Shown: positions 1-64,000 of the stretch, piece by piece
How positions within the stretch are numbered: position 1 is the first letter of the stretch
How the letters are laid out: each line of letters begins with the position of its first letter
Assembly (NCBI GenBank): GCA_016873715.1
Contig: VGWF01000001.1
Location: 64,394 to 128,393, forward strand
Direction of reading: 5' to 3'
DNA length: 64,000 nt
Origin: Lentisphaerota bacterium
Lineage (GTDB): Bacteria; Verrucomicrobiota; Kiritimatiellia; PWTM01
The notes under the pieces: generated by a model
Told to the model about the DNA's origin: nothing
The model's database searches: none
What the model saw: the letters and a program-made list of their open reading frames with translations, nothing else
Made by a program: the position numbers and the translations under genes

Positions 1-327
1 TTCATCGGGACCGCTCCATTCCGGACCATTAAACGGAGCGATCCCCTGATTATTGCCCTTCGATCGGCCCGCAGATTCAACACGAAAGGGACTCGGAAGG
101 AAAGCCCGGGGGAGGTGGGGCGCGAACAACACCCGACAGCCAACGTCCGACACCCACCATCCAACGGGGGGCGCGGGGTGACCTCGGAACGTGAAGCCTG
201 GAACTTGGAACTTGAAACTTGCCACCCCGGGGCGCGTACTTGGGGTGAACGGAGACCTACCCATGCGCGGCATGCTTCGAGTCGTGTGGTTGGCGCTGGC
301 GGCGGCGGTCGCGATGCTGGCCGCCGG

Positions 328-1224
328 ATGCGGCCCGGTCTGACGGCCATGACGTGGCGGCGCTACGCGGACTGCGCCCGGCTCAACGGGCGCGTCGTGG
401 GGCTGCTGGCCCGGGGCCGCTGGATGCGGTCCTCCGACATCGCCCGCAGCTACGACGCCCTCGCGCCGGACTACGACCGCGCGTGGCTCGTCCACCTCCA
501 GGACACCACCGCGCGGCTGCTGGACCGGATCCCGGGGGCGCTGCCGGAGGGGCCGATCCTCGACCTCGGCTGCGGAACCGGCTTCGCCGCCCTCCGGCTC
601 GCCCTGCGATTCCCGGGACGCGCCGTCGAGGCCTGCGATCTCTCCGCCGGCATGATCGCCGAGGCCCGCCGTCGGCCCGGCGCGGAGGCCGTCGCATGGT
701 CCGTCGCCGACATGGCCGCCTTCCTCGCCGGGCGCCCCGCGGGCTCCGCCGCGCTGGCGGTCGCCGCGTGGTCGGCCGGCTACGCGGATCTGCGCCACAT
801 CGCGAGGGACTGCGCCCGCGTGCTGCGGCCCGGCGGCCGCTTCGCCCTCGTCGTCAACCTCGCCGACACGCTCGCGCCTCTGCGGCGGGCCTTCCGCCAC
901 ACGATGCAGGCCCGGGCCGCCGATCTGCAGTGCCTCGCCCGCTTCCCGTTCCCGCGCGACGCCGCCGCGGTCCGCGCCGCGCTGCACGCGGCGGGGCTTC
1001 GCGCAGAGCACTTCGAGGAGGGCGCCTGCGCGATCGAACCGCCGCCGTCCGCCGACGGACGCCGCCTGCCCTGGCTGCTGCGGACCGGCACGCTGGCGGG
1101 CTTCGACGCGATGCTCCCGCTCGACCGGCCCGGCCCCGTCGCCGACACCTTCGAGGCGCGGCTCGCCGCGGACCCGGAGCCGATCCGCCATCACTACGCC
1201 CTCGCCGTCGCGGAGCGCCCGTGA
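328..1224 (+). CDS. Class I SAM-dependent methyltransferase
   Basis: Carries the glycine-rich SAM-binding motif LDLGCGTGFAALRL within the long ORF 115..1224. Start placed at an internal ATG at 328; alternatives are ATG 115 and ATG 349. Stop codon overlaps the downstream GTG start (GTGA). Confidence 0.7.
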   Translation: MRPGLTAMTWRRYADCARLNGRVVGLLARGRWMRSSDIARSYDALAPDYDRAWLVHLQDTTARLLDRIPGALPEGPILDLGCGTGFAALRLALRFPGRAVEACDLSAGMIAEARRRPGAEAVAWSVADMAAFLAGRPAGSAALAVAAWSAGYADLRHIARDCARVLRPGGRFALVVNLADTLAPLRRAFRHTMQARAADLQCLARFPFPRDAAAVRAALHAAGLRAEHFEEGACAIEPPPSADGRRLPWLLRTGTLAGFDAMLPLDRPGPVADTFEARLAADPEPIRHHYALAVAERP

Positions 1225-2534
1225 GCCTCTCCCTCCTCCAGTACGCCGCGCTGCTGCTCGACCCGCGCGTGTCGGGTCCGCCGCTGCGCGCGCTGCGGAC
1301 GATGCGCGCGCGCGGCATCCGGCGGCTGCCGGATCGCGTCTACGACCCGGCCAGCGGACGGCTGCGCCCGGCGCAGATGCGCCGGTTCCTCCGCGACTGG
1401 CTCGCCGGCGAGCGGCTGACGCGCCACCGCGGACAGTGGGTCCTCAACTCGTTCCTGCCGCCGTTCCCGGGACCCGCCTACCGGCGGATGTTCGACAACC
1501 TGTTCTCGGGCCGCCACCTGAGCCCCGTCTCCGCGTTCCTCGCCGTCACCGCGCGCTGTCCGGCGGACTGTCCGCACTGCAGCCGCGGCGGCCGGCGCGA
1601 CGGGGCGGAGCTGACGACCGCGCAGTGGACCGGCGTCATCCGCCAGTTGCACGGGCTGGGCACGAGCATCCTCGGCTTCACCGGCGGCGAGCCGTGCGTG
1701 CGAGACGACCTTGCGGTCCTTGTCCGCGCCGCAGCGGGCGGCGGCGCGGCGACGATCCTCTTCACGTCCGGCCGCGGGTTCGACGAAGCGCTCGCGCGGC
1801 GGCTGCGCGGCGCGGGCCTGTGGTCCGTGTGCGTGAGCCTCGATGCGGACACCGCCGCCGCTCACGACGCCGCGCGCGGGGCCGGCTCGTTCGCGACGGC
1901 GGTCGCCGCGCTCCGGCTCGCGCGCTCGCTCGGCTTCTACACGATGGCCGGCGCGGTCGCGTCGCCCGCGTTCGTCGAGTCCGGCATGCCCGCGCGCATC
2001 CACGGACTCCTCGCCGGACTTGGCGCGCAGGAGTTGAGGGTCGTCGAGGCGATGCCCTGCGGGCGCATGACGGGGTGTGCGACGGACGCGTTGCTCACGC
2101 CGGACCACGTCGCGGCGCTGCGGCGGTTCCACGTCGAGACGAACCGTTCCGGGCGCGGGCCGAAGGTCTGCGCCTTCAACCACGTCGAGAGCCCGGAGAT
2201 CTTCGGCTGCGGCGCCGGAACGCAGCACCTCTTCATCGAGCCCTCCGGCGTCGTGTGCCCGTGCGATTTCACGCCGCTCGGCTTCGGCAGCGTGCTGGAG
2301 ACGCCGCTGGCCGACTTGTGGCGCCGGATGAACCTCGCGATGGGGGACAACCCGCGCACGCACTGCTTCATCCAGCGGAACCGGGACCGTGTCCGCGCCC
2401 GGGCCGCCGACGGCTACCCGCTGCCGCGCGACGTCAGCGAGGCGATCTGTCGCGAGGCCGGTCCGGAGCCGCTGCCGGCCTACTTTGCCCTCGTCACGTC
2501 CGGCGGCAAGGCCGGCGGAAAGGAACCGTCATGA
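1221..2534 (+). CDS. Radical SAM enzyme with C-terminal SPASM-type Cys cluster and a ~100-aa N-terminal extension that may recognise a peptide substrate
   Basis: CxxxCxxC motif (CPADCPHC) followed by GGEP. C-terminal motif CAFNHVESPEIFGCGAGTQHLFIEPSGVVCPCDF is typical of SPASM/twitch auxiliary Fe-S domains. GTG start at 1221 overlaps the methyltransferase stop. Its own stop overlaps the next gene's ATG (ATGA at 2531). Confidence 0.8.
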   Translation: MSLSLLQYAALLLDPRVSGPPLRALRTMRARGIRRLPDRVYDPASGRLRPAQMRRFLRDWLAGERLTRHRGQWVLNSFLPPFPGPAYRRMFDNLFSGRHLSPVSAFLAVTARCPADCPHCSRGGRRDGAELTTAQWTGVIRQLHGLGTSILGFTGGEPCVRDDLAVLVRAAAGGGAATILFTSGRGFDEALARRLRGAGLWSVCVSLDADTAAAHDAARGAGSFATAVAALRLARSLGFYTMAGAVASPAFVESGMPARIHGLLAGLGAQELRVVEAMPCGRMTGCATDALLTPDHVAALRRFHVETNRSGRGPKVCAFNHVESPEIFGCGAGTQHLFIEPSGVVCPCDFTPLGFGSVLETPLADLWRRMNLAMGDNPRTHCFIQRNRDRVRARAADGYPLPRDVSEAICREAGPEPLPAYFALVTSGGKAGGKEPS

Positions 2535-3133
2535 GCCTCGTTGCGCGAAGGGTATGGTTCATCGTGGCCGGCGCCGTCGCCGGATTCCTCAGCGGCGCGA
2601 TGGTGCCGCACGTGTTCGGTGTCCGCGGGCTGATCCTCGGCATGGCGATCTCCGTCGGGGCGGCGATGCTGAATCCATGGCGGCGGGATCCGGACGGCCG
2701 GACGCCGGGCCTCGCGCGAACCCTGGGCGTGGCGGCGGGTGTGGCCGTCGCGGCCTTCGGACTGATCCTCGCGTGGCACGAGATGGTTCCGCCGCCGCAC
2801 CACGACATCGATCTGAACCGGATGAACGCGGTGGCGGCCGGACTCGGGTGCGTGGTCACGGCCGCCGGGATCCTGCTCGGCTATCGCGCGCGCCGGGCCG
2901 GGATCCGCCGCGCGTGGGCGTGGTTCGTCCTGACGCCTTTTGCGACCGCGGCCTTGCGGTCGTGGTCCGTCGGAGGCATCGAGGCGTTCCCGTTCTCCCT
3001 GCTTCTCGGCTCGACCCCGTTCGTCCTCCTGTGGCTCCTCGCCGCCCGCCTCACCGACCCCGGGTGGTCACACGTCCGGTGGCTCCGGGCGGCTTCGGAC
3101 GACGGGGCCGTCGCCGGGCACGGGGCGGAATGA
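2531..3133 (+). CDS. Integral membrane protein with ~6 predicted TM helices (paralog A)
   Basis: Hydrophobic helices. N-terminal region VAGAVAGFLSGAMVPHVFGVRGLILGMAISVGAAMLNPW aligns with the downstream gene. ATGA overlap on both sides. Confidence 0.65.
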   Translation: MSLVARRVWFIVAGAVAGFLSGAMVPHVFGVRGLILGMAISVGAAMLNPWRRDPDGRTPGLARTLGVAAGVAVAAFGLILAWHEMVPPPHHDIDLNRMNAVAAGLGCVVTAAGILLGYRARRAGIRRAWAWFVLTPFATAALRSWSVGGIEAFPFSLLLGSTPFVLLWLLAARLTDPGWSHVRWLRAASDDGAVAGHGAE

Positions 3134-3768
3134 AGGTGTTCCTGCATCAACTGGGATTCGTTCTTGCCGGTGGAGCGGCCGGATTCGCGAGCGGCATCCT
3201 GATGCCTGGCGCGGGCGGAGTTCGGGGTGCCATTCTCGGCGCCAGCATTGCCCTTGGAGCGGCCGTGCTGAATCCGTGGAAGGGTCGCGCGACGATGCCC
3301 GGGCTCGTCCGCGTCTTCGTTGTGGCCGTTCTTGCGGGCGCCATGGCGGCCGAGGGCATCATCGCATGGGAGTGCGTGCGTCCCTACGAGTGGAGTCGCA
3401 TGGAGCCTTTCGGGCATCACGCTCTCGACCCGCTGGCCGGCCAGGCCGTCGCCGGGAGCCTTTCCTACTCGATCACCCTGTTGTTCTGGATCCGGGCCCG
3501 CAGGGCCAGCCTTCACCATTCGTGGGCTTGGCTGGCCGCAGCGATCGTGTTCGGACCGGTCGCGCGGCTCGTGGGCGCAGGTGGTCCCGTGGCAGTTGAA
3601 GCCGAGACCCTGTTGGGAATGGCCCTCTTCGTTGCCCTGACCGCGCTGCCGTTTGCCGGATTCTGGTTCTACGCTGCACAGGTGGCCGACCCGGCCTGGA
3701 CGCGCAGGCGCTGGTTCCTAAGGACCCAGGGAAGGGTGCCACCGCCGCCCCTGCCGCCATCGGTCTGA
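3130..3768 (+). CDS. Integral membrane protein with ~6 predicted TM helices (paralog B, tandem duplicate)
   Basis: LAGGAAGFASGILMPGAGGVRGAILGASIALGAAVLNPW is paralogous to the upstream gene. ATG at 3130 overlaps the upstream stop. Confidence 0.65.
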   Translation: MKVFLHQLGFVLAGGAAGFASGILMPGAGGVRGAILGASIALGAAVLNPWKGRATMPGLVRVFVVAVLAGAMAAEGIIAWECVRPYEWSRMEPFGHHALDPLAGQAVAGSLSYSITLLFWIRARRASLHHSWAWLAAAIVFGPVARLVGAGGPVAVEAETLLGMALFVALTALPFAGFWFYAAQVADPAWTRRRWFLRTQGRVPPPPLPPSV

Positions 3769-3779
3769 CCTCCCGGCGT

Positions 3780-3822
3780 CCAACCCTTGGAAGTCGCAAA
3801 CCTTTCCTCTTCCAAGGGTTGG
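3780..3822 (+). terminator. Stem-loop terminator of the methyltransferase/radical-SAM/membrane operon
   Basis: Perfect 14-bp inverted repeat ccaacccttggaag / cttccaagggttgg with a 15-nt loop, starting 12 nt after the stop codon. Followed by ggaaattg, a weak U-tract. Confidence 0.4.
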
Positions 3823-3945
3823 AAATTGCCCGTTGCGGCATCTCCCGATCTCCGGACCATCTCTGTCCCCGTCCCGGTCCATGTTGTCTGTCCCCGCCGG
3901 ATCGTCGGAGTCGGGGCTTGCTTTCCGCCCGAAGGACCCGGATGG

Positions 3946-3987
3946 GTCTTACATCTGGTGATGCGATCGCACCATCAGATGTAAGAC
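3946..3987. promoter_or_regulatory. 42-bp AT-rich palindrome (12-bp perfect arms around a GCGATCGC core), candidate protein-binding site
   Basis: gtcttacatctg-gtgat-gcgatcgc-accat-cagatgtaagac. Unusually AT-rich for this genome. Sits in the 650-bp non-coding gap upstream of gpmI. Confidence 0.3.
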
Positions 3988-4290
3988 CGGCGGGACGGGA
4001 GTGGGGCGTCAGGATCTCGCTTGGAATGCTTCGACTTCGCGATCGGCGGGAGGCCGGGCTTGACGGGCTGATGGCGGAGAGCGGATCCGATGGCTGGGGC
4101 TTGAGCCGGAGCACTCCCCGGGGCTCCCGCGGTTTGCCCTTCCGCCGCCACGATCCGTCCGGCCGGATTCGGGCGTTCAGGCGCAGGTCAAGCGTGTGGC
4201 GGTCGTCCCGGGCGATGCGCAGCTTGCCTCCTGTTCCGTGCCTCTCATCCGGTGATCTCCCGCCCGCTGACGGGTTGTTCGCCGCCGGGC

Positions 4291-4318
4291 TTGAAGGTGG
4301 TCGGAAAACGGGCATAAT
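4291..4318 (+). promoter_or_regulatory. Candidate sigma70-like promoter for gpmI
   Basis: TTGAAG, 16-nt spacer, CATAAT, about 100 nt upstream of the gpmI ATG. Rare AT-rich hexamers in a high-GC background. Confidence 0.3.
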
Positions 4319-4419
4319 GGAAAGACTGCAACCATGCTGTCCGGCGACCGTCACGGGTTCACTTCGGGATCCGGGGCGGGCGGGGCCGGGCGGGCAATAA
4401 CCGGGCGGGAGCGAACGAC

Positions 4420-6078
4420 ATGGAGACCTTGCGGCGGATGGCGGGCTACGCGGGGCCGGAGGGGCCGGTGGTGCTGCTGATCATGGACGGCGTCGGGATC
4501 GGGAAGCACGAGGACGGCGACATGGTTCGCGCCGCGCACACGCCGCATCTCGACTGGCTGGCCGGGAATGCGATCGCCAGCAGCCTGAAGGCCCACGGAA
4601 CCGCCGTCGGCATGCCGAGCGACGACGACATGGGGAATAGCGAGGTCGGCCACAACGCGATCGGCTGCGGCCGCGTCTTCGCGCAGGGCGCCCGGCTGGT
4701 CAGCGAGGCGATCGCCTCGCGCGCCCTCTTCGCCGGCCAGGCGTGGCGCGAGGTTGTCGGCAACGTCGTGGCGAAGTCCTCGCAACTCCACTTCATCGGC
4801 CTCTTCTCCGACGGCAACGTCCACAGCCACCTCGACCACCTCGAGGCGATGCTGACGGAGGCGAAGGCGCAGGGCGTGAAGCGCGCGCGCGTGCACATCC
4901 TGCTCGACGGCCGCGACGTGCCGCCGACGAGCGCGATGACCTACGTCGACCGCTTCGAGGCGTTCCTGAAGGCGATCAACGCGGGCGGCACGGTCGACTT
5001 CGCGATCGCCTCCGGCGGCGGCCGCATGAAGGTGACGATGGACCGCTACGAGGCCGACTGGCGCATGGTGGCGACCGGCTGGGCGACCCACGTGAAGGGC
5101 GAGGGCGACGGCTTCGCGAGCGCGCGGGAGGCGATCGAGGCGCTGCGGGCGCGGAAGCCGGGCATCCTGGACCAGGACCTCCCCGCCTTCGTGATCCACC
5201 GCGGCGGGAAGCCGCTCGGGCCGGTGGTCGACGGCGACAGCGTCGTCTTCTTCAACTTCCGCGGCGATCGCTCGATCGAGATCTCCCGCGCGTTCGAGGA
5301 TGCGGAGTTCACGAAATTCGCGCGCGGGCCGCGGCCGGACGTCGTCTTCGCGGGCATGATGCAGTACGACGGCGACCTGAAGCTCCCGAAGCGCTTCCTG
5401 GTCGAACCGCCGGCCATCGACCGCACGATGGGCCAGTTCCTCGCCGCCTCCGGCGTGCGCCAGTTCGCGTGCAGCGAGACGCAGAAGTTCGGGCACGTGA
5501 CCTACTTCTTCAACGGCAACCGCTCGGGCAAGTTCAACGCCGCGCTCGAGGACTACGTCGAGGTGCCCTCGGACCTCGTCCCGTTCGAGGAGCGGCCGTG
5601 GATGAAGGCGGCGGAGATCACCGACGCCGTCCTCCGGGCGATCCGCGAGAACCGGCACCGCTTCATCCGGCTCAACTACGCCAACGGCGACATGGTCGGC
5701 CACACGGGCGTGTTCCAGGCGGTGCGCATCGCCGTCGAGGCGGTCGACCTCAGCCTGGGCCGCGTGATGAAGGCGGTGAAGGCGGCCAAGGGGATCCTCG
5801 TCGCCTCGGCCGACCACGGAAACGCGGACGACATGGCCGAGCGGGACAAGAAGACCGGCAAGGCGGCGATCGACCCGGCGACGGGCGAGCCGAAGCCGAA
5901 GACGGCGCACTCGCTCAACCCGGTGCCGGTCTTCGTGTACGACCCGTCCGGCGCGGCGAAGGCGCGCCTCTCGGGCGCGAAGGATCTCGGCATCAGCAGC
6001 CTCGCGGCGACGTGCCTGAAGCTGATGGGCTTCGAGCCGCCCGAGGGCTACACCCCGAGCGTGGTGGACGTGGGGTGA
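4420..6078 (+). CDS. gpmI: 2,3-bisphosphoglycerate-independent phosphoglycerate mutase
   Basis: N-terminal LLIMDGVGIG ... MGNSEVGHNAIG metal-site motifs typical of iPGM. 552 aa. Confidence 0.85.
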   Translation: METLRRMAGYAGPEGPVVLLIMDGVGIGKHEDGDMVRAAHTPHLDWLAGNAIASSLKAHGTAVGMPSDDDMGNSEVGHNAIGCGRVFAQGARLVSEAIASRALFAGQAWREVVGNVVAKSSQLHFIGLFSDGNVHSHLDHLEAMLTEAKAQGVKRARVHILLDGRDVPPTSAMTYVDRFEAFLKAINAGGTVDFAIASGGGRMKVTMDRYEADWRMVATGWATHVKGEGDGFASAREAIEALRARKPGILDQDLPAFVIHRGGKPLGPVVDGDSVVFFNFRGDRSIEISRAFEDAEFTKFARGPRPDVVFAGMMQYDGDLKLPKRFLVEPPAIDRTMGQFLAASGVRQFACSETQKFGHVTYFFNGNRSGKFNAALEDYVEVPSDLVPFEERPWMKAAEITDAVLRAIRENRHRFIRLNYANGDMVGHTGVFQAVRIAVEAVDLSLGRVMKAVKAAKGILVASADHGNADDMAERDKKTGKAAIDPATGEPKPKTAHSLNPVPVFVYDPSGAAKARLSGAKDLGISSLAATCLKLMGFEPPEGYTPSVVDVG

Positions 6079-6224
6079 GACGGGGGAACGGCGGGCGGAA
6101 GCGTGGATGACGGGACGAACGGACGGGTGGACGGATGATGGGATGAGGGGATGGGGCGGGGTCCGGCATCCACCCCATCATCCACCCATTCATTCGTCCG
6201 CGAGGGGTTCTCCGGGAGGAAGCC

Positions 6225-9200
6225 ATGAACGCGTGGATCCGTGGGTGGACGTGGGCGGCGTCGGCGCTGGTGCTCGCGGCGGGCGCGGGCGCGCAGGCGC
6301 CGGAGGCCGGGTGGCAGGTCGACGTCGATACGGTCCGCGTGGCGAACGCGGCGCTGGATCTCCGCGAGGCGGGCCTGTTCCGGCTCGCGGACGGCAGCCT
6401 CGTGGTACGCGTGCGGTGCGGCGCGGTGCCGGCGCCCGAGAGCGTTCGCATCCTGCTCGACGTCGACGAGCCGACCAACGGTCTTGCCGGGACGGGGGCG
6501 GACCTGATGATCGAGGGCGATGTCCTCTTCCGCTACCCGCGCTTCGCGAAGGGCTGGGAATGGAACGAGGTCTCCGGCGTGGCCTCGGTCGCCTCGGAGT
6601 TCGGCACGCGCAGCATGCTGCTTCCTGCGGGGGTTCCGGCCCCGCGGATGCGGTGGGCGGTGGAGACGCTGGACCGCGAGTGGAAAACGGTCGACCGCCT
6701 CCCCGCGCAGGGCATGGTCGAGTCCCGCCTCGAGCAGCTTCCGGAGATGGGGCCCTCCGCGGGCCCGCCTCCGGCCTCCGGCCTCCTGATCACGGCGGCC
6801 CCGCCGCTGGTCGCGCGCTTCCCGGCCCTCGCGCAGGGGGCGTGGGCGGAGGACGCGGCGGCGAAGGCGATGACCTTCCCGCTCCACGGCGGCGCGGCGG
6901 CGCCGGTCCGCTTCGAGGTCCGCCCGGTCGGCGGCGCGGCGGAGGCGATGACGCCGGCGTCGGCGTGGCGCGACGGCGAGCGCGTGAAATGGAGCGGCAC
7001 CAACGCCGGGCTCTCGTGGACGATGCTGGCGGTGCCCGGCGCGGCGGGGGACCTGTGGGTCGCGGCCGAGTTCCAGGGCGGGCGCGAAGCCGCCTTTGAT
7101 TTCGCCGCCTCGATCGGCCTGCCGGCGTGGTCGTGGACGGTGGCGGACGGCACGCGGGCGGGGCGTCCGCTCGATGCGCAGGCGTGGCGCGGCGGCGGGC
7201 TCGGGACGACGTCGCCGGTCGGCGAGGCCCGCAGCCAGGCGTTGTGGCCGTTCGCGGTCGCGTCGTCGCCCTCGGGCACGGTTGCGCTGGTGGCCGATCC
7301 GGACGAGCCGCGGCCGGTCTTCTACGAGGGCGGCGCGCAGCCGCCGACCGTCGCGATCGTCCACCCGATGGCGGTGACGCCGATGACGACGCGATCCCCC
7401 GGCCGCGCCTGCGTGGCCTTCCTCGTGCGCGGCGCCGCGCCGTCGGCCGATCCGTTGCGGTCCGCGGCGGCGTGGTGGCACGGGTTGCTGGCGCCCGGCG
7501 CGACGCCCCCGGTGCCGACGCAGTGGCTCGACACCGGGGCCGATGCGGCGGCGGCGCGGAAGATCGTCGGGGGCCCCGTCGCGGTCGAGGCGCTGCGGTC
7601 CGGCGAGTCCGGCGCGGTGGCCGAGGCGTGGCGGTACGTGCGCCTGCGGCCGTGGTGGTGCGAGATGCCGGTGCCCCGCGGCGTGAAGGCCGACGCGGCC
7701 GAGGCGATGCGGCTGCTGCGGTTCCATGCGGCGGCCGGCGGGCCGCTGGCCTGGTACGCGCAGTCGGCGATCCTCGGCGCGGCGCGCGGCGCGGACGATT
7801 CGGTTGCGATGCGGGCGGTCGCGACGCCCGGCGGGACGGTGCTGCGCGTGGCGGTCTCGACCGACCCGCACTTCCTGACGACCCCCGGCGCGCCGTGGAA
7901 CCGCTCGATGCTCGAGTGGGCCTACGCGACGCAGTTCCACGACTCGCCCGGGATGGCGGCGGTGCTGTTCGACGGCCTCGACGGGCTCGGCGGGCTGGAT
8001 CACAACCGCGCGACGCTCGCCGCGGCCGACCGGGCCGCCGCGCACGCGGCCGGCTCGCGGCTGCCCGGCGTGCCCCGCGCCCTCGATGCCTTCGAGTTCC
8101 TCGACGCCTTCCGCCGCGCCATCGGCCCCGGGCGGCGCGCGATCGCGCTGGCCGACCCGTTCGAGGAGCACGCGATGTTCGCGCCGTTCGCCGACGTCAC
8201 CGTGTTCACCGATGCGGCGCGTCCGGCGGACGGCGGGGCGCGGGCCTTCCGCCACCGGCTGCTGGCCGGCGCCCGCCCCTGCGTGCGGGTGATCTCGGGC
8301 GATTTCGAGTGGATGGATCCCGCGACGTTCCGCGCGGCCCTCGCCGACTCGCTCTTCCTCGGCATGATCCCGTCGGCCGGGCGCGACGCGGCGGGGCGCG
8401 ACTACTGGTCGCAGCCGGCCTGGGTCGCGCGCGACGCCGTGGCGTTGCGGACGCTGGTGCCCCTCGCGCGGCGTCTCGCCGCGGCGGGGTGGCGCGTCGA
8501 GGGGACGGCCTCGGCGGCGGGCGAGGGGATCGATGTCGAGTCCTTCGGCTCCGGCGAGCTGCGCATGGCGACCGTTCGCAACGGCGGACGGGCGTCGCGC
8601 GAGGTCGAGCTGGCCTGGAGCGAGGTCGGCGGGCCGGTGTACGTGGTGCAGCCCCTGACCGCCGCGTGCGACTACCTCGAGCCCCGCGAGGGCGCGATCC
8701 GTTCGAGCCTGCACCTCGGGCCGGGCGAGGTGGCGGTGCTGGACCTGGTGCCGGCCCCGGCGGTCGAGGCCGAACTCGGGTTCCTCGACGGCTGGAACCC
8801 GTCGGCGGGGGAGGGCGAGGCGGCGGCGGCGAATCTCCGGGCGCTCCGCAGGGAGATGGAGGCGGGCGTCGGGACATGGGTGTCGTGCGCGGCGCCGCTG
8901 ATCCGCGGGAGCCGCAACGCCGTCGCGGTGCGCATCCTCAACCGCGGCGACTCGCCGCTGGTCATCGCCGAGGCGCGGCTGACGGGCGCGGGCGGCGCCG
9001 CGGCGATGCTCGCCGAGCCGCGCATCCTCGGCGCGGGCGAGGCCGCGGGGTTCACGGGCGAACTGACCGACGACCTGCCCGGCGCGACGCCGTGGGTGAC
9101 GCTGTCGTGGCGGCTGCAGCGCGGCGACCGCGAGTGGATCTCGACCCGCCGGCTCCGCGCGGCCTTCGTCGCGCCGGTCGAGGTGATGCCCGCCCGCGCC

Positions 9201-9467
9201 GAGCTCGCGCCGGCGGGAACGGTGGCCGAGGTGGAGGTCGGGTTGCGCAACCACTCGCGGCAGCGGCAGACGGTGCACCTCGCGTGGGACGGCGACTTCC
9301 GCGGCGACCGGCTGGAGACCGTCCTTGAGCCCGAGGAGTCCAAGACGATGACGCTGCCCGTCGCCGGGGAGCCGGGCCGCAGCGGGCGCATCGAGGTGCG
9401 GGCCTCGGCCGGCGGACGGGAGATCCACCGCAGCGACGTCCGCATCCGCTTCCCGGAGGCCCCGTGA
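6225..9467 (+). CDS. Large secreted hypothetical protein (1080 aa) with N-terminal signal peptide
   Basis: Signal peptide MNAWIRGWTWAASALVLAAGAGAQA and balanced composition. The competing 1195-aa antisense ORF is Arg/Pro/Gly-rich junk. Confidence 0.6.
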   Translation: MNAWIRGWTWAASALVLAAGAGAQAPEAGWQVDVDTVRVANAALDLREAGLFRLADGSLVVRVRCGAVPAPESVRILLDVDEPTNGLAGTGADLMIEGDVLFRYPRFAKGWEWNEVSGVASVASEFGTRSMLLPAGVPAPRMRWAVETLDREWKTVDRLPAQGMVESRLEQLPEMGPSAGPPPASGLLITAAPPLVARFPALAQGAWAEDAAAKAMTFPLHGGAAAPVRFEVRPVGGAAEAMTPASAWRDGERVKWSGTNAGLSWTMLAVPGAAGDLWVAAEFQGGREAAFDFAASIGLPAWSWTVADGTRAGRPLDAQAWRGGGLGTTSPVGEARSQALWPFAVASSPSGTVALVADPDEPRPVFYEGGAQPPTVAIVHPMAVTPMTTRSPGRACVAFLVRGAAPSADPLRSAAAWWHGLLAPGATPPVPTQWLDTGADAAAARKIVGGPVAVEALRSGESGAVAEAWRYVRLRPWWCEMPVPRGVKADAAEAMRLLRFHAAAGGPLAWYAQSAILGAARGADDSVAMRAVATPGGTVLRVAVSTDPHFLTTPGAPWNRSMLEWAYATQFHDSPGMAAVLFDGLDGLGGLDHNRATLAAADRAAAHAAGSRLPGVPRALDAFEFLDAFRRAIGPGRRAIALADPFEEHAMFAPFADVTVFTDAARPADGGARAFRHRLLAGARPCVRVISGDFEWMDPATFRAALADSLFLGMIPSAGRDAAGRDYWSQPAWVARDAVALRTLVPLARRLAAAGWRVEGTASAAGEGIDVESFGSGELRMATVRNGGRASREVELAWSEVGGPVYVVQPLTAACDYLEPREGAIRSSLHLGPGEVAVLDLVPAPAVEAELGFLDGWNPSAGEGEAAAANLRALRREMEAGVGTWVSCAAPLIRGSRNAVAVRILNRGDSPLVIAEARLTGAGGAAAMLAEPRILGAGEAAGFTGELTDDLPGATPWVTLSWRLQRGDREWISTRRLRAAFVAPVEVMPARAELAPAGTVAEVEVGLRNHSRQRQTVHLAWDGDFRGDRLETVLEPEESKTMTLPVAGEPGRSGRIEVRASAGGREIHRSDVRIRFPEAP

Positions 9468-9477
9468 CGGGCGCGGC

Positions 9478-12400
9478 ATGATCCACCTGACCGAGAAGAT
9501 GCTGCTGGAGTGGGCCGGCCAGAAGAAGTACCTGGAGGGCCGCCAGCTGCTCGACCGCGAGACGGTCAGCGATCTCGAGATCGACCCGCCGCTCGTGCGC
9601 GGCACGCTGAACAACGGCGCGCGCTCGCTTCGCACCGGCTTCCGCGTCGTGAGCCCGACCTGCGTCGAGAGCCTCTGCCCGTGCTACGACAACCGCGAGC
9701 GCGGCATCATCTGCTCGCACGTCGTCGCGCTGGCGATCGAGGTGCGGCGCCGCGCGGCCGACCCCGGCGAGGCGGAGCGGAGGGAGGCCGAGCGCCGGCG
9801 CGCCGCGCAGATGGCCGCCGTCCCGGAGGGAGCCTACCTGCGCCGCGCGAAGGGGGGCAACGGCGGCGGGGTGGTCGCGCGGATCGAGGCGGTGCTGCCC
9901 GCCGACTGGCCCGCGGCGTGGGCGGCCGGGCGCGTGGGCGTCGAGTGCTTCGCGGTGGCGAACGGCCGGCGCGTGTCGCTCGACCAGGTCCCGCGCGACC
10001 TGGCGCTGGCGCTGCCGGCGAAGGACGAAGCCCTGCTGTTCGTTCTCGAGGACATCGGCGGCGGGCCGCGCGGACGGCTGGACCTCGGGCGGGCGGACTT
10101 CCTCAATCTTCTCGAGGTGTGCGCCGGCCGGCCGATCCCGGTGGCCGGCGGCGCGCCGGCCCTCACCGTCCACACGGAGGCGCGGGTCGAATCGCGCATC
10201 CGCCTGGCGCTCGACGCGCAGACGGGCGAGATCGAGATGACGCTGCACACCGCGCTGCCGGCGCCCCCCGGCGCGGACGCGACGGTGCACCTCGTGCACC
10301 GCCACAAGGGGTGGGCCGGCACGACGTCGGCGCTGTGGCGCCTCGCGAAGACCCTGCCCGAGCCCCTGCACGGCGCCTACGCCCACGGCATCCGGATCCC
10401 GCGCCTCGCGGTGCCGCGCTTCCTCGGCAGCGAGTGGCCGGCGCTGGCGCAGTGGCTGCCGATCGAGACGACGATCTCGCCGGAGCTGTTCGCCATCGAG
10501 CCGGCGAAGCCGGGCTTCAAGCTGGCGGGGCGCGGGAGCCTGGCCTCGCTGACCGCGACGCTCTACGCGGAGTACGACGGCACCTCGCTGGTCGCCGGCA
10601 AGGCGGATCCGGCGGGCCAGTTCGCCATCCCCGATCCGTCGGACATCCTGCGCTACCTCGTCCGCAACCCCGGCGCCGAGACCGACGCCCTGCGTCTGCT
10701 CGCCGGTCTCGGCCTCACCGGCGACCCGGGCGACCGTCTCGCGCCGCTGATGGGCGAGCGCGCGGTCCTCAATTTCCTCGGCCGCAACCTGCCCGCGCTG
10801 CGGCGCCGCGGATGGAAGGTCGACATCCAGGGCCGCGCGGGCGGCTTCCTCGAGCAGTCGTCGTGGGCGACGCCGGTCGTGAGGATCACGCCGACCGGCG
10901 GCGGCGGCTGGTTCGAGGTCGAGTTCCACTTCGAGGACACGACGGGCGTGAGCCTCTCGCCGTCGGACATCCGCCGCGCGCTGCTGAAGGGCGAGTCGTT
11001 CGTCGACTGCGGCGGCCGGCCGGTGCTGTTCGACGCGAGCGCCGTCGAGGCGATGCAGGAGGTCTTCGAGGACTGCGCCTCGGCCGACGGCTCGAAGCCG
11101 GGCGCGTTCCGGCTGGCGGGCGTCTACGCCGCCTACGTGCGCGAGTCGCTCCACGCGCTCGACGGCGTCGATATCGAGGCCGACGCCGCGTGGCGCGCCG
11201 CGGTGGAGAAGCAGTCCGGCCGCGTCGGCGACGTGCCGGTGACGCTCGATCCCGCCCTGCAGGCCTTCCTGCGCCCGTACCAGCGCGAGGGCGTCGGCTG
11301 GCTTCGCTCGCTCGAGCAGTGCGGCTTCGCCGGGATCCTGGCCGACGAGATGGGCCTGGGCAAGACGGTGCAGACCCTCGCGTGGCTGCGCCTGGATCGG
11401 CTCAACCCCGAGGCGCGCGGGCGGCCCGCTCTGATCGTCTGCCCGACGAGCCTGATCGAGAACTGGGCGGAGGAGGCGGCGCGGTTCACGCCGTCGCTGC
11501 GCGTGCAGGTCATCGCCGGCCTCGACCGGCACGAGCGGTGGGACTCGCTCGGAAAGGCGGACCTCCTGATCACGTCCTACGCGCTGCTGCGCCGCGACCT
11601 CGACCGCCACCTGCAGCACCAGTTCGCGGTCGTCGTGCTCGACGAGGCGCAGCACATCAAGAACCGCGCCACGCGCAACGCGATCGCCGCGAAGCAGCTC
11701 AAGGCCTTCCACAAGCTGGTCCTCACCGGCACGCCGATGGAGAACAGCGTCGCGGACCTCTGGTCCATCATGGACTTCCTGATGCCGGGCTATCTCGGCT
11801 CCGGCGACGGCTTCCGCCGCCGCTACGAGCAGCCGATCGCCCAGGGCGCCGAGGCGGGCGAGGCCGCGCTCGTGCGGCTGCGGCGCAAGCTGCGGCCGTT
11901 CCTGATGCGCCGCATGAAGCGCGACGTCGCCCGCGAGCTTCCGCCGAAGATCGAGCGCGTCGCGCACTGCACGCTGACCGGCGACCAGCAGCGGGTCTAC
12001 AAGGAGCTGCTCGAGTCCTCGCGCCGCCGCATCGCCGACATGGTCGCGGAGCGCGGGTTCGACGCCTCGCGCATGGAGATCCTCCGGACGCTGCTGCGGC
12101 TGCGGCAGACGTGCTGCCACCTCGACCTGCTGCGGGTGGAGGGGCTCCGGAGCGAGTTCCCGTCGGCCAAGATGGACCTCCTCTTCGAACTGCTCGACGA
12201 GGCCCTCGACGGCGGCCACCGCGTGCTGGTCTTCAGCCAGTTCGTCTCGATGCTGACGATCCTCCGCGCCGAGATGGAACGGCGGCAGTGGCGCTACTGC
12301 TACCTCGACGGCGCGACGCAGGACCGCCTCTCGGTGGTCAAGCAGTTCAACGGCGACCGCGGCATCCCGGTCTTCCTGATCAGCCTCAAGGCCGGCGGCA

Positions 12401-12672
12401 CGGGGCTCAACCTCGTCGGCGCCGACATGGTGGTCCACTTCGACCCGTGGTGGAACCCGGCCGTCGAGAACCAGGCGACGGACCGCGCCTACCGGATCGG
12501 GCAGAAGCGGACGGTGTACAGCGTGAAGCTGATCGCGCGCGACACGGTCGAGGAGCGCGTCGTTGCGATGCAGCGGCGCAAGCAGCAGCTCATCGACGCG
12601 GCGGTCGAGGCCGGCGGGGCGTCGATCCACCGCATGTCGTGGGACGATGTGAAGGAGATCCTGGACCTTTAG
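9478..12672 (+). CDS. SNF2-family ATP-dependent helicase with N-terminal SWIM zinc finger
   Basis: SWIM motif CPCYDNRERGIICSHVVA. SNF2 motif I LADEMGLGKTVQTLAW. DEAQHIKN box. Helicase-C motifs GGTGLNLVGADMVVHFDPWWNP and TDRAYRIGQKR. Confidence 0.85.
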   Translation: MIHLTEKMLLEWAGQKKYLEGRQLLDRETVSDLEIDPPLVRGTLNNGARSLRTGFRVVSPTCVESLCPCYDNRERGIICSHVVALAIEVRRRAADPGEAERREAERRRAAQMAAVPEGAYLRRAKGGNGGGVVARIEAVLPADWPAAWAAGRVGVECFAVANGRRVSLDQVPRDLALALPAKDEALLFVLEDIGGGPRGRLDLGRADFLNLLEVCAGRPIPVAGGAPALTVHTEARVESRIRLALDAQTGEIEMTLHTALPAPPGADATVHLVHRHKGWAGTTSALWRLAKTLPEPLHGAYAHGIRIPRLAVPRFLGSEWPALAQWLPIETTISPELFAIEPAKPGFKLAGRGSLASLTATLYAEYDGTSLVAGKADPAGQFAIPDPSDILRYLVRNPGAETDALRLLAGLGLTGDPGDRLAPLMGERAVLNFLGRNLPALRRRGWKVDIQGRAGGFLEQSSWATPVVRITPTGGGGWFEVEFHFEDTTGVSLSPSDIRRALLKGESFVDCGGRPVLFDASAVEAMQEVFEDCASADGSKPGAFRLAGVYAAYVRESLHALDGVDIEADAAWRAAVEKQSGRVGDVPVTLDPALQAFLRPYQREGVGWLRSLEQCGFAGILADEMGLGKTVQTLAWLRLDRLNPEARGRPALIVCPTSLIENWAEEAARFTPSLRVQVIAGLDRHERWDSLGKADLLITSYALLRRDLDRHLQHQFAVVVLDEAQHIKNRATRNAIAAKQLKAFHKLVLTGTPMENSVADLWSIMDFLMPGYLGSGDGFRRRYEQPIAQGAEAGEAALVRLRRKLRPFLMRRMKRDVARELPPKIERVAHCTLTGDQQRVYKELLESSRRRIADMVAERGFDASRMEILRTLLRLRQTCCHLDLLRVEGLRSEFPSAKMDLLFELLDEALDGGHRVLVFSQFVSMLTILRAEMERRQWRYCYLDGATQDRLSVVKQFNGDRGIPVFLISLKAGGTGLNLVGADMVVHFDPWWNPAVENQATDRAYRIGQKRTVYSVKLIARDTVEERVVAMQRRKQQLIDAAVEAGGASIHRMSWDDVKEILDL

Positions 12673-12751
12673 GCGGCGCGGGATTCGGGCTTGCCCGCCG
12701 GATCGGGGGCTGGCACCATCCGCGCCGCGCGCGGGGCGGAGGAGCGGGACG

Positions 12752-13915
12752 GTGGCGCAGAACAGACTGGAAAAACTTGAGAACCACGTGCTGGCGGTCA
12801 TCGAGGGCCGCCGGACGGGGCCGGGGCCGACGGTGCTGCGGGGATTCCTGGGCGCCCTGTCGCTGGTCTTCCGCGCCGCCGTCCAGTCGCGCCTGTGGCT
12901 CTACCGGCAGGGCATCCTCCGCAACCACCTGCTCGGCTGCCAGGTGCTGAGCGTCGGCAACCTGACCGTCGGCGGCACCGGCAAGACGCCGGTCGTGGAG
13001 AGCCTGGCCCGCGAACTCCAGCGCCGCGGCCGCAAGGTGGCGGTGCTGAGCCGCGGCTACAAGAAGACCCAGCCGACGCTCGGGCGGCGCGTGTCCGGCC
13101 TGCTCACCGGCCGCCGGCGCACGCAGGAGCCGCTGGTGGTCTCCGACGGGCGGCGGCTGCTGCTCGACTCGGCGACCGGGGGCGACGAGCCCTTCATGCT
13201 CGCCTCGAACCTGCCCGACGTCGCCGTGATCGTCGGGCGCGACCGCGTCAAGAGCGGGCGCTACGCGATCCAGAAGCTCGGCTGCGACACGCTGATCCTG
13301 GACGACGGCTTCCAGTACCTTCGCCTCAAGCACCGCCTCGACATCGCGCTCGTCGACCGCACCAATCCCTTCGGGCACGGGCGCCTGCTGCCTCGCGGCC
13401 TGCTGCGCGAGCCGGCTCGGAACATCCGGCGCGCGGGGTTCATCTTCATCACGAAGTCCCACGGCGACGGCGCCGACGACCTCAAGGCCATGCTCCGGCG
13501 CCTGAACCCGGACGCCGAGATCTCGGAGTGCCGCCACTGCCCGCGCCACCTCCAGGACGTCTTCACGCGGGAGCGCAAGCCCCTCGAGTTCCTGAAGGGG
13601 CTCGACGTCGCCGCGATCTCGGCCATCGCCTCGCCGAAGGGGTTCGAGGACAGTCTCGTCTCCCTCGGCGCGCGGGTGCTGCACCACAAGCGGTTCGCCG
13701 ACCATCACCGCTACACGCAGCAGGAACTCATCGAGGCGATCAACCGCGGCCTCGCGCGCGGGGCGAAGGCGCTGATCACGACGGAGAAGGACGCCGTCCG
13801 GTTGCCCCACATCGAGCGGCGCGACCTGCCGGTGTACTTCCTGCGCGTCGAGATCGAGATGCTGTCGGGATCGGAGGCCTTTCGTGACTGGATCGCCCGG
13901 ATCTGCTTCCGCTGA
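12752..13915 (+). CDS. lpxK: Tetraacyldisaccharide 4'-kinase
   Basis: P-loop [25 protein letters not shown] and ...VLSRGYKK are characteristic of LpxK. Confidence 0.85.
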
Positions 13916-14960
13916 TCCCGCGGCCGGAGCGGAGGCCGTCCTCGCCGTCGGCGTCAACTGGATCGGCGACGCGGTCATGTCGATGCCCGCCCTGCAGGCG
14001 TGGCGCGCCCGCCGTCCGTCCGCCCGGCTGACGATGCTGGTGAAGCCCGGGCTGGTCCCGCTCTGGCGCATGCACGCGGCGCCGGACGAGGTCGTCGCGA
14101 TCGCCCCCGGGTCCGCCGGGGCGGTGCGCACCGGCCTCGCGCTGCGGGCGCGCCGGTTCGACATCGCGTACGTCCTTCCCCACTCCTTCCGCTCCGCGTG
14201 GATCGCCGCGTGGGCCGGCGCCCGGGAGCGGGTCGGGCTCGCCGGCCCCGCCCGCGGCCTCCTCGGCATCCGCGTCGTGCGCCCGCACGCGGAGCCCGGA
14301 CGGCGCCACCAGCAGTACGAGTACCTCGACCTCCTGCTCGGCCCGGGCGCCGGCGCGGTCCCGGAGCCGCCGGCGCTGCGGATCCCGCCGGAGGCCGCGG
14401 AGGCGGCCGCGCGGCTGACCGCGGGGCTGCCGCCGGGTCCGCTCGTCGCCGTCATGCCGGGCGCCGCGCGCGGCCCGTCGAAGCGATGGCCCGCCGAACG
14501 GTTCGTGGAGGTCGCGCGGCGGCTGGCGGCCGGCGGCGTCGCCGTGGTCGCCCTCGGCGCGGCGGCGGAGGCGGAGGATTGCGCGGCGGTCGCCGCCGCC
14601 GCGGGCGGACGCGGGCGGAGCCTCGCGGGCCGCACCGACATCCCGCAGTGGGCCGCCGTGCTCGCGTCGTGCGCGCTGGCCGTCTCCAACGACAGCGGCG
14701 GGATGCACCTCGCGGCGGCGGCGGGGACGCCGGTCGTCGCCGTCTTCGGCCTCACAGACCCGGAGCGCACCGGCCCGCTGGGGCCGGCCTGCGACGTCGT
14801 GCAGGCGCCGGGCGCCCGTTCGCGCGACGTCGCGCGCGACGACGCCGACGCGGTCCGGAGGCTCGGGGCCGTCACCGTGGAGGCCGTGCTGGCGCGCTGC
14901 GAATCGCGGCTGGCGGCCGGCGCGCGCCCCGCGGCGGGAGGCGCCCCGTGCGTCCGCTGA
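13884..14960 (+). CDS. Glycosyltransferase family 9 (ADP-heptose:LPS heptosyltransferase-like)
   Basis: GT9 N-terminal pattern (VNWIGDAVMSMPALQAWR ... LTMLVKPGL) and C-terminal LVSNDSGGMHLAAAAGTPVVAVFG. Start uncertain because it overlaps the lpxK 3' end. Confidence 0.7.
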   Translation: MTGSPGSASADPAAGAEAVLAVGVNWIGDAVMSMPALQAWRARRPSARLTMLVKPGLVPLWRMHAAPDEVVAIAPGSAGAVRTGLALRARRFDIAYVLPHSFRSAWIAAWAGARERVGLAGPARGLLGIRVVRPHAEPGRRHQQYEYLDLLLGPGAGAVPEPPALRIPPEAAEAAARLTAGLPPGPLVAVMPGAARGPSKRWPAERFVEVARRLAAGGVAVVALGAAAEAEDCAAVAAAAGGRGRSLAGRTDIPQWAAVLASCALAVSNDSGGMHLAAAAGTPVVAVFGLTDPERTGPLGPACDVVQAPGARSRDVARDDADAVRRLGAVTVEAVLARCESRLAAGARPAAGGAPCVR

Positions 14961-15763
14961 TCTCCGCCTGCGTGACGGCCGGCAACGAGGAGCGCAACAT
15001 CGCGCGATGCCTCGAGAGCCTTCGCTGGTGCGACGAGATCGTCGTCGTCGACAGCTTCAGCCGGGACGGCACCGTCGAGATCTGCCGGCGCTACACCGAC
15101 CGCGTCGTCCAGCACGAGTGGCTCGGCTACATCGGGCAGAAGAACCACGCCATCGGCCTCGCCTCCCACTCGTGGGTCCTGGTGCTCGATGCCGACGAGG
15201 AGGTTTCGCCCGGACTGCGCGACGAGATCCTCGCGGCGCTCGAGGCCGACGGCAACGACTACGGCGGCTACCTGTTCCCGCGGCAGGTGCACTACCTCGG
15301 CCGGTGGATCCGCCACGGCGAGTGGTACCCGGACGTGAAGCTCCGGCTCTTCCGCCGCGAACTCGGCCGCGCCGAGGGCCGCGAGCCGCACGACCACATC
15401 GTCGTCCGCGGCCGGATCCGCCGGCTGGAGCACCCGATCCACCACTACACCTACGACGACCTGCGCGACCACGTCGAGACGATGAACCGCTTCTCCTCGA
15501 TCACCGCTCGGGAGCAGTTCCGCGAAGGCCGGCGGTTCCACTGGACCGACATCCTGTTCCGGCCCCTCTGGCGGTTCCTGAAGGCCTACGTCTTCAAGCG
15601 CGGGTTCCTCGACGGACGCCGCGGCCTGCTGATCGCCTCGATCAGCGCGTTCGGCGTGATGGTGAAGTTCGCGAAGCTCTGGGAACAGGAGGTCGCGGAG
15701 AGGTCGCGGACGAGGGGCGCGAAGGCCCCGGCGGAGGGCGATCCCCCCGGTCAGGGCGACTGA
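14948..15763 (+). CDS. Family 2 glycosyltransferase (LPS core biosynthesis type)
   Basis: ISACVTAGNEERNIARCLESLRWCDEIVVVDSFSRDGT and the DxD-like VLVLDADEE motif. GTG start overlaps the GT9 stop. Confidence 0.75.
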   Translation: MRPLISACVTAGNEERNIARCLESLRWCDEIVVVDSFSRDGTVEICRRYTDRVVQHEWLGYIGQKNHAIGLASHSWVLVLDADEEVSPGLRDEILAALEADGNDYGGYLFPRQVHYLGRWIRHGEWYPDVKLRLFRRELGRAEGREPHDHIVVRGRIRRLEHPIHHYTYDDLRDHVETMNRFSSITAREQFREGRRFHWTDILFRPLWRFLKAYVFKRGFLDGRRGLLIASISAFGVMVKFAKLWEQEVAERSRTRGAKAPAEGDPPGQGD

Positions 15764-16023
15764 TGGCGAAGCAGCCAGGCCGTGAAGGCGATCACGACGA
15801 GGATCGCCGCGGCGAGGAGCCCGATGCCCGTCCAGAGCCCGGCCTGCAGATCCGTCTGCCGCAGGCCCGCGGCTCGCGACGCGTGAAGCCCCGGGCGGTT
15901 GCGGAAGCGGCTCCCGGGCGTCTCCGGCCTCTTGTAGATGTCGCTCACGATGTCGCTGCGCCCGGGCGCGATTGTACAAGAGCCCCTCCGGGGGGCCATG
16001 GGCGGCGCGGAGGAACGGGGCAT
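15751..16023 (-). CDS. Small tail-anchored membrane protein (90 aa), translationally coupled to the AraC regulator
   Basis: C-terminal TM helix LWTGIGLLAAAILVVIAFTAWLL. Its ATG overlaps the AraC stop (ATGA on the minus strand). No similarity recognised. Confidence 0.3.
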   Translation of the reverse strand: MPRSSAPPMAPRRGSCTIAPGRSDIVSDIYKRPETPGSRFRNRPGLHASRAAGLRQTDLQAGLWTGIGLLAAAILVVIAFTAWLLRHQSP

Positions 16024-16916
16024 CAGGGATTCCCTGATGCCCGGGAAGGCGGCGCGTCCCGGCCGAGGCCGATGAAGCGGGCCGGCGAGACGCCGAAGAC
16101 GCGCTTGAACGTCCGCGAGAAGTGGAACGGATCCGCGAAGTCCAGGTCGGCGGCGACGGTCCGCACCATGGCGCCGGGGCGGCGGAGCAGGTCGGCGGCG
16201 TGGTTCATCCGCAGCCGGGCGAGGTGCCGGCAGGGGCTTTCGCGGGCGAAGCGGCGGAACAGGCGGCACAGGTAGGCGGGGTCGATGTGGCAGTCGCGCG
16301 CGATGCGGTCGAGCGAGTCGAGCTCGCGCCAGCGGGCGTCGATGTGCCGCCGGCAGCGCTCGTAGGTCGCAAAGGCGGCCGACTCCGCGTCGCGGCAGGG
16401 GACGGCCGACTCGGCCAGCCGCAGCACCAGGGCCTCGAGCACGAGCCGGCAGAGCCGCCGGGTGTGCCGCGTGGTGCGGAGGCCGCAGCGGATGAGATCC
16501 TCGAAGGCCGCGAGGACCTCGGCCGGCGCCGAGGTCTGCGCCACCGTCCCCGGCGACAGGCCGTGGCGGGCCAGCAGCGCGACGGCGTCGGGGCCGGCGA
16601 AGTCGACGAAGTACTTCACGAGCGGCCGCCGGGGGTCCGTCGCGATGTCCTGCGCGACGCGCGGGCCGTACGTGAAGAAGAGACCGGGCGTCAGCCGGTG
16701 GCCGGCGCCCCGGAGCGTGAGCGAACCGCACCCGCCGGCGACGAACTCGATCGAGGCGTAGCGGAAGCCGGGCCGGGTGATCCGGTAGTCCGGCGCGCAG
16801 TGCTCGCACCCGCCGGAGACCACCGCGAGACGGGCCGCCGCGGGCGGCGCGGGGTCGAGGTAGAACCGCCGCGCCTCCGACACCTGCGCGGAGAAGAATC
16901 CCGGGGCGCCCTTCAT
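16023..16916 (-). CDS. AraC-family transcriptional regulator
   Basis: C-terminal HTH-AraC region (IARDCHIDPAYLCRLFRRFARESPCRHLARLRMNHAADLL ... FADPFHFSRTFKRVFGVSPARF). Start could also be the upstream ATG at 16958. Confidence 0.75.
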   Translation of the reverse strand: MKGAPGFFSAQVSEARRFYLDPAPPAAARLAVVSGGCEHCAPDYRITRPGFRYASIEFVAGGCGSLTLRGAGHRLTPGLFFTYGPRVAQDIATDPRRPLVKYFVDFAGPDAVALLARHGLSPGTVAQTSAPAEVLAAFEDLIRCGLRTTRHTRRLCRLVLEALVLRLAESAVPCRDAESAAFATYERCRRHIDARWRELDSLDRIARDCHIDPAYLCRLFRRFARESPCRHLARLRMNHAADLLRRPGAMVRTVAADLDFADPFHFSRTFKRVFGVSPARFIGLGRDAPPSRASGNP

Positions 16917-17068
16917 CGGCCGTGATCCTGCCGCCGGACCGCCTCCGGGGGAAGTCAAAAATCGGCATGCGGGCGCCAGCGGACGGCATTCCCCCGGGAC
17001 CGCGCCCGGTCTAGGATGCGCGCGTGGATGCGACGGGGCCCGCGCGGCCCGGGAAAGGACGGACGGAC

Positions 17069-18121
17069 ATGGCGACGAGGAAGCCGGCGACGGCGGCGAC
17101 GATGCGGAACAAGGACGACCTGATCGTGATCGGGGGCGCGGGCGGCTTCATCGGGGGCGCGCTCACCCGCCGCTTCCACGACCAGGGGTTCGCGCGGATC
17201 CGGGCGGTCGACAAGAAGCCGCTGCCCCGGTGGTACCAGCGCGTGCCGGGCGTCGAGAGCCTCTGCCTCGACCTGAGCGATCCCGGCGCCTGCGAGCGGG
17301 CCTGCGAGGGCGCCGTCGAGGTCTACAACCTGGCGGCGGACATGGGCGGCATGGGGTTCATCGAGCGTTTCCGCATCGAGTGCCTCCGCAGCATCCTCAT
17401 CAACACGAACCTGATCGAGGCCGCGTACCGCGCCGGGGTGGACCGCTACTTCTTCGCCTCGTCCGCGTGCGCCTACAACACCCTCCTGCAGCAGGATCCG
17501 GACGTCCGCGCGCTGAAGGAGAGCGATGCCTACCCCGCCATGGCCGAGCGCGGCTACGGGTGGGAGAAGCTGATGTCCGAGATGGTCTGCCAGGAGTACA
17601 CCGCCGAGCGCGGCATGAAGACGGCCATCGCCCGGTTCCACAACGTCTACGGCCCGTGGGGCACGTGGGACGGCGGCCGCGAGAAGGCGCCGGCGGCGAT
17701 CTGCCGCAAGGTGATCGAGGCGAAGGGGAGCGGCGACCACCGGATCACGATCTGGGGCGACGGCACGCAGACGCGGTCCTTCATGTACATCGATGACTGC
17801 GTCCTCGGGATCGACCGGATCATGCACTGCGAGCGCCTCGTCGCAACGCCGATCAACCTCGGATCGGACGAACTGGTCTCGATCAACGACCTCGTCTCCC
17901 TCGCCGAGTCCATCGGCGGCGTGAGGCTGAAGCGATCCTACGACCCCGGGGCCCCGCGGGGCGTCGCCGGACGGAACAGCGACAACACCATGATCCGGTC
18001 GATCCTCGGCTGGGAGCCCGGGACCCCGCTGCGCGCCGGCCTCGCGAAGACCTACCGGTGGATCGAGGGGCAGGTGCGCGACCGCCGCGCCGGACGGCAT
18101 ACCGTCAAGGACGAGGCCTGA
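17069..18121 (+). CDS. NAD-dependent sugar-nucleotide epimerase, GDP-mannose 3,5-epimerase homolog
   Basis: GAGGFIGGAL Rossmann motif. NLAADMGGMGFI and FHNVYGPWGTWDGGREKAPAAICRK closely match plant GME motifs (NLAADMGGMGFI / FHNIYGPFGTWKGGREKAPAAFCRK). An upstream in-frame ATG at 17024 is also possible. Confidence 0.8.
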   Translation: MATRKPATAATMRNKDDLIVIGGAGGFIGGALTRRFHDQGFARIRAVDKKPLPRWYQRVPGVESLCLDLSDPGACERACEGAVEVYNLAADMGGMGFIERFRIECLRSILINTNLIEAAYRAGVDRYFFASSACAYNTLLQQDPDVRALKESDAYPAMAERGYGWEKLMSEMVCQEYTAERGMKTAIARFHNVYGPWGTWDGGREKAPAAICRKVIEAKGSGDHRITIWGDGTQTRSFMYIDDCVLGIDRIMHCERLVATPINLGSDELVSINDLVSLAESIGGVRLKRSYDPGAPRGVAGRNSDNTMIRSILGWEPGTPLRAGLAKTYRWIEGQVRDRRAGRHTVKDEA

Positions 18122-18128
18122 CGGGCGG

Positions 18129-18905
18129 ATGAACCTCACCTCCATCACGGGGGACTTCCCGTACCGCATGGCCTTCGCCGGCGGGTGGATCGACCAGCCC
18201 TTCGTCTCGCGCCTGAATCCGGAGCCGCCGGGCTCGATGGTCGTCGTCGGCCTCGAACCGTTCACGCGGTTCATGGACCGCTGCGGGATGGCGACGGGCA
18301 CGCGCAAGGTCGCCCTCCGGCTGTGGGGTGGGGGCATTCCGGACGGCGACCCCGCCGCGCGCGTGCGCGAGCTCTACCGCGAGGAGAACCGCGGGCTGGC
18401 GGATCCGTCGGGCTCGCAGGACATGATCGGCCTGATCCTGCCCGGCGTGAACCGTCTCGACTACGATGCCGCCCACGAGGGTGGCGTCTTCCCCCGGCAC
18501 ATCGAGAGCAACCGCGACCCGGCGGTCGCCGACTGGATCGAGCGGGTGATCCACATGGTGCCGGTCGCGCCCCGTCCGCCCGGCTACAGCCCGCTCGACC
18601 GGAAGAACCTCGACCCGGAGTGGATCCGCCGCCTCGGCCGCAGCGGCCGCGACTGCTTCGATGCGATCGTCGCCCGCGACGCGGCCGCCCTCGGCGCGTC
18701 GATGAACGAGTGCATGCGGTGCTGGGAGGCGCTTCTCCCGGGCACCGTCCGCCATCCGACCCTGGCCGCCGACCTCCCCGCCATCCTGCTCGCCTACCAG
18801 GACCGCCACGCCGGCGCGATGTACTCCGGATGCGGCGGGGGGTACCTCTATGTCGTTTCCGAGAAGCCCGTTGACGGCGGTTTCCGTGTCCGCGTCCGCC
18901 GCTGA
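18129..18905 (+). CDS. GHMP-kinase-like protein (short, 258 aa)
   Basis: N-terminal FAGGWIDQPF resembles the GHMP sugar-kinase motif FAGGGTDxP. C-terminal YSGCGGGYLYVV is glycine-rich. Confidence 0.45.
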   Translation: MNLTSITGDFPYRMAFAGGWIDQPFVSRLNPEPPGSMVVVGLEPFTRFMDRCGMATGTRKVALRLWGGGIPDGDPAARVRELYREENRGLADPSGSQDMIGLILPGVNRLDYDAAHEGGVFPRHIESNRDPAVADWIERVIHMVPVAPRPPGYSPLDRKNLDPEWIRRLGRSGRDCFDAIVARDAAALGASMNECMRCWEALLPGTVRHPTLAADLPAILLAYQDRHAGAMYSGCGGGYLYVVSEKPVDGGFRVRVRR

Positions 18906-19000
18906 CGCGCGGCGCCGCGGAACGCCCCGGCGGCCGGCGCCGCGAAATGGGCGGTCGGGCTTTTTGCGGTTGCCCCGGCCCGCGCGCCCCCCTATAGTCG

Positions 19001-21562
19001 TTGGAAATCCCGGTCTTCGGCCGGGAGTTCCGGATGGGCTCGGGGATCGCGATGCTTAATGTAGAAATCCCGGGATACGAAATACTTGAGAAGATCGGCG
19101 ACGGGGCCATGGGGTTCGTCTTCAAGGCCCGCCAGCGTTCGCTTGATCGTGTCGTGGCCGTCAAGGTGCTCCGGCCCGAGCTCGCGGGCGATCCCACGGC
19201 GATGGCGCAGTTCCGTCTCGAGGCGAATTCGGTTGCCACGCTGAAGCACCAGAACATCCTCCTGCTTCACGAGGCGGGGCAGGCGAACGGGCTCCACTAC
19301 TTCATCATGGAGTACGTCGCCGCCTACAGCGTGGCGAGCTGGCTGGCGCGGAAGGGCGTGTTGTCCGAGGGCGACGCGCTGACGATCGCCGACTCCGTGG
19401 CGCGGGCCCTTCAGTACGCCTGGGACAAGGCCGGGCTGATCCACTGCGACATCAAGCCGGGCAACATCCTCGTCGACGAGGACGGCGTCATCAAGGTGGC
19501 GGACTTCTCCGGCATCAGCCGCACGAACATGAGCGAGGAGGCCCAGCTCCTGCGCGACGTGACGATCGGCACGCCGAACTACATGTCGCCGGAGCAGGTG
19601 CGCGGCTTCGACGCGATCGATTACCGCGTGGACATCTACGCGCTGGGCGCGCTGCTCTACCACCTCGTCACGGGCGTGCTCCCGTTCGAGCACTGCACGG
19701 AAGAGGAGGCGATGCAGCAGCAGGTCGAGGGGAAGCTGACGGACCCCGCGGAGCTGAACCCGGCCGTATCGGTGAACTTCTCGATGATGGTCGAGAAGAT
19801 GATGGTCAAGGACCGCGACCAGCGGTCGGCGAGCTGGGAGTCGGTCGTGGCCGACATTGGGCGCGTCCGCGCCGGCCAGACGCCGCTGCCCCCGTTGCCC
19901 TATCCCGGGTCGAGCACGATCCTGCGCACGGTGCAGGCGCCGCCGCCCCCGCCGCCGGCCCGGCCGAAGGTGCCGCCGGTGTTCGCGCCGCCCGCGCCGG
20001 CCGCCGCGCCCGCGCCGCTGCCGACGACGGTACCGAAGCCGAAGTCGCGGAAGATGGCGATCCTGGTGACGGCGGCGGCGGTCCTTGTCGTGGCCGACGT
20101 GCTGCTCTTCCTGGTGTCCCCCCTCTCGCCGCTGCGGAAGCGCGCGCCCGCCTCGACGAACGACGTCGAGACGGTCGATCCGATCGCCCCGCCGGCCGTC
20201 CCGCCCGGAGCGACCGCGGCGCCCGGGGCGTCCGCCACGAACGCCGCGCTGGTTCCGCGCCCGAAACCCCGGCCGAGGCCGCCGACGAATGCCGTCCCGG
20301 CCGCTCCGGAGGCGGGCACGAACGCCGCGCCGGACGTTCCGGCCGCACCCGTGCCGCCTCCCGCCCCGACCAATGCGCCCGCGGTTCCGCCCGTGGAGGA
20401 CGCGCAGGCGGCGGAGGAGGCGGCCCGCGCCGAGGGCCTGCGCGCGCATCTCCGCCTTCTGCAGGGCGTCATGACCGAGTGCATCCGGCGGAACTACACC
20501 GGCGCCGTCTCGCAGCTCACGGACTGGCTCAACGCGAACACCGGCCATCCGAACCGTGCCCAGGTCGAGGCGGAGCTCGCGCGCGTCCGCTCGGTCGCGG
20601 CGCTCTTTCCGCTGCTCGAGGCCAACAGCCGGGAGCTCTCGGGGCGCCCGATCCTCAATACGCCGGGCGTCTCGGGCGACGTCCTCGCGATCCGCGGATC
20701 GAAGATCACGCTCTCGCGGCGGCTGGGCGAGGGCACCGCCCAGGTCGACCACGACCTCTACCGCCTCGGCTCGCAGGACATCCTCGGCCTTCTCCAGGCG
20801 GCGGACGCCGGCGCCTTCCCCCTCCACGCCGCGCGGTTCCTGCTCGGCGAGGCGCAGTTCGGCTCCGTCGATTCGCACCTCCTGCAGGCGCGGTCCGCCG
20901 GCCTCGAGTGCGAGGACCTCGTCCAATGGCTCAAGGAATGGCAGCAGGTCGTCCTCAACGTCCGGGCCGACCGCGCGGTCGACGAGATCAAGGCCAAGGT
21001 GGTCGACAGCCAGTTCCGCGCGGCGGGCGAACTGCTGGCGACGGCCGTCCAATCGTATGGGGACTCGGACATCTTCCGGTGGGCGCGGAAGACCGAGATC
21101 GCACGGCTCGGCGTCCTGATCCGCAATGAGACCGGCGAGGACGTGCCGGCCACGCCGGAACCCGAGAAGCCGGCGGTGAAGCCCGGGCCGGCGGCGCCCG
21201 ACCCCGGCGATGCCGGGGATGCGGCCAACATCGAACAGTTCAACGTCGGCGAGTTGCTCGGACGCATGCGCCAGCTCGACGGCAGGGTCGTCCGTCTGCG
21301 CTTCCGCTACCGCATGTCGATCTCCGAGGCGGGCCCCGGCGTGTACCGGACGGACGTGGGGCTCGACAGCTCGACCATCGCCGTCGAGTTCTCGCAGGAG
21401 GGCTACCGGTGGTTCCGGAATTCGGTGTCGCAGAGCTACGGCGGGGAGAACCCCATCCGCGTGGTCTACGGCATCGTGGACGCGAAGCGCCAGTCGGTCC
21501 GGTTGCTCGGGCGGACCATGAAGCGCCGCATCGGCGGCCAGGGCGATGAGTTCTCCTGGTGA
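19001..21562 (+). CDS. Eukaryotic-like Ser/Thr protein kinase with Pro-rich linker, one TM helix and a large C-terminal extracytoplasmic domain
   Basis: Motifs GDGAMGFVFKA ... VAVK, HCDIKPGNILV, DFSG and GTPNYMSPEQ. TM segment MAILVTAAAVLVVADVLLFLV. Alternative start at ATG 19052. Confidence 0.85.
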   Translation: MEIPVFGREFRMGSGIAMLNVEIPGYEILEKIGDGAMGFVFKARQRSLDRVVAVKVLRPELAGDPTAMAQFRLEANSVATLKHQNILLLHEAGQANGLHYFIMEYVAAYSVASWLARKGVLSEGDALTIADSVARALQYAWDKAGLIHCDIKPGNILVDEDGVIKVADFSGISRTNMSEEAQLLRDVTIGTPNYMSPEQVRGFDAIDYRVDIYALGALLYHLVTGVLPFEHCTEEEAMQQQVEGKLTDPAELNPAVSVNFSMMVEKMMVKDRDQRSASWESVVADIGRVRAGQTPLPPLPYPGSSTILRTVQAPPPPPPARPKVPPVFAPPAPAAAPAPLPTTVPKPKSRKMAILVTAAAVLVVADVLLFLVSPLSPLRKRAPASTNDVETVDPIAPPAVPPGATAAPGASATNAALVPRPKPRPRPPTNAVPAAPEAGTNAAPDVPAAPVPPPAPTNAPAVPPVEDAQAAEEAARAEGLRAHLRLLQGVMTECIRRNYTGAVSQLTDWLNANTGHPNRAQVEAELARVRSVAALFPLLEANSRELSGRPILNTPGVSGDVLAIRGSKITLSRRLGEGTAQVDHDLYRLGSQDILGLLQAADAGAFPLHAARFLLGEAQFGSVDSHLLQARSAGLECEDLVQWLKEWQQVVLNVRADRAVDEIKAKVVDSQFRAAGELLATAVQSYGDSDIFRWARKTEIARLGVLIRNETGEDVPATPEPEKPAVKPGPAAPDPGDAGDAANIEQFNVGELLGRMRQLDGRVVRLRFRYRMSISEAGPGVYRTDVGLDSSTIAVEFSQEGYRWFRNSVSQSYGGENPIRVVYGIVDAKRQSVRLLGRTMKRRIGGQGDEFSW

Positions 21563-22430
21563 TCCCGGGGCCGCAAACCGCCCCGCGCCCGGCGTGCCCG
21601 GTCGGCTCCTGCTGATCGCCGGCGGCGGCGCCTATCCCCGGCTTCTCGCGGAGTCCGCGCGCGCCCAGGGCGTCGGCCACCTCGCGGTCATCGCGTTCCG
21701 CGGCGAGACCGATCCCGCCGTCGCGCGGCTCGCCGACGCGGCGCGCTGGGTCGCGGTGGGGCAGATGACCGCCTTTCTCGACGCCGTCCGCGCCTCGGCC
21801 ATTCCCGACGCCGTGATGGCCGGGCAGATCTCCCCGTCCAGCCTGTTCCGGCTGCGGCCGGACCGGGCCATGTTCGACCTGCTCGCGTCGCTCCGCGAAC
21901 GGAACGCCGAGACCATCTTCGGCGCCGTGGTCGCCGTACTCGCGCGGGAGGGCGTCCGCATGCACCCGGCCAGCCGCTTCATGGAGCGGACCATGCCGGA
22001 GCCCGGTCCGATCGCGCGCCGCACGCCGGACGCGCGGGAGGCGGCGGACATCGATCTCGGCCGCCGCGTCGCCAAGGCGACCAGCGGTCTCGAGATCGGG
22101 CAGACCGTCGTCGTCAAGGAAGGCACGGTGCTCGCCGTCGAGGCCTTCGAGGGCACCGACGAGGCCATCCTGCGCGGCGGCAAGCTGGGCGGGCCGGGCT
22201 GCGTCGTCGTGAAGACCGCGAAGGCCGGCCACGACATGCGGTTCGACATCCCGGTGATCGGCCTCCGGACGATGAAGGCGCTCCGCAAGGCCGGCGCCAC
22301 GACGCTGGCCGTCGAGGCGCGTCGGACGATCCTGCTGGAGCGCGAGGCGCTGGTGGCCGAGGCGGACCGCATGGGGCTGGCCTTCGTGGCGTTCGAGCCG
22401 GAGGGCGGCGTGAAGGGGGAGTCGGCATGA
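21546..22430 (+). CDS. lpxI: UDP-2,3-diacylglucosamine hydrolase (LpxI family, DUF1009)
   Basis: LLLIAGGGAYP, EIGQTVVVKEGTVLAVEAFEGTDEAILRG and DIPVIGLRTM match Caulobacter LpxI signatures. Located immediately upstream of lpxB. Confidence 0.8.
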   Translation: MSSPGDPGAANRPAPGVPGRLLLIAGGGAYPRLLAESARAQGVGHLAVIAFRGETDPAVARLADAARWVAVGQMTAFLDAVRASAIPDAVMAGQISPSSLFRLRPDRAMFDLLASLRERNAETIFGAVVAVLAREGVRMHPASRFMERTMPEPGPIARRTPDAREAADIDLGRRVAKATSGLEIGQTVVVKEGTVLAVEAFEGTDEAILRGGKLGGPGCVVVKTAKAGHDMRFDIPVIGLRTMKALRKAGATTLAVEARRTILLEREALVAEADRMGLAFVAFEPEGGVKGESA

Positions 22431-23374
22431 GCGGGATCATCCGGGTGGGCGTCGTCGGCGTCGGGGCGTTGGGCGAGCACCACGCGAGGCTCTACGCCTC
22501 GCTTCCCTCGGTGAAGCTCGAGGCCGTCCACGACACGAACCCGGCCCGCGCGGAGGAGATCGCCGCGAAGTACGGCACGCGCGCCGTGCCGACGCTGGAG
22601 GCGTTCGCCGAATGCGTCGAGGCGGCCAGCATCGTGGTGCCGACGGACCGCCACCGCGAGGTCGCCGGCGCGCTGCTGGAGCGCGGGCTGCACCTGCTGG
22701 TGGAGAAGCCGATCACGACGACCACGCAGGAGGCCGGGGAACTCGTCGCGATGGCCGGCGCGCGCGGCCTGATCCTCCAGGTCGGCCACGTCGAGCGGTT
22801 CAATCCCGTCCTGCCGTTCCTCGAGGCGGCGGCCGGCACGCCGCGCTTCATCGAGGCCCACCGGCTGGCCCCGTATCCCCCGCTGCGGCCGGGCGCCGCG
22901 CCGCGCGGGACCGAGGTGAGCGTGATCCTCGACCTGATGATCCACGACCTCGAGGTGATCCTGCACCTCGTTCGCTCGGAGGTCGTCGACATCCGCGCCG
23001 TCGGCGTGCCGGTTCTGAGCCCGACGGAGGATATCGCCAACGTCCGCCTCGCCTTCGCCAACGGCGCCGTGGCGAACGTCACCGCCAGCCGCATCAGCCC
23101 GGAGCGGATGCGCAAGATCCGCGTGTTCACGGCGGACGCCTACCTGTCGCTCGACTACATGAACCAGGCCGGCGAGGTCTACCGCAAGGGCCCGGCCGGC
23201 ATCGTCCGCGAGGCGGTGCCGATCGAGAAGGGCGAGCCGCTCCGCAACGAGCTGGCGTCCTTCGTCGAGTGCGTCGCCCGCCGGAGCGAGCCGCGCGTCG
23301 GCGGCCGGCAGGCGGCCGAGGCGCTCCGGCTGGCCATCGCGATCCACCAGCGGCTGATGTCCGGCCCCTCATGA
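22427..23374 (+). CDS. Gfo/Idh/MocA-family oxidoreductase (cytoplasmic)
   Basis: N-terminal Rossmann motif IRVGVVGVGALGEHHARLY. ATGA overlap with lpxI and with lpxB. Confidence 0.8.
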   Translation: MSGIIRVGVVGVGALGEHHARLYASLPSVKLEAVHDTNPARAEEIAAKYGTRAVPTLEAFAECVEAASIVVPTDRHREVAGALLERGLHLLVEKPITTTTQEAGELVAMAGARGLILQVGHVERFNPVLPFLEAAAGTPRFIEAHRLAPYPPLRPGAAPRGTEVSVILDLMIHDLEVILHLVRSEVVDIRAVGVPVLSPTEDIANVRLAFANGAVANVTASRISPERMRKIRVFTADAYLSLDYMNQAGEVYRKGPAGIVREAVPIEKGEPLRNELASFVECVARRSEPRVGGRQAAEALRLAIAIHQRLMSGPS

Positions 23375-24525
23375 GCCGCTCCGTCCTCGTTGTCGCCGGC
23401 GAGGTCTCCGGCGATCTCCACGCCGGCGCCCTGGCGGCCGCGCTCCGGGCGCGCGGGACGGACCTCGCGCTCTGGGGCATCGGGGGCGACCGGTTGCGCG
23501 CGGAGGGGGCAGACCTGCTCTACGACGTGGGCCAGACGGCCGTCATGGGCTTCGTCGAGGTCATCCGCCATCTCCGGTTCTTCCGCCGCGTCTTCCGGCA
23601 CGTCCTCGACGAGGTCGACCGCCGCCGGCCCGCGGTCGCGGTGCTCGTCGACTACCCCGGCTTCAACCTGCGCCTCGCCCCGGAGCTCCGGAAGCGCGGC
23701 GTGCGCGTCGTCTACTACGTGTGCCCCCAGGTCTGGGCGTGGCACCGCTCGCGCATCGGATCGATGGCCCGCACGATCGACCGCCTCGCCGTGATCTTCC
23801 CGTTCGAGGTCGAGGCGTTCGCGGGGTCGGGCCTGCGCGTGGACTACGTGGGCCATCCGCTGGTCGACGCGACCGCCGCCGCCCTGCGCGCGCCGCCCGC
23901 CGCCCTGCCGTGGCGCGGGGACGGACCGCGCATCGCGCTGCTGCCCGGCAGCCGGCGCCAGGAGATCCGCCGGATCCTCCCGGTGCTGGCCGTCGCCGCC
24001 GCCGAGATCGCCCGCCGGCATCCGGACGCTTCGTTCCTGCTCGCCGCGCCCTCGGAACCCGTCGCCGGCCTCTCGCGGGAGGTCCTGCGGGGCGTGCCCG
24101 GCGCGGAACGCCTGCCGATCGTCACCGGCGCGACCCGCGAGGTCCTGCGCCAGGCCCGGGCCGCGTGGGTCGCCTCCGGGACGGCGACGATGGAGGCGTG
24201 CCTCATGGGCTGCCCGCAGGTGGTCGTCTACCGGACGCATCCGCTCAGCTACCACGTTGCGAAGCGGCTCATCCGGGTTCCGCACATCGGCATGGTCAAC
24301 CTCGTTGCGGGCCGCGGTATCTGCCCCGAGCTCATCCAGCACGAGGCGACGCCCGGGTGGCTGGCCGAGGCGATCGATCCGCTGCTGGCCGACTCGCCGC
24401 AGCGCGCCGCGATGCTCGGCGGCTACGCGGAGGTCCGCGCGAAGCTCGGCGGAGGCGGTGCGGCGGACCGCGCCGCCGGGATCGTCCTCGAGGAACTGGC
24501 GGCCGGCCGCGGGGGGCCGCCGTAG
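23371..24525 (+). CDS. lpxB: Lipid-A-disaccharide synthase
   Basis: VVAGEVSGDLHAGAL ... LVDYPGFNL ... YYVCPQVWAW motifs of LpxB. Confidence 0.85.
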   Translation: MSRSVLVVAGEVSGDLHAGALAAALRARGTDLALWGIGGDRLRAEGADLLYDVGQTAVMGFVEVIRHLRFFRRVFRHVLDEVDRRRPAVAVLVDYPGFNLRLAPELRKRGVRVVYYVCPQVWAWHRSRIGSMARTIDRLAVIFPFEVEAFAGSGLRVDYVGHPLVDATAAALRAPPAALPWRGDGPRIALLPGSRRQEIRRILPVLAVAAAEIARRHPDASFLLAAPSEPVAGLSREVLRGVPGAERLPIVTGATREVLRQARAAWVASGTATMEACLMGCPQVVVYRTHPLSYHVAKRLIRVPHIGMVNLVAGRGICPELIQHEATPGWLAEAIDPLLADSPQRAAMLGGYAEVRAKLGGGGAADRAAGIVLEELAAGRGGPP

Positions 24526-24528
24526 CGG

Positions 24529-25221
24529 TCAGGCTCCGCCGGGCGATGCGGCCCGGTCGATCCACAGCGCGACGCGAGGGTGCCCCTCCACGGCCAGCCC
24601 GGCCGGGATCGTCCCGGGGACGGTGAGCAGGGTGCGGACGATCGCCGCCTTGTCGGCCCCCGTCACGACGAAGACCAGGTCCTCCACGCGACGCAGAAGG
24701 CGCGGCGTCGCGCTGATCCGGTCCGGCGGCTGCGGTTTGCGGACGGGGATCGCGAGCCGGTCGCCCGCGCGGGCGGCCTCCACGTCCGACCGGCTGAAGA
24801 GCGATGCCGTGTGGCCGTCCGCTCCGACGCCGAGGAGGCCGAACGGGATCCGGACGCCCGCCTCCAGGAGGCCGGCCAGGGCGCGGTGGAAGCCGTCCGC
24901 CGCCGACTCGATCGATCCGGACGTGTCGACGCGGAGGAAGCGGTCGTCCGCGAGCCCCGCCGCACGCAGCAGCGGTCCGACCTGGAAGGCGTTGAAGTCG
25001 GGCGAGTCGGCGGGGACCATCCGTTCGTCGCTCAGAAAGGCGCGCGCGCGGCATCCCGCGGGGAGGGGGTTCGTTGCGAGGAGGCCGTACGCCGCGAGCG
25101 GTGTGCGGCCTCCGGCCAGCATGACGGCGCCGGAGTTCCCGGCGTCCGTGAGCGCGGTCCGGATGCGGGCGGCCAGTTCCGAGGCGAGAGCCCCGGCCGT
25201 TTCGAAAACGCGGAGGTTCAT
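24529..25221 (-). CDS. pgl: 6-phosphogluconolactonase / glucosamine-6-P-deaminase family
   Basis: LAGGRTP ... LSDERMVP ... GLLGVGADGHTASLF signature. Confidence 0.8.
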   Translation of the reverse strand: MNLRVFETAGALASELAARIRTALTDAGNSGAVMLAGGRTPLAAYGLLATNPLPAGCRARAFLSDERMVPADSPDFNAFQVGPLLRAAGLADDRFLRVDTSGSIESAADGFHRALAGLLEAGVRIPFGLLGVGADGHTASLFSRSDVEAARAGDRLAIPVRKPQPPDRISATPRLLRRVEDLVFVVTGADKAAIVRTLLTVPGTIPAGLAVEGHPRVALWIDRAASPGGA

Positions 25222-25318
25222 GCGCCCAGCATACCGCCGCGCGTTGCATCCGCAACCGGCGGATTTGATTCCGGCCCCCGATTCGATACACTAACTTCGC
25301 GGATCGATTGCCAAACGC

Positions 25319-25870
25319 ATGCCCGTCGAACGAACCAAAGACCGTCGGACATGGCGCGACTACCTGCGGCTGACGCTTGTGCAGCGGGGGTCGCCGGAGA
25401 GCATCGCGTGGGGCGTCGCCGTCGGGATGTTCGTCGCCTTCACGCCGACGCTCGGGGTCCAGATCGTCCTGGTTCTGATTCTGGCGTCGATCCTGCGCGT
25501 CAACCGCATTGCGGCCATCCCGCCGTTGTTCATCACGAATGTCCTCACGGCGGGGCCGGTCTACGGTTTCGAGTGCTGGCTGGGGGCACAGTTCCTTCCG
25601 GACGCGAAGTCGGCGGAGATGCTGGCCCGATGGGAGAAGGTCCAGCACATCGTGGCGGAGACCGGGATCCTGTCGCTGCACCGGGACTGGCGCGATCTGA
25701 TGACGATCGGCGGCGACCTGTGGCTGGCGATGTGGATCGGGGGGATCCTGGTCGGGGGGCTCCTGGCGGCCGTGTCCTACGTCGCCACCGTGGCGATCGT
25801 CCGTCGCCACCGCGCCCGCCGCGCCCGGCGCCTCCAGGATCGCGCCCGCGCGCGCCAGCCTGCGGGGTGA
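25319..25870 (+). CDS. DUF2062 family membrane protein
   Basis: ESIAWGVAVGMFVAFTPTLGVQIVLVLILASILRVNRIAA pattern typical of DUF2062. Confidence 0.65.
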   Translation: MPVERTKDRRTWRDYLRLTLVQRGSPESIAWGVAVGMFVAFTPTLGVQIVLVLILASILRVNRIAAIPPLFITNVLTAGPVYGFECWLGAQFLPDAKSAEMLARWEKVQHIVAETGILSLHRDWRDLMTIGGDLWLAMWIGGILVGGLLAAVSYVATVAIVRRHRARRARRLQDRARARQPAG

Positions 25871-25878
25871 GTCAGGAG

Positions 25879-25905
25879 CCGGGTCCGGCCCTCGGCCGGA
25901 CCCGG
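25879..25905. terminator. Bidirectional stem-loop between convergent genes
   Basis: Perfect 12-bp stem ccgggtccggcc / ggccggacccgg with loop ctc, 8 nt after the DUF2062 stop and 10 nt after the convergent small-basic-protein gene. Confidence 0.4.
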
Positions 25906-25915
25906 TCCGCGAACG

Positions 25916-26134
25916 TCAGGCCTTGGCGGCCAGTTTCTTCTTCAGCTTCACGGGGCGCCGGAGCAGCGCACGGACCGCATCGGGCTTCAGGCCGGCGACG
26001 ACCGTCTCGGGCATGCCCAGCCCGACCAGCCGCTTGCGCTGCACGCGCTGGCGGCGAAGCTTGTCGGCCGCCTTCTTCTTCGGCCGGCTCCGGTTCTTGT
26101 TCTTCAGCGTCCGTTGCTTGGTGTTCGTAGCCAT
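25916..26134 (-). CDS. Small highly basic hypothetical protein (72 aa, Lys/Arg-rich)
   Basis: Clean ORF with balanced codon usage (MATNTKQRTLKNKNRSRPKKK...). No homology recognised. Confidence 0.4.
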   Translation of the reverse strand: MATNTKQRTLKNKNRSRPKKKAADKLRRQRVQRKRLVGLGMPETVVAGLKPDAVRALLRRPVKLKKKLAAKA

Positions 26135-26228
26135 GATGTACCTCGTCTGCCCGCCGGGGGCTCCCCGCGCGAGCCGGCGCTTATACCATGCCCCGCCGCC
26201 GCGGGCAATGTCCGGCGCCTTCCGGGGC

Positions 26229-26454
26229 AGGGCAGACGCATCTTGTTCCTGTCGAAACCGAGCCGTGTGCGCGGGATCCTCAGGATTCCCCTTCCATCGC
26301 CGGGAAAGGGAGATCCCAGCCGAACGATCCTTGAATCAAGGCAAAGGCGTAGCCGCGTCGCACCCCCGCAACCGCAAGGGCTCCAGCGTCCACCCGCGAC
26401 TCCGCGCCCCGCCGCCCGAAAGGTGCCACGACCTCGAGGAAGATGCGTCTGCCC
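26229..26454. mobile_element. MITE-like non-autonomous element, copy 1 (full length, ~226 bp)
   Basis: 15-bp terminal inverted repeats gggcagacgcatctt ... aagatgcgtctgccc. The internal sequence is shared with the copies at 35876..36032 and 63328..63501. No coding capacity. Confidence 0.6.
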
Positions 26455-26561
26455 TGCCTCCCGGGGGATCCGGCCCGGGCCGGAGGCGCACGAGGGGGAG
26501 GACCGGGCGGGGACGGGATGCCCGGGGTTTCCAGATCTTGGAAGCCCCGGCGGCGCGGGAA

Positions 26562-27512
26562 TCAGGGATTGGAGGATCGGCGCTCCTTCAGGATCCGGAG
26601 CATGGCCCCGCCCATCGAGGTGCCGATGAGGTGGAAGGTCCCGGCGTTGCCGTTCCAGTGGTAGCCCTGTCCGTTGGGGGATTCCTCCTTCGGCCGCCAG
26701 AAGGGGCGGGTGTCGATGAAGGCGACGTTTCCGGTCGGGCCGAAGTACGCCGCCGCCTCCTCCTGGGCGCGCACGAGCGAGACGGCGCGCGGGTGGACGT
26801 CGTTGCTGCCGCCCTGTCCCGTGGCGGCGATGACGAACGGAAGGCCGGGCGCGTTGAATTCCCGGCGGATGTCCCGGACGAAGCAGATCATGTTCGTCGC
26901 ATAGGCGTCGTTGAAGGCCTGGTTCACGCGGTCGTTCCATCCCTGGTGCCAGCCGAAGCCGGCCAGGCGGATGGGGCGCCCCGCGACGGCGGGCCACACG
27001 CGGCCGGGATCGGCGAGGGTCGCCTTCACGGTCCGGACGAGTTCGAGATAGGACGGACCGGTCTCGCCGCCGGCGGACGGAGGCCGGAAGTCCTTCGCCA
27101 GGCTCTTGCCTCCCCATGCGAGCTTGATCAGCAGCACGGGCTCCTCGAGCGCGCCGCCGACAACCTGGCCGAAGCCGAGTTCCGGGCCGATGCGGTCGTC
27201 GCGCGCGCCGAATCCCGGCCGCAGGGCGCCGTTGCGCCCGAGGTACGAGACCCACACGTCGTCGCGTTCGGCCCAGGCGCCGTCCGCCCGGAGCCATTGC
27301 CGGAGCGCCTCCGGCGAGGCCGGGTTCCGCGCCAGCGCCTCCAGGCTTCCCTTGCCGCCGTTGCGCTTCGGGTCGGCCGCGATGAAGCCCTGTCCCTCCA
27401 TGTTCGACTGCCCGGCCAGGACGAAGGCCGTCACGGGCGCGGGATCGGCCGCGCAGGCCACGCGGGCGAGCAGCACGGTTGCGAGGACGGACCCGGGTGC
27501 GTGCGGGGGCAT
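26562..27512 (-). CDS. Secreted SGNH/sialate O-acetylesterase-like (SASA) carbohydrate esterase
   Basis: Signal peptide followed by FVLAGQSNMEGQG, the GQSNM catalytic motif of the SASA/DUF303 family. Confidence 0.75.
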   Translation of the reverse strand: MPPHAPGSVLATVLLARVACAADPAPVTAFVLAGQSNMEGQGFIAADPKRNGGKGSLEALARNPASPEALRQWLRADGAWAERDDVWVSYLGRNGALRPGFGARDDRIGPELGFGQVVGGALEEPVLLIKLAWGGKSLAKDFRPPSAGGETGPSYLELVRTVKATLADPGRVWPAVAGRPIRLAGFGWHQGWNDRVNQAFNDAYATNMICFVRDIRREFNAPGLPFVIAATGQGGSNDVHPRAVSLVRAQEEAAAYFGPTGNVAFIDTRPFWRPKEESPNGQGYHWNGNAGTFHLIGTSMGGAMLRILKERRSSNP

Positions 27513-27546
27513 GGGGCTCCTTTCGGGCCGGCGACTCCGGCCTTCG

Positions 27547-28149
27547 CTAGCCGCGCAGGAGATCGCGGTGCTGGTGGAAGTAGACGAGACCGGAGACCAC
27601 GGTGATGGCGGCGACGGCCAGGGCCATGATGTAGGCGGCGGGGGCGAACCAGAGATCGAACGGTTCGACCCAGCCCGGCGCGAAGTACGGAAGCAGGTCC
27701 CGCTGGATCGCGAGGCCCAGCAGCATGGCGATGATCGCGACCAGCTGCCAGATCGTCTTCTGCTTGCCCCACCGGCCTGCGGAAATGTCGCGCCCGCCGC
27801 GGACGGCGAGGACGCGGAGCCCCGTGACCATGAACTCGCGGGCGAGGATGAGAACGACGATCCACGCGGGGATCAGCGGATGGCGCGCGCCGGGCAGGCG
27901 GATCTCGACGAAGCTGACGAGGGCGGCGCAGACGAGGACCTTGTCCGCCAGCGGATCGAGCAGCTGCCCGAGGGCGGTGACGCCGTACGACCCGCGCGCG
28001 AGGCGTCCGTCGAGCCAGTCCGTCAGCGCGGCGATGCCGAACACCAGCAGGGCGCCCGTGGCGCTGAACGCGAAGGGGGAGAAGAGCAGGGCGATCATGA
28101 TGCCCGCCATGACGAACCGGCTCAGCGTCAGCGCATTCGGGAGGTTCAT
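27547..28149 (-). CDS. pgsA: CDP-diacylglycerol--glycerol-3-phosphate 3-phosphatidyltransferase
   Basis: CDP-alcohol phosphatidyltransferase motif DWLDGRLAR ... GQLLDPLADK. Confidence 0.85.
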   Translation of the reverse strand: MNLPNALTLSRFVMAGIMIALLFSPFAFSATGALLVFGIAALTDWLDGRLARGSYGVTALGQLLDPLADKVLVCAALVSFVEIRLPGARHPLIPAWIVVLILAREFMVTGLRVLAVRGGRDISAGRWGKQKTIWQLVAIIAMLLGLAIQRDLLPYFAPGWVEPFDLWFAPAAYIMALAVAAITVVSGLVYFHQHRDLLRG

Positions 28150-28802
28150 GGGCGGCGCGCGGGCAGGGTGGCCGGGCGGACGGACTGCGGGTCGAGGTAG
28201 GGCTCCGGAGGCGGCTCCACGGGGGCGGTCAGTCCCGTCGGCGCCGGCGCCGCGGGCGGCTTCGCGGCGATGTGCCGTGCCAGCGCGCGGATGCCCTCGA
28301 CGGCAAGCCAGAGGATCAGGATCGCGGCGAGAGCGAGGCCGGCGGCCCGGAGGGCGGACCGCACCTGCCGGCGGTCAAGCCACTCGCGCAACGTCACGCG
28401 CGGGGGTTTCTCGCGCGGGGTCGCAGCGCCTCCGCGGGCCGCGGCGCCCTGCGGGCCGTGGCCCGCGGGTTCGCCGCCGAGATCGGTCTCGGGGGCCAGC
28501 TCGCGGGACAGGGGCGTGCGGCGACCGACGAGCTTGGGCGCCGTCTCGTGGGGAATCGTGGGGCGCTGGGGGCCGTGGACCTCGAGGTAGGCGCGGACGA
28601 GCGCCTCGGGGTCGACTCCCAGGAACTCGCCGTAGAGGCGGAGGAAGCCCTTCGCGTAGATGACGGCGCCGAGCTGGTCGAACCGGTCGGCTTCCATCAT
28701 CTCGATCTGGGTCGACTTGATGCGCGTCGCCTCGGCGGCCTGCGAGATCGTCGCTTTCCGCGCCTCCCGGGTCGCCCGGAGCTTCTGTCCGATGGTCTGC
28801 AT
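28146..28802 (-). CDS. HTH (XRE-like) domain membrane protein, RodZ-like
   Basis: N-terminal HTH (IGQKLRATREARKATISQAAEATRIKSTQIEMME), a Pro-rich linker, and a single TM helix LALAAILILWLAV near the C-terminus. Confidence 0.6.
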   Translation of the reverse strand: MQTIGQKLRATREARKATISQAAEATRIKSTQIEMMEADRFDQLGAVIYAKGFLRLYGEFLGVDPEALVRAYLEVHGPQRPTIPHETAPKLVGRRTPLSRELAPETDLGGEPAGHGPQGAAARGGAATPREKPPRVTLREWLDRRQVRSALRAAGLALAAILILWLAVEGIRALARHIAAKPPAAPAPTGLTAPVEPPPEPYLDPQSVRPATLPARRP

Positions 28803-28830
28803 GGGAAGAATGGGAACCGGTGGCGGCGGC

Positions 28831-31365
28831 TCAGGTGTTCTCCTCGTCCGCCCCGCCGAGTTCGGCGGGGGGCGCGTGGGGATTCTGCGGGATGTCGCCT
28901 TCGAGGTCGATGAGAATCTCCCGCGGGTCGGAGCCCTGGGCGGGGCCGACGATGCCGCGCTCCTCGAGGAGGTCCATCACGCGCGCGGCCCGGGTGTAGC
29001 CGATGCGGAGCCGCCGCTGCAGGGACGACGTCGAGGCCCGCCGGGTCTGCTTGATGATCTCGATGGACTGCTCGAGGATCTCCTCGTCCTCCTCCATGTC
29101 GGGGACGTCGGCCGACTTCTTCTCGATCTTCTCCCGGATGGAGGCCTCGTACTGCGGCGCGGCCTGGGCGCGCCAGTGATCGGCGATGGAGTGCACGTCG
29201 TGGTCGCTGACCATGCAGCCCTGCGCGCGCACGAGCCGGCCGATGCCGGGCGGCAGGAAGAGCATGTCGCCGCGGCCGAGAAGCTTGTCCGCGCCGTTCG
29301 CGTCGAGAATCGTCCGGCTGTCGTTCTTCTGGGCGACCTGGAACGCGATGCGCGCCGGGAAATTCGCCTTGATGGTCCCGGTGATGACGTCGACGGAGGG
29401 CCGCTGCGTGGCCAGGATCATGTGGATGCCCACGGCGCGGGAGAGCTGCGCGAGGCGGGCGATCTGGTTCTCGATCTCGGCCTGCGCGACGAGCATGAGG
29501 TCCGCCAGCTCGTCGACGACGATGACGATGTAGGGCACCCGGTCGGGGATCGCGGGGCCGTCGGCCGGCGGGGCGTCGCCGCCGAAGAGGTCCTGCTGCT
29601 TGACGATCGGCCGGGCGTTGAACGACTTGATGTTCCGCACCCCGGCGCGCGCGAAGAGCTTGTAACGCGCCTCCATCTCCTGGATCGCCCACCGCAGGCC
29701 GTGCATCACCTTCTTCGCGTCGGTGATGACCGGCACGACGAGGTGCGGCAGCTCGCGGTAGGCGGAGAACTCGACGATCTTCGGGTCGACCAGCATCAGG
29801 CGGAGTTCCGCGGGCGTCCGGGCCATCAGGAGGCCCGAGAGAAGGGCGTTCATGCAGACGGTCTTCCCGGAGCCCGTCGCCCCGGCGATCAGCATGTGGG
29901 GCATGTCGGCCAGGTCGGCGACGAGAACGCGTCCGCCGACGTCCTGCCCGACGGCCAGCGGCAGGGCCGCGCGGCTCCCGCGCCACGTGTCGCTCTCGAG
30001 GATCTCGCGGAGGTAGACGACCGAGGTCTTCGGGTTCGGCACCTCGATGCCGACGACGCCCTTGCCGGGGATCGGCGCCTGCACGCGGACGCTCTCCGCC
30101 TTGAGCGACAGGCCGATGTTGTTGCTCAGCCCCGTGATCTTCTCGACGCGCACGCCGGGCGCCGGCAGGAGTTCGTAGCGGGTCACGACCGGGCCGGTCT
30201 CGACGTTGGTGACGCGCGCCTCGATGCCGAAGTCGGCGAGGGTGTCGATCAGCGTCTGCTGCGAGTGCTGGAGGTCGTCGTGGATCGTCCTCTGCTCGGC
30301 GGGCGGCAGCGGGTCCAGCAGCGAGAACGGCGGCAGGGCGTAGGTTCCGCCTCCGCCGGCGCCCGGCGGACCGGGCGGCGTGGCCGCGGTGACGGACGGT
30401 TCGGGCGGCGGCTCCGGCTTGGGAGGCTTCTCCGGCCGCGGCGGCCGGGGCCGGGGCGGCGCCGGCTCGGGCGCGGGCGGCGCGGGAGGAGGCTCCGGTT
30501 CCGGCTCGGGTGGCGGCACGGCGCGTGCGACCGGCGGCTCGGGCGCGGGGCGCTCGGACCGGGCGGGAACGGGCTTCTCCGCCGCGGGCCGTTCGGCCGC
30601 AGGCTCGCGCGCGCGGCCGGATCGCGTCGCGGCGGCGGGGACCGCGGGCGCCGCGGCCAGACGGTCGGTGGACGGGATCGCCTGGTGCTGCTTCAGGGCC
30701 TCTTCCAGCGTGCGGCGCTTCTTCGCGACCTCGGTCTGCGCCTCCTTCAGCTGGTCGATGCGGTCCATCTTCGAGACGCGGCCCTCCTTCCATCGCTCGT
30801 GGAGCCTGCGGCCCTGCGCGACCAGCCATTGGGCGATGGCATAGGGGCTGACGCGGAAGAAGAAGATCAACCCCGCGGCCAGGCCGGTGGAGGCGACGAT
30901 GAGGGCGCCCGACTCGCCGAGGTACGGCGCGAGCAGGCGCGTGCCCAGCGTGTGGCCGACCATGCCGCCGCAGCTGCCGACGTTGAGCTTCTGCGCCCAG
31001 ATCGTCCACCAGAGCGGCCGCAGTTCGATGAGGATCGTCAGCGAGACGATCATCAGCACCAGCCAGAGCACGCGGGGGCCGACGCGGCCGACGCGCTGGA
31101 AGAGGATGTAGCCGGTCCAGACCAGCAGGCCGAACGGCAGCACGTAGGCCGTGACGCCCAGGCCCATGAAGAGGACGAAGGCGGTCCACGCGCCCGCGAG
31201 TCCGATCAGGTTCGCGGCGGGCCGGGTCGGGGGGTCCTTCAGGGTGGAGATGTCGGCCGGCGAGTAGGAGAACATGCTCAGGAGGAGCATGAGGCACAAC
31301 GCCAGCAGCACGATGCCGCCGAACTCGCGCCACCCCGTCCCGCCCGTTTCCTTCTTGACCGCCAT
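28831..31365 (-). CDS. ftsK: DNA translocase FtsK/SpoIIIE
   Basis: N-terminal TM helices, Pro-rich linker, Walker A GATGSGKT, ILATQRPSVDVITGTIKANFPARIAFQV, and C-terminal gamma winged helix (RRLRIGYTRAARVMDLLEERGIVGP). Start at MAVKKE. Confidence 0.9.
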   Translation of the reverse strand: MAVKKETGGTGWREFGGIVLLALCLMLLLSMFSYSPADISTLKDPPTRPAANLIGLAGAWTAFVLFMGLGVTAYVLPFGLLVWTGYILFQRVGRVGPRVLWLVLMIVSLTILIELRPLWWTIWAQKLNVGSCGGMVGHTLGTRLLAPYLGESGALIVASTGLAAGLIFFFRVSPYAIAQWLVAQGRRLHERWKEGRVSKMDRIDQLKEAQTEVAKKRRTLEEALKQHQAIPSTDRLAAAPAVPAAATRSGRAREPAAERPAAEKPVPARSERPAPEPPVARAVPPPEPEPEPPPAPPAPEPAPPRPRPPRPEKPPKPEPPPEPSVTAATPPGPPGAGGGGTYALPPFSLLDPLPPAEQRTIHDDLQHSQQTLIDTLADFGIEARVTNVETGPVVTRYELLPAPGVRVEKITGLSNNIGLSLKAESVRVQAPIPGKGVVGIEVPNPKTSVVYLREILESDTWRGSRAALPLAVGQDVGGRVLVADLADMPHMLIAGATGSGKTVCMNALLSGLLMARTPAELRLMLVDPKIVEFSAYRELPHLVVPVITDAKKVMHGLRWAIQEMEARYKLFARAGVRNIKSFNARPIVKQQDLFGGDAPPADGPAIPDRVPYIVIVVDELADLMLVAQAEIENQIARLAQLSRAVGIHMILATQRPSVDVITGTIKANFPARIAFQVAQKNDSRTILDANGADKLLGRGDMLFLPPGIGRLVRAQGCMVSDHDVHSIADHWRAQAAPQYEASIREKIEKKSADVPDMEEDEEILEQSIEIIKQTRRASTSSLQRRLRIGYTRAARVMDLLEERGIVGPAQGSDPREILIDLEGDIPQNPHAPPAELGGADEENT

Positions 31366-31473
31366 GCTTCGGCCCGCTCCGGTCGCGCCGAACGCGCGCA
31401 CATCCTCCGCGCGGCTCCGGCAGGCCCGGCGGCGCACTGCGCCCCCGGCTGCGGCCCGCCGATCCGCGAACGA

Positions 31474-32226
31474 CTACTCGACCAGGTCGACCAGGCGCCG
31501 GACCTCGGGGCTCGGCTGCGCCGGGGCCTGCCGGCCCTCGCCCGCACCCTCGCCGCCGCCCGCTGCGCCGTCGCCGGCGCCGGGGTTGTCAGGGCGGGGC
31601 GGGGGAGGTCCCTGGCGCGGACCGCCACCACCACCGCCACCACCGCCACCACCGCCACCGCCGCCGGGCCCGCGTCCGCCGCGGCGACGCCGGCCCCGGC
31701 CATCGCCGCGACCGTCCCCGCGACCGTCACCGCGCCCGTCGCCACGATGGTCACCCCGGCCGTCCTCGCCGCGGCCCTCGGAAAACCCGTCGCCGCCGTC
31801 GCCCATCTCGAGGGCCTTGCGGAACGTGCTTGCGCGCAGGGTCTGCGCGCCGGCCGCCGCGGCGTCCTTCTCCATCTGGGCATCCCCGCAGACGACCGTC
31901 ACCCGGCCCTTGCGGGCCGCCTGTTTCGCAATCTCGAGGATGCGCTCGCGACGTCCCGCGGCGTTGTCGGCGTAGTAGACCGTGACGCCCTGGAACTCGT
32001 CGCCGTCGGCCGCCTTGTGCAGCGCTTCGCCCTCGTAGACAACCGTGACGCGGACCTTCTCCTTCTCTGCGAACCGGCCCAGCCGGTAGAGCAGCCCGAT
32101 CATGTCCCGCGGGGACGGTCGTCCGGAACGGATGTTGAGGACGCCGACGCCGTCGAGAATGAATGCGGGGCCACCGGCCTCCGGATCGGAGGAGAACCAC
32201 CCGCTGATCTTGTCCAACAGACCCAT
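31474..32226 (-). CDS. NYN-domain (YacP/Rae1-like) putative ribonuclease with C-terminal RGD-repeat / poly-Gly low-complexity tail
   Basis: AFILDGVGVL ... VRVTVVYEG ... VTVYYADNAAGRRERILEIAKQAARKGRVTVVCGDAQ parallels B. subtilis YacP (LVDGYN ... VIVVFDAH ... TADE ... VATSD). Tail (DGRG)x4 followed by a ~15-residue poly-Gly run. Confidence 0.65.
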   Translation of the reverse strand: MGLLDKISGWFSSDPEAGGPAFILDGVGVLNIRSGRPSPRDMIGLLYRLGRFAEKEKVRVTVVYEGEALHKAADGDEFQGVTVYYADNAAGRRERILEIAKQAARKGRVTVVCGDAQMEKDAAAAGAQTLRASTFRKALEMGDGGDGFSEGRGEDGRGDHRGDGRGDGRGDGRGDGRGRRRRGGRGPGGGGGGGGGGGGGGGPRQGPPPPRPDNPGAGDGAAGGGEGAGEGRQAPAQPSPEVRRLVDLVE

Positions 32227-32464
32227 GAATGCTCCCGCTGACTGCCATCCACTGCCGCGCCGTGAGCGCGGTGCGCCCGGGGGCCGGTTCGGTCCGCCCC
32301 CCGCCGCCGGTCGGCCGGCCCCCGGGGCCGCCGCTTCCAGCCGGCGCACAATTCGCGTGCAGACTAGACGATGCGAAGCCCGCAATCAAGCACGGGTTCC
32401 GCATCGCGGAGGTCCGGGCGCATCTCCGTCCTGCGCAGGGTGACGGCCGGGGGCGGGTGCCAAC

Positions 32465-32904
32465 GTAGTCCTCACGCTCCGCGTGAGGACGTCTGCGTAA
32501 TCCGGATTGTCATCACGCGGAGCGTGATGACTACTATGCAGGGCCACCGCCGATCTTGCGCGGGGGGATGGCCGGTAGTCCTCACGCTCCGCGTGAGGAC
32601 GTCTGCGTAATCCGGATTGTCATCACGCGGAGCGTGATGACTACCCTGCGGAGCCACGGCCGATCGTGCGCGGGGGGATGGCCGGTAGTCCTCACGCTCC
32701 GCGTGAGGACGTCTGCGTAATCCGGATTGTCATCACGCGGAGCGTGATGACTACTATGCAGGGCCACCGCCGATCTTGCGCGGGGGGATGGCCGGTAGTC
32801 CTCACGCTCCGCGTGAGGACATCTCCGCAACCCGGATGGTCATCACGCGGAGCGTGATGACGACCCTGCGGAGCCACCGCCGATCGTGCGCGGGGGGATG
32901 GCCG
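32465..32904. repeat. Tandem array of 4 x 110-bp units, each with two perfect 10-bp-stem hairpins (BIME/REP-like). Not CRISPR.
   Basis: Units begin at 32465, 32575, 32685 and 32795. Each holds gtcctcacgc-tcc-gcgtgaggac and gtcatcacgc-gga-gcgtgatgac 41 bp apart. The inter-hairpin spacers are themselves repeated in alternating A/B variants, so these are not unique CRISPR spacers. Confidence 0.85.
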
Positions 32905-33015
32905 GAGGGGCGCATCTCCGGTCCTGTGCCGCGACGACGAAGGCGCCCGCACGATCGGGTCCATGAATCGGAGATGCGCCCGGAGGTCCGGGCGCGGGAG
33001 GGGACGACGCGAAGC

Positions 33016-33043
33016 GGCCCGGCGGGGGTGCCCCGCCGGGCCG
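33016..33043 (-). terminator. GC-rich hairpin downstream of the oxidoreductase gene
   Basis: Perfect 12-bp stem ggcccggcgggg / ccccgccgggcc with a 4-nt loop, 26 nt past the stop of the minus-strand gene. No U-tract. Confidence 0.3.
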
Positions 33044-33068
33044 CGGATCACCGGCCTGCGGGCGCCGG

Positions 33069-34406
33069 TTAGACGAGCGGGTCGCAGCCCGTCGAGATCG
33101 GGTGGAAGAGGCCGGGGCCCGGCTTCCACATCGACCGGTCGGGCACGAGCGCGTTCTTCGACGCCTTCAACAGCCAGTCCCACGTGAAGGTGCGGCCGGT
33201 CGTCGCCGCCAGCCGGCCGCCGATCGCGGTCAGGGTGCTCTCCGCGATGCGCATGCCCTCGTTGAGCGGCTTGCCGGCGCGGATGCTCTTGATCAGGTCG
33301 ACGTGCTCCTGGTCCATGCCGTTGACGCTCGGGCCGGAGTACTCCCAGATCTTCTCGCCCTTGTGGCCCATGATGCGGTTGGCGCAATCGCTGACCGCCT
33401 TGGTTCCGACGATCTTCTCGTTGCTGCGGCCCGTCCCCGGGCTGTGGCCGCTGAAGCTCAGGCACCGCGCCCCGTTCGCGTATTCGAACTCGGCGAAGAC
33501 GTGGTCCCAGATGTCGCCGTTGTACTTCGGCCACTGCGCGTCGTTCTTGAACGCGGCGGCGACCTTCTTCGCCTCCGTGCTGTAGTCGCGGCAGGCGCGG
33601 CCGCCGACGGCGGTGAACTTCTTCGGCGGGCCGTCGAAGCACCAGTTCATCACGTCGATGTTGTGGATGTGCTGCTCGCAGATCTGGTCGCCGGAGAGCC
33701 ACGTGAAGTGATACCAGTTCTCGCACTGCCACTCCATCTCCGTGAGCCCCTCCTTCATGCCGCGGTACCAGATGCCGCCGCCGTACCAGTAGCACTGGCC
33801 GCCGATCAGGTCGCCGATGGCGCCGCCGTGGATGCGCTTCATCAACTCGACGCGGCTGAACTCGTGGCGGCGCTGCGTGCCGCACACGATCGCCAGGCCC
33901 TTCTGCTCGGCGAGCTTCGAGGCCTCCATGAACACGCGGACGCCGGCGACGTCGGTCGCGACGGGCTTCTCGGTGAACACGTGCTTGCCCGCCTGGATCG
34001 CGGCCATCATCTGCCACGGACGGAAGCCCGGGGCGGTCGCCATCAGCAGCAGGTGCGTGTTCGTCTTGACGAGCTTCTCGTGGCAGTCGAAGCCGCCGAG
34101 GATCGCGTCGTCCGGGACGCGGATGCGGCCGGCGTACTTCGGATCCTTCATCAGCGCGTCGCGCAGCTTGCGCGCCTTGTCCGGGAACAGGTCGGCGAGG
34201 GCGACGACCACGATGCCGGGGTCGGCGTTCAGGCACTGCCGGATCGCGCCGCTGCCGCGGCCGCCGCAGCCGAGGAGGCCGATGCGGATCTCGTCCGAGC
34301 CGGCCGCGTGGACCGGCGCGACCGCCGCGCCGGCGAGGGTGGCGGCGCCGGCCAGGATGGCCGCGTCGCGCCCGGGAATCTGGGGGGCATTCATCTTCGT
34401 TTCCAT
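33069..34406 (-). CDS. Secreted Gfo/Idh/MocA-family NAD(P) oxidoreductase (glycosidase-like, GH109-type architecture)
   Basis: Signal peptide then IRIGLLGCGGRGSG Rossmann motif. Start at METKMN. Paralog of the next gene. Confidence 0.75.
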   Translation of the reverse strand: METKMNAPQIPGRDAAILAGAATLAGAAVAPVHAAGSDEIRIGLLGCGGRGSGAIRQCLNADPGIVVVALADLFPDKARKLRDALMKDPKYAGRIRVPDDAILGGFDCHEKLVKTNTHLLLMATAPGFRPWQMMAAIQAGKHVFTEKPVATDVAGVRVFMEASKLAEQKGLAIVCGTQRRHEFSRVELMKRIHGGAIGDLIGGQCYWYGGGIWYRGMKEGLTEMEWQCENWYHFTWLSGDQICEQHIHNIDVMNWCFDGPPKKFTAVGGRACRDYSTEAKKVAAAFKNDAQWPKYNGDIWDHVFAEFEYANGARCLSFSGHSPGTGRSNEKIVGTKAVSDCANRIMGHKGEKIWEYSGPSVNGMDQEHVDLIKSIRAGKPLNEGMRIAESTLTAIGGRLAATTGRTFTWDWLLKASKNALVPDRSMWKPGPGLFHPISTGCDPLV

Positions 34407-34440
34407 GGAAATGTCCTTTGGGTGAAGGGGTGCGCGGCGG

Positions 34441-35736
34441 CTACTTGTTCTTCCTCTTGCCGCCATCGGCCTTGGGCATGCCCGGCAGCTCGTAGATTCC
34501 CGGCACCGCGACCGGGGGCACCGGCAGCGCGTCGGACATTTTCAGGCCCGCCCGGGGCATGAGGTCGAGCTCGCAGCGCTGGATGAACCACTCGCGCTTC
34601 ATCTGCTGTCGGGAGTAGGCCGACTCGCGCGCCATGACCGCGCACATCGTGCTCTCGGTCACCTGCTGCGCCTCGTTGAGGTAGGCGCCGCCGCGGATGC
34701 TGGCGATCAGGTCCGTGTGCTCCTGGACGTAGGGGTCCGGGCTCGGTCCCTCGTACTTCCAGGGCTTCTCGCCCTGGATCGAGCCGCCGCAGTCGCTCGT
34801 GCCCTTCGTGCCGACGATCCGCTCGGAGACGTTCCCCGTCGTGTTCTCGATCTGGCGGCACATGCTGATCGTGCGGACGTCGTTCGGGTAGAAGAACTCC
34901 GTCCCGAAGTGGTCGTAGATGTGCCCGAACTCGGGGCCGGTCCGAAACTGGCGGCCGCCGATCGAGTGCACCTGCTCGGGCAGGGCGCGGAACGCCCAGT
35001 TGATCACGTCGAGGTTGTGTACGTGCTGCTCGACGATGTGATCGCCGGAGAGCCACGTGAAGTAGAGCCAGTTGCGGAGCTGCCACTCGACGTCGCTCTG
35101 GCCGGCCTCGCGGGGCTTCACCCACAGGCCGCCCATGTTCCAGTAGCACTGGGCGGAGACGAGGTCGCCGATGGCGCCGTCGTGGATGCGTTTCATCGTC
35201 TCGACGTAGCGCGGCTCGTGGCGGCGCTGCGTGCCCGCGACGACGGAGAGCTTCTTCTCCACCGAGGTCTTCGCCGACTCGAGCATCTTGCGCAGGCCCG
35301 CCGCGCAGACCGCAACGGGCTTCTCCGTGAAGATGTGCTTGCCGGCCGCGACGGCGGCCGCGAAGTGGATCGGACGGAACCCCGGCGGCGTCGCCAGGAT
35401 CACGAGGTCGATGCCGTCCGCCGCGAGGAGCTGCTGGTAGGCATCGAGCCCGACGAAGCAGCGGTTGTCCGGGACCTGGTGCTTGGTCTTGAGGCCCTGC
35501 AGGCGGTCCGTGAAGGCATCGGCCAGCGCGACGATCTTCACGCCCGGCGCGGAGGCCACGCAGTTCTCCGCGGCGCCGGATCCCCGGCCGCCGCAGCCGA
35601 TGACGCCGACGCGGATCGTGTCCGTCGCCGCCGTCCACCCGACGCGCGGCACCGCGCCGGCGATCGCCAGGCTTCCCACCGTCGCCGTCGAGTTCCCGAG
35701 GAACTGCCGGCGCGTCAACCCGCTCCGTCCTGCCAT
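34441..35736 (-). CDS. TAT-exported Gfo/Idh/MocA-family oxidoreductase (paralog)
   Basis: Twin-arginine motif TRRQFLGNS followed by IRVGVIGCGGRGSG. Roughly 50% identical by eye to the upstream gene. Confidence 0.8.
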   Translation of the reverse strand: MAGRSGLTRRQFLGNSTATVGSLAIAGAVPRVGWTAATDTIRVGVIGCGGRGSGAAENCVASAPGVKIVALADAFTDRLQGLKTKHQVPDNRCFVGLDAYQQLLAADGIDLVILATPPGFRPIHFAAAVAAGKHIFTEKPVAVCAAGLRKMLESAKTSVEKKLSVVAGTQRRHEPRYVETMKRIHDGAIGDLVSAQCYWNMGGLWVKPREAGQSDVEWQLRNWLYFTWLSGDHIVEQHVHNLDVINWAFRALPEQVHSIGGRQFRTGPEFGHIYDHFGTEFFYPNDVRTISMCRQIENTTGNVSERIVGTKGTSDCGGSIQGEKPWKYEGPSPDPYVQEHTDLIASIRGGAYLNEAQQVTESTMCAVMARESAYSRQQMKREWFIQRCELDLMPRAGLKMSDALPVPPVAVPGIYELPGMPKADGGKRKNK

Positions 35737-35875
35737 GGTCTCCTCCTGAGCTTTCGAAGCTGCGTCCGCCGGGCGCCGGATGCGCCTCCGTGTCGGACGC
35801 GGAATGTCCGGCAGAATAGACCCGCAGCCCGTCGGGACACAAGCACGGCGTGGCGAGAAACCAGGGCCGATGAAT

Positions 35876-36032
35876 CCGCCGGGAAAGGGAGACTCCAGCC
35901 GAACGATCCTCGAATCAAGGCGAAGGCGATGCCGCGTCGCACCCCCGCAACCGCAAGGGCTCCCGCGTCCGCCTGCGACTCCGCGCTCCGCCGGCCGGAC
36001 GGTACCACTACCGCAGGGAAGATGCGTCTGCC
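35876..36032. mobile_element. MITE-like element, copy 2 (5'-truncated, right TIR only)
   Basis: Shares gggaaagggaga-ccagccgaacgatcc-gaatcaaggc ... gtcgcacccccgcaaccgcaagggctcc ... aagatgcgtctgcc with copy 1. Lacks the left TIR. Confidence 0.55.
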
Positions 36033-36094
36033 GTGGGGGGGGAGACGCGGGATGAAGGACTCCGGCGGACGCCGGGCGTCGGCCGCAGCCGGTG

Positions 36095-37585
36095 CTACCC
36101 CGTGGGCGCGCCCCGCCCGAGCCACTCGATCAGGAGCCGTGCGCCGACGAGCGTCGCGCCGGCGCCACGGTGGGCGGACGGCTTCTCGTCCCAGGCGGTG
36201 CCGGCGATGTCGATGTGGGCCCACGGGACGCCGCCGGGGACGAACCGCTTCAGGAAGGCGCCGCCGATGATGGTGCCGGCGCTGCCGTCGCCGATGTTGC
36301 GCAGGTCGGCGAAGTCGCTGCGGATCTGCTGCTCGTACTCGGGCCACAGGGGCAGGGGCCAGAGCCGCTCGCCGGCGGCCTCGCCCGCCTCGCGGAGGCG
36401 CGCACCGAGGGCTTCATCGGTTCCGAGCACGGCCGCGGCGTGGTGTCCGAGGGCGACAATGACGGCGCCGGTCAGCGTGGCGAGGTCGACGATGGCCGAG
36501 GGCTTGAGGTCCGCGGCGACGGAGAGCGCGTCGGCGAGGACGAGCCGGCCCTCGGCGTCGGTGTTCTGGATCTCGATCGTCGTGCCGTTGCGGGCGCGGA
36601 CGATGTCGCCCGGCCGCGTGGCGCCGCCGCCGGGCATGTTCTCCGCGGCGGCGAGGATGCCGGTGACGTTGATCGGGAGGCGCAGGGCCGCGGCCGTCGC
36701 GACGGTCGCCAGGACCGCCATGCCGCCGCTCTTGTCGTAGCGCATCCACTCCATCCCCTTGCCCGGCTTCAGCGAGATGCCGCCGGAATCGAAGGTGATC
36801 GTCTTGCCCACCAGCGCCACGGGCTTCGCGCGGCCGCCGTTGCGGTACTCCAGCACGATCATCCGCGGCTCGTTGCGACTGCCCTGGCCGACCGCCAGAA
36901 GGGCGCGGCAGCCCATCCGCTCCAGCGCGGCGCGGTCGTGCACGCGGCAGGAGAACCCGTGGCGCCGGGCCATCCGGCGGCACTCGCGGGCGATGGCCTC
37001 GGGCGTTGCCTCGCGGCCCGGCAGGTTGGCGAGGCGGCGAACGTCGCGGAGGATCTCCGCCTCCCGCGCGGCGTCGCCGGCGGCGCGGCGGAGGGCGGCG
37101 GTCGGACGAACGCCCGCGATGGTGAGGTCCGGCGCGCCGGCGCCGGCGGGGGCGGACGTGAAGACATCGAAGCGCTCGGCGCCGGCCGAGGCGCCGCGGA
37201 CGATCCGGCGGACCGCTCCGGCGTTGCCGCCGTCGAAGGCATCCGGCACGCCGACGACCAGCGACCGCAGCTTCAGGCTGCGGCCCAGCCGGGCGGCCGT
37301 CGCGACGGCCCGCTCGAATCGGAAGCCGGGCGAGCCCCCGGCGCCGTCGATGCGCGCGAGAATCAGGTGGGCCGCGGGGAGTTGCCCCCACGTCGGGACG
37401 CAGACCGGGCCGGCGGACTCCCCCGCCCAGTCGTGCCGCTTCAGGGTTGCCTCCACCATGCGGGCCGCGATCGGCCCGTCCGGTCCGGCGGCGGGGCGGG
37501 CCTTTCCACCGGCGTACACGACGGGAACCAGGAGGGCATCGGCCTTCGTCCGCCACGGGGACGCGCCGGATATCTTCCACTTCAT
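36095..37585 (-). CDS. pepA: Leucyl aminopeptidase (M17 family)
   Basis: NTDAEGRLVLADAL signature and VGKTITFDSGGISLKP. Confidence 0.85.
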   Translation of the reverse strand: MKWKISGASPWRTKADALLVPVVYAGGKARPAAGPDGPIAARMVEATLKRHDWAGESAGPVCVPTWGQLPAAHLILARIDGAGGSPGFRFERAVATAARLGRSLKLRSLVVGVPDAFDGGNAGAVRRIVRGASAGAERFDVFTSAPAGAGAPDLTIAGVRPTAALRRAAGDAAREAEILRDVRRLANLPGREATPEAIARECRRMARRHGFSCRVHDRAALERMGCRALLAVGQGSRNEPRMIVLEYRNGGRAKPVALVGKTITFDSGGISLKPGKGMEWMRYDKSGGMAVLATVATAAALRLPINVTGILAAAENMPGGGATRPGDIVRARNGTTIEIQNTDAEGRLVLADALSVAADLKPSAIVDLATLTGAVIVALGHHAAAVLGTDEALGARLREAGEAAGERLWPLPLWPEYEQQIRSDFADLRNIGDGSAGTIIGGAFLKRFVPGGVPWAHIDIAGTAWDEKPSAHRGAGATLVGARLLIEWLGRGAPTG

Positions 37586-37598
37586 GGGGGGATCCTTG

Positions 37599-37934
37599 CT
37601 ACTGCATCTCGGGCGGCAGTTGGGCCTTTCGGGCGGGGTCGGCGGACAGGTCGTTCGCATCGAAACCGGCGAGGACGAGGGCCTGCTCGAAGTTCCGTCG
37701 CGCGGCGCGCTCGCTGTTGTAGGTGACGCTGACGACCTGGCGGGCCGGGTCCGTCTTCACCGCGACGACGATGTTGGTGTCGAAGATGCGGATCGTCCGC
37801 TCGACAACGTCCGCCGCCGCCTGCGTCTTCATCTGCGGCACCCGGATGTCGAACGTACGGATGACCTCGCGGTAGCAGCCGGCCGCGGCGAGGACCGCCG
37901 CCGAGGCGAGGGACAGGACCAAGGCTCGATTCAT
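37599..37934 (-). CDS. Small lipoprotein (111 aa)
   Basis: Signal peptide with lipobox LAAAGC (MNRALVLSLASAAVLAAAGCY). Function unknown. Confidence 0.5.
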   Translation of the reverse strand: MNRALVLSLASAAVLAAAGCYREVIRTFDIRVPQMKTQAAADVVERTIRIFDTNIVVAVKTDPARQVVSVTYNSERAARRNFEQALVLAGFDANDLSADPARKAQLPPEMQ

Positions 37935-38046
37935 GCCGCGTACACTAGGCACCGGCCCCCGCGGCGTCAACCCGGGCCGGCGGGCCGGACGCTCGTGCAG
38001 TCCCGGCTGGCCCTGCGAATGGAGTCGCTGTAGTCTCGACACGCTG

Positions 38047-41000
38047 ATGATGGAACGGCGGGTCCAGGCCCTCATGCTGGCGGTCGCGTTCTGGGCCGCC
38101 GGCCCCGGAGCGATCGCCGCCTCCGTGTACATCTCCGAGTTCATGGCGTCCAACGAGTCGACGCTGCCCGACAACGACGGCGTGTACAGCGACTGGATCG
38201 AGATCCATAACGCGTCGAACACGACCGTCACCCTGTCCGGCTGGTTCCTCACGGATTCGACGAACAACCTGACCAAGTGGCGGTTTCCAGCGGTCTCCCT
38301 GACGTCCGGGGCGCGGATGGTCGTGTTCGCCTCGAACGAGGACCGCCGCAACCCGCTCGCGCCGCTGCACACGAACTTCAAGCTCGATGCCGGCGGCGAG
38401 CCGCTCCTGCTGGTCCGCCCCGACGGAGTCACCGTGGAGCACGGGCTCCTTCCCGCGTTCCCGCCGCAGGCGCAGGACGTCGCGTATGGCTACTCCGACG
38501 CCTCGGGCACGAACACGGTCCTGGCCTCCGGCGCGGCCGTGCGGGCGGCGGTGCCGACATCGTCCACGCATTTCGCCACGTCTTTCGCCGGATGGGAGAC
38601 GCCCGCCTTCCAGGCGTCGGCGTGGACCTCCGGCACCTCGGGCGTGGGGTACGACACGGGTGGCGAGTACTCGGGGCTGATCGGGCTCGACGTGCAGGGA
38701 CCGATGCGGGGTCTCAACGCCAGCGTGTTCCTCCGGCAGGGCTTCGTGGCCTCCAATGTCGCACAGGTCGCCTCCGTGTGGCTGCGGGCGAAGTGGGACG
38801 ACGGCTTCCGGGCCTACCTGAACGGAACGGCGGTGGCCGAAGCCGACGCGCCCGCGGGCGAGACGTGGAATGCGGTCGCGACGGGCAACCGCGACGAGCA
38901 GGCCAACGAGTCGTGGACGTGGTTCGCCGTCACGAACGGTCCGGCGCTTCTGGTCGAGGGCACGAACGTGCTCGCGATCCACGGGTTCAATGTCAACACG
39001 AACAGCAGCGACATGCTCGTGCTGCCGGAGGTCGACCTGGTCCGGGTCGCGGGACCGTCCGGCGCGCCACCGGCCTACCTGGCCTCGCCGACGCCCGGCG
39101 CGCCGAACTCGGCGGCGCGCGGGGCGATGGGTCCGGTGATCCGCGGCGTCACCGATCGGCCGCCGCGTCCGCTGGGGACGCCGGCCAGCCCGCCGGTCCT
39201 CGTGACGGCCGAGGTCACGCCCAGCCTGAGGCCGGTCGGGTCCGTGACGCTGGCGCACCGGACGATGTTCGGCGCGGAGACCCTGGTTGCGATGACGGTC
39301 GTTTCCGGTTCGACGTGGCGCGCGGAGATCCCGACCGCCGCCCTTCCGCCGGGCCACATGCTGCGGTGGCGCGTGATCGCGGTCGACAACGCCGGCGCGA
39401 CGAACACCGCACCGCCGTACCTCGATCCGCTCGACGCGGACCAGTACTGCGGCACGGTTGCGCTGGATCCCGCGGTGACGAACTCGAGGCTGCCGGTGAT
39501 CCACTGGTTCGTCCCGGTCTACACCCAGGTGACGGCGGTGGCCGGCGGGCGGACGTCGATGTTCCACCTCGACCGGTTCTACGACAACGTGCTCGTCAGC
39601 CGGCACGGGCAGTCCACCGCGGGGTTCAGCAAGAAGAGCTTCAATCTCGACTACAACGACGGCAACCGCTTCCTCTGGCGCGAGGGGGAGGGGAAGGTCA
39701 AGGACGTCAAGTGGCTGACGAACTGGGGCGACAAGACCAAGACGCACAACACGCTCGCTCACGAGATCGCCGGGGCGATCGGGGCCGGGCACCATTTCGC
39801 GACGCCCATCCGGCTGCAGACCAACGGGGGATTCTACAGCGTGGCGGACATGGTCGAGGATGCGGACGACCGCTGGCTCGACCGGCTGGGCCTCGATCCC
39901 GAGGGCGCGCTCTACAAGATGTACAACGCGCTCAATGCGGCCTCGGGCAACGAGAAGAAGACACGCGCGACCGAGGGGACCGCGGACCTGCAGGCGGTCG
40001 TCACCGGTCTCAGCCCCTCCGCGGCCCTGGCTGCTCGCCGCCGGTATGCCTACGACAACCTCGACCTGGCGGCATGCGTCAGCTACTTCGTCGGGCGGAA
40101 TCTCAACAGCGACCAGGATCACGGTCACAAGAACTACTACCTGTATCGCGACACGCTCGACACGGGCGAATGGTCGATCCTCCAGTGGGACACGGATCTG
40201 AGCTACGGCCGCAACTGGACCCAGTCGAACGGGTACCTGCACGACCTGCTGTGGCAGACCAATCCGTTGAGCTTCTACCCGGGGTCCGCGATCCAGTCCA
40301 AGACGACGAACCGGCTGTACCAGCTCTTCTGGGAGGTGCCGGAGTTCCGGGCGATGTACCTGAGGCGGTTGCGGTCGGCGGCGGACGAGGTGCTGCAGCC
40401 GCCGGGCACGCCCGCGCAGGACCTGCGGCTGGAGAGACGATTCGACGAACTTGCCGACCTGATCGATCCGCCCGGGGTGGGCACCAACAGCGACGCCTAC
40501 GCCGACTACCTCCGATGGGGGTCCTGGGGTACCAACACGCAGATGCGGGCCGAGATCGGCAGGACCAAGGCGATCCACCTTCCGGGTCGACGCGAGTTCA
40601 TCTACAGCAGCCCCACGGCGAACATCGGGGGCGAACGGATGCCCGACGCGCAGCCGGGCGACGTCACGGTCGGGTTCGGCGTGCTCGATGCGATGCCCGC
40701 CGGCGGCGATCCGGACGGGGAGTACTTCACGCTGGTCAACACGAACGCCATCGCCGTCGACATCAGCGGGTGGTCGGTCACGGGCGGCGTGCGCCACGTC
40801 TTCCGGCCGGGGACCGTGATTCCTCCGGGCGGCGGCGGGACGGAGAACATCGGCGCCCTCTACGTGGCGCGGCGTTCAGCCGCCTTCCGCGGCCGTCCCT
40901 CGGGACCGGCATCGAACCAGTTCTGCTTCGTGCAGCAGGGCTACCAAGGCCGGCTTTCGATGCGCGGCGAACCGCTGCACCTGCTCGACCCGACCGGCCG

Positions 41001-42846
41001 GCTGGTGGCCGCGACGGCGGTTCCCGCCGCGCCGACGCCGTGCCAGGTCTCCTTGCGCATCAGCAAGCTGATGTACAATCCGCCCGGGCCGACGGCCGGG
41101 GAGAACGCGGCGATTCCGTTCCTGCTCGACACCGACTTCGAGTTCATCGAACTGGTCAACACCGGGACGAACTCGCTCGATCTGGGCGGTGCGCGGTTCG
41201 TGCAGGGGGTCGACTTCATCTTCGCTTCGAACACGGTGCTCGCCGCCGGCGCGCGGCTGGTCGTGGTGGCCAATGCCGCGGCCTTCGCCCTCCGCTATGG
41301 AACCCATGCCTCGGTGGCGGGCGCCTATGCCGGTTCTCTGGACAACGGAGGGGAAACGCTGCAACTCCTCGATTCCCGCGGCGAGGAGATCCTGGAGTTC
41401 ACCTACAAGGACGGGTGGGCACCGATCACGGACGGGCTTGGCTTCGCGCTGGTGATCGACGACGAGTCGGGCGACTGGACCACGTGGGACGAGAAGACGT
41501 CGTGGCGGACCTCCGGTCTGCTGAACGGTTCTCCCGGCCTGCCTGACCCCGGTCCGCCCGTCGTGCCGGCGGTCGTCATCGACGAAGCCCTGGCGCACAC
41601 CGATCCCCCGCTGCTCGATGCCATCGAACTCCTCAATCCGTCCGGAACGGCGGCGAACGTGGGGGGCTGGTATCTCACGGACGACTTCTACGTCCCCAGG
41701 AAGTTCAGGATACCGGCAGGGACGGAGATCGCTCCGGGCGGCCGGGTCCTGTTCGATGCCAGTCAATTCAATGCCGACTCGAACTCGCCGTCCGCCTTCC
41801 AACTGTCGTCGACCGGCGATGCGGTATGGCTCTTCTCCGCCGATGCGTCGAGCAACCTGACCGGGTATGTTCACGGATTCGGATTCGGGGCGTCGCCGAA
41901 CGGCGTGTCCTTCGGAAGGCATGTGACGAGCGAGGGGGAGGAGCACTTCGTCGCGCAGTCCTCTCGAACGTTGGGCCAGGGGAACGCCGGTCCGAGGGTC
42001 GGGCCGATCGTGATCAGCGAGATCATGTACCATCCGCAGGAGGGCGGCACGAACGAGGATGCCCGGCTGGAGTTCATCGAGGTGCGGAACATCGGGGATT
42101 CCGCGGTGGCGCTCCATGACCCCGCTGCGCCCACCAACCGGTGGCGGCTCGCGGGGGCCGTTGAGTTTGACCTGCCGCCGGGGACGCAGATCGCCGCCGG
42201 CTCGTCGCTGATCATGGTCGGCTTTGATCCGGCGGTTCCTGGTGATTCATCCTTCTTCCGCACGGCCTATCCAAGCGCCTCCAATGCCGTCATGGTCGGG
42301 CCTTGGTCCGGACGTCTCGCCAATTCCGGTGAAGCGGTGGAGCTCTACATGCCCGATTCCCCGAACCCGGGCGGTGTGCCCTGGATCCTGATCGAACGCG
42401 TCGCCTACGGGGACGGGGAACCCTGGCCTGCGGCCGCAGACGGCGGTGGCGCCTCCTTGCAGAGAATTGCAGAAGGGGCCTACGCCGACGATTCCATCAA
42501 CTGGTTTGCGGCCCGGCCATCCGTCGGACTCGCGGCGGATCTCGCTGCGGATGGGGACGGGGATGGATCGCCGGACTGGGCCGAACGGCGCGCCGGCACG
42601 GACGCAGGAGATCCCCGTTCGCGCCTGGTGCTGACGTCGGTTCGCCCGACGGCCGGCGGTGGAGTCGAAGTGGGATGGCCGGGCGTCAGCGGCAAGCGCT
42701 ACGCCATCGAAAGCACGACGAACCTGGCGGGCGGCGGTCCGTTTGACGTCGAGGCGTCCGGCGTGCCCGGATCCGGCGCCGGCACGGTGCAGTCCGTCCC
42801 GCAACCCGGGCCGCTTCGCGTCTTTCGCGTTCGCGTCGAGCCGTAG
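38047..42846 (+). CDS. Giant secreted protein with a CotH kinase-like domain and at least 5 lamin-tail domains (LTD)
   Basis: Signal peptide MMERRVQALMLAVAFWAAGPGAIA. LTD motifs (ISEFMASN ... SDWIEIHN ... LSGWFLTD, and again near residues 900, 1040, 1230 and 1370). CotH motifs (DRFYDNVLVSRHGQS ... KKSFNLDYN ... KWLTNWGDKT). C-terminal DGDGDGSPDW calcium-binding-like acidic stretch. Confidence 0.85.
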   Translation: MMERRVQALMLAVAFWAAGPGAIAASVYISEFMASNESTLPDNDGVYSDWIEIHNASNTTVTLSGWFLTDSTNNLTKWRFPAVSLTSGARMVVFASNEDRRNPLAPLHTNFKLDAGGEPLLLVRPDGVTVEHGLLPAFPPQAQDVAYGYSDASGTNTVLASGAAVRAAVPTSSTHFATSFAGWETPAFQASAWTSGTSGVGYDTGGEYSGLIGLDVQGPMRGLNASVFLRQGFVASNVAQVASVWLRAKWDDGFRAYLNGTAVAEADAPAGETWNAVATGNRDEQANESWTWFAVTNGPALLVEGTNVLAIHGFNVNTNSSDMLVLPEVDLVRVAGPSGAPPAYLASPTPGAPNSAARGAMGPVIRGVTDRPPRPLGTPASPPVLVTAEVTPSLRPVGSVTLAHRTMFGAETLVAMTVVSGSTWRAEIPTAALPPGHMLRWRVIAVDNAGATNTAPPYLDPLDADQYCGTVALDPAVTNSRLPVIHWFVPVYTQVTAVAGGRTSMFHLDRFYDNVLVSRHGQSTAGFSKKSFNLDYNDGNRFLWREGEGKVKDVKWLTNWGDKTKTHNTLAHEIAGAIGAGHHFATPIRLQTNGGFYSVADMVEDADDRWLDRLGLDPEGALYKMYNALNAASGNEKKTRATEGTADLQAVVTGLSPSAALAARRRYAYDNLDLAACVSYFVGRNLNSDQDHGHKNYYLYRDTLDTGEWSILQWDTDLSYGRNWTQSNGYLHDLLWQTNPLSFYPGSAIQSKTTNRLYQLFWEVPEFRAMYLRRLRSAADEVLQPPGTPAQDLRLERRFDELADLIDPPGVGTNSDAYADYLRWGSWGTNTQMRAEIGRTKAIHLPGRREFIYSSPTANIGGERMPDAQPGDVTVGFGVLDAMPAGGDPDGEYFTLVNTNAIAVDISGWSVTGGVRHVFRPGTVIPPGGGGTENIGALYVARRSAAFRGRPSGPASNQFCFVQQGYQGRLSMRGEPLHLLDPTGRLVAATAVPAAPTPCQVSLRISKLMYNPPGPTAGENAAIPFLLDTDFEFIELVNTGTNSLDLGGARFVQGVDFIFASNTVLAAGARLVVVANAAAFALRYGTHASVAGAYAGSLDNGGETLQLLDSRGEEILEFTYKDGWAPITDGLGFALVIDDESGDWTTWDEKTSWRTSGLLNGSPGLPDPGPPVVPAVVIDEALAHTDPPLLDAIELLNPSGTAANVGGWYLTDDFYVPRKFRIPAGTEIAPGGRVLFDASQFNADSNSPSAFQLSSTGDAVWLFSADASSNLTGYVHGFGFGASPNGVSFGRHVTSEGEEHFVAQSSRTLGQGNAGPRVGPIVISEIMYHPQEGGTNEDARLEFIEVRNIGDSAVALHDPAAPTNRWRLAGAVEFDLPPGTQIAAGSSLIMVGFDPAVPGDSSFFRTAYPSASNAVMVGPWSGRLANSGEAVELYMPDSPNPGGVPWILIERVAYGDGEPWPAAADGGGASLQRIAEGAYADDSINWFAARPSVGLAADLAADGDGDGSPDWAERRAGTDAGDPRSRLVLTSVRPTAGGGVEVGWPGVSGKRYAIESTTNLAGGGPFDVEASGVPGSGAGTVQSVPQPGPLRVFRVRVEP

Positions 42847-43123
42847 ATCGTCCGGGTGCGGCGTGCTCCCGTGCGGCGTGGAGTCGGTTCCGGCAACGGA
42901 CCTTGGCGGGGGCGCCCGCGGGAGGGGCGGTTCGCGCCATCCGATGGCGGGCGACCTCGTCGCCGGTGCGCGCCCTCCGCAGGATGTGCCGGGCGGGCCC
43001 TTCGGAGCCGATCCACGGGCCAGCCGCCCGGACTCCAGGCGAAGCTCCCTCCGCAGCGCCGGACGCGGCATCGCCACCCGGGCCTCGTCGAACGGATGAC
43101 CGGCGTCCGGCAGCGGAACGGGA

Positions 43124-43636
43124 TCAGCCGGCCGCCTTCTCGGCGGCGTGAAGGGCCTTCGCGTAGTCGGGCTCCTTCGCGATCTCGGGCACGAGTTCCG
43201 AGTGGACGATCCGGTTGGCGTGGTCGAGGACCAGCACGGCGCGTGCAAGAAGCCCGGTGAGCGGACCCTCCTCGATCCGGACCCCGTAGGCCTGGCCGAA
43301 CGCGGGATTCCGGAAGCAGGAGAGGGTCACGACGTGCGTGAGGCCGTCCGCATCGCAGAAGCGCTTCTGCGCGAACGGGAGGTCGGCGGAGACGTTGATC
43401 AGCACGACATCCCGCAGGCGCCCCACGGCCTCGTTGAACTTCCGCGCCGACGTCGCGCACACGGAGGTGTCGAGGCTGGGCACGATGCTCAGCACCTTGA
43501 CCTTGCCGGTGAAGGACTCGAGACCTTTCTCGGAAAGGTCCGCCGCGGTCAGGTGAAACGGACGGGCCGCCTGTCCGGCGGCCGGCAGCTCGCCCGAAAG
43601 GCGAACCGGAGTGCCCTTGAACGTTACGGTAGCCAT
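43124..43636 (-). CDS. tpx: Thiol peroxidase (atypical 2-Cys peroxiredoxin)
   Basis: LSIVPSLDTSVCATSARKFNE and C-terminal motifs of Tpx. Confidence 0.85.
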   Translation of the reverse strand: MATVTFKGTPVRLSGELPAAGQAARPFHLTAADLSEKGLESFTGKVKVLSIVPSLDTSVCATSARKFNEAVGRLRDVVLINVSADLPFAQKRFCDADGLTHVVTLSCFRNPAFGQAYGVRIEEGPLTGLLARAVLVLDHANRIVHSELVPEIAKEPDYAKALHAAEKAAG

Positions 43637-43688
43637 GGATCGATCCCCCCGGCCGGTCGTCCGGCCGCTGTGTCCGGGGGGAGAATAC

Positions 43689-43710
43689 GTTGAAACGATT
43701 GTGTTTCAAC
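43689..43710. promoter_or_regulatory. AT-rich perfect palindrome in the tpx/argC divergent promoter region (candidate operator)
   Basis: gttgaaac-gattgt-gtttcaac (8-bp arms), 53 bp upstream of the tpx ATG and 56 bp upstream of the argC ATG. Confidence 0.3.
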
Positions 43711-43765
43711 CCTTGTCGCCGTAGATTCGTCGGGCCGCGCCGCGCGCGCGGGAGGAGACGGGACC

Positions 43766-44824
43766 ATGATTCGGGCGAAAGTCGTCGGGGCCGGGGGCTA
43801 TGGCGGGGTCGGCATCGTCGAGTTCCTGCTGGGCCATCCGGAGGCGAGAGTGACGACGCTGGCCGCGGCCGCGGACGTTGGAATCGCCATGAGCGACCTC
43901 TGGCCGCATCTGAAGGGCTTCTGCGACGACACGATCCTCGCCTACGACGATCCCCGGGCGCGCGAGCCGGCGGACGTTGTCTTCTTCGCCACTCCCGACG
44001 GCGTCGGCATGAGATTCGCCGAGGAGGAGATGAAGCGCGGCGCGAAGATCATCGATTTCAGCGGCGACTTCCGGTTCAACGACGTCGCGACCTACGACGA
44101 CTACGCGAAGCGCGCGGGCAAGCCGATCCAGCACGCCGCCCCGCACCTGCTCCCCCAGTCGGTCTACGGCCTCGCGGAGTTGGAGAACCCCCGGCTCAAC
44201 GCCGAGGCGAAGCTCGTCGCGAACGCGGGCTGCTTCGCGGTCAGCGTCCTGCTCGGCCTCGCCCCCGCGGCGAAGCACGGGCTGATCCGGCCGGACCGCG
44301 TCATCGCGGACTGCAAGACGGCGATCTCCGGCGCGGGCAAGAAGCCCAGCGCGACGTATCACTACCCCGCGCGCTACGAGAACATGAACGCCTACAAGCT
44401 GGCCGGGCACCAGCACGTGTGCGAGGTCGAGACGGAACTGAAGCGCATCTCCGGCCGCGACCACCGGATCGTCTTCACGGCGCAGGTCGTTCCGATGTGC
44501 CGCGGCATCCTGTCGTGCCTCTACGGCGATCTGCTCGACGGCGTCACGACGGAGCAGGTCCTCGAGGCCTACCGGTCCTACCACGGGAAGCACCCGTTCG
44601 TGCGGATCTTCGACCGGAAGGCGACGGTCGGCACGATCCACGTCCGCGGCTCGAACTTCTGCAACCTGACCGTCGACGTGGACGAGCGCACGCGGACGCT
44701 TCGCGTGATCTCGCACATCGACAATCTCGTGAAGGGCCAGGCCGGGAACGCGCTGCAGAACATGAACGTCATGTTCGGGCTGCCGCAGACCGCCGGGCTG
44801 ATGAAGCCCGGGATGAACCCGTAG
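43766..44824 (+). CDS. argC: N-acetyl-gamma-glutamyl-phosphate reductase
   Basis: VVGAGGYGG Rossmann motif and catalytic-Cys region LVANAGCFAVSVLLGLAP. Confidence 0.9.
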   Translation: MIRAKVVGAGGYGGVGIVEFLLGHPEARVTTLAAAADVGIAMSDLWPHLKGFCDDTILAYDDPRAREPADVVFFATPDGVGMRFAEEEMKRGAKIIDFSGDFRFNDVATYDDYAKRAGKPIQHAAPHLLPQSVYGLAELENPRLNAEAKLVANAGCFAVSVLLGLAPAAKHGLIRPDRVIADCKTAISGAGKKPSATYHYPARYENMNAYKLAGHQHVCEVETELKRISGRDHRIVFTAQVVPMCRGILSCLYGDLLDGVTTEQVLEAYRSYHGKHPFVRIFDRKATVGTIHVRGSNFCNLTVDVDERTRTLRVISHIDNLVKGQAGNALQNMNVMFGLPQTAGLMKPGMNP

Positions 44825-44837
44825 CGGCGCTGCGCGC

Positions 44838-44935
44838 CGAACATCGAACGCCGAACATCGAACATCGAACACCGAACATCGAACACCGAACACCGAACAT
44901 CGAACACCGAACACCGGACATCGAACGCCGAACGC
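44838..44935. repeat. Heptanucleotide microsatellite (CGAACAY)14
   Basis: 14 consecutive 7-bp units (cgaacat / cgaacac / cgaacgc / cggacat) starting 14 nt after the argC stop. Intergenic. Confidence 0.85.
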
Positions 44936-45055
44936 GAACAGCCGCCAGACGCCGGTGACGGAGCCCGGCCCCATGCTCGGACCCCGGACAAGGGCACGGC
45001 GCGCCGCTTCCGAACCTCTGGACCTGTGAACCGCTGAACCCGCGCACCCGCCCCT

Positions 45056-45673
45056 GTGCCTCCCTACCGCCACATCCTCGCCGACATCGGCGTCGTGACG
45101 CTGCGCATGAACTTCGCGGGGGCGGCGGTCCGCATGGCGGCCGCCTGCGGGAAGGCCGCGGTCCGCGGGCCGGCGGCGCTGATGAAGGCGTTCTACGGGG
45201 ATCCGATGCTGGCCGAGTACGAATGCGGGCGCCGCGGCCGCGCGGAGTTCGTCGGCCATTTCCGGGAGAAGGTCGGGTTTCGCGGGGGCGACGACGAGTT
45301 CGTCGCGATCTGGCGCTCGGTGTTCTCGGAGAACGAGCCGATGATCGACTTCTGGCGGTCGGTGGCCGGCCGCCGTGCGGATGTCTGGTTCTTCTCGAAC
45401 ACCGGCGAGATGCACGTGCCGTGGGTCTACGAGGCCTTCCCGCGGATGGCGGTCCACCGGGGGCAGGCCCTGTCCTACGAACTGGGCGTCATGAAGCCCG
45501 ATCCCTCGTTCTTCCGGCTCGGGCTCGGCCGGTTGGGGCTGGCTGCGGAGGACTGTCTCTTCATCGACGACCAGGCGGCGAACTGCGAGGCCGCGCGGGC
45601 CTGCGGGATCGAGAGCATCCACTACACCGACGCGCCCTCCGCCCTTGCCGCCTTGCGGGCGCGGCTGCGGTGA
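45056..45673 (+). CDS. HAD-superfamily hydrolase
   Basis: GTG start. N-terminal DIG motif (ILADIGVV) and C-terminal FIDDQAANCEAARACGIESIHY, a HAD motif IV-like. Confidence 0.55.
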   Translation: MPPYRHILADIGVVTLRMNFAGAAVRMAAACGKAAVRGPAALMKAFYGDPMLAEYECGRRGRAEFVGHFREKVGFRGGDDEFVAIWRSVFSENEPMIDFWRSVAGRRADVWFFSNTGEMHVPWVYEAFPRMAVHRGQALSYELGVMKPDPSFFRLGLGRLGLAAEDCLFIDDQAANCEAARACGIESIHYTDAPSALAALRARLR

Positions 45674-45703
45674 GGGCCTGCCGCCTCCTCGATCCGCCGG
45701 CCC

Positions 45704-46873
45704 TCATCCCTTCTTCGCGATGGCGCGCATGAACTCCTGGAAGAGATAGGTCGAGTCGTGGGGGCCGGGGGCCGCCTCGGGGTGGTACTGGACGGAGAAC
45801 ACGGGCAGCTTCCGGTGCGCCATGCCCTCGGAGGTCTGGTCGTTCAGGTTGATGTGCGTGGTCTCGACGAGGTCGGGGTCGAGCGACTGGATGTCCACCG
45901 CGAACCCGTGGTTCTGCGAGGTGATTTCGACCTGCCCGGTGCGCCGGTTCAGCACGGGCTGGTTCGCGCCGCGATGGCCGAACTTGAGCTTGTAGGTGCG
46001 GCCGCCGAACGCGAGGCCGAGGAGCTGGTGGCCGAAGCAGATGCCGAAGGTGGGCGTGCCGGTCTCGATCAGCGTGCGGATCGCCGCGACGGTCTGCGGG
46101 ACGCCCTCGGGATCCCCGGGGCCGTTGGAGATGAAGATCCCGTCCGGCTTCCACTCGAGGATCTCGGCGGCGGCGGAGCGATTCGGGAACACCTCGAGAT
46201 CGCAGCCGAGCCGCGCGAGGAGGCGGAGCTGGTTGAGCTTGATGCCGCAATCGAGCACGGCGACGCGGAAACGCCGGGGCGCGGGCTCGGTGCCGAGAAG
46301 GCCGTCCCACGCCTCGCGGTCCGGCGCGATCGTGGAGAACCCCTCCAGGGCGGCGTGCGGACCGGGCCACGAGTAGCGGGCGGGGCAGGTGACCTCGGTG
46401 GCGAGGTCGAGGCCGACGAGGCCGGCCGAGGCGCGGGCCTTGGCGACGAGGCTCGCCGGATCGGGGTCGGTCGTCGACAGCACGCACTTCATCGCGCCGC
46501 GCGACCGGATGTGCAGGGTGACGGCCCGCGTGTCGATGCGGTCGACCCCGATCAGGCCCTTCGACTCGAGGAAGGCCGGAAGCGGCATGGCCGAGCGCCA
46601 GTTGCTGGCGACGCGGCTGCATTCGCCGACGACGAGGGCCGCGGCGTGGGGCCGCCAGGACTCCATATCCTCGGCGCTGATCCCGTAGTTGCCGATCAGC
46701 GGGTAGGTCAGCGTGACGATCTGGCCGTGATAGGAGGGATCGGTGAGGATCTCCTGGTAGCCGGTCATCGACGTGTTGAACACGAGTTCGCCGTACACCT
46801 CGCCCGAGCCGGCGAACGCTTCGCCCTCGAACCAGGTGCCGTCTTCCAGTGCGATCCAGGCCTTCGGTTTCAT
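45704..46873 (-). CDS. carA: Carbamoyl-phosphate synthase small (glutamine amidotransferase) subunit
   Basis: N-terminal LALEDGTWFEGEAFAGSGEVYGELVFNTSMTGYQEILTDPSY and GATase motif GICFGHQLL. Confidence 0.9.
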   Translation of the reverse strand: MKPKAWIALEDGTWFEGEAFAGSGEVYGELVFNTSMTGYQEILTDPSYHGQIVTLTYPLIGNYGISAEDMESWRPHAAALVVGECSRVASNWRSAMPLPAFLESKGLIGVDRIDTRAVTLHIRSRGAMKCVLSTTDPDPASLVAKARASAGLVGLDLATEVTCPARYSWPGPHAALEGFSTIAPDREAWDGLLGTEPAPRRFRVAVLDCGIKLNQLRLLARLGCDLEVFPNRSAAAEILEWKPDGIFISNGPGDPEGVPQTVAAIRTLIETGTPTFGICFGHQLLGLAFGGRTYKLKFGHRGANQPVLNRRTGQVEITSQNHGFAVDIQSLDPDLVETTHINLNDQTSEGMAHRKLPVFSVQYHPEAAPGPHDSTYLFQEFMRAIAKKG

Positions 46874-47018
46874 GTGATGGTGCCGCGCCGTCCGGAACCC
46901 GCGGGGCAGGCGAGGCATATGCCCGAAAGCGGCCGGGAACACAAGCGAAAAGGGCCGCGACGCAACCGGCCGTGTTCGACTGGAGTTTTTCCCGGACGGA
47001 CCGTAGACTTGCGCCGCC

Positions 47019-47864
47019 ATGGTGAATCATCCGGTCAAGATCGGCTCCGTGACGTTGGGCGGCGGGCATCCGCTGGCGCTCATCGCGGGCCCCTGCGTCA
47101 TCGAGAGCCCGGCGGGCTGCCTGGACCTGGCGGCGCGTCTCGTGCGGTTTGCGCGCTCGGGGAAGGTGCCGCTGATCTTCAAGGCGTCCTACGACAAGGC
47201 GAACCGGACGTCGATCGAGTCCTTCCGCGGCCCCGGGCTCGAGGCGGGGCTCGAGGTCCTGGCGGAGGTGAAGCGGCGGCACCGGGTGCCGGTCCTGACG
47301 GACATCCACTCGGTGGCCGAGGTCGGGCCGGCGGCGGAGGTGGCGGACGTGCTGCAGATCCCGGCCTTCCTGTGCCGGCAGACGGACCTGCTCGTCGCCG
47401 CCGCGCGGACGGGGCGGGTGGTGAACGTGAAGAAGGGGCAGTTCCTCGCCCCGTGGGACATCCGTCACGTGGTCGACAAGATCGAGGCGGCGGGCTGCCG
47501 GCGGATCCTCCTCACCGAGCGCGGGGTCTCCTTCGGCTACAACAACCTGGTCGCGGACATGCGCAGCCTGCTGGTGATGCGCGAGACGGGTTACCCGGTG
47601 ATCTTCGACGCGACGCACAGCGTGCAGCGGCCCGGCGGCGAGGGGGACCGCTCCGGCGGGGACGGGCGCTGGGCGCCGGCCCTCGCCCGCGCGGCGGTGG
47701 CGACGGGATGCGACGGCGTGTTCATGGAGACGCACCTCAACCCCGCGAAGGCGATGTCCGACCGGGACAACGCGATCGCGCTGGCCTACCTCCCGGGGCT
47801 CTGGACGCAGCTGACGGCGATCGACCGCGTCGCGGACCGGCCGGTCCGGAGGGCGCGGGCATGA
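47019..47864 (+). CDS. kdsA: 3-deoxy-8-phosphooctulonate synthase
   Basis: LIAGPCVIES ... LIFKASYDKANRTS ... GVFMETH motifs. Confidence 0.9.
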   Translation: MVNHPVKIGSVTLGGGHPLALIAGPCVIESPAGCLDLAARLVRFARSGKVPLIFKASYDKANRTSIESFRGPGLEAGLEVLAEVKRRHRVPVLTDIHSVAEVGPAAEVADVLQIPAFLCRQTDLLVAAARTGRVVNVKKGQFLAPWDIRHVVDKIEAAGCRRILLTERGVSFGYNNLVADMRSLLVMRETGYPVIFDATHSVQRPGGEGDRSGGDGRWAPALARAAVATGCDGVFMETHLNPAKAMSDRDNAIALAYLPGLWTQLTAIDRVADRPVRRARA

Positions 47865-48403
47865 CCGGGTGCGGCCGGCACCTGGCGGGGCTGGGCCTCG
47901 GTCTGGCGGCGGCGTGCGCGTGGGCGCAACTGGAGCCGGCGCCGGAGGCCCCGGGCCTCGGCGCGGGACCGCAGTCGGGGCTCCGGCCGGGGATGGAGGT
48001 CGGCGGGTTCCGCCTGCCGGACTACGCGGAGGACGGCACGCTGCAGACGCAGCTCTTCGGGGAGCACGCGCTGGCGCTGTCCAACGGCCTGATCGAGATC
48101 CGCGGCCTGCGCATCGAGATGTACAAGGACGGCCAGGTCGAGACGCGGGTGACGTCGCCGCACTGCCTCTACGACCGCGAGCGGCAGTCGGCCGGGTCGA
48201 CGTCGTCGGTCCGGATCACGCGCGGCGACGTCGTGATCACCGGGGACGACTACCTGTACTCGCCCCGGCGGCAGCGGTTCGAGATCCACACCAACGCCCG
48301 CGTCGTGCTTCGCGACGTGCGCGGCCTGTCGGGCCGGAAGGGCCCGCCGGCGGCCGCGGTCCCGACGAACGCGGCGCCGGCGGAGACGGGAGTTCAACCA
48401 TGA
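47861..48403 (+). CDS. lptC: LptC-like periplasmic LPS-export protein
   Basis: N-terminal signal/anchor, ~180 aa. Position between kdsA and lptA, ATGA-coupled on both sides. Assignment is positional. Confidence 0.5.
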   Translation: MTGCGRHLAGLGLGLAAACAWAQLEPAPEAPGLGAGPQSGLRPGMEVGGFRLPDYAEDGTLQTQLFGEHALALSNGLIEIRGLRIEMYKDGQVETRVTSPHCLYDRERQSAGSTSSVRITRGDVVITGDDYLYSPRRQRFEIHTNARVVLRDVRGLSGRKGPPAAAVPTNAAPAETGVQP

Positions 48404-49074
48404 CGACGGGCGGATGGACGGTGGTGGCGGTGTTCGGCGCGGCGCTGGCGGCGGGGGCCCAGTCGGCGGCCCCGGTGCCGCCCGCGGCGGCCCGCTCGGT
48501 GGCGGCCACGATCACGCAGGCGGCGCCGCGGGCGGCCGGGGCGGTGCGAGCGGCGGAGAGGGCCCTGCCGCAGGCCGCGGCGGCCGCGCAGGCCGTCGCC
48601 GCGCAGGTGGCGGCCACCCTGCCGGCGAGGCCGGAGGGTACGACGGACGACGTCCCGGGGTTCGGCGACCTGACCGTCATCACCGCCGACCGCATGGTCT
48701 ACGAGGGCCAGCGGCAGTTCATCGAGATGCAGGGGCGGGTCGTCGTCAGCGACCCGGGCATGAAGATGAAGGCCGACGTCCTCCGGATCGACCTCGAGGG
48801 GACGAACGAGGTCCGGATGGTGAAGGCCGCGGGCCACGTCGTGATCTCGCAGGACGACAAGACCGCCTGGGCGGGCCGCGCGACCTACGACGTCCGCGCC
48901 GGATCGTACGTGCTCGAGGACTCCCCGCGCGTGATGCGCGGGCGCGACATGATGATGGGGTCGACGATCACGTTCTGGCGCGGCGAGGAACGGATCGAGT
49001 GCGACAAGGACGCCCGGCTGATCATCCAGCCCGGCTCGACCGGCGGGAAGAGCGTGTTCGGGGGGGGGCGCTGA
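48400..49074 (+). CDS. lptA: LptA/OstA-like periplasmic LPS transport protein
   Basis: Signal peptide. ITADRMVY ... VLRIDLEGTNEVRMVKAAGHVVI ... AWAGRATYDV OstA-like beta-jellyroll pattern. Directly upstream of lptB. Confidence 0.7.
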   Translation: MTTGGWTVVAVFGAALAAGAQSAAPVPPAAARSVAATITQAAPRAAGAVRAAERALPQAAAAAQAVAAQVAATLPARPEGTTDDVPGFGDLTVITADRMVYEGQRQFIEMQGRVVVSDPGMKMKADVLRIDLEGTNEVRMVKAAGHVVISQDDKTAWAGRATYDVRAGSYVLEDSPRVMRGRDMMMGSTITFWRGEERIECDKDARLIIQPGSTGGKSVFGGGR

Positions 49075-49812
49075 GTGGACTCCCGCGACATCCCGCTCGT
49101 GCAGACGCAGGGGCTCGTCAAGGAGTACCGGCGCCGGCGCGTCGTCGACGGCGTCGACATCCGGGTGCGTCCCGGCGAGATCGTCGGCCTGCTCGGGCCC
49201 AACGGAGCCGGGAAGACGACCAGCTTCTACATGATCATCGGGCTGGTCGCGCCGACGGCCGGCCGGGTGTACTTTGAGGGGCAGGACGTCACGCGGATGC
49301 CGATGTTCCGGCGGGCGCGGATGGGCATGGGCTACCTCGCGCAGGAGCCGTCGGTCTTCCGGCAGCTGACGGTGGCGGAGAACGTGATGGCCATCCTGGA
49401 GACGCTGCCGATCCCGGCCCGCGAGCGGACGCTGCGGCTGCAGCACCTGCTCGGCGAGCTCAAGATCGGGCACCTCGCGAACCAGAAGGCCTACACGCTC
49501 AGCGGCGGCGAGCGCCGGCGGCTCGAGATCACGCGGGCGCTGGTGACGAATCCGTCGCTGATCATGCTCGACGAACCGTTCAGCGGGGTCGATCCGCTGG
49601 CGGTGTACGACGTGCAGCAGATCGTCATCGATCTGAAGGGGCGGGGGCTCGGGATCCTGATCACGGACCACAACGTCCGCGAGACCCTCGCGGTGGTCGA
49701 CCGCGCCTATCTCATCTGCGAAGGGAAGGTGCTGCGCGAAGGAACCAGCGGGTTTCTCATCAACGACCCGGTCAGCCGGGAGCTGTATCTCGGGCCTCGA
49801 TTCAGCATGTAG
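49075..49812 (+). CDS. lptB: LPS export ABC transporter ATP-binding protein
   Basis: GTG start. Walker A GPNGAGKTTSFYMI, signature LSGGERRRLEI, Walker B LIMLDEPFSGVDP. Confidence 0.9.
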   Translation: MDSRDIPLVQTQGLVKEYRRRRVVDGVDIRVRPGEIVGLLGPNGAGKTTSFYMIIGLVAPTAGRVYFEGQDVTRMPMFRRARMGMGYLAQEPSVFRQLTVAENVMAILETLPIPARERTLRLQHLLGELKIGHLANQKAYTLSGGERRRLEITRALVTNPSLIMLDEPFSGVDPLAVYDVQQIVIDLKGRGLGILITDHNVRETLAVVDRAYLICEGKVLREGTSGFLINDPVSRELYLGPRFSM

Positions 49813-49839
49813 GACACGAACCAACCAGGAGACACCGTC

Positions 49840-50199
49840 ATGATCGTGAACGTCACGGGCCGTCATGTGGAGATCAACGATTCGCTCCGGGAGCACGTCG
49901 AGGCCCGCCTCCAGGCGGAGTTCGCCGGGTTTCCGAGGATCGAGAGCGTCCACGTGATCCTGATGGTCGAGAAGCACCGCCACGTCGCGGAGATCGTCGC
50001 GCAGGTGCCCCACCACGGAACGGTCGAGGCGAAGCACGAGTCGAACGACATGTACGCCTCGATCGATGCGGCGATCGAGAAGACGGCCGTCCAGCTCCGC
50101 AAGTGGGCCGAGAAGCGCCACGAGCACAAGGCGGAGAAGCTCGGGCGGATCGACAAGGCGGTCCACGCGAAGGACGGGCGCGAGCCCGCGGCCGGATGA
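49840..50199 (+). CDS. hpf: Ribosome hibernation promoting factor (HPF/RaiA family)
   Basis: MIVNVTGRHVEINDSLREHVEARL ... typical of sigma-54 modulation protein/HPF. Located directly after lptB. Confidence 0.8.
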   Translation: MIVNVTGRHVEINDSLREHVEARLQAEFAGFPRIESVHVILMVEKHRHVAEIVAQVPHHGTVEAKHESNDMYASIDAAIEKTAVQLRKWAEKRHEHKAEKLGRIDKAVHAKDGREPAAG

Positions 50200-51143
50200 C
50201 GCTGACCGTCCGCCGCTTCCTGGATGCGGGGCGCGCCGCGCTCGACCTCGGCCTCCTGCAGGGCGAGGCGCACCTCGACCGCGCGGTGCGCGAGCCGGCC
50301 CTGAACCGGCCCGGCCTCGCGCTCGCCGGCTTCCTGCGCTACTTCGCGCACCGGCGCATCCAGGTCATCGGGCTCGCGGAGCTCACCTACCTCAAGGGCC
50401 TCGCCGTCGACGAGCGCGCCGCCCGGCTGAAGGCGTTCTTCGAATCCGGGATCCCGTGCATCGTGCTTTCGCGCGGCATCCGGCCGCTGCCGGAGATGCC
50501 GGCGCTGGCGGAGTCGTACGGCGTGCCGCTCCTCCGCACGCACCAGATCACCGGCCGCTTCGTCCAGATGGCCGCGGTGCTGATCGAGGAGCTGATCGCG
50601 CCGCGGACGCGCTACCAGGGGACGATGATCGACATCAACGGCATCGGGACGATGATCGAGGGGCCGCCGGGCGTGGGGAAGAGCGAGACGGCGCTCAGCC
50701 TGATCGTCCGCGGCTACAGCCTCGTCGCGGACGACCTGGCCGAGCTGCGGCGCGTCAGCTCGGGCGAGATCCTCGGCACCGCCCTCGACGCGACCCGGTT
50801 CCACATGGAGATCCGGGGTCTCGGGATCATCCACGTTCCGAGCCTCTACGGCGTCACCTCCGTCCGGCGCGAGAAGCGACTCGATATGATCGTCCGGCTC
50901 GAACGCGCCATGAGCGCGGCCGACGAGGAACGGACCGGGCTCGACGCGCAGACGAAGGACGTCCTCGGCGTCGCCGTGCCGTTCTTCCGCATCGCCGTCG
51001 TGGCCGGGCGCGACATCAGCAACGTCGTCGAGGCCGCCACGCTCAACTTCCGGTTGCGCCAGCTCGGCCACGACGCGGCGAAGGAACTCGACCAGCGGCT
51101 CATGCAGCAGCTCATCGCGGAAAGGCCCAGAACCAGTGACTGA
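50196..51143 (+). CDS. hprK: HPr kinase/phosphorylase
   Basis: Walker A GPPGVGKSETALSLI and central GIGTMIEG. Full-length (two-domain) form. ATGA overlap with hpf. Confidence 0.9.
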   Translation: MTLTVRRFLDAGRAALDLGLLQGEAHLDRAVREPALNRPGLALAGFLRYFAHRRIQVIGLAELTYLKGLAVDERAARLKAFFESGIPCIVLSRGIRPLPEMPALAESYGVPLLRTHQITGRFVQMAAVLIEELIAPRTRYQGTMIDINGIGTMIEGPPGVGKSETALSLIVRGYSLVADDLAELRRVSSGEILGTALDATRFHMEIRGLGIIHVPSLYGVTSVRREKRLDMIVRLERAMSAADEERTGLDAQTKDVLGVAVPFFRIAVVAGRDISNVVEAATLNFRLRQLGHDAAKELDQRLMQQLIAERPRTSD

Positions 51144-51432
51144 AGCCAGCCCAGGGGCGGACGGCACGGCCGTCCGGGACGTCAAGGTCCTCAACCAGTA
51201 CGGGATCCACGCCCGGCCTGCGGCGTTGCTGGTGAAGACCGCGTCGGCGTTCCGGGCGGACGTGATGCTCGAGAAGGACGGCGTCGAGGTCTCGGCGAAG
51301 AGCATCATGGGCCTGCTGACGATGGAGGGCCACCAGGGTGCGAAGATCCGCATCTCGGCGCGCGGCGACGACGCGGCCGCCGCGGTGGCCGCGCTGGCCG
51401 AACTGTTCGAAAAGAAGTTCTTCGAGGACTGA
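51136..51432 (+). CDS. ptsH: Phosphocarrier protein HPr
   Basis: GIHARPAALLV (His15 region) and SAKSIMGLLTM (Ser46 region). Confidence 0.85.
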   Translation: MTEASPGADGTAVRDVKVLNQYGIHARPAALLVKTASAFRADVMLEKDGVEVSAKSIMGLLTMEGHQGAKIRISARGDDAAAAVAALAELFEKKFFED

Positions 51433-51438
51433 CAGGCG

Positions 51439-53208
51439 ATGGGCGACGCACACAGGGAGATCGTGCTTCAGGGGACCGGCGTCTCGCCGGGCGTCGTGAT
51501 CGGCCCGGCCTTCCTCATAACGCGGACCGACGTCCGCTTCGTCGAGCGCGCCATCGAGGCCGACGAGGCGCCCCGGGAGATCGCGCGTTTCGAGGAGGCC
51601 CTGATCGCCACGCGCGGGCAGCTCCACGACATCCAGACCCGGATGGAGAAGGCCCTCGACCGCCGGAACGCGAGCATCTTCGACGCGCACCTGTTGGTGG
51701 TCGACGACCGCTCCTTCGTCGAGGAGGTCGTCCGCGGCGTCCGCGCGCGCAAGGTCAACGTCGAGGTCGTGCTGCAGGAGGTCGCGGCGCGGTACGCCGA
51801 GGCGCTCGCCCAGATGGGGGACGAGTACCTGCGCGAGCGCGCCGCCGACATCAAGGATGTCGTCCGCCGCATCCTGCACAACCTGGCCGGCCAGAGCCTG
51901 AACGAGGTCGGCGGCCTGTCCGAACCCTGCATCGTCGTCGCCGCGGACCTCTCGCCGTCGGATACCGCGACCCTCCGCCGCGACCGCGTCATCGGCTTCG
52001 CCACCGACCAGGGAAGCCCCACCTCGCACACCGCGATCATGGCGCGCGCCCTCGAGATACCCGCCGTCGTCGGGCTGCACAACGCGGGCGTGCGGATCTC
52101 GTCCGGCGACCGCGTGCTCGTCGACGGGACCACCGGCCGGGTCGTCGTCCATCCGTCGCAGGAGACCCTGGACCGCTACGGCAGCATCGCCCGCGCCCGC
52201 GAGACGATCCGGTCGAGGCTGGAGACCCTGCGCGACGAGCCTGCGCGCACCCGCGACGGCTACGAGGTCGACCTCGCCGCCAACATCGAACTGCCGCAGG
52301 ACGTCGACGCCGTGCTCCGGCACGGGGCCCGGGGCATCGGGCTCTTCCGCAGCGAGTTCCTCTTCCTCTCCCGTTCGCACCTGCCGGACGAGATGGAGCA
52401 GGCGAAGGCCTACGGGGAGGTCGCGGGCCGCATCGCGCCGGAGCCGGTCGTGATCCGAACCCTCGATCTCGGCGGCGACAAGTTCGCCTCGTCCCTGCAG
52501 ATGCCGCAGGAGATGAACCCCTACATGGGCTGGCGCGCGATCCGGTTCTGTCTCGCCCAGCCGGACGTCTTCCTCACGCAGCTCCGCGCGATCCTGCGGG
52601 CCAGCGTCCACCGCAACGTGCGGATCATGTACCCGATGATCAGCAACGTGGACGAGGTCGCCCGGGCCGGCCGCCTGCTGGAGCAAGCGAAGGAGGAGCT
52701 CGGGCGGGAGGGCGTCCCCTTCGATCCCGACGTCGAGGTCGGCGTGATGATCGAGGTGCCCTCCGCCGCGCTGGTCGCCCGCGATCTTGCCCGCCGCGTG
52801 AAGTTCTTCAGCATCGGCACCAACGACCTGATCCAGTACACGCTCGCCGTCGACCGCGTCAACGAGCAGGTCACCTACCTCTACGAACCGACCCACCCGG
52901 CGATCCTCCGGCTCATCCGGCAGACGATCGAGGCCGCGCGCTCGGCGGGCATCTGGACGGGGGTCTGCGGCGAGATGGGCGGCAACCCGCTGCTCGCCCC
53001 GTTGCTGGTCGGGCTGGGGGTCGACGAACTGAGCGTGAGCCCGAACATGGCCCCGCTGGTCAAGGACGTCATCCGCGCCGTGACCTTCTCCGAGTGCGAG
53101 CGGCTCGCCGCCGAGGCGCTCCAGTGCGAGGCCGGGGGGGACGTCCTGGCGCTCTGTCGGAAATTGACAGAAGCCCGCGCGCCGGAGATAGTGACCCTTC
53201 TGGGCTGA
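51439..53208 (+). CDS. ptsI: Phosphoenolpyruvate-protein phosphotransferase (Enzyme I)
   Basis: GSPTSHTAIMARALEIPAVVG (His189 region) and GIGLFRSEFLF ... FSIGTNDLIQYTLAVDR. Confidence 0.9.
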   Translation: MGDAHREIVLQGTGVSPGVVIGPAFLITRTDVRFVERAIEADEAPREIARFEEALIATRGQLHDIQTRMEKALDRRNASIFDAHLLVVDDRSFVEEVVRGVRARKVNVEVVLQEVAARYAEALAQMGDEYLRERAADIKDVVRRILHNLAGQSLNEVGGLSEPCIVVAADLSPSDTATLRRDRVIGFATDQGSPTSHTAIMARALEIPAVVGLHNAGVRISSGDRVLVDGTTGRVVVHPSQETLDRYGSIARARETIRSRLETLRDEPARTRDGYEVDLAANIELPQDVDAVLRHGARGIGLFRSEFLFLSRSHLPDEMEQAKAYGEVAGRIAPEPVVIRTLDLGGDKFASSLQMPQEMNPYMGWRAIRFCLAQPDVFLTQLRAILRASVHRNVRIMYPMISNVDEVARAGRLLEQAKEELGREGVPFDPDVEVGVMIEVPSAALVARDLARRVKFFSIGTNDLIQYTLAVDRVNEQVTYLYEPTHPAILRLIRQTIEAARSAGIWTGVCGEMGGNPLLAPLLVGLGVDELSVSPNMAPLVKDVIRAVTFSECERLAAEALQCEAGGDVLALCRKLTEARAPEIVTLLG

Positions 53209-53267
53209 ACCCAGCCGCCCCCGGCCGGTGAACGGCGCGGGAAATCGAGACAGAGAGGAAAGAAACG

Positions 53268-54452
<1,185 letters not shown>

Positions 54453-54540
54453 TCCGCTGGGACGCGAGCCCGGCCCGCCGCCCGGCGGGCCGGGATGCCC
54501 CGGGACCGTGAGGCCCGGGGCGGGAGGGAAGGGGGCCCGC

Positions 54541-54918
54541 GTGGGACAGAAGCTCCTGTGGCTGGCCCTGGCCGGCGCCTGCGGCACCCTCGCCCGCTAC
54601 GGGCTGGGCGGATGGGTCCAGCGCGTGACCTCCCCGGGTTTCCCCTGGGGCACCCTCGCCGTCAACATCACGGGCTGTTTCCTGTTCGGTCTGACCTGGG
54701 CGCTGGCCCAGCAGAGACTCGCGATCGCCCCCGAGGTCCGCACCATCGTGCTCGTCGGCTTCCTGGGGGCCTTCACGACGTTCAGCTCCCTCGTGTTCGA
54801 GACCGAGCAACTGATGGCGCGATCGGAGTGGGTCCGCGCCGCGCTCAATGTGTTCGGAAGCCTGGCCGCCGGCCTCGCCGCCTACCTCGCCGGCGCGTGG
54901 CTCGTCCGGCCGGGCTGA
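54541..54918 (+). CDS. crcB: Fluoride ion channel CrcB/FluC
   Basis: Roughly 125-aa 4-TM protein with GTLARY ... GFLGAFTTFSS motif. GTG 54541 is preceded by the RBS gggagggaaggggg. The ORF track's upstream GTG at 54508 is less likely. Confidence 0.8.
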   Translation: MGQKLLWLALAGACGTLARYGLGGWVQRVTSPGFPWGTLAVNITGCFLFGLTWALAQQRLAIAPEVRTIVLVGFLGAFTTFSSLVFETEQLMARSEWVRAALNVFGSLAAGLAAYLAGAWLVRPG

Positions 54919-54932
54919 ACCGGAGGTGCGCC

Positions 54933-55292
54933 ATGATCCTTCCTCCCGAATCGGTGCTGCTGCGGATCTTCGTCGGCGAAAGCGACCGCCACGGAAACCG
55001 GCCCCTCCACGAGGTCATCGTGATGGAGGCGCGCCGTCGCGGGATGGCCGGCGCGACCGTGCTGCACGGGGTCATGGGCTTCGGCGCGAGCAGCCGGATC
55101 CACAGCGCCAAGATCCTGCGCTTGTCGGAGGATCTTCCGGTCGTCGTGGAGATCGTCGACAACCCCGAGCGGATCGAGGCCTTCCTGCCGGATCTCGATG
55201 CCATGGTGGGCGACGGCCTCGTGACCCTCGAGAAGGTCCGCGTCGTGACCTACCGCCACGCCGGTGCGAAGGGCTCCGCCGCGCCCGGCTGA
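54933..55292 (+). CDS. DUF190 (PII-like) protein commonly paired with crcB
   Basis: SVLLRIFVGESDRHGNRPLHEVIVMEARRRGMAGATVLHGVMGFGASSRIHS pattern of DUF190. RBS ggaggtg 5 nt upstream. Confidence 0.75.
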   Translation: MILPPESVLLRIFVGESDRHGNRPLHEVIVMEARRRGMAGATVLHGVMGFGASSRIHSAKILRLSEDLPVVVEIVDNPERIEAFLPDLDAMVGDGLVTLEKVRVVTYRHAGAKGSAAPG

Positions 55293-55301
55293 TCCGGCGC
55301 G

Positions 55302-57020
55302 TCAGCCCTCGTCGTCCTTGTCCCCGGGCTTCTTCGCCGTCTTGTCCACGAACCCGCCGCGCTTGAGGAGTTCCTCCTCGTACGCGCGGACGAAGGCGCT
55401 CTCGCGCTCGCGGAGAATGAGGTCCGAGATCGACCGGCGCATGTCCGCCAGCTTGCCGCGGGACGCCGGCGTGCGCGCGGCGACGCGGACCACGAGGCGC
55501 GTGTCGTCGAACGTCCGGATCACCGGCGTGAATTCCCCGGCGTTGCACGTGGCCAGTTCGGGCAGCATCCGCTCCGCGTGGGGATTCTCCTTCGCCTCGC
55601 CCGTCGCCGTGAAGGCGGGAGGCGCGACGACGGCCAGCCCCGCCGCCTTCGCCGCATCGGCCAGCGTCGTTGTGCCCGCCTTGACGTCGGCGATCAGCTT
55701 GGCGGCCTTGGCGTCGAGCGCGGCCTCGACGGCGGCCTCGCGCGCGTCCGCCGCGACCGCGGCCTTCACCTCGGCGAGATCCGGGATGCGGGCCGGCGCC
55801 TTGGCGTCGAGCGCCAGCACGTAGTAGCCGCCCTCGCCGCGGACCGGATTGCTGAAGTACTCCTCCGGCGTGTCGACCAGGGCGAACGCCGCGCGGTTGA
55901 ACTCCGGCCCCGCCGCGATCCCCTTCACGCTCTCGTTGCGGGAGAGGGGGCCCGCCTTGCGGATCTCGACCGCCGCGGCTTTCGCGGCTTCCTCGAACGT
56001 CACCGGCTTCTCACGCCGCTCGGGGGCGATGCGGTTGACGAAGTCCACCGAGGCCTGCTCCGCCCGGTTCATGGCGGTCTCCGCGTGCAGGGCCGCCACG
56101 ATCTCCCCCTTCACCTCGTCGAGGGGCCGCAGCTTGGCCACCATCTCCGGGGCGGCGTTCGTCGCGCCCGCCGCCGCATTCGTCGCGGCCGGCGCGGGCA
56201 CCTGGATCGTGAACTTGGCGCGGTGGTCGTCGTAGTAGTCCTCGATGTCCTCCGCCGGGGGCGCCGCCAGCCCGTTGGTGAACGCGGAGCCGGCGAAGTG
56301 GACGACCTTCACCGTCACCTTCGGAGGGATCTCGTAGCGGGACGGGTCCTTGTCGAAGAACGCCTTCAGGTCGGCGTCGGGCACCGTGACCGCCGGCTCC
56401 ACGAGCGCCCGCTTGAGCTCGACGTACTCGACCGTGAACTCATCCTCGAGCACGCCGTAGATGCGCTCGACGTCCGCTGGCGGCGCCAGCACCGCCTGCG
56501 CGGCGAGCATCCGGACCCTCTGGAGAAGAAGCTCCTGCCGGACGTGTTCCTCGAAGAAGCGCTCGCCCAGCCCCGACTCGCCGAGCACGCGCGAGAGCAT
56601 CGCCCGGTAGGCTTCGAGACTGAACTTGCCCCCCTGCTGGAAGACGGGCTGGCTGCGGATCGCGTCCTGGACCTCCGCCGCGCCGCTCGAGAATCCCAGG
56701 CGCCCGGCCTCGCGCAGCGTCGCGATGCGGCGCCACGCGGCCTTCTTCAGGATCGACTCGGTCTCCTCGGTGATCGGGGGCATCCGGCCCGTCGAGAAAG
56801 CGACCGCGGCGCGCACGTGCGCCATCGCATCCCAGAGTTCCGCCCGCGAGATGCCCTTGCCGTTCAGCGTCCCCGCCATCCCGGCCTCGCGGTCCGCCTT
56901 GGAGGTGAACAGGAACGGCGTGCCCCACACGACGAAGGAAAGGACGATGAGCACCAGGAAGGCGCCCCAGAGGAGCCGCGACTGGATCAGCTTGTGAAAC
57001 TTCCCGATCAACATGGCCAT
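55302..57020 (-). CDS. ppiD: Periplasmic chaperone PpiD-like (SurA-N / PPIase family) with N-terminal TM anchor
   Basis: Start MAMLIGKFHKLIQSRLLWGAFLVLIVLSFVVWG (TM helix) followed by a SurA-N-like region. ~570 aa. Confidence 0.7.
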   Translation of the reverse strand: MAMLIGKFHKLIQSRLLWGAFLVLIVLSFVVWGTPFLFTSKADREAGMAGTLNGKGISRAELWDAMAHVRAAVAFSTGRMPPITEETESILKKAAWRRIATLREAGRLGFSSGAAEVQDAIRSQPVFQQGGKFSLEAYRAMLSRVLGESGLGERFFEEHVRQELLLQRVRMLAAQAVLAPPADVERIYGVLEDEFTVEYVELKRALVEPAVTVPDADLKAFFDKDPSRYEIPPKVTVKVVHFAGSAFTNGLAAPPAEDIEDYYDDHRAKFTIQVPAPAATNAAAGATNAAPEMVAKLRPLDEVKGEIVAALHAETAMNRAEQASVDFVNRIAPERREKPVTFEEAAKAAAVEIRKAGPLSRNESVKGIAAGPEFNRAAFALVDTPEEYFSNPVRGEGGYYVLALDAKAPARIPDLAEVKAAVAADAREAAVEAALDAKAAKLIADVKAGTTTLADAAKAAGLAVVAPPAFTATGEAKENPHAERMLPELATCNAGEFTPVIRTFDDTRLVVRVAARTPASRGKLADMRRSISDLILRERESAFVRAYEEELLKRGGFVDKTAKKPGDKDDEG

Positions 57021-57372
57021 ACGGTTCAACCCTTCCCACCCCGGCCGGCCGGGGCAAAACCCGTGCATGCTGTCGAATTGCGGGCGATGGGTCAAACTCA
57101 AATGAAGGGCGCAGCCCAGAGAGTCCGGGGGGCGGAATCCGGCGGGAATCGTCGTGAAGTCAGAGCCGGATCCGGGCCCGCCGCCGACCGGAAGGGCGGC
57201 GTTCCCGCCTCCGAAGGTCCGGGGTGCGTCCGGCACGGGGCCCCGACCGGGTTCGGATGTGCCGTGGTTTGCGGCCATTTGTCGATGCGGACGTCGCATC
57301 AGCCTTTCATGGAGCGTCTTGCGGTCCACGGTCCCCGTTTTTCGGCCAATCGGAGGCGCTTCTCTTCGTCGT

Positions 57373-57386
57373 CCACAATATGTTGG
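57373..57386. promoter_or_regulatory. AT-rich near-palindrome in the nrdD leader (NrdR-box-like candidate)
   Basis: ccacaatatgttgg lies ~120 bp upstream of the nrdD GTG. NrdR boxes are AT-rich 16-bp palindromes of the form acaCwAtATaTwGtgt. Confidence 0.25.
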
Positions 57387-57505
57387 GACTTCCGTTTGAC
57401 ACGGCCCCACGGATTGTCTTTTATTCCCCCGTCCATGGGATCTGAACGCGGGGCTAGCCGGGTTCAAACAGAAGGTGGCGGGTCCATTTGAGGAGGGCGG
57501 GAAAC

Positions 57506-60250
57506 GTGACCGGTCAGAACGATTCTTTCAACGGATTCAGGAAGAGGGATGGAACCGTCGTTCCGTTCCGCCGGGAGAAGATCGAGAAGGCGATCCGGCT
57601 GGCGGCGGAGGCGGTGGCCCGTCGCGAGGGGGCCGTGTTCGGCGAGGATCTCCCGGTGCGCATCGCGGAGCGCGTGCTGCGGCAGCTCGACGATGCGAGG
57701 GGCGAGTACTACGTCTTCGCGGACGAGCACGGGCAGCGCATTCCGGCCATCGAGGACGTGCAGGATCTCGTGGAGATCACGCTGGCCGAGCAGGGCTGCA
57801 CGTCGATGGTCGCGGCGTACAAGCGCTACCGCAAGCAGCGCGACCTGGCGCGGCGCCGGATCCGCGTGCGCGACGCGGTGACGTCCGGAACGCAGGACGT
57901 GACGGACGCCAGCCTCCTGCTGGTGTCGGCCTCCGGCGACAGCGTCGTGACGCCGTGGGACCGGCGCCGGATCGTGAACCAGCTCGTGAACCGCGCGGGG
58001 CTGTCGGTCGAGCGGGCGGTCGAGATCGCCAAGGTGGTGGAGAACCAGGTGATCGACGGCCGGATGACGGCGGTGACGACCGCGCTGATCCGCGACCTGG
58101 TCAACAACGAGCTGCTGGCGCGGCGGGAGCAGGCGCGGCTCCGCGATCTTTCCGTCTACGGCGTGCCCCGGGAGTACGTCGAGAGCCTGATGTTCACGAA
58201 GTCGGTCGAGAACTCGAACATCGTGAACAACAACCCCGAGGCCGTGAACCTCGGCATCGCGGAGCTGGTCCTCAAGCAGTGGGCCCTCGACACGATCTTC
58301 TCCGGCGAGGTGCGGCGCGCGCACGACACCGGGGCGATCCACCTGCACGATCTCGGCTATCCGCACCGCGTCTACTGCTCGTCGCACTCGGTCGAGTACG
58401 TGAAGAAGTTCGGGTTGCGCGGACTCGCGAACCTCAACAACGAGTCGAAGCCGGCGCGTTCGGCGTCGGTCCTGACCGGGCACATCAACACCTTTCTCGC
58501 GTCGATGCAGGCGAACTACGCCGGCGCGCTCGGGCTCGGCTACATCAACATCCTGTACGCCCCCTACCTGGTCGGCATGGACGCGAAGCACCTGCGGCAG
58601 GTCGCGCAGGAACTCGTCTTCAACGGCGCGCAGAACGCGTTCTCCCGCGGCGGCCAGACGCTGTTCCTGGACTTCAACGTGCATTCCGGCGTCCCGCGCT
58701 ACCTGGCCACGGTGCCCGCGGTCGGCCCGGGCGGCCACTACATGCTGCGCCGGGCCGACGGCTCGGTCGCGCCGCTCGAGGATTCGATGCGCGAGGAGGC
58801 GGGCGCCGCCCATCCGCTGATGGACCTCCACCTCGCCGAGGCCGACGGCTCGCGCAGGCTGGTCCTCCGGGAAACCGCCCGGGCCGACGGCTCCATCGGG
58901 TACGACGAGTCCGCCGGGGAGGACCTGAAGGCGCGCGGCGAGGCCATCCTGACCTACGGCGACTTCCGGCGCGAGGCGATGGCCTTCGCGAGGGCGCTGC
59001 TCGACGTCTGGGCCGCCGGCGACCGCAACGGCCGCGTGTTCGAGTTTCCGAAGTGCGACTTCCACGTCAGCGCCGAGACGTTCGAGGATCCCGATCAGTT
59101 CGCGATCTACCTCCACGCCTGCGAGCTCGCCGGGCGCAACGGGTCGACCTACTTCATCTTCGACCGCGACGAGGTGACGCTGGCCGCCTGCTGCCGGCTG
59201 CGGACGACCGTGACGGACACCCACATGCTGCGGCACCCGGAGTCGCTCCGGTTCTGCGGCTTCCAGAACGTCACGATCAACATCCCGCAGGCGGCGTACC
59301 GCGCCGCGCGCGCGGGGCGGAAGACGCTGGAGGGCCTCCTCGAGGAGGTCGACCGCACGATGGAGACGGCCGTCGAGGCCCACGTCCAGAAGCGGGAGCG
59401 CGTGCGCGAGATGATGAGCGGTCCGGGGCGGCCGCTGTGGCAGATCGGCCGGCCCGCCTGCGACGGCCGCCCTTACGTCGATCTCGACGGCTGCACCTAC
59501 ATCCTGGGCCTGATCGGCGTCAACGATGCGGTGCAGTTCCTCACCGGGCTCCAGTTCCATGAGAGCGACGAGGCCATCGATCTCGGCCTGCGGATCGTCG
59601 CCCACATGAACCTCAAGGCGCGGCGGCTCGCGAAGAAGCACGGCATGAAGCTGACGCTGGAGGAGTCGCCCGCCGAAAGCGCGGCCCGGCGCCTGGCGAA
59701 GAGCGACCTGATCTACTACCGGCCCGAGGCGCTGCAGGTCGTGAAGGGCGGCGAGGATGCCTGCTACTACACCAATTCCGTGCATCTCGCGCCGGACGCG
59801 CCGGTCTCGATGGTCGAGCGCATCCGGAAGCAGTCGCTCTTCCACCCGATGATCGAGTCGGGCGCGATCACCCACGCGTTCGTCGGCGAGGAGCGGCCGT
59901 CCCCGGGCGCGATCGCCCGGCTGATCCGCGAGGCGTTCTACCGGACCCAGTCCGCGCAGATCACGATCTCGCCCGAGTTCACCTACTGCAACGACTGCAG
60001 CCGGGTGATGCGCGGACTGCTGGATTCCTGCGACGAGTGCGGATCGACGAACATCGAGCAGGAGACCCGGGTGGTCGGCTACTTCAGCAAGATTCACAAC
60101 TGGAACAAGTCCAAGCGGCACGGGGAACTGCCCGCGCGTCATCGCGGCGACTACGCGGTCGAACGGGCGGAATGCGCGACGGCGCCGGATGCGGTCGGTC
60201 CGTCGTCCGAGCCCGCCGGGGTTTCCGCGGCGCCGCAGGGGGAGGGCTGA
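57506..60250 (+). CDS. nrdD: Anaerobic ribonucleoside-triphosphate reductase (class III)
   Basis: N-terminal ATP-cone (FRKRDGTVVPFRREKIEKAI). C-terminal Zn-ribbon CNDCSRVMRGLLDSCDECGS and glycyl-radical motif TRVVGYF. GTG start with RBS aggaggg. ~915 aa. Confidence 0.85.
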   Translation: MTGQNDSFNGFRKRDGTVVPFRREKIEKAIRLAAEAVARREGAVFGEDLPVRIAERVLRQLDDARGEYYVFADEHGQRIPAIEDVQDLVEITLAEQGCTSMVAAYKRYRKQRDLARRRIRVRDAVTSGTQDVTDASLLLVSASGDSVVTPWDRRRIVNQLVNRAGLSVERAVEIAKVVENQVIDGRMTAVTTALIRDLVNNELLARREQARLRDLSVYGVPREYVESLMFTKSVENSNIVNNNPEAVNLGIAELVLKQWALDTIFSGEVRRAHDTGAIHLHDLGYPHRVYCSSHSVEYVKKFGLRGLANLNNESKPARSASVLTGHINTFLASMQANYAGALGLGYINILYAPYLVGMDAKHLRQVAQELVFNGAQNAFSRGGQTLFLDFNVHSGVPRYLATVPAVGPGGHYMLRRADGSVAPLEDSMREEAGAAHPLMDLHLAEADGSRRLVLRETARADGSIGYDESAGEDLKARGEAILTYGDFRREAMAFARALLDVWAAGDRNGRVFEFPKCDFHVSAETFEDPDQFAIYLHACELAGRNGSTYFIFDRDEVTLAACCRLRTTVTDTHMLRHPESLRFCGFQNVTINIPQAAYRAARAGRKTLEGLLEEVDRTMETAVEAHVQKRERVREMMSGPGRPLWQIGRPACDGRPYVDLDGCTYILGLIGVNDAVQFLTGLQFHESDEAIDLGLRIVAHMNLKARRLAKKHGMKLTLEESPAESAARRLAKSDLIYYRPEALQVVKGGEDACYYTNSVHLAPDAPVSMVERIRKQSLFHPMIESGAITHAFVGEERPSPGAIARLIREAFYRTQSAQITISPEFTYCNDCSRVMRGLLDSCDECGSTNIEQETRVVGYFSKIHNWNKSKRHGELPARHRGDYAVERAECATAPDAVGPSSEPAGVSAAPQGEG

Positions 60251-60253
60251 GCG

Positions 60254-60661
60254 ATGGCCAGGCCGTACCAGGTGGTCGTCTTCGGGAAGGTCGGATGCGA
60301 CAAGTGCAAGATCCTGCAGAAGCGGGTGGACGACCTTCTCGCGAAACCCGAGTGGGCGGACTTCGAGAAGGCCTATTTCGACGTTGAGACGGTCGACGGG
60401 CTCGTGGAGTTCTGCAAGGCCGAGTGCCTCAATCCCCAGCGGCTGCCCGCCATGGTGGTGAGGCGCGTCGGCGACGCGGGGGCGGCGGCGATCCCCGTCG
60501 AGCCGACGGCCGTTCCGGATCCGGTCCTGGGGCAGGCGCGCCTGTACCACATCCTCGGGCTCCAGACGGACTACAGCGACGAGGGTCGCGGCGTCGTGTC
60601 GCCGCGCATGATCACCACCGTCCTCGAGACCGCGCGCGAGTCGGCCCCCGTGCTGCCGTGA
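60254..60661 (+). CDS. Glutaredoxin/NrdH-like redoxin
   Basis: VVVFGKVGCDKCK CxxC motif in a thioredoxin-fold-like context. Located between nrdD and nrdG. Confidence 0.55.
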   Translation: MARPYQVVVFGKVGCDKCKILQKRVDDLLAKPEWADFEKAYFDVETVDGLVEFCKAECLNPQRLPAMVVRRVGDAGAAAIPVEPTAVPDPVLGQARLYHILGLQTDYSDEGRGVVSPRMITTVLETARESAPVLP

Positions 60662-61512
60662 GCCCGGACCGGGCAGCGGGCGGGGCGGCCGTTGCGTTGC
60701 CGGATGACGTGGTTCTCGACGCCGCCCAGCCGTCCGCGGCCGGCCCCGCCGCCGATGCCGCATGGGCCGACGCGGTGTCCGGTGCGGGGGGGGCCTCCGC
60801 CCGCGTCGCCGCCGACACCTCGCCGGTCTCGGCATGGGTCAAGCACCCCTCGATGGTCGACTGGCCCGGACACCTGGCCGGCGTCCTGCTGGTCACGGGC
60901 TGCAACTTCCGCTGCCCCTTCTGCCACAACGCCCCGCTGCTCTCGGCGCCGCGCGGGGGTCTCGCGTGGGACATCCTGGAGTCCCTGCTGCGGCGGTTCC
61001 GGGAGCACTGGGTCGATGCCATCGTCGTCAGCGGCGGGGAACCGACCCTTCGGCCGGACCTGCCCCGTCTCGTCGGATTCCTGCGCGATCGCGGATTCCG
61101 CGTGAAGCTCGACACCAACGGATCGCGCCCCGAGGCGCTGGAGGCCGTGATCGATGGGGTCGACTACGTCGCCATGGACGTGAAGTGCGCGCTCGACCGC
61201 TACCCCGGCCTCGTGGGGTTCACGGCCCCCGGCCGCATCGCGAGGTCCATCGGCGTCATCCGCCGCCGCGCCGTCGACTACGAATTCCGGACCACCATCG
61301 TCGAGCCCCTGCACGACGACGCCCACGTGGACGAGATCGCCGCGCTGGTCCGGGGATCCCGCCGCTGGGTGCTGCAACGGTTCGAGCCCCGCGGCGAGTT
61401 GCTTCACCCCGACTGCCGGACCTGGCCGCGCACGTCGCCGTCGCGCCTGCGTTCCCTCCGCGCCCGGCTCGCCCCGGTCGCGCGGGAGGTCGTCGCCCGC
61501 GGATTGGACTGA
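60658..61512 (+). CDS. nrdG: Anaerobic ribonucleoside-triphosphate reductase activating protein (radical SAM)
   Basis: MVDWPGHLAGVLLVTGCNFRCPFCHN matches the NrdG consensus (IDYPG ... GCNxxCxYChN). In-frame GTG 60658 gives a ~60-aa N-terminal extension. The true start may be the ATG at the MVDWPGH position. Confidence 0.7.
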   Translation: MSPDRAAGGAAVALPDDVVLDAAQPSAAGPAADAAWADAVSGAGGASARVAADTSPVSAWVKHPSMVDWPGHLAGVLLVTGCNFRCPFCHNAPLLSAPRGGLAWDILESLLRRFREHWVDAIVVSGGEPTLRPDLPRLVGFLRDRGFRVKLDTNGSRPEALEAVIDGVDYVAMDVKCALDRYPGLVGFTAPGRIARSIGVIRRRAVDYEFRTTIVEPLHDDAHVDEIAALVRGSRRWVLQRFEPRGELLHPDCRTWPRTSPSRLRSLRARLAPVAREVVARGLD

Positions 61513-61681
61513 ATCCCCGCCGCCGTTCCCCCCGCCCGGTTCCGGCGGGAAGGGGCCGGCGTGAATGAACGAATGCGGCCGGCCGGGGTCGGAAGGAAGG
61601 ACGTACAACCGCGAGTGCCGCGTGGCGCATGGTTCCCGATCGCGGGGCCGCGACGCGGGGTTGTCGAAGGAGATCGTGCCG

Positions 61682-63079
61682 ATGAACGAATCCCGTCCGC
61701 CGCCTCTTCCGTGCGGTCCGCCGCCGCCTTCCTTCTTTGCCAAGGCCGCCCCGGTGGTCAAGCTCGGGGTGGTCGGCGTTCTGACGCTGGTGCTGATGAT
61801 CCCGCTGGCCATGATCCGGGGCGTGCTGTCGGAGCGGCGCGAGCGCAAGGCGGAGGCGATCGGCGAGATCACCCGCTCGTGGGGTGCCGAGCAGACGATC
61901 GTCGGGCCGGTCCTGGTGGTTCCCTACACCCATGACGTGGTCGAGTATGTCAACCAGACCGTCAACGGCCGCACCGAGCGCGTCGAAAGCCGGCGGGTCG
62001 AGACGGCCCGGCTGTACGTCCTGCCGTCCACGATGGACTGCGAGGGGAGCCTGGATCCCCGGACGCTGCACCGCGGCATCTACGAGGCCGTCGTCTACGC
62101 GGGCGCCCTGACGCTGTCGGGCGGGTTCCAGCGGCCGGATCTCAAGGCCCTGCGGATCCCGGAGGACCGCGTGAAGTGGGACGAGGCCGAGGTCACCCTG
62201 GCCGTGACGGACCTCCGGGGCACCCGCGAGTCGCTCGTTCTGGAAGCCGGGACGGAGCGGGTTCCGCTCCAGCCGGGCTGTCTCCTGCCGGGGTTCACCT
62301 CCGGCGTCCGCGCGCGGGTGGGCGACATCGCCGCGGGGGGCACGTCGTGGACCTACCGCGTCGCGCTCACCCTGAACGGGAGCCGGAGCCTGGAGATCGT
62401 CCCCTCGGGCGCATCGACGTCCGTCCGGCTCGCGTCCACCTGGCCGGATCCGTCGTTCATGGGCGCCTTCCTGCCGGTCGATCGCACCGTGGATGCGGGC
62501 GGATTCAAGGCCGAGTGGCGGGTGGCCCAGTACGGCCGCACGTTCCCGTCCGTGTGGAGTGACGCCCAGCCCGCCGGCCAGCCCGGCGCGGGCGACTTCT
62601 CCGGCTCCGCGCTGGGGGTGAGCCTCCTCTCGCTGGTCGACACCTACCGGACCGTCGAGCGGTCGATCAAGTACGGCATCCTCTTCGTCGCGCTCGTCTT
62701 CACCGCGTTCTTCCTCTTCGAGGTCCTGGCCGCCCTGCGGATCCACCCCCTCCAGTACGCCCTGGTCGGCGCTGCGCTCTGCCTGTTCTACCTCGGCCTT
62801 CTCTCGCTGTCGGAGTTCATCGCGTTTCCCGCGGCCTACGCCGCCGCCGCCGGCGCGTCGCTGCTGATGATCGCGACCTACTGCGCCCGGGTGCTCCGGA
62901 GCGGGCGGCGGACCGGCCTCGTCGCCGGCGTGCTCGCGCTGACCTACGGCTACCTCTACGTGTTGCTCCAGCTGCAGGACTTCTCGCTCCTGTTCGGCAC
63001 GGTGGGCCTCTTCGCCGCCCTCGGCGCGGTCATGTACGCCACGCGCAACGTCGACTGGTACGCCGCCGGACGCGGGTGA
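61682..63079 (+). CDS. creD: Cell envelope integrity inner-membrane protein CreD-like
   Basis: N-terminal TM, large periplasmic domain, then 4-5 C-terminal TM helices (IKYGILFVALVFTAFFLFEVL ... ), the CreD layout. RBS aaggagatcg upstream of ATG 61682. Confidence 0.65.
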   Translation: MNESRPPPLPCGPPPPSFFAKAAPVVKLGVVGVLTLVLMIPLAMIRGVLSERRERKAEAIGEITRSWGAEQTIVGPVLVVPYTHDVVEYVNQTVNGRTERVESRRVETARLYVLPSTMDCEGSLDPRTLHRGIYEAVVYAGALTLSGGFQRPDLKALRIPEDRVKWDEAEVTLAVTDLRGTRESLVLEAGTERVPLQPGCLLPGFTSGVRARVGDIAAGGTSWTYRVALTLNGSRSLEIVPSGASTSVRLASTWPDPSFMGAFLPVDRTVDAGGFKAEWRVAQYGRTFPSVWSDAQPAGQPGAGDFSGSALGVSLLSLVDTYRTVERSIKYGILFVALVFTAFFLFEVLAALRIHPLQYALVGAALCLFYLGLLSLSEFIAFPAAYAAAAGASLLMIATYCARVLRSGRRTGLVAGVLALTYGYLYVLLQLQDFSLLFGTVGLFAALGAVMYATRNVDWYAAGRG

Positions 63080-63176
63080 CGGCGGCCCGGGGACGGTCCC
63101 CCGCCCGCCGCGCGCCGCCCGGATCCCCGGCCAAGCCGGGTCGATCAGGAACGGACGGTGCCTCGAGGGCTCTCGG

Positions 63177-63265
63177 CACGGCCGCGACGGAGCGCGGCCC
63201 TCCATCCCCGTCCTCCCGCATCTCCATGGAACGGGCCCGGAGGGCCGCGCTCCGTCGCGGTCGTG
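63177..63265. terminator. Long hairpin (27-bp stem, 1 mismatch, 35-nt loop) downstream of creD
   Basis: cacggccgcgacggagcgcggccctcc ... ggagggccgcgctccgtcgcggtcgtg. Confidence 0.35.
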
Positions 63266-63327
63266 TCCGTGCGTGCGTCACCTGGGGGGTCGCCGGATAC
63301 CCGGACCCCAGCAGGGGATTGGGGCTA

Positions 63328-63501
63328 GGGCAGACGCATCTTGCTCCTGTCGAAACCGGGCCGTGTGCGCGGGATCCCGCGCGATCCGGCCGGCCTGGTG
63401 CGCGTCGCACCCCCGCAACCGCAAGGGCTCCAGCGTCCACCAGCCACTCCGCGCTCCGCCGACCGAAAGGCGCCACGACCTCAAGCAAGATGCGTCTGCC
63501 C
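63328..63501. mobile_element. MITE-like element, copy 3 (both TIRs, internal deletion variant, ~174 bp)
   Basis: gggcagacgcatcttg ... caagatgcgtctgccc. Shares the first ~50 bp and last ~90 bp with copy 1. Lacks the central ~55 bp that is present in copies 1 and 2. Confidence 0.6.
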
Positions 63502-63616
63502 TGGGATTGGGGCGTCGCTTGACGGCCGGACTCCCGTTCGTTCTAATACAGGTACGACGTTCCAACTGATGAACAATCCGCCGGGCGGGCGGCGGGGACG
63601 GAGGGGCGGGGGAGGC

Positions 63617-64000
63617 ATGGGCAGGACGCGAACGAACCGGAAGGCCGCGGGCGTGCCGATCCTGGAACGCACGCTGGGACTGATCGAGTTCCTGAGCCGG
63701 TGCCCGGAGGGGGTTCCGCTGAGCGGCATCGCCCGGACGCTCGCGATTCCGAAGAACACGACGTACCGGATGCTCAACACCCTTTGCGCCAAAGGCTATG
63801 TGTCGCGCAACGAGGCGGAACTGACCTACCGGCTCACGCGCAAGCTGGCGACGCTGGTGTACTCGAGCGCGCGCGACGGGGGGCTGATCGAGAAGGCGCT
63901 CGGTCCGATGCGCGCCCTGCGCGACCGTGTCGGGGAGACCGTGGTCCTCAGCATCCTCGACGGGGGCGAGGGCATCGTTCTCGACCAGGTTCCGGGCCTG
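63617..64000 (+). CDS. IclR-family transcriptional regulator (3'-truncated by the window edge)
   Basis: N-terminal HTH ILERTLGLIEFLSRCPEGVPLSGIARTLAIPKNTTYRMLNTL typical of IclR. The ORF runs off the end of the window. Confidence 0.7.
   Translation, partial: MGRTRTNRKAAGVPILERTLGLIEFLSRCPEGVPLSGIARTLAIPKNTTYRMLNTLCAKGYVSRNEAELTYRLTRKLATLVYSSARDGGLIEKALGPMRALRDRVGETVVLSILDGGEGIVLDQVPGL

Follow-up and report, generated by a model that had tools for sequence, protein, structure and literature searches.

Five genes follow one another on the plus strand of the window, by which we mean the whole 64-kb stretch of DNA analysed: a peptide micro-ORF, a methyltransferase (MTase), a radical SAM enzyme (rSAM) and two membrane proteins (TM1 and TM2; Table 1). 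The MTase stop TGA (1222–1224) is shared with the GTG start of the rSAM gene at 1221 (GTGA), and the stops of rSAM (2532–2534) and TM1 (3131–3133) are overlapped by the ATG starts of TM1 at 2531 and TM2 at 3130 (ATGA in both cases), start/stop overlaps that an earlier note on this DNA had correctly reported for consecutive plus-strand genes. The same note counted four genes and began the cassette at 263; with the ATG at this position a distinct ORF of 26 codons opens, in a different frame from the MTase, which begins at 349, so the cassette comprises five genes.

Table 1 Features of the cassette (window positions).
Feature	Coordinates	Strand	Basis
Candidate ECF-sigma-type promoter	213..238	+	Sequence reading; TGAAAC-N16-CGTA
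Precursor micro-ORF, 26 aa	263..343	+	Equivalents in 50/60 genome loci
Class I SAM-dependent methyltransferase, 291 aa	349..1224	+	Pfam Methyltransf_25/11/12
Radical SAM enzyme with SPASM-type C-terminal domain, 437 aa, GTG start	1221..2534	+	PF04055, PF13186
Membrane protein TM1, 200 aa, six TM helices	2531..3133	+	AF2, family alignment
Membrane protein TM2, 212 aa, TM1 paralog	3130..3768	+	36% identity to TM1
Hairpin, 15-bp perfect stem, 15-nt loop	3779..3823	+	Folding, shuffles

Gene order, domain content and the joint occurrence of conserved peptide, MTase and rSAM genes were read directly. Clustering of the genes around the MTase-rSAM pair returned only the MTase, rSAM and TM families as recurrent. 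In 54 of 60 genome loci the gene directly preceding rSAM is an MTase homologue, and TM-family genes occur in about two-thirds of loci, in 1–4 copies and sometimes upstream; conservation of the neighbourhood thus holds for the enzyme pair and less so for the membrane proteins. We found no prior description of such a cassette.

The micro-ORF, which had no prior annotation, is preceded by GGAG 8 nt before its ATG and encodes MRGMLRVVWLALAAAVAMLAAG-CGPV, with a positively charged n-region, a hydrophobic h-region and a lipobox A-A-G-C, followed by Gly-Pro-Val and the stop; Cys-Gly-Pro-Val is all that remains after the signal peptide. Equivalent ORFs of 20–49 aa ending in C-G-P-[V/I/L]-stop accompany the MTase/rSAM pair in 50 of the 60 loci, from Kiritimatiellia, Lentisphaerota and Verrucomicrobiota as well as MAGs labelled Alphaproteobacteria, Desulfobacteraceae and Elusimicrobia, so that the upstream peptide proposed in the earlier note does have the character of a conserved partner. 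The note had overlooked that this peptide is a lipoprotein signal peptide trailed by a mature part of only four residues, which changes the likely product of the cassette.

Reading 863 kb in six frames yielded 54 occurrences of CGP[VILM]-stop, 53 of which are the peptide ORFs, on the same strand as the MTase-rSAM pair and upstream of it; the window holds a single occurrence. The CGP[V/I/L] motif is always exactly C-terminal in these ORFs. Across 50 distinct peptides, representing about 30 rSAM clusters (70% identity), the n-h-lipobox layout and the C-G-P-[V/I/L]-stop ending are kept, with K/R in the n-region and an h-region of 13–24 uncharged residues that drifts freely in sequence. A lipobox rule (a PROSITE-type pattern) fits 45 of the 50, positions −1 and −2 being occupied by small residues. 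The Cys, Gly and Pro residues never change, and yet their codons, like those of X and the stop, differ synonymously between loci, with all four Gly codons, all four Pro codons, 11 V/I/L codons and all three stops in use. Since synonymous variation is free at conserved positions, selection acts on the peptide: the ORF is a genuine one, and it is the amino-acid sequence that is selected. SD-like motifs stand before 32 of 53 peptide ORFs, compared with 6.6% of random positions, a roughly ninefold enrichment. In loci L006, L024 and L028 the ORF lies 1.3–2.5 kb away with other genes between, and in L024 it is duplicated, indicating a gene rather than a mere leader of the MTase. No element of the cassette is more conserved or more informative than the peptide. 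Since the peptide ORF travels with both enzymes in about 50 distantly related bacteria, the cluster probably makes a very small lipopeptide, tailored by enzymes and anchored in the membrane, of a kind without earlier description.

Enterococcal sex pheromones are cut from lipoprotein signal sequences, and the precursor here is almost wholly signal peptide, so the released hydrophobic signal peptide might itself be the functional product, a pheromone-like molecule, and the CGPX stub a mere LspA site. We regard this as very improbable: the signal peptide is the least conserved part and the four-residue stub the invariant one, and a cytoplasmic rSAM and MTase would be left without a role.

The MTase carries class I SAM methyltransferase domains in Pfam (Methyltransf_25, E 7e-15; Methyltransf_11/12 also matched), in agreement with its first annotation as a SAM methyltransferase, and reaches the cutoff of no NCBIfam family. 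Its start lies 5 nt past the peptide stop; an alternative start at 328, used by the database gene call, overlaps the peptide ORF. Homologous MTases share a conserved N-terminus, R-Y-x-x-C-x-R-L-N, that begins directly after the peptide stop, and in most loci the MTase start is directly adjacent to this stop or overlaps with it. The MTase of L006 carries a TM-family domain fused to its N-terminus, suggesting that the cassette enzymes probably work at the membrane.

TM1 and TM2 are tandem six-helix paralogs (36% identity, E 2e-22), as the earlier note had recognised, and TM2 matches the profile of the TM1/TM2 family with E 2e-52. The AF2 model of TM1 (pLDDT 80) shows six transmembrane helices and a C-terminal amphipathic helix. 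Conserved motifs in TM1 are AGFLSG, PFxLLW and DPAW; in the family, S21, F164 and W168 are invariant, with G22, D176 and P177 conserved to 90% or more. TM1 has no match in Pfam or NCBIfam, and the family is rare (135 representative clusters among 1.84 billion proteins). The family alignment contains no conserved catalytic-type dyad or triad. The exporter or immunity role once suggested for these proteins found no support; they are accessory.

The rSAM enzyme exceeds the cutoffs of both PF04055 (64 bits, cutoff 29.5) and the SPASM family PF13186 (29.6, cutoff 21.5). Its CxxxCxxC motif lies at residues 113–120, leaving a conserved N-terminal domain of ~100 aa. The invariant Cys are C113, C117, C120 and six others, another two are conserved to at least 90%, and the Cys spacing of the SPASM region is non-canonical (C317-x12-C330, C346-x-C348, C382, C410). 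Homologues are 42–84% identical across phyla. Such strong conservation, with 50–60% identity from one phylum to another, is unusual for a RiPP maturase and more like that of a metabolic enzyme. Against curated NCBIfam models no cutoff is reached; PqqE, AhbD, NirJ, MftC, Tes, TIGR04133 and other equivalogs all score far below theirs, which speaks against a housekeeping rSAM; the earlier note had likewise been unable to match the cassette to a described family. The structures nearest to the AF2 model (pLDDT 80) are SkfB, PqqE, SuiB and BlsE, with generic similarity only. The SPASM domain and the SkfB-, PqqE-, SuiB- and MftC-type enzymes, its nearest relatives by sequence and fold, fit a peptide-maturase role.

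The earlier note had read the N-terminal extension as a substrate-recognition domain. The extension is there, but it shows no RRE/PqqD signal: in five diverse members it gave no Pfam match of any kind even at E<=10. The RRE fold is a beta3-alpha3 winged helix, and the predicted helix/strand order here, alpha-alpha-beta-beta-alpha-beta-beta-alpha, differs from it. Neither an RRE nor any other known domain for peptide binding could be detected in the rSAM, which counts against the peptide pathway proposed below. The broader proposal of a RiPP or cofactor maturation cassette stands in that a conserved partner peptide exists and no housekeeping family claims the enzyme; it falls short on the RRE and on uniform co-conservation.

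An enzyme this conserved and devoid of an RRE, with BlsE, MoaA, BtrN and DesII as sugar- or cofactor-modifying SPASM/twitch relatives, could instead act with the MTase on a non-peptide small molecule, lipid or cofactor, the micro-ORF being an independent mini-lipoprotein or a translated uORF that couples or regulates translation of the operon. The tight spacing between peptide stop and MTase start would suit such a uORF, and L007 and L029 carry the MTase-rSAM pair with no peptide ORF within 8 kb of the rSAM. A purely regulatory uORF, however, needs neither a lipobox nor an invariant C-G-P-[V/I/L] end, the ORF is detached or even duplicated in some loci, and neighbourhood clustering brought out no further conserved gene family near the pair from which a small-molecule pathway could be built. 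We consider this explanation rather improbable. The orphan rSAM of L055 (Victivallis vadensis DSM 14823) likewise has no peptide ORF within 8 kb; these two loci with an rSAM gene but no nearby peptide, L007/L029 and L055, also sit uneasily with a peptide pathway.

Cys thiols are substrates or reaction partners of most rSAM/SPASM peptide maturases characterised so far, and the host phyla of this cassette are rich in sulfatases and anSME. A second peptide-based reading, which we consider unlikely, takes the single Cys itself as the radical SAM target of a non-lipidated RiPP. The Cys might form an intramolecular thioether with Pro or V/I/L, as in sacti-/ranthipeptides, or be oxidised in an anSME-like manner, the tail C-x-P-x resembling the sulfatase motif C-x-P-x-R; the leader would merely tether the peptide to the membrane and be removed other than by LspA, perhaps with the aid of the TM proteins. 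The invariant Cys, Gly and Pro agree with this, as do the top fold matches SkfB and SuiB, with CteB and anSME within the first 16. It leaves unexplained, however, why an otherwise drifting leader keeps the n-h-lipobox with small −1/−2 residues in 45 of 50 peptides. Furthermore, no anSME model is among the best 25 of the 40 NCBIfam matches listed, SkfB, PqqE and SuiB are all better structural matches than anSME, and the TM family lacks a conserved catalytic-type dyad or triad.

On balance, we lean towards a five-gene, translationally coupled, RiPP-like maturation pathway that would convert the 26-aa product into a tailored, membrane-anchored lipo-tetrapeptide; from the sequences we infer the peptide's role as substrate, its lipidation, the chemistry and the part played by the TM proteins. 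The rSAM/SPASM enzyme and the MTase both require SAM and lack signal peptides. In the cytoplasm, the former would act radically on the G-P-[V/I/L] tail, by epimerisation, by an oxidative decarboxylation like that of MftC, or by cross-linking the C-terminal aliphatic residue or a position close to it, and the latter would add a methyl group, possibly by esterifying the free alpha-carboxylate. The signal-peptide part would then bring the modified precursor to the general lipoprotein machinery, where Lgt would place diacylglycerol on the Cys thiol, LspA would cut before the Cys and Lnt may N-acylate it, leaving an anchored lipo-tetrapeptide. The TM proteins probably keep the very hydrophobic precursor at the cytoplasmic face of the membrane or offer it there to the enzymes, or they move the product. 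The leader keeps signal-peptide physics and a lipobox and no conserved sequence, which points to general Sec/Lgt/LspA rather than a dedicated RRE. The motif is strictly C-terminal, as in MftA and the CPACGMG of ChrA/DybA, which suggests that the free C-terminus may be part of recognition or reaction. Other points weigh against this reading. With 20–30 aa, a precursor would not span the ribosome exit tunnel and could be targeted only after translation; we know of no precedent for a four-residue mature lipoprotein; and Cys cross-linking, as in most rSAM/SPASM RiPP enzymes, would compete with Lgt for the sole Cys.

DAG-RiPPs, reported in 2025–26, are MNIO-modified peptides with SPII signal peptides that are modified in the cytoplasm and triacylated, as seen by mass spectrometry (PMC13056109); examples are DybA/DybH, chryseobasin-like peptides and some bufferins and oxazolins (PNAS 2026, PMC13056109). 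Our proposal shares with them a precursor with an SPII lipoprotein signal peptide and lipobox Cys, an adjacently encoded cytoplasmic enzyme that would modify an extreme C-terminal motif, and lipidation and cleavage by the general Lgt/LspA/Lnt pathway, the lipidation being demonstrated by mass spectrometry there and deduced here. Their enzyme is an MNIO (DUF692) iron enzyme, whereas here a radical SAM/SPASM enzyme and a class I MTase are encoded; their precursors have 50–160 aa, with a lipobox Cys separate from a Cys-containing core, whereas here four residues make up the entire mature peptide and there is no Cys besides that of the lipobox. DAG-RiPP genome mining used a 50–160-aa size range around MNIOs and therefore could not find these peptides (PMC13056109). 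By analogy, the pathway would be a radical SAM counterpart of MNIO DAG-RiPPs, with the shortest core known.

As in mycofactocin and PQQ biosynthesis, a highly conserved rSAM/SPASM enzyme would target a very short conserved motif that forms, or lies close to, the C-terminal end of a small ribosomally made peptide (...C-G-V-Y in MftA), to give a physiological rather than antibiotic product, and the mycofactocin cluster also includes a SAM methyltransferase, MftM. The rSAM finds some of its best matches in NCBIfam and the PDB with PqqE and MftC, but its scores (96 against a cutoff of 381 and 76 against 265, respectively) are far too low. Unlike those systems, the cassette has no PqqD/MftB-type RRE, uses a lipoprotein signal as leader, has no Tyr or Glu in the peptide and lacks peptidase, flavoenzyme or glycosyltransferase partners. 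Sacti- and ranthipeptide maturases (SkfB, AlbA, CteB and SuiB-type) share the architecture class and small neighbouring ribosomal peptides and give the best fold matches (SkfB, E 2.7e-14, SuiB and CteB), but at only 14–23% identity; here the N-terminal domain differs from both an RRE and the 2Fe-2S domain of SkfB, the SPASM spacing departs from the canonical one, and the one Cys of the core appears reserved for lipidation. TIGR04133 (rSAM_w_lipo), a further rSAM/SPASM family, is presumably defined by pairing with a small lipoprotein; at 43 bits against a cutoff of 425, the window rSAM is not a member. Eukaryotic CaaX proteins end in a four-residue, Cys-first motif with a lipid on the Cys sulfur and SAM-dependent methylation. 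The likeness of motif, S-lipid and methylation is one of analogy only: the enzymes are unrelated, the lipid is prenyl, aaX is removed, and neither radical SAM nor a signal peptide is involved.

Upstream, the candidate promoter, whose motif we liken to an ECF sigma consensus, ends 25 nt before the peptide ORF and overlaps the last of three tandem heptamers at 200–220 (GGAACTT GGAACTT GAAACTT). It is kept in the nearest relative, L063, similar in L031 and absent from the other 50 loci, consistent with a candidate element specific to this lineage. On the longer contig L001, genes for an ECF sigma factor and a zf-HC2 anti-sigma factor lie just upstream, divergently transcribed. At the other end, a hairpin begins 11 nt after the TM2 stop, its 15-nt arms (3779–3793 and 3809–3823) being 100% complementary, one pair longer than the perfect 14-bp stem reported earlier. 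It is unique within the window and far more stable than its shuffles (z −4.1; 0 of 200 as stable). No U-tract follows it, and a terminator scan did not call it because of the missing U-run and the long loop; its designation as a terminator thus goes beyond the stable fold, and the hairpin is probably the operon's 3′ end or an RNA-stabilising element.

The cassette comprises five genes, with a core formed by a micro-peptide carrying a lipobox and a Cys-Gly-Pro-(Val/Ile/Leu) terminus, a class I SAM methyltransferase (MTase) and a radical SAM/SPASM enzyme (rSAM). Its conservation extends over anaerobes of the PVC group and a small number of lineages outside it. The earlier note had proposed, from the sequence, a RiPP-like cassette of four translationally coupled genes. 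The overlaps it described are present exactly as claimed, as GTGA at 1221 and ATGA at 2531 and 3130, and Pfam confirms its methyltransferase and radical SAM/SPASM assignments. Its RiPP-like interpretation is borne out in essence, since the rSAM falls into no housekeeping family and has a conserved partner peptide, the lipobox-CGP[V/I/L] product of a micro-ORF. We rate the cassette, from its sequence, as a putative RiPP-lipoprotein hybrid built on radical SAM/SPASM peptide maturation.

Genes of the cassette and the inverted repeat that follows them
Feature	Position	Strand	Remarks
Micro-ORF, 26 codons	263-343	+	stop 5 nt before MTase ATG
Class I SAM methyltransferase (MTase)	349-1224	+	start 328 in public gene calls; Pfam
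Radical SAM/SPASM protein (rSAM), GTG start	1221-2534	+	Pfam
Membrane protein TM1	2531-3133	+	matches no family
Membrane protein TM2	3130-3768	+	matches no family
Inverted repeat	arms 3779-3793 / 3809-3823	+	15-bp stem, 15-nt loop

The rSAM belongs to the radical SAM superfamily by its match to PF04055 (Radical_SAM, 64 bits against a cutoff of 29.5), and residues 330-373 match PF13186 (SPASM, 29.6 bits against a cutoff of 21.5). Its CxxxCxxC motif (C113-x3-C117-x2-C120) is invariant across 20 homologues, and eight further Cys are conserved (C204, C280, C317, C330, C346, C348, C382 and C410). The canonical SPASM motif has seven Cys, CX9-15GX4C ... CX2CX5CX3C ... C, and corresponds to two auxiliary 4Fe-4S clusters; the eight extra Cys of the rSAM are enough for two auxiliary clusters, with non-canonical spacing (C-x12-C and C-x-C). 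In NCBIfam release 20 the rSAM matches PqqE best (96.2 bits, where the cutoff is 381), followed by AhbD, NirJ2, MftC, TIGR04053 and StsB, all far under their cutoffs. None of the curated equivalogs PqqE, MftC, AhbC/D, NirJ, SkfB, StsB, Tes, BlsE, MoaA, HxsC, ScmE, GeoRSP, TIGR04053 and TIGR04133 reaches its NCBIfam cutoff, those other than PqqE scoring lower still relative to their own cutoffs, and on these scores we rejected a housekeeping rSAM family. Solved relatives found with a profile of 20 homologues are all distant (SkfB, PqqE, BlsE, MoaA and GDGT-MAS), and Foldseek searches with an AF2 model of the rSAM (pLDDT 80, pTM 0.86) returned SkfB, PqqE, SuiB, BlsE, MoaA, viperin, CteB and anSME at 11-23% identity. 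We also rejected a role in anti-phage defence, as PADLOC shows only generic MTase and viperin-core similarity.

The N-terminal extension of about 100 aa noticed earlier in the rSAM is indeed present and strongly conserved, with W-V-x-N-S-F-x-P-P-x-P-G invariant and R68, H69 and G71 invariant or nearly so. The associated suggestion that it might be an RRE did not hold up: neither PF05402 nor any other Pfam family matches these 100 residues in five diverse members, even at E<=10, and we rejected an RRE in this domain on that absence of signal. In the AF2 model, the domain has the predicted order alpha-alpha-beta-beta-alpha-beta-beta-alpha, which we take to be unlike the RRE winged helix, and no RRE-like gene was found recurring in the neighbourhoods.

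The product of the micro-ORF is MRGMLRVVWLALAAAVAMLAAGCGPV, and the same design stands upstream of the MTase in nearly all other loci that carry homologues of the rSAM. Its plan is a start codon, a K/R-bearing n-region, 13-24 uncharged residues, a lipobox whose -1 residue is G/A/S and whose -2 residue is A/S/T in most cases, and an invariant Cys-Gly-Pro-(Val/Ile/Leu)-stop. Across 863 kb read in six frames, CGP[VILM]-stop turns up 54 times, and in 53 of these it ends one of the peptide ORFs, on the enzyme strand and upstream of the enzymes; the 64-kb window holds exactly one. About 30 rSAM clusters (70% identity) are represented among the 50 distinct peptides, whose lengths span 20-49 aa (median 27). 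Of these peptides, 47 have a K or R in their n-region, and the median length of the uncharged stretch leading up to the Cys is 17 residues. In 32/53 cases an in-frame start follows an SD-like tetramer, compared with 6.6% of random positions. At L007/L029, MTase and rSAM are present and the peptide is absent within 8 kb.

We applied a PROSITE-type lipobox rule anchored on the invariant Cys, [^DERK]6-[LIVMFWSTAG]2-[LIVMFYSTAGCQ]-[AGS]-C, and as a pattern rule it is matched by 45/50 distinct peptides; the other five narrowly fail it, having C, N or P somewhere in positions -2 to -4. The Cys is the only one in the peptide and sits at the lipobox position, where it would be the site of lipidation. 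The main rival reading takes this same Cys as the radical target of a peptide that is not lipidated, and draws on sacti- and ranthipeptide maturases, with which the rSAM has its enzyme architecture in common.

Codon usage at the conserved terminus is varied, with Gly encoded by GGC (17), GGG (13), GGA (13) and GGT (8), Pro by CCG (28), CCC (9), CCT (7) and CCA (7), the terminal Val/Ile/Leu by eleven different codons, and the stop by TGA (38), TAA (10) and TAG (3). This synonymous variation at the conserved CGPX positions is evidence of a real gene whose amino-acid sequence is selected; the h-region has no sequence conservation across the peptides. In most loci the peptide ORF either overlaps the MTase start or stops 0-12 nt short of it, and where the two are adjacent, 2-115 nt separate the Cys from the beginning of the MTase match. 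At three further loci (L006, L024 and L028), other genes intervene and the distance grows to 1.3-2.5 kb. Two identical precursor ORFs (MKKYLTLVAVIAVISLFILSGCGPL, at 2108-2185 and 2787-2864) are found at L024, interleaved with genes of the membrane protein family, their distances upstream of the MTase being 1.6 and 2.3 kb; RiPP clusters typically have precursors in several copies. This detachment at the three loci and duplication at one of them show that the micro-ORF is a separate gene and not a by-product of the MTase start.

Several other explanations of the micro-ORF were rejected. The distances, 2-115 nt or 1.3-2.5 kb, together with synonymous variation speak against both an MTase-start by-product and a nucleotide-level motif, and variable frame and distance speak against a frameshifted lipoprotein-MTase product. 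A force-sensing arrest peptide of the SecM/MifM type was discarded since the exit tunnel is too long for a peptide of 20-30 aa to emerge from it. We also found no specificity signal in the last residue: V, I and L interchange inside closely related rSAM clusters (>=70% identity), and co-variation of the terminal residue with rSAM clades was rejected on these switches.

Our best model is that the micro-peptide is the natural substrate of two cytoplasmic SAM-dependent enzymes, a proposal suggested by its co-conservation with the MTase and the rSAM; an N-terminal hydrophobic signal is absent from both enzymes. While the peptide is still cytoplasmic, its G-P-[V/I/L] tail would be modified by the rSAM and MTase, with the 6-TM proteins probably helping at the membrane face. 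Lgt would then add diacylglycerol, LspA would cut before the Cys and Lnt might N-acylate it, yielding a tailored lipo-tetrapeptide. Apart from the lipobox, what the leaders have in common is physical character alone, suggesting general recognition by Sec/Lgt/LspA and not by a dedicated leader-binding domain, which fits the absence of an RRE. The position of the motif, always exactly C-terminal, suggests that either recognition or chemistry involves the free C-terminus. As guesses at that chemistry, the rSAM might catalyse an epimerisation, an MftC-like oxidative decarboxylation or a cross-link, and the MTase might methyl-esterify the carboxylate. The enzymes are unusually conserved and no transporter or immunity gene is conserved with them, and for these reasons the product may be a physiological envelope molecule and not an antibiotic.

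The two membrane proteins are paralogues, as had been supposed (36% identity, E 2e-22), and an AlphaFold2 model of TM1 (pLDDT 80) contains the expected six transmembrane helices plus a C-terminal helix. Neither they nor the micro-ORF product belong to any Pfam or NCBIfam family, and a Foldseek search of the TM model against the PDB gave nothing significant. One candidate identity for the TM proteins is the ECF-transporter S component, a type defined by a six-helix fold and by association with EcfT/EcfA genes. A first version of the family profile took in shadow ORFs inside the rSAM gene, and we rebuilt it from curated sequences; such shadow ORFs cluster across loci. Word-indexed searches with TM1 and with the family alignment recovered 6-8 proteins, and exhaustive HMMER searching 135 clusters. 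Loci have between one and four copies of the gene, usually directly after that of the rSAM; those of Victivallales type have it upstream, or as the N-terminal domain within proteins of 446-540 aa. At L006 (ENA ERZ25042269, a 5.87-Mb contig), the MTase itself (8616-10004, 462 aa) has an N-terminal stretch of about 170 residues belonging to the 6-TM family, a fusion that supports membrane-proximal action. A 209-aa gene of the family and a 446-aa membrane protein lie upstream of this MTase, and a CGPI peptide ORF (6551-6649) lies 2.5 kb upstream of it.

At least 259 relatives of the rSAM are detectable. The 120 matches listed, from Kiritimatiellia, Lentisphaerota, Verrucomicrobiota and metagenome bins, have 51-84% identity, except for the window's own protein (100%). 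Scanning one genome per species gave 60 loci, with the isolates Pontiellaceae bacterium B1224 and Victivallis vadensis DSM 14823 among their sources, along with MAGs that carry the labels Alphaproteobacteria (gut), Desulfobacteraceae, Elusimicrobia and Omnitrophota. Co-conservation of all four genes, which the reading in the earlier note required, stands for the MTase-rSAM pair, with an MTase homologue directly upstream of the rSAM in 54/60 loci by tblastn, and fails for the membrane proteins, which the rebuilt profile detects in some 36-38 of roughly 55 usable loci. Clustering of all ORFs within 7 kb yielded the membrane protein as the only further recurrent family.

Of the six loci without an adjacent MTase, four are on contigs that break off close to the rSAM, one (L070) holds just a C-terminal piece of the rSAM, and one is an orphan rSAM in V. 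vadensis DSM 14823 (L055, 8001-9296). The orphan shares only 51% identity with the copy that V. vadensis MAGs (L043 and L044) have in their cassettes, and no MTase, peptide or TM gene lies within 8 kb of it; it may be a paralogue with a different partner, or its partners may be elsewhere in the genome. A 478-aa ORF lies upstream of it. The rSAM relatives furthest removed, at 34% identity and without a CGP peptide, are in Omnitrophota (L064, and L065 at 6234-7970) and may represent a sister system with a different substrate; two methyltransferase-sized ORFs of 286 and 291 aa precede the rSAM there. In the Victivallaceae locus L028, a 340-aa secreted protein (6005-7027), ankyrin-repeat-like from its sequence, lies between the peptide ORF and the MTase, and a 221-aa ORF just upstream looks by eye like a TetR-type regulator.

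Among known systems, mycofactocin and PQQ resemble the cassette in their rSAM/SPASM enzyme, short C-terminal motif and high conservation, whereas their RRE, their peptide residues and their partner enzymes set them apart from it. TIGR04133 (rSAM_w_lipo), which we take to pair an rSAM with a lipoprotein, is a different family, the window rSAM scoring 43 bits against a cutoff of 425. Common gene callers have a 90-nt minimum. Since most of these genes, at 63-150 nt, are below it, public annotation is without the precursor ORFs, and with precursors of 20-30 codons also under RiPP-mining length windows, a genome-mining blind spot arises in which the cassette is annotated in dozens of species only as "radical SAM protein" or "hypothetical protein". 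The closest concept is that of the DAG-RiPPs, in which MNIO-modified precursors with SPII signal peptides undergo cytoplasmic modification and triacylation, seen by mass spectrometry (PMC13056109). That study (PNAS 2026, preprint November 2025), the only related work found in the literature, treats MNIO families only, makes no mention of radical SAM and based its mining on ORFs 50-160 aa in length (PMC13056109). By rule, our precursors likewise have the SPII/lipobox Cys, and enzymes are encoded beside the precursor in both systems, with the action of the rSAM and MTase on the peptide being putative; whereas the DAG-RiPP enzyme is an MNIO (DUF692), the window cassette is without an MNIO domain and has an rSAM/SPASM enzyme and a class I MTase. 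In the full-text literature searched, outside which most subscription journals lie, an rSAM-linked lipobox peptide or CGP[VIL] motif is undescribed, and an earlier description elsewhere is possible.

We advance, as a possibility and short of an expectation, that the cassette defines the first rSAM-dependent class of lipoprotein-pathway RiPPs and the smallest known ribosomal lipopeptide, a di- or triacylated, rSAM/MTase-tailored Cys-Gly-Pro-(Val/Ile/Leu) conserved across anaerobic Kiritimatiellia, Lentisphaerota (gut Victivallales included) and Verrucomicrobiota, with a conserved envelope role as a membrane-anchored cofactor, signal or structural lipid and not as an antibiotic. If so, RiPP-lipoprotein hybrids would extend from MNIO enzymes to radical SAM chemistry, and a "mature lipoprotein" could be as short as four residues. 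A strongly conserved, uncharacterised rSAM/SPASM family would gain a defined, synthesisable substrate (lipobox plus CGPX), making its chemistry directly testable; this concrete and easily tested substrate for a widespread enzyme family is what makes the finding of high interest. A natural Pam3Cys-like micro-lipopeptide from PVC bacteria of the gut and the environment could bear on envelope biology and, speculatively, on innate immune (TLR2) recognition.

The hairpin reported after the last gene exists, with a perfect stem one base pair longer than the 14 described; its fold is markedly more stable than that of shuffled sequence (z -4.1), and it occurs once in the window. Its reading as a terminator fared less well. 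An intrinsic (rho-independent) terminator is a GC-rich hairpin with a U-run directly after it, and here no U-run follows, the next bases being AAATTGCCCG, the loop spans 15 nt, and a terminator scan makes no call at this position; the hairpin may still act as one. A second strong palindrome (3945-3988, 22-nt arms, 91% complementarity, no spacer) lies between it and a phosphoglycerate-mutase-like ORF (4420-6078).

Upstream, positions 200-238 hold three tandem heptamers (GGAACTT GGAACTT GAAACTT) and TGAAAC-N16-CGTA, a motif that lies 25 nt before the micro-ORF and matches the ECF-sigma promoter consensus. On the longer contig L001, divergent genes for an ECF sigma factor and a zf-HC2 anti-sigma factor (4206-5338, minus strand) lie just upstream. 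Elsewhere the TGAAAC-N16-CGTA motif was found only at L063, with a looser form at L031, and ECF-sigma control as a general trait was rejected with the promoter motif at only 3/53 ORFs.

Rfam and tRNA scans of the window gave no matches. The window is GC-rich, and very long alternative-frame or opposite-strand ORFs lie over real genes (354-2534, and on the minus strand 1194-2363, 4351-5910 and 6048-9635, among others); these shadow ORFs are artefacts typical of high GC content.

Follow-up and report, generated by a model that had tools for sequence, protein, structure and literature searches.

Insertion by a DDE transposase leaves a signature of inverted ends on the element and direct repeats of the target around it, and in the ISfinder family table the ISAs1 family is marked by CAGGG ends and a target duplication of 8–10 bp. 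Those IS4 subgroups that have CA ends and duplications of 10–12 bp start with CAT. Ends of the Tn3 family are about 38 bp long, start with GGGG and are accompanied by a 5-bp duplication. For the Correia elements of Neisseria, promoter, terminator and RNase III-site activity have been described. The MaeMITEa-h families of Microcystis aeruginosa comprise elements of 176–429 bp in 20–240 copies (PMC2779907). TIMEs, the Tn3-derived inverted-repeat miniature elements, are non-autonomous, keep only the transposon ends and rely on a transposase in trans (PMC4133298). ISArsp11, a 1,306-bp member of the ISAs1 family on the Arthrobacter plasmid pA58H3, has the IRL CAGGGCTGATGCAAAGTCG and a 10-bp direct repeat GGAACAGCAC (PMC6305408).

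Here we describe an element of which three copies lie in the window, that is, the whole stretch of 64,000 nucleotides that was analysed, from an uncultured Verrucomicrobiota/Kiritimatiellia-like lake bacterium with a GC content of about 71%. These copies very probably represent a non-autonomous MITE that arose from an ISAs1-family insertion sequence and is mobilised by it in trans. They form a new MITE family of a well-known kind. Like MaeMITEa-h and the Correia-type MITEs, the element is shorter than 600 bp, has inverted repeats and target duplications, occurs in many intergenic copies, has strong hairpin potential and forms internally deleted subfamilies. It differs from them in sequence family and host and in that its parent IS family is identifiable from the ends; of the activities described for Correia elements it shows no sign. 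With TIMEs it shares the non-autonomous state and the retention of transposon ends, but its ends are 17 bp long, start with CAGGG and come with a 10-bp duplication. The length class of its inverted repeats and its 10-bp target duplication are those of ISAs1-family insertion sequences, and the terminal pattern CAGGGC-GA-GCA is common to the element and ISArsp11. By contrast, ISAs1-family insertion sequences are about 1.3 kb long and carry a transposase gene, whereas the MITE (at most 393 bp in that comparison) has none, its interior is unrelated to the one comparable ISAs1 5' end, and it resides in a high-GC Verrucomicrobiota/Kiritimatiellia-like host.

Three copies in the window

A three-way alignment delimits exactly three copies of the element, all on the forward strand (Table 1), and an nhmmer profile built from twelve long copies finds these same three alone within the window. 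The earlier note, made from the letters of the window, had reported 15-bp terminal inverted repeats on a first copy of about 226 bp. The 15-mer GGGCAGACGCATCTT is found exactly at the places it gave for copy 1 (26230–26244 on the forward and 26440–26454 on the reverse strand), again at 63328–63342 and 63487–63501, and with one mismatch at the right end of copy 2 (36019–36033); these five matches compare with 0.16 expected from dinucleotide-preserving shuffles. Outside the 15-mer, every complete copy has CA on the left and TG on the right, so that the inverted repeat is in fact the 17-mer CAGGGCAGACGCATCTT. Complete copies are thus bounded by CAGGGCAGACGCATCTT...AAGATGCGTCTGCCCTG, and copy 1 grows to 229 bp. 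The similar sequences noted at 35876..36032 and 63328..63501 are likewise real and align as claimed, while their bounds shift outward: a degenerate left end extends copy 2, and the 17-bp repeat extends copy 3.

Table 1. Positions of the element copies, their ends and their target duplications (window coordinates), with target duplications from four other loci
Feature	Position	Strand	Sequence	Remark
MITE copy 1	26228..26456	+		229-bp short form, without the 164-bp central hairpin module found in the 393-bp form
Copy 1, left 17-bp terminal inverted repeat	26228..26244	+	CAGGGCAGACGCATCTT	
Copy 1, right 17-bp terminal inverted repeat	26440..26456	-		
Copy 1, left target-site duplication	26218..26227	.	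CCTTCCGGGG	9/10 match to 26457-26466
Copy 1, right target-site duplication	26457..26466	.	CCTCCCGGGG	
Copy 1, 28-nt core	26357..26384	+		
MITE copy 2	35862..36035	+		174 bp
Copy 2, degenerate left end	35862-35875		CAGGGCCGATGAAT	joined to middle block
Copy 2, right end	36019-36035			one mismatch
MITE copy 3	63326..63503	+		178 bp; first base T, not C
Copy 3, left target-site duplication	63316..63325	.	GGATTGGGGC	10/10 match to 63504-63513
Copy 3, right target-site duplication	63504..63513	.	GGATTGGGGC	
Target duplication, L002			GGGGAGTGAA	10/10
Target duplication, L015			GGGGGCGGCG	10/10
Target duplication, L019			GGCTCACTCC	10/10
Target duplication, L009			GGAGGATGGC/GGAGGATGAC	9/10

All three fall short of the main form of the family, which is 393 bp long; they are deletion derivatives of that form and appear as a mosaic in the alignment. 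In copy 1, left and right arms enclose a middle block. Copy 2 keeps the middle block and the right arm behind its degenerate left end and lacks module A, the start of module B and the central hairpin. Copy 3 joins the left arm through a short, different piece to the right arm; it is a one-off that corresponds to the 393-bp form minus the stretch between two CGGGATCC repeats, and it keeps the 3' part of the central module. A 28-mer core, GTCGCACCCCCGCAACCGCAAGGGCTCC, is common to all three and occurs in the window exactly and only at 26357, 35936 and 63404, each time on the forward strand, where none is expected.

A family of dispersed intergenic insertions

The earlier note had proposed a wider search for copies, and this search revealed about 18 further dispersed insertion sites in a metagenome. 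An exact scan with a 24-mer of the core gave 20 matches in the metagenome collection, all on contigs Ga019411x–Ga019412x, that is, from one project, and 0 matches in 185,579 GTDB species-representative genomes. Two of the metagenome sets are the window's own loci (L011 is copy 2; L021–L023 are copy 1), and the flanks of the remaining matches are unrelated. Counted by their flanks, there are about 21 distinct insertion sites, of which about 18 (in L001–L020) lie beyond the window's three. The nhmmer profile added one partial copy in L016; over 1.2 Mb of other loci, from relatives, it had no match, and blastn of the 393-bp element against plasmids returned none either. Single contigs of 20–64 kb hold two or three copies, which would extrapolate to roughly a hundred or more copies in a genome.

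The earlier note had placed the window's copies in intergenic or promoter-proximal positions, and all 20 insertions that we examined are intergenic: they lie between open reading frames that bear the coding signature of the genome, and the genes on either side are often divergent. The element's orientation relative to the neighbouring genes is mixed and follows no rule. The neighbours are ordinary chromosomal genes, encoding a SASA-type esterase, a PgsA-type transferase, DUF2062, PepA, CreD and an IclR-type regulator as well as GFO/IDH/MocA oxidoreductases and a Glucosamine_iso-family protein (glucosamine-6-P isomerase/6-phosphogluconolactonase family). The element itself is non-coding, again in line with the earlier note. 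Its longest open reading frame has no Pfam match, and two of the three length differences among its variants (164, 215 and 18 bp) are not multiples of three.

Target-site duplications, which the earlier note had suggested looking for, accompany many of the insertions. Of 15 complete copies, 6 are flanked by 10-bp direct repeats that match at 9 or more of 10 positions; for random 10-mer pairs taken from these loci, the chance of such a match is 1.3e-4 per copy. Four of these are perfect (L002, L015, L019 and window copy 3) and two match at 9 of 10 positions (window copy 1 and L009); L018 has an 11-bp direct repeat that matches at 10 of 11. In about half of the complete copies the flanking repeats are weaker or missing, and there is no clean duplication. 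At window copy 2 the flanks match at 5 of 10 positions, which gives no clear duplication, and the copy in L001 has none. Some of these cases are evidently chimeric assemblies. In L009, L012 and L014 one flank of the MITE copy is common to all three and the other flank differs, evidently because the metagenome assembler switched paths inside the repeat, and for the same reason what is read inside long copies may be a consensus. As a separate arrangement, L004 653–1206 holds two copies head to tail and 10 bp apart (CTCGCCCACC), the first a short form truncated at its 5' end, the second a 411-bp form.

Folding and conservation of the centre

The conserved core had been proposed in the earlier note as a possible functional RNA or protein-binding module. 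Taken further, this would make the element first and foremost a regulatory module or a gene for a structured non-coding RNA, whose centre (the long hairpin and the 28-nt core) is kept by host selection, with mobility secondary, a reading that we consider quite unlikely. Three observations speak for it. Both strands fold better than shuffled sequences (z = -6.8 and -5.7 for the 393-nt form; z = -3.3 to -5.7 for the window copies). Variable positions are about three times rarer in alignment columns 129–340 (15/194) than in the outer parts (45/200; Fisher p = 4e-5), substitutions per 100 columns number about 9 in the central hairpin as against 17–33 elsewhere, and the 28-mer is identical across the three window copies.

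Several points weaken this reading. Elements with inverted repeats fold well by construction, and the strong folding arises because this one combines such repeats with an internal hairpin of about 190 nt in its long copies. The invariance of the core is partly an artefact of the search: the metagenome copies were picked by means of the core, which makes its constancy among them circular, and the two copies that were retrieved otherwise (L004 796–1206 and L004 653–787) each have one substitution in the 28-mer. Moreover, short-read assemblers collapse repeat interiors that extend beyond the k-mer: variants farther than a k-mer or read length from unique flanks cannot be phased, and the majority path is output, so that uniform centres and variable ends are to be expected. 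Such path switching did take place, as the chimeric contigs show, and repeat collapse possibly contributes to the invariance of the core.

Direct searches for an RNA also speak against this reading. The window has no match in Rfam 15 at the gathering threshold, and a full copy, searched at E <= 10, gives only chance-level matches (E of 3 or more). Across the twelve long copies RNAalifold returns a covariation term of +2.2, a penalty, and both sides have changed in 2 of 128 pairs, two measures with no power here, given that the copies are 86–100% identical. Single changes that keep a wobble pair are about as frequent as those that break a pair, as expected without selection. Nor did the promoter and terminator scan call a site inside the element, and its orientation towards neighbouring genes follows no rule. 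Finally, the central hairpin is dispensable, as the 229-bp form exists without it at several sites. Without an Rfam match or covariation, and with the core substituted in both copies that were retrieved independently of the probe, the proposed functional module was not borne out. A related idea is that the hairpin module of about 190 nt together with the 28-nt core is functional cargo, either a structured RNA or a binding platform recruited by the host at many promoters. We give it only a small chance; if true, an uncultured Kiritimatiellia lineage would have in this family a dispersed regulatory module and not purely selfish DNA.

The ends point to ISAs1

The parentage of the MITE can be read from its termini. 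All complete copies have CAGGG ends except window copy 3 (TAGGG), and 11 of the first 13 terminal bases are common to the element and ISArsp11. A scan with the 17-mer across a collection of viral contigs (IMG/VR) returned six loci. In two, L105 and L109, the 17-mer lies inside repeated coding sequence, and these look like chance matches. The other four (L104, L106, L107 and L108; 45–52% GC) have the same sequence after the 17-mer and four different ones before it. The preceding flanks diverge exactly at CAGGG, which identifies the 17-mer as the terminus of an element there, identical to that of the MITE at 17 of 17 positions. An open reading frame, MTNTNTPIAFFSSVTDPRVLRTQKHSLESILFISLCAVICGAEGW, starts 72 nt inside this terminus and matches PF13808 (DDE_Tnp_1_assoc, DDE_Tnp_1-associated) at 47.5 bits with a cut-off of 32.3. 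Relatives of its 45-aa N-terminus in the protein database are solely Muribaculaceae-type transposase fragments. One homologue (P0003, 78% identical) matches NF033564, "ISAs1 family transposase", over positions 1–42 (E = 1e-13), a match to a fragment that lies below the whole-protein cut-off. A related copy has the end variant CACGGTTGACGCATCTT, and a blastn search of plasmids and phages with the Muribaculaceae IS end found nothing. As an aside, the four 'viral' contigs all end in or abut this one Muribaculaceae-type ISAs1 element, with contig breaks inside the IS.

Judged by sequence, the ends of the window element are ISAs1 ends, because they combine CAGGG termini and a 10-bp duplication with an exact 17-mer found at the terminus of an element that encodes an ISAs1-type transposase; the family-wide rule for ends and duplications that enters here draws on the ISfinder table and on one published example, ISArsp11. 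A rival for the parentage is an IS4-family element of the ISH8, IS231 or IS4Sa-type subgroups. Some IS4 subgroups in the ISfinder table also have 5'-CA ends and a 10-bp duplication, and the DDE_Tnp_1 fold is common to ISAs1 and IS4 transposases. However, the ends here read CAGGG and not CAT, and both the resemblance to ISArsp11 and the 17-of-17 identity to the terminus of an element encoding a PF13808/NF033564 ISAs1-type N-terminus favour ISAs1. The IS4 subgroups are the weaker fit, and an IS4 origin is very unlikely.

The earlier note had also proposed a search for a cognate transposase with matching ends, and this search, covering about 1.5 Mb of host-population sequence and relatives' loci, turned up none. 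A fuzzy search for ends in the window, L001–L023, L110–L113 and the relatives' loci found no two ends paired at a distance above 411 bp, and a tblastn search with the N-terminus of ISAs1 gave no match in the host-population sequence (about 260 kb) or the relatives' loci. Local alignment of the element's interior with the Muribaculaceae 5' region, the one ISAs1 5' end to which this comparison is limited, scores 18, not significantly above shuffles (15.7 +/- 2.1). A candidate remnant of a transposase N-terminus in module B (DP(S)R...LES) was dropped, as the interior alignment does not rise above shuffles.

Size forms and a model for their spread

Counting the outer CA/TG, ten copies are exactly 393 bp long and one is 394 bp; these 11 are 93–100% identical. 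Two copies of 411 bp are about 86% identical to the 393-bp copies; in them, a different module of about 73 nt takes the place of the internal one of about 55 nt. L007 likewise holds the 229-bp form seen in window copy 1, and the junction of this form, ...GC|CGCGTCGCAC..., is common to copy 1, L007, window copy 2 and L004 653–787. Its presence at four independent loci indicates that the short form is itself a propagated subfamily. By contrast with these recurrent forms, window copies 2 and 3 and L010 contain one-off deletions between short internal direct repeats; the repeats that bound internal deletions are CGCG, CGGGATCC and GCGT. The 164-bp central module was considered as a nested element in its own right, but it does not occur outside MITE copies in L001–L023 or the window, and its CGCG junction is compatible with either insertion or microhomology deletion. 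Overall the copies span 174–411 bp.

Although such one-off events in window copies 2 and 3 and L010 show that deletion between short repeats does occur, it is scarcely credible that the copies are independent in-situ remnants of a full-length IS that never transposed as miniatures, because independent deletions would not repeat the same junctions, and here ten different sites have an identical length of 393 bp and identical internal junctions (one more has 394 bp), the 411-bp variant is found twice and the 229-type junction at least four times.

The 393-, 411- and 229-bp forms were thus copied as miniatures, which leads back to the ISAs1-derived MITE. In this model, a DDE transposase of the ISAs1 type, encoded elsewhere, would recognise the 17-bp ends (5'-CAGGGCAGACGCATCTT), and its staggered cuts, 10 bp apart, would produce the 10-bp direct repeats on insertion. 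The 393-bp main form, the 411-bp form and the 229-bp short form would spread in this way, and further one-off internal deletions produced the 174- and 178-bp copies. As no autonomous partner was found, mobilisation in trans is an inference. A host function is not needed to explain the copies, and effects on neighbouring genes would be incidental; the family is ordinary selfish DNA. The MITE-like character claimed in the earlier note accordingly stands, given terminal inverted repeats, 10-bp target duplications, the non-coding sequence and dispersal over at least about 21 intergenic sites, with identical internal junctions within subfamilies and a related species that lacks the element.

The main value of these findings lies in annotation, as the family accounts for three non-coding repeats of the window. 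It also explains many contig breaks and chimeric joins in assemblies of the host organism. Four perfect duplications and the near-identity of the 393–394-bp copies point to an ISAs1-type transposition system that was recently active in an uncultured high-GC Verrucomicrobiota/Kiritimatiellia lineage. Insertions adjoin promoters, which makes them candidates for strain-specific differences in expression. The current understanding of how MITEs work is unchanged.

Relatives, the copy 1 site and its surroundings

The best relatives of the FtsK encoded at 28831–31437 are found in MAGs labelled Verrucomicrobiota and Kiritimatiellia. The foremost, L024 (CAYODK010000176.1; 94% protein identity), is collinear with the window at about 85% DNA identity from position 30797 down to 18951. 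In L024, the closest sequenced relative, there is no copy of the MITE family, and copy 1 is absent from the orthologous spacer: window positions 26562 and 26217 are joined directly. The 345 bp missing there consist of about 106 bp of further spacer in addition to the MITE and its duplication, so that the empty site is not base-precise. The spacer of about 105 bp between the SASA stop codon and copy 1 (26457–26561), which includes a 29-nt palindrome at 26522–26550, is thus also absent from L024, and the sequence just past the insertion is nearly identical in the two. The absence of copy 1 from L024 is compatible with insertion in the window's lineage. For its MITE reading, the earlier note had named as contrary evidence an absence of further insertions bounded by inverted repeats and of empty sites in relatives; such insertions are found elsewhere, and the L024 spacer lacks the element. 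Within the host population, copies 1 and 2 are fixed: the spacer has the same length in every contig that contains the neighbouring protein, and both loci were reassembled with the same spacing from several samples. Synteny with relatives ends at about 32395, short of the copy 2 site.

Next to copy 1 lies a gene for a very basic 72-aa protein (MATNTKQRTLKNKNRSRPKKK...; 25916–26134, reverse strand) that belongs to no Pfam family. The relative L024, at 85% DNA identity, has a nearly identical sequence at the gene start and over about 80 bp upstream of it. On the reverse strand, a TTGCCC-17 nt-TATAAG motif (26203–26208 and 26180–26185) can be read as the predicted promoter of this gene; the consensus promoter scan did not call it, its last base not being T. 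Copy 1 lies 19 bp upstream of the putative -35 box.

Other repeats in the window and related loci

Beyond the MITE, the window holds several other repeats. At 32465–32905, a 110-bp unit is repeated in tandem in four copies that are 93% identical, with a weaker copy from about 32355. The unit, non-coding by position, contains two hairpins, GTCCTCACGC-TCC-GCGTGAGGAC and GTCATCACGC-GGA-GCGTGATGAC. Collinearity with the two closest relatives, L103 and L026, stops at window positions 32391–32395, where this array begins to border on it. Another tandem array, different from the first, with a unit of about 110 bp and at least seven units, is present at L009 5778–6514 (= L012 203–939) and also at L007 4207–4346; its units contain GGAGGATGACAACCGAATGGGGG and the hairpin GGGAGGGCCGCGCTCCGCGCGG, and a 393-bp MITE copy is inserted within one unit. 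Arrays of about 110 bp built around GC-rich hairpins seem to recur in the host genome. Between creD and MITE copy 3, at 63177–63265, lies a 35-nt inverted repeat (89% complementary, 19-nt loop) that includes GGAGGGCCGCGCTCCG, a sequence resembling the hairpin of the L009 array.

Two adjacent paralogous genes for GFO/IDH/MocA oxidoreductases (33069–34466 and 34441–35736, reverse strand) are 71–75% identical at the DNA level over matched stretches, and the block that they form (33069–35736) is absent beside ftsK in relatives. Finally, the heptamer CCGAACA is repeated 14 times at 44837–44940, which can alternatively be read as five copies of a 21-mer; the array overlaps the last bases of an open reading frame ending at 44824 and lies upstream of one starting at 45056.

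Follow-up and report, generated by a model that had tools for sequence, protein, structure and literature searches.

An array of paired hairpins in a Lentisphaerota genome is probably the amplified core of a non-autonomous, MITE-like element

REPINs, in which an inverted pair of REPs with a conserved spacer forms the repeat unit, are usually seen as vertically inherited and lineage-specific. Bacterial MITEs such as Correia/NEMIS, ERIC and RUP form another class of small repeat. REPs tagged with GTAG, some of them in the PVC group, form dimers that are reiterated in tandem together with flanking DNA (Di Nocera et al., 2013; PMC3733652), and in Pseudomonas as many as four REPINs form ordered tandem clusters, flanks included (Bertels and Rainey, 2011; PMC3116915). 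The BOX element is classed as a non-autonomous transposable unit (PMC3184786). Here we describe a locus that has traits of both REPINs and MITEs.

We analyzed a stretch of 64,000 nucleotides from a Lentisphaerota bacterium, referred to below as the window, in which a 440-bp region at positions 32465–32904 (+ strand) had been predicted to be an array of four 110-bp units carrying eight perfect 23-nt palindromes at alternating spacings of 41 and 69 bp. Repeat finding and a pattern search both agree with this. Tandem Repeats Finder (TRF) reported 32465–32905 with a period of 110, 4.0 copies, 93% matches and a score of 763, and the four modules are arranged head-to-tail. Direct reading and the pattern search gave eight palindromes, all perfect and 23 nt long. 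Four have the form GTCCTCACGC-TCC-GCGTGAGGAC and start at 32468, 32578, 32688 and 32798; the other four have the form GTCATCACGC-GGA-GCGTGATGAC and start at 32509, 32619, 32729 and 32839, with start-to-start distances of 41 and 69 in alternation. The number expected by chance in the window is 0.02, and eight were reached in 0 of 100 shuffles. No further copy with up to three mismatches was found outside the array in the whole 64-kb window.

Each core module is made of a 70-nt REPIN-like doublet and a 40-nt linker. The doublets lie at 32465–32534, 32575–32644, 32685–32754 and 32795–32864 on the + strand, and each has two 26-nt arms, a REP with a GTAG head and an inverted REP that ends in CTAC, separated by a spacer of 18 nt. 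The second palindrome of a unit had been described as almost the reverse complement of the first, and the only departure from this is one symmetric change from C-G to A-T. Because the change is symmetric, every local hairpin is still perfect, and a long hairpin between the two palindromes of one unit would carry two mismatches. Units 1 and 3 agree at all 110 positions, and units 2 and 4 agree at 103 of 110. Thus, the true structure of the array is 2 × 220 bp with 213/220 identity, in line with the two alternating linker variants seen originally. The ORFs over the array are short and the same peptides recur in shifting frames. Because of this recurrence, and because 110 is not divisible by 3, we agree with the earlier view that these ORFs are artefacts. 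A CRISPR array was considered and rejected, as it had been before: successive palindromes face in opposite directions, and the 18- and 40-nt segments that would have to serve as spacers are repeats as well.

All eight array copies read GTAG-TCmTCACGC-TCC-GCGTGAkGA-C, or the complement of this in the inverted partner, giving a hairpin unit of GTAG head, 10-bp stem and TCC loop. REPs are short palindromic hairpins that are rich in G+C and whose 5′ GTAG head is unpaired, and the array copies have this form. An inverted pair of REPs with a conserved spacer, the repeat unit of a REPIN, was also found, and doublet and spacer recur together in 18 stretches of metagenome DNA representing approximately 13 loci. 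The original prediction had overlooked the GTA/TAC extension of each palindrome that supplies the 5′ GTAG head, as well as conserved end modules, terminal inverted repeats and a duplicated 8-mer beside the array.

These additional parts delimit a non-coding element of 566 bp at 32416–32981 (+ strand). Its layout is a left end module, four repeats of REPIN-like doublet plus linker, and a right end module. The left module is 49 nt long (32416–32464, + strand) and opens with the terminal inverted repeat GGGCGCATCTCCG (32416–32428); the right module is 77 nt long (32905–32981, + strand), includes a direct copy of the left end (32908–32929) and closes with the terminal inverted repeat CGGAGATGCGCCC (32969–32981). 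The terminal repeats are 13 bp long and are reverse complements of each other, and both modules are conserved at other loci. An 8-bp target site duplication (TSD), GGAGGTCC, borders the element, with the left copy at 32408–32415 and the identical right copy at 32982–32989.

An empty site was found in close relatives. The nearest homologue of the adjoining oxidoreductase (P0121, 97% identity) lies on contigs from other projects, L119 from ENA and L120 from Logan, and the NYN genes on these contigs are 98.6–99.2% identical to that of the window. The distance from the oxidoreductase stop codon to the NYN start is 268 bp in both contigs versus 842 bp in the window. In a four-way alignment, both contigs lack 574 bp (566 + 8), corresponding to the element plus one 8-mer, and both have a single copy of the 8-mer, GGAGGTTC. 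With the element and one 8-mer removed, the window is colinear with L119 from end to end at 96.6% identity, with three isolated 1-nt gaps, one of which is accounted for by the excised stretch being one base too long in this comparison. Read from these alignments, the filled and empty sites have the classical signature of transposition with an 8-bp target duplication, a pattern that matches the definition of a MITE (Delihas, 2011; PMC3184786). A more distant oxidoreductase orthologue (P0123, 82% identity) has other neighboring genes and was uninformative.

We also scanned metagenome contigs with a pattern specific to the 18-nt spacer of the doublet. Results from this gave the 18 stretches mentioned above (L093–L110), all from the JGI lake series Ga01941xx, which we take to be from Lake Tanganyika; the contig prefix is common to MAGs named K_Offshore and M_DeepCast. 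Removal of cross-sample duplicates left approximately 13 distinct element loci. The stretches have a G+C content of 0.68–0.73, like the window. Copies contain between one and six core modules with periods of approximately 110, 124–125 or 163 bp, and range in size from 236 to 865 bp depending on module number. All of the other copies are intergenic, occur in either orientation and have neighboring genes that are convergent, divergent or tandem.

Similarity between loci ends at the 13-bp terminal repeats, and locus-specific direct repeats abut them on the outside. These are GGAGGTCC in the window, CGCGCGAAC at L094, GGCGGCGC at L097/L101, GGCGGCGA at L103, GGCCGGGC at L107 and GGGCATTC at L096; the flanks of L098 had no clear duplication. 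At four loci (the window, L096, L099 and L107) the sequence beyond the right-hand TSD resembles the start of the left terminal repeat, which may reflect an element boundary other than the one given here or a target preference. The empty site reveals that most of this likeness pre-existed the insertion, which hints at a target preference.

The window holds a single cluster in 64 kb, and the approximately 13 intergenic loci are on contigs of matching G+C content from one metagenome series. These are short-read metagenome assemblies throughout, and assignment to the same genome is inferred from G+C content and shared repeats. One 35-kb contig (Ga0194126_10001823; L096, L108) contains three or more copies of the element and a 38.8-kb contig (L101, L104) contains two, giving a local density of up to about one per 10–20 kb compared with one per 64 kb in the window.

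Three traits of a MITE were found: terminal inverted repeats, a TSD with an empty site, and small size with multiple copies and no transposase gene. An element of the HUH type would have no terminal inverted repeats beyond the REPs and no TSD; here, 13-bp repeats lie outside the REPs and 8–9-bp TSDs occur at six or more loci. Together, these data give good support to the idea that the array arose by amplification of the internal module of a non-autonomous 566-bp transposable element at 32416–32981. This element is modular and MITE-like with a REPIN core, combining two known kinds of element in a new variant, and a genomic parasite is a likelier explanation of the feature than a gene or CRISPR. 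The earlier description of the array as REP- or BIME-like holds for the GTAG heads, the inverted tandem doublets and a link to RAYT genes described below. It does not hold for the array as a unit, which appears to form no more than the inner part of a larger element bounded by terminal repeats and a TSD.

The original prediction would have been refuted by, among other things, a palindrome present nowhere else in the genome. This check does not refute it: the palindrome is widespread, at 91 or more genome loci, and the same doublet was found in the 18 metagenome stretches. The genome loci come from a scan with the 23-mer of one genome per species. Among the matches listed, the great majority are from Planctomycetota MAGs (Gemmataceae, Isosphaeraceae, Pirellulaceae, Planctomycetaceae and Thermoguttaceae) with a handful from Verrucomicrobiota, and one MAG often contributes several loci. 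In all, dozens of genomes from these two phyla have the hairpin. Hairpins with a CGC-TCC-GCG core at the listed loci have the GTAG head in 120 of 139 cases, and the inverted pair is the commonest arrangement. Stem position 4 is A-T in 102, C-G in 88 and G-C in 18 members of the hairpin family and is mismatched in only 5; this covariation points to selection for pairing.

Perfect, regularly spaced 23-bp palindromes might also be double-stranded binding sites, in a 10-3-10 arrangement, for a dimeric DNA-binding protein at an operator, iteron or centromere-like cluster. We regard this as extremely improbable given that the palindrome is scattered singly or in pairs in the intergenic regions of many genomes, that the asymmetric conserved TCC loop and the one-sided GTAG head point to strand-specific recognition, and that presence or absence with a target duplication marks an insertion.

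Several observations concern the breadth of the hairpin family. The exact 23-nt hairpin (L001–L091) was found, among the matches listed, in at least five Planctomycetota families, in Verrucomicrobiota and in one Hydrogenedentales genome, which is unusually broad for one exact REP hairpin. GTAG-headed doublets of the Planctomycetota type were seen in a MAG labelled Alcaligenaceae (L033, L065, L084), and a Dehalococcoidia MAG (L002) has a copy of the hairpin that does not have the GTAG head; these copies suggest either mis-binned contigs in those MAGs or horizontal transfer. Matches in Streptomyces (L003, L011, L013, L016, L022, L064) have the form GTCATCACGC-yyG-GCGTGATGAC with no GTAG head, and their flanks are conserved between species. 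Because these flanks look like conserved coding sequence, the Streptomyces palindromes are probably unrelated. A literature search with the exact hairpin sequence returned only unrelated papers, and the sequence is absent from the supplements of PMC3733652.

A RAYT transposase had been named originally as a possible partner of the hairpins. A motif search of ORFs at hairpin loci gave two proteins with HUH/Y motifs, one at L072:1381–2046 in a Gemmataceae MAG and the other at approximately L024:4004–4654 in a Verrucomicrobiota MAG. These two proteins are 54% identical, and both genes have the hairpin family on either side. The L072 protein exceeds the cut-off of Pfam Y1_Tnp; its best NCBIfam match is REP_Tyr_transpos, but below the cut-off of that model. 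Its sole match among solved structures is 4ER8 (Escherichia coli TnpA-REP), with which the HUH, WQ and YIxxNP motifs align. There were 1903 homologues at E ≤ 1e-10, several of which are named RayT by JGI. Two homologues, P0057 (L111) and P0050 (L114), are on contigs from samples other than the Ga01941xx lake series and have this REP family on both sides of each gene. Thus, in four of the four other genomes examined (L072, L024, L111 and L114) a Y1 transposase gene is flanked by the same REP family, and the RAYTs that adjoin the hairpin share 54–67% identity among themselves. A tblastn search with the four RAYT proteins found no homologue in the window or in approximately 270 kb of related contigs. 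RAYTs are usually single-copy, so their absence from approximately 270 kb says little.

Two of these loci have additional features. The REPs flanking the RAYT gene of P0050 (L114:2886–2943 and 3726–3793) have the core CATGC-TCC-GCATG in place of CACGC-TCC-GCGTG, so that the stem is fully compensated. At L024:2840–4864 a single long ORF runs through a uroporphyrinogen-decarboxylase-like gene, REP doublets and the RAYT gene, and is an example of REP insertions making spurious fused ORFs.

The RAYT link raises the possibility that the array is a classical REPIN or BIME cluster, in which a single-copy RAYT copies the doublets via single-stranded hairpin intermediates and the outer modules are co-duplicated flanks. 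This would fit with the GTAG heads, the inverted doublets with their conserved spacer, the REP-flanked RAYT genes in 4/4 genomes and the flank-including tandem REPIN clusters of Pseudomonas (PMC3116915). It would also fit with another MAG of the same lake series (VGZJ01) that has ordinary REPINs of this family without outer modules. However, every locus retains the outer modules, whose ends are perfect inverted repeats abutting 8–9-bp direct repeats that differ from locus to locus, and only one 8-mer is present at the empty site. Also, HUH/Y1 enzymes of the IS200/IS605 type are not known to duplicate their target, we know of no REP/BIME or REPIN elements with terminal inverted repeats and a TSD, and the window and approximately 270 kb of related contigs yielded no RAYT. 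On balance, a classical cluster seems unlikely, and we prefer the reading as the core of a transposable element.

For the transposable element, we propose that a trans-acting transposase acting on the terminal repeats would have inserted the whole element. The terminal repeats and 8–9-bp duplications point to a cut-and-paste enzyme of the DDE type rather than a RAYT. No transposase with matching terminal repeats was found in approximately 270 kb of related DNA. We also searched for a parent element in the window and 19 related loci, and all terminal-repeat matches with up to one mismatch belong to miniature copies; the remaining matches are scattered, have two mismatches and pair with nothing. 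A blastn search of a plasmid collection with the single-module element gave no match. Even so, a RAYT encoded in another part of the genome may act on the REP doublets.

A more speculative extension of these ideas, which we offer only tentatively and consider doubtful, is that the element is a chimera of two transposition systems. In this case, a RAYT-type REPIN would have gained terminal repeats that insert with 8–9-bp TSDs, or would have been captured by them, and either a DDE transposase would spread the REPIN without a RAYT or a RAYT-family enzyme would duplicate its target; we know of no RAYT-family enzyme with the latter property. The same tentative proposal includes an unusually ancient or horizontally mobile REP-RAYT pair, which is what an identical 23-nt REP across Planctomycetota families and Verrucomicrobiota would mark.

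The host genes on either side are as predicted originally, and Pfam identified both. To the left on the – strand is a YacP-like NYN-domain gene (31474–32226; PF05991, 31.3 bits versus a cut-off of 24.6), followed by ftsK. To the right, also on the – strand and with its 3′ end toward the element, is a Gfo/Idh/MocA oxidoreductase gene (33069–34466; PF01408, PF22725). The longest ORF of the latter encodes 465 amino acids compared with 435–449 in its nearest homologues (445 in P0121). Because these are shorter, translation probably starts some 20 codons further downstream than 34466. The oxidoreductase stop codon is closely followed by a G+C-rich hairpin of host sequence (33017–33044, – strand) that is kept in the empty-site contigs; lacking a T tract, this hairpin was not called in a consensus terminator scan. 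The insertion point is beyond this hairpin, 79 nt past the oxidoreductase stop codon and 181 nt upstream of the NYN start codon. A scan of 32100–33200 for sigma-70 promoters and intrinsic terminators found no sites. A JGI contig of the Ga01941xx series (L092) encodes an identical NYN protein and breaks approximately 30 nt before the array.

Other repeats occur in the window. The tail of the NYN protein (DNA 31519–31769, the 3′ third of the gene) consists of (GDGR)n followed by poly-Gly and Pro-rich runs. Its DNA has tandem repeats of 12, 18 and 24 nt, and the NYN_YacP domain match is limited to residues 45–140. At 44837–44940 the heptamer CGAACAy is repeated in tandem approximately 14 times (TRF scores of 131 at period 7 and 157 at period 21). 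This array starts 13 nt after a stop codon (44822–44824) in the spacer ahead of the next plus-strand ORF and may be a slippage-prone tract.

The position of the element 181 nt upstream of the NYN start codon is compatible with an array of structured RNA modules, an ncRNA or 5′-UTR, whose role would be to regulate the NYN nuclease and ftsK operon downstream or to be processed by it. The original prediction included such an RNA as an alternative and proposed a link to the nuclease. Predicted folds are very stable, with z = –14.4 for a 582-nt RNA at the window locus and z = –6.4 for a 236-nt one-module copy folded as DNA; in these folds the terminal repeats pair and close the structure. There are also compensatory changes in the stems, but covariation is equally expected of single-stranded DNA hairpins that are recognized by a transposase. 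In a search of the window with Rfam 15, no family matched at gathering thresholds and a permissive search gave only hairpin matches far below threshold, the best being eukaryotic miRNA models that fit generic hairpins. The link to the nuclease was not borne out: L119 and L120, in which the element is absent, still have the NYN gene with its spacer, and NYN genes are present only at the window locus and its orthologues, empty ones included, and at none of the other insertion loci. Orientation relative to neighboring genes is also inconsistent, with copies in either direction among convergent, divergent and tandem genes. Thus, we consider a regulatory RNA array tied to the NYN-ftsK operon very unlikely, and a dedicated structured-RNA gene is unlikely. 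The element at the window locus is probably selfish or neutral DNA. Its hairpins would at most act, as a by-product, as a transcript barrier or stabilizer between the oxidoreductase and NYN-ftsK genes.

The repeats also suggest how the core might have expanded. Unit 4 has the spacer ATCTCCGCAAyCCGGATG, a variant that is common at other loci, and units 1–3 share another spacer; unit 4 therefore looks ancestral and the spacer of units 1–3 derived. Further copies of TGCGCgGGGgGATGGCCG, the motif that ends the linker, are found in the left module and where the right module begins. At other loci the repeat junctions fall at different copies of these short direct repeats, which explains the three period classes. 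We suggest that the whole element was inserted first and that the core then grew in place. Growth would have occurred by unequal recombination or replication slippage between short internal direct repeats, namely TGCGCrGGGTGAyGGCCGG and the repeated left-end motif, and we infer this to be the simplest cause. The identity of units 1 and 3 points to a recent 220-bp duplication, which would have been the final step of growth in the window. The same locus in another sample (L102), where the NYN protein differs at 1 of 150 residues, has only two units (1 and 4). Either the number of units truly varies, or units 1 and 3, being identical, were collapsed during assembly.

These results remove a candidate "structured RNA or defence-like array" from the window, and the insertion of a mobile element needs no gene annotation. 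The insertion also explains assembly breaks and variation at the locus. More generally, they document a REP family and its RAYT across the Planctomycetota-Verrucomicrobiota group, and a lineage whose REPIN is enclosed by transposon-like ends, with terminal repeats and target duplications, and varies in its number of core modules. Should the doubtful chimera proposal be true, the element would be a test case for REPINs gaining a second mobility route. The variable module number could be a strain marker in lake populations.

As a comparison, REPIN-RAYT systems (PMC3116915; PMC3733652; Messing et al., 2012, PMC3479197) and E. coli BIMEs share with this element a G+C-rich hairpin preceded by GTAG, doublets in inverted orientation whose GTAG ends are outermost, a conserved spacer and two alternating stem variants. 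In both, doublets are reiterated in tandem with flanking DNA, copies are extragenic and multiple, and REP-flanked RAYTs occur in related genomes. By contrast, the element described here has end modules, 13-bp terminal inverted repeats and 8–9-bp TSDs, and, unlike REPs in general, which tend to be lineage-specific, its hairpin is identical across two phyla and several families. With bacterial MITEs (PMC3184786) it shares small size (here 236–865 bp), non-coding sequence, terminal inverted repeats, TSDs, multiple intergenic copies, a long stable stem-loop fold (predicted here) and the occurrence of filled and empty sites. It differs from them in having a core of REPIN-type doublets, from a REP family associated with RAYTs, in variable tandem number. 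Pneumococcal BOX reportedly has the layout boxA-boxB(n)-boxC, and thus has in common with this element a left end, variable internal modules and a right end, as well as intergenic dispersal and stable secondary structure. However, BOX is unrelated in sequence and host phylum, and the GTAG-REP doublet core and clear 8–9-bp duplications set the element described here apart from it.
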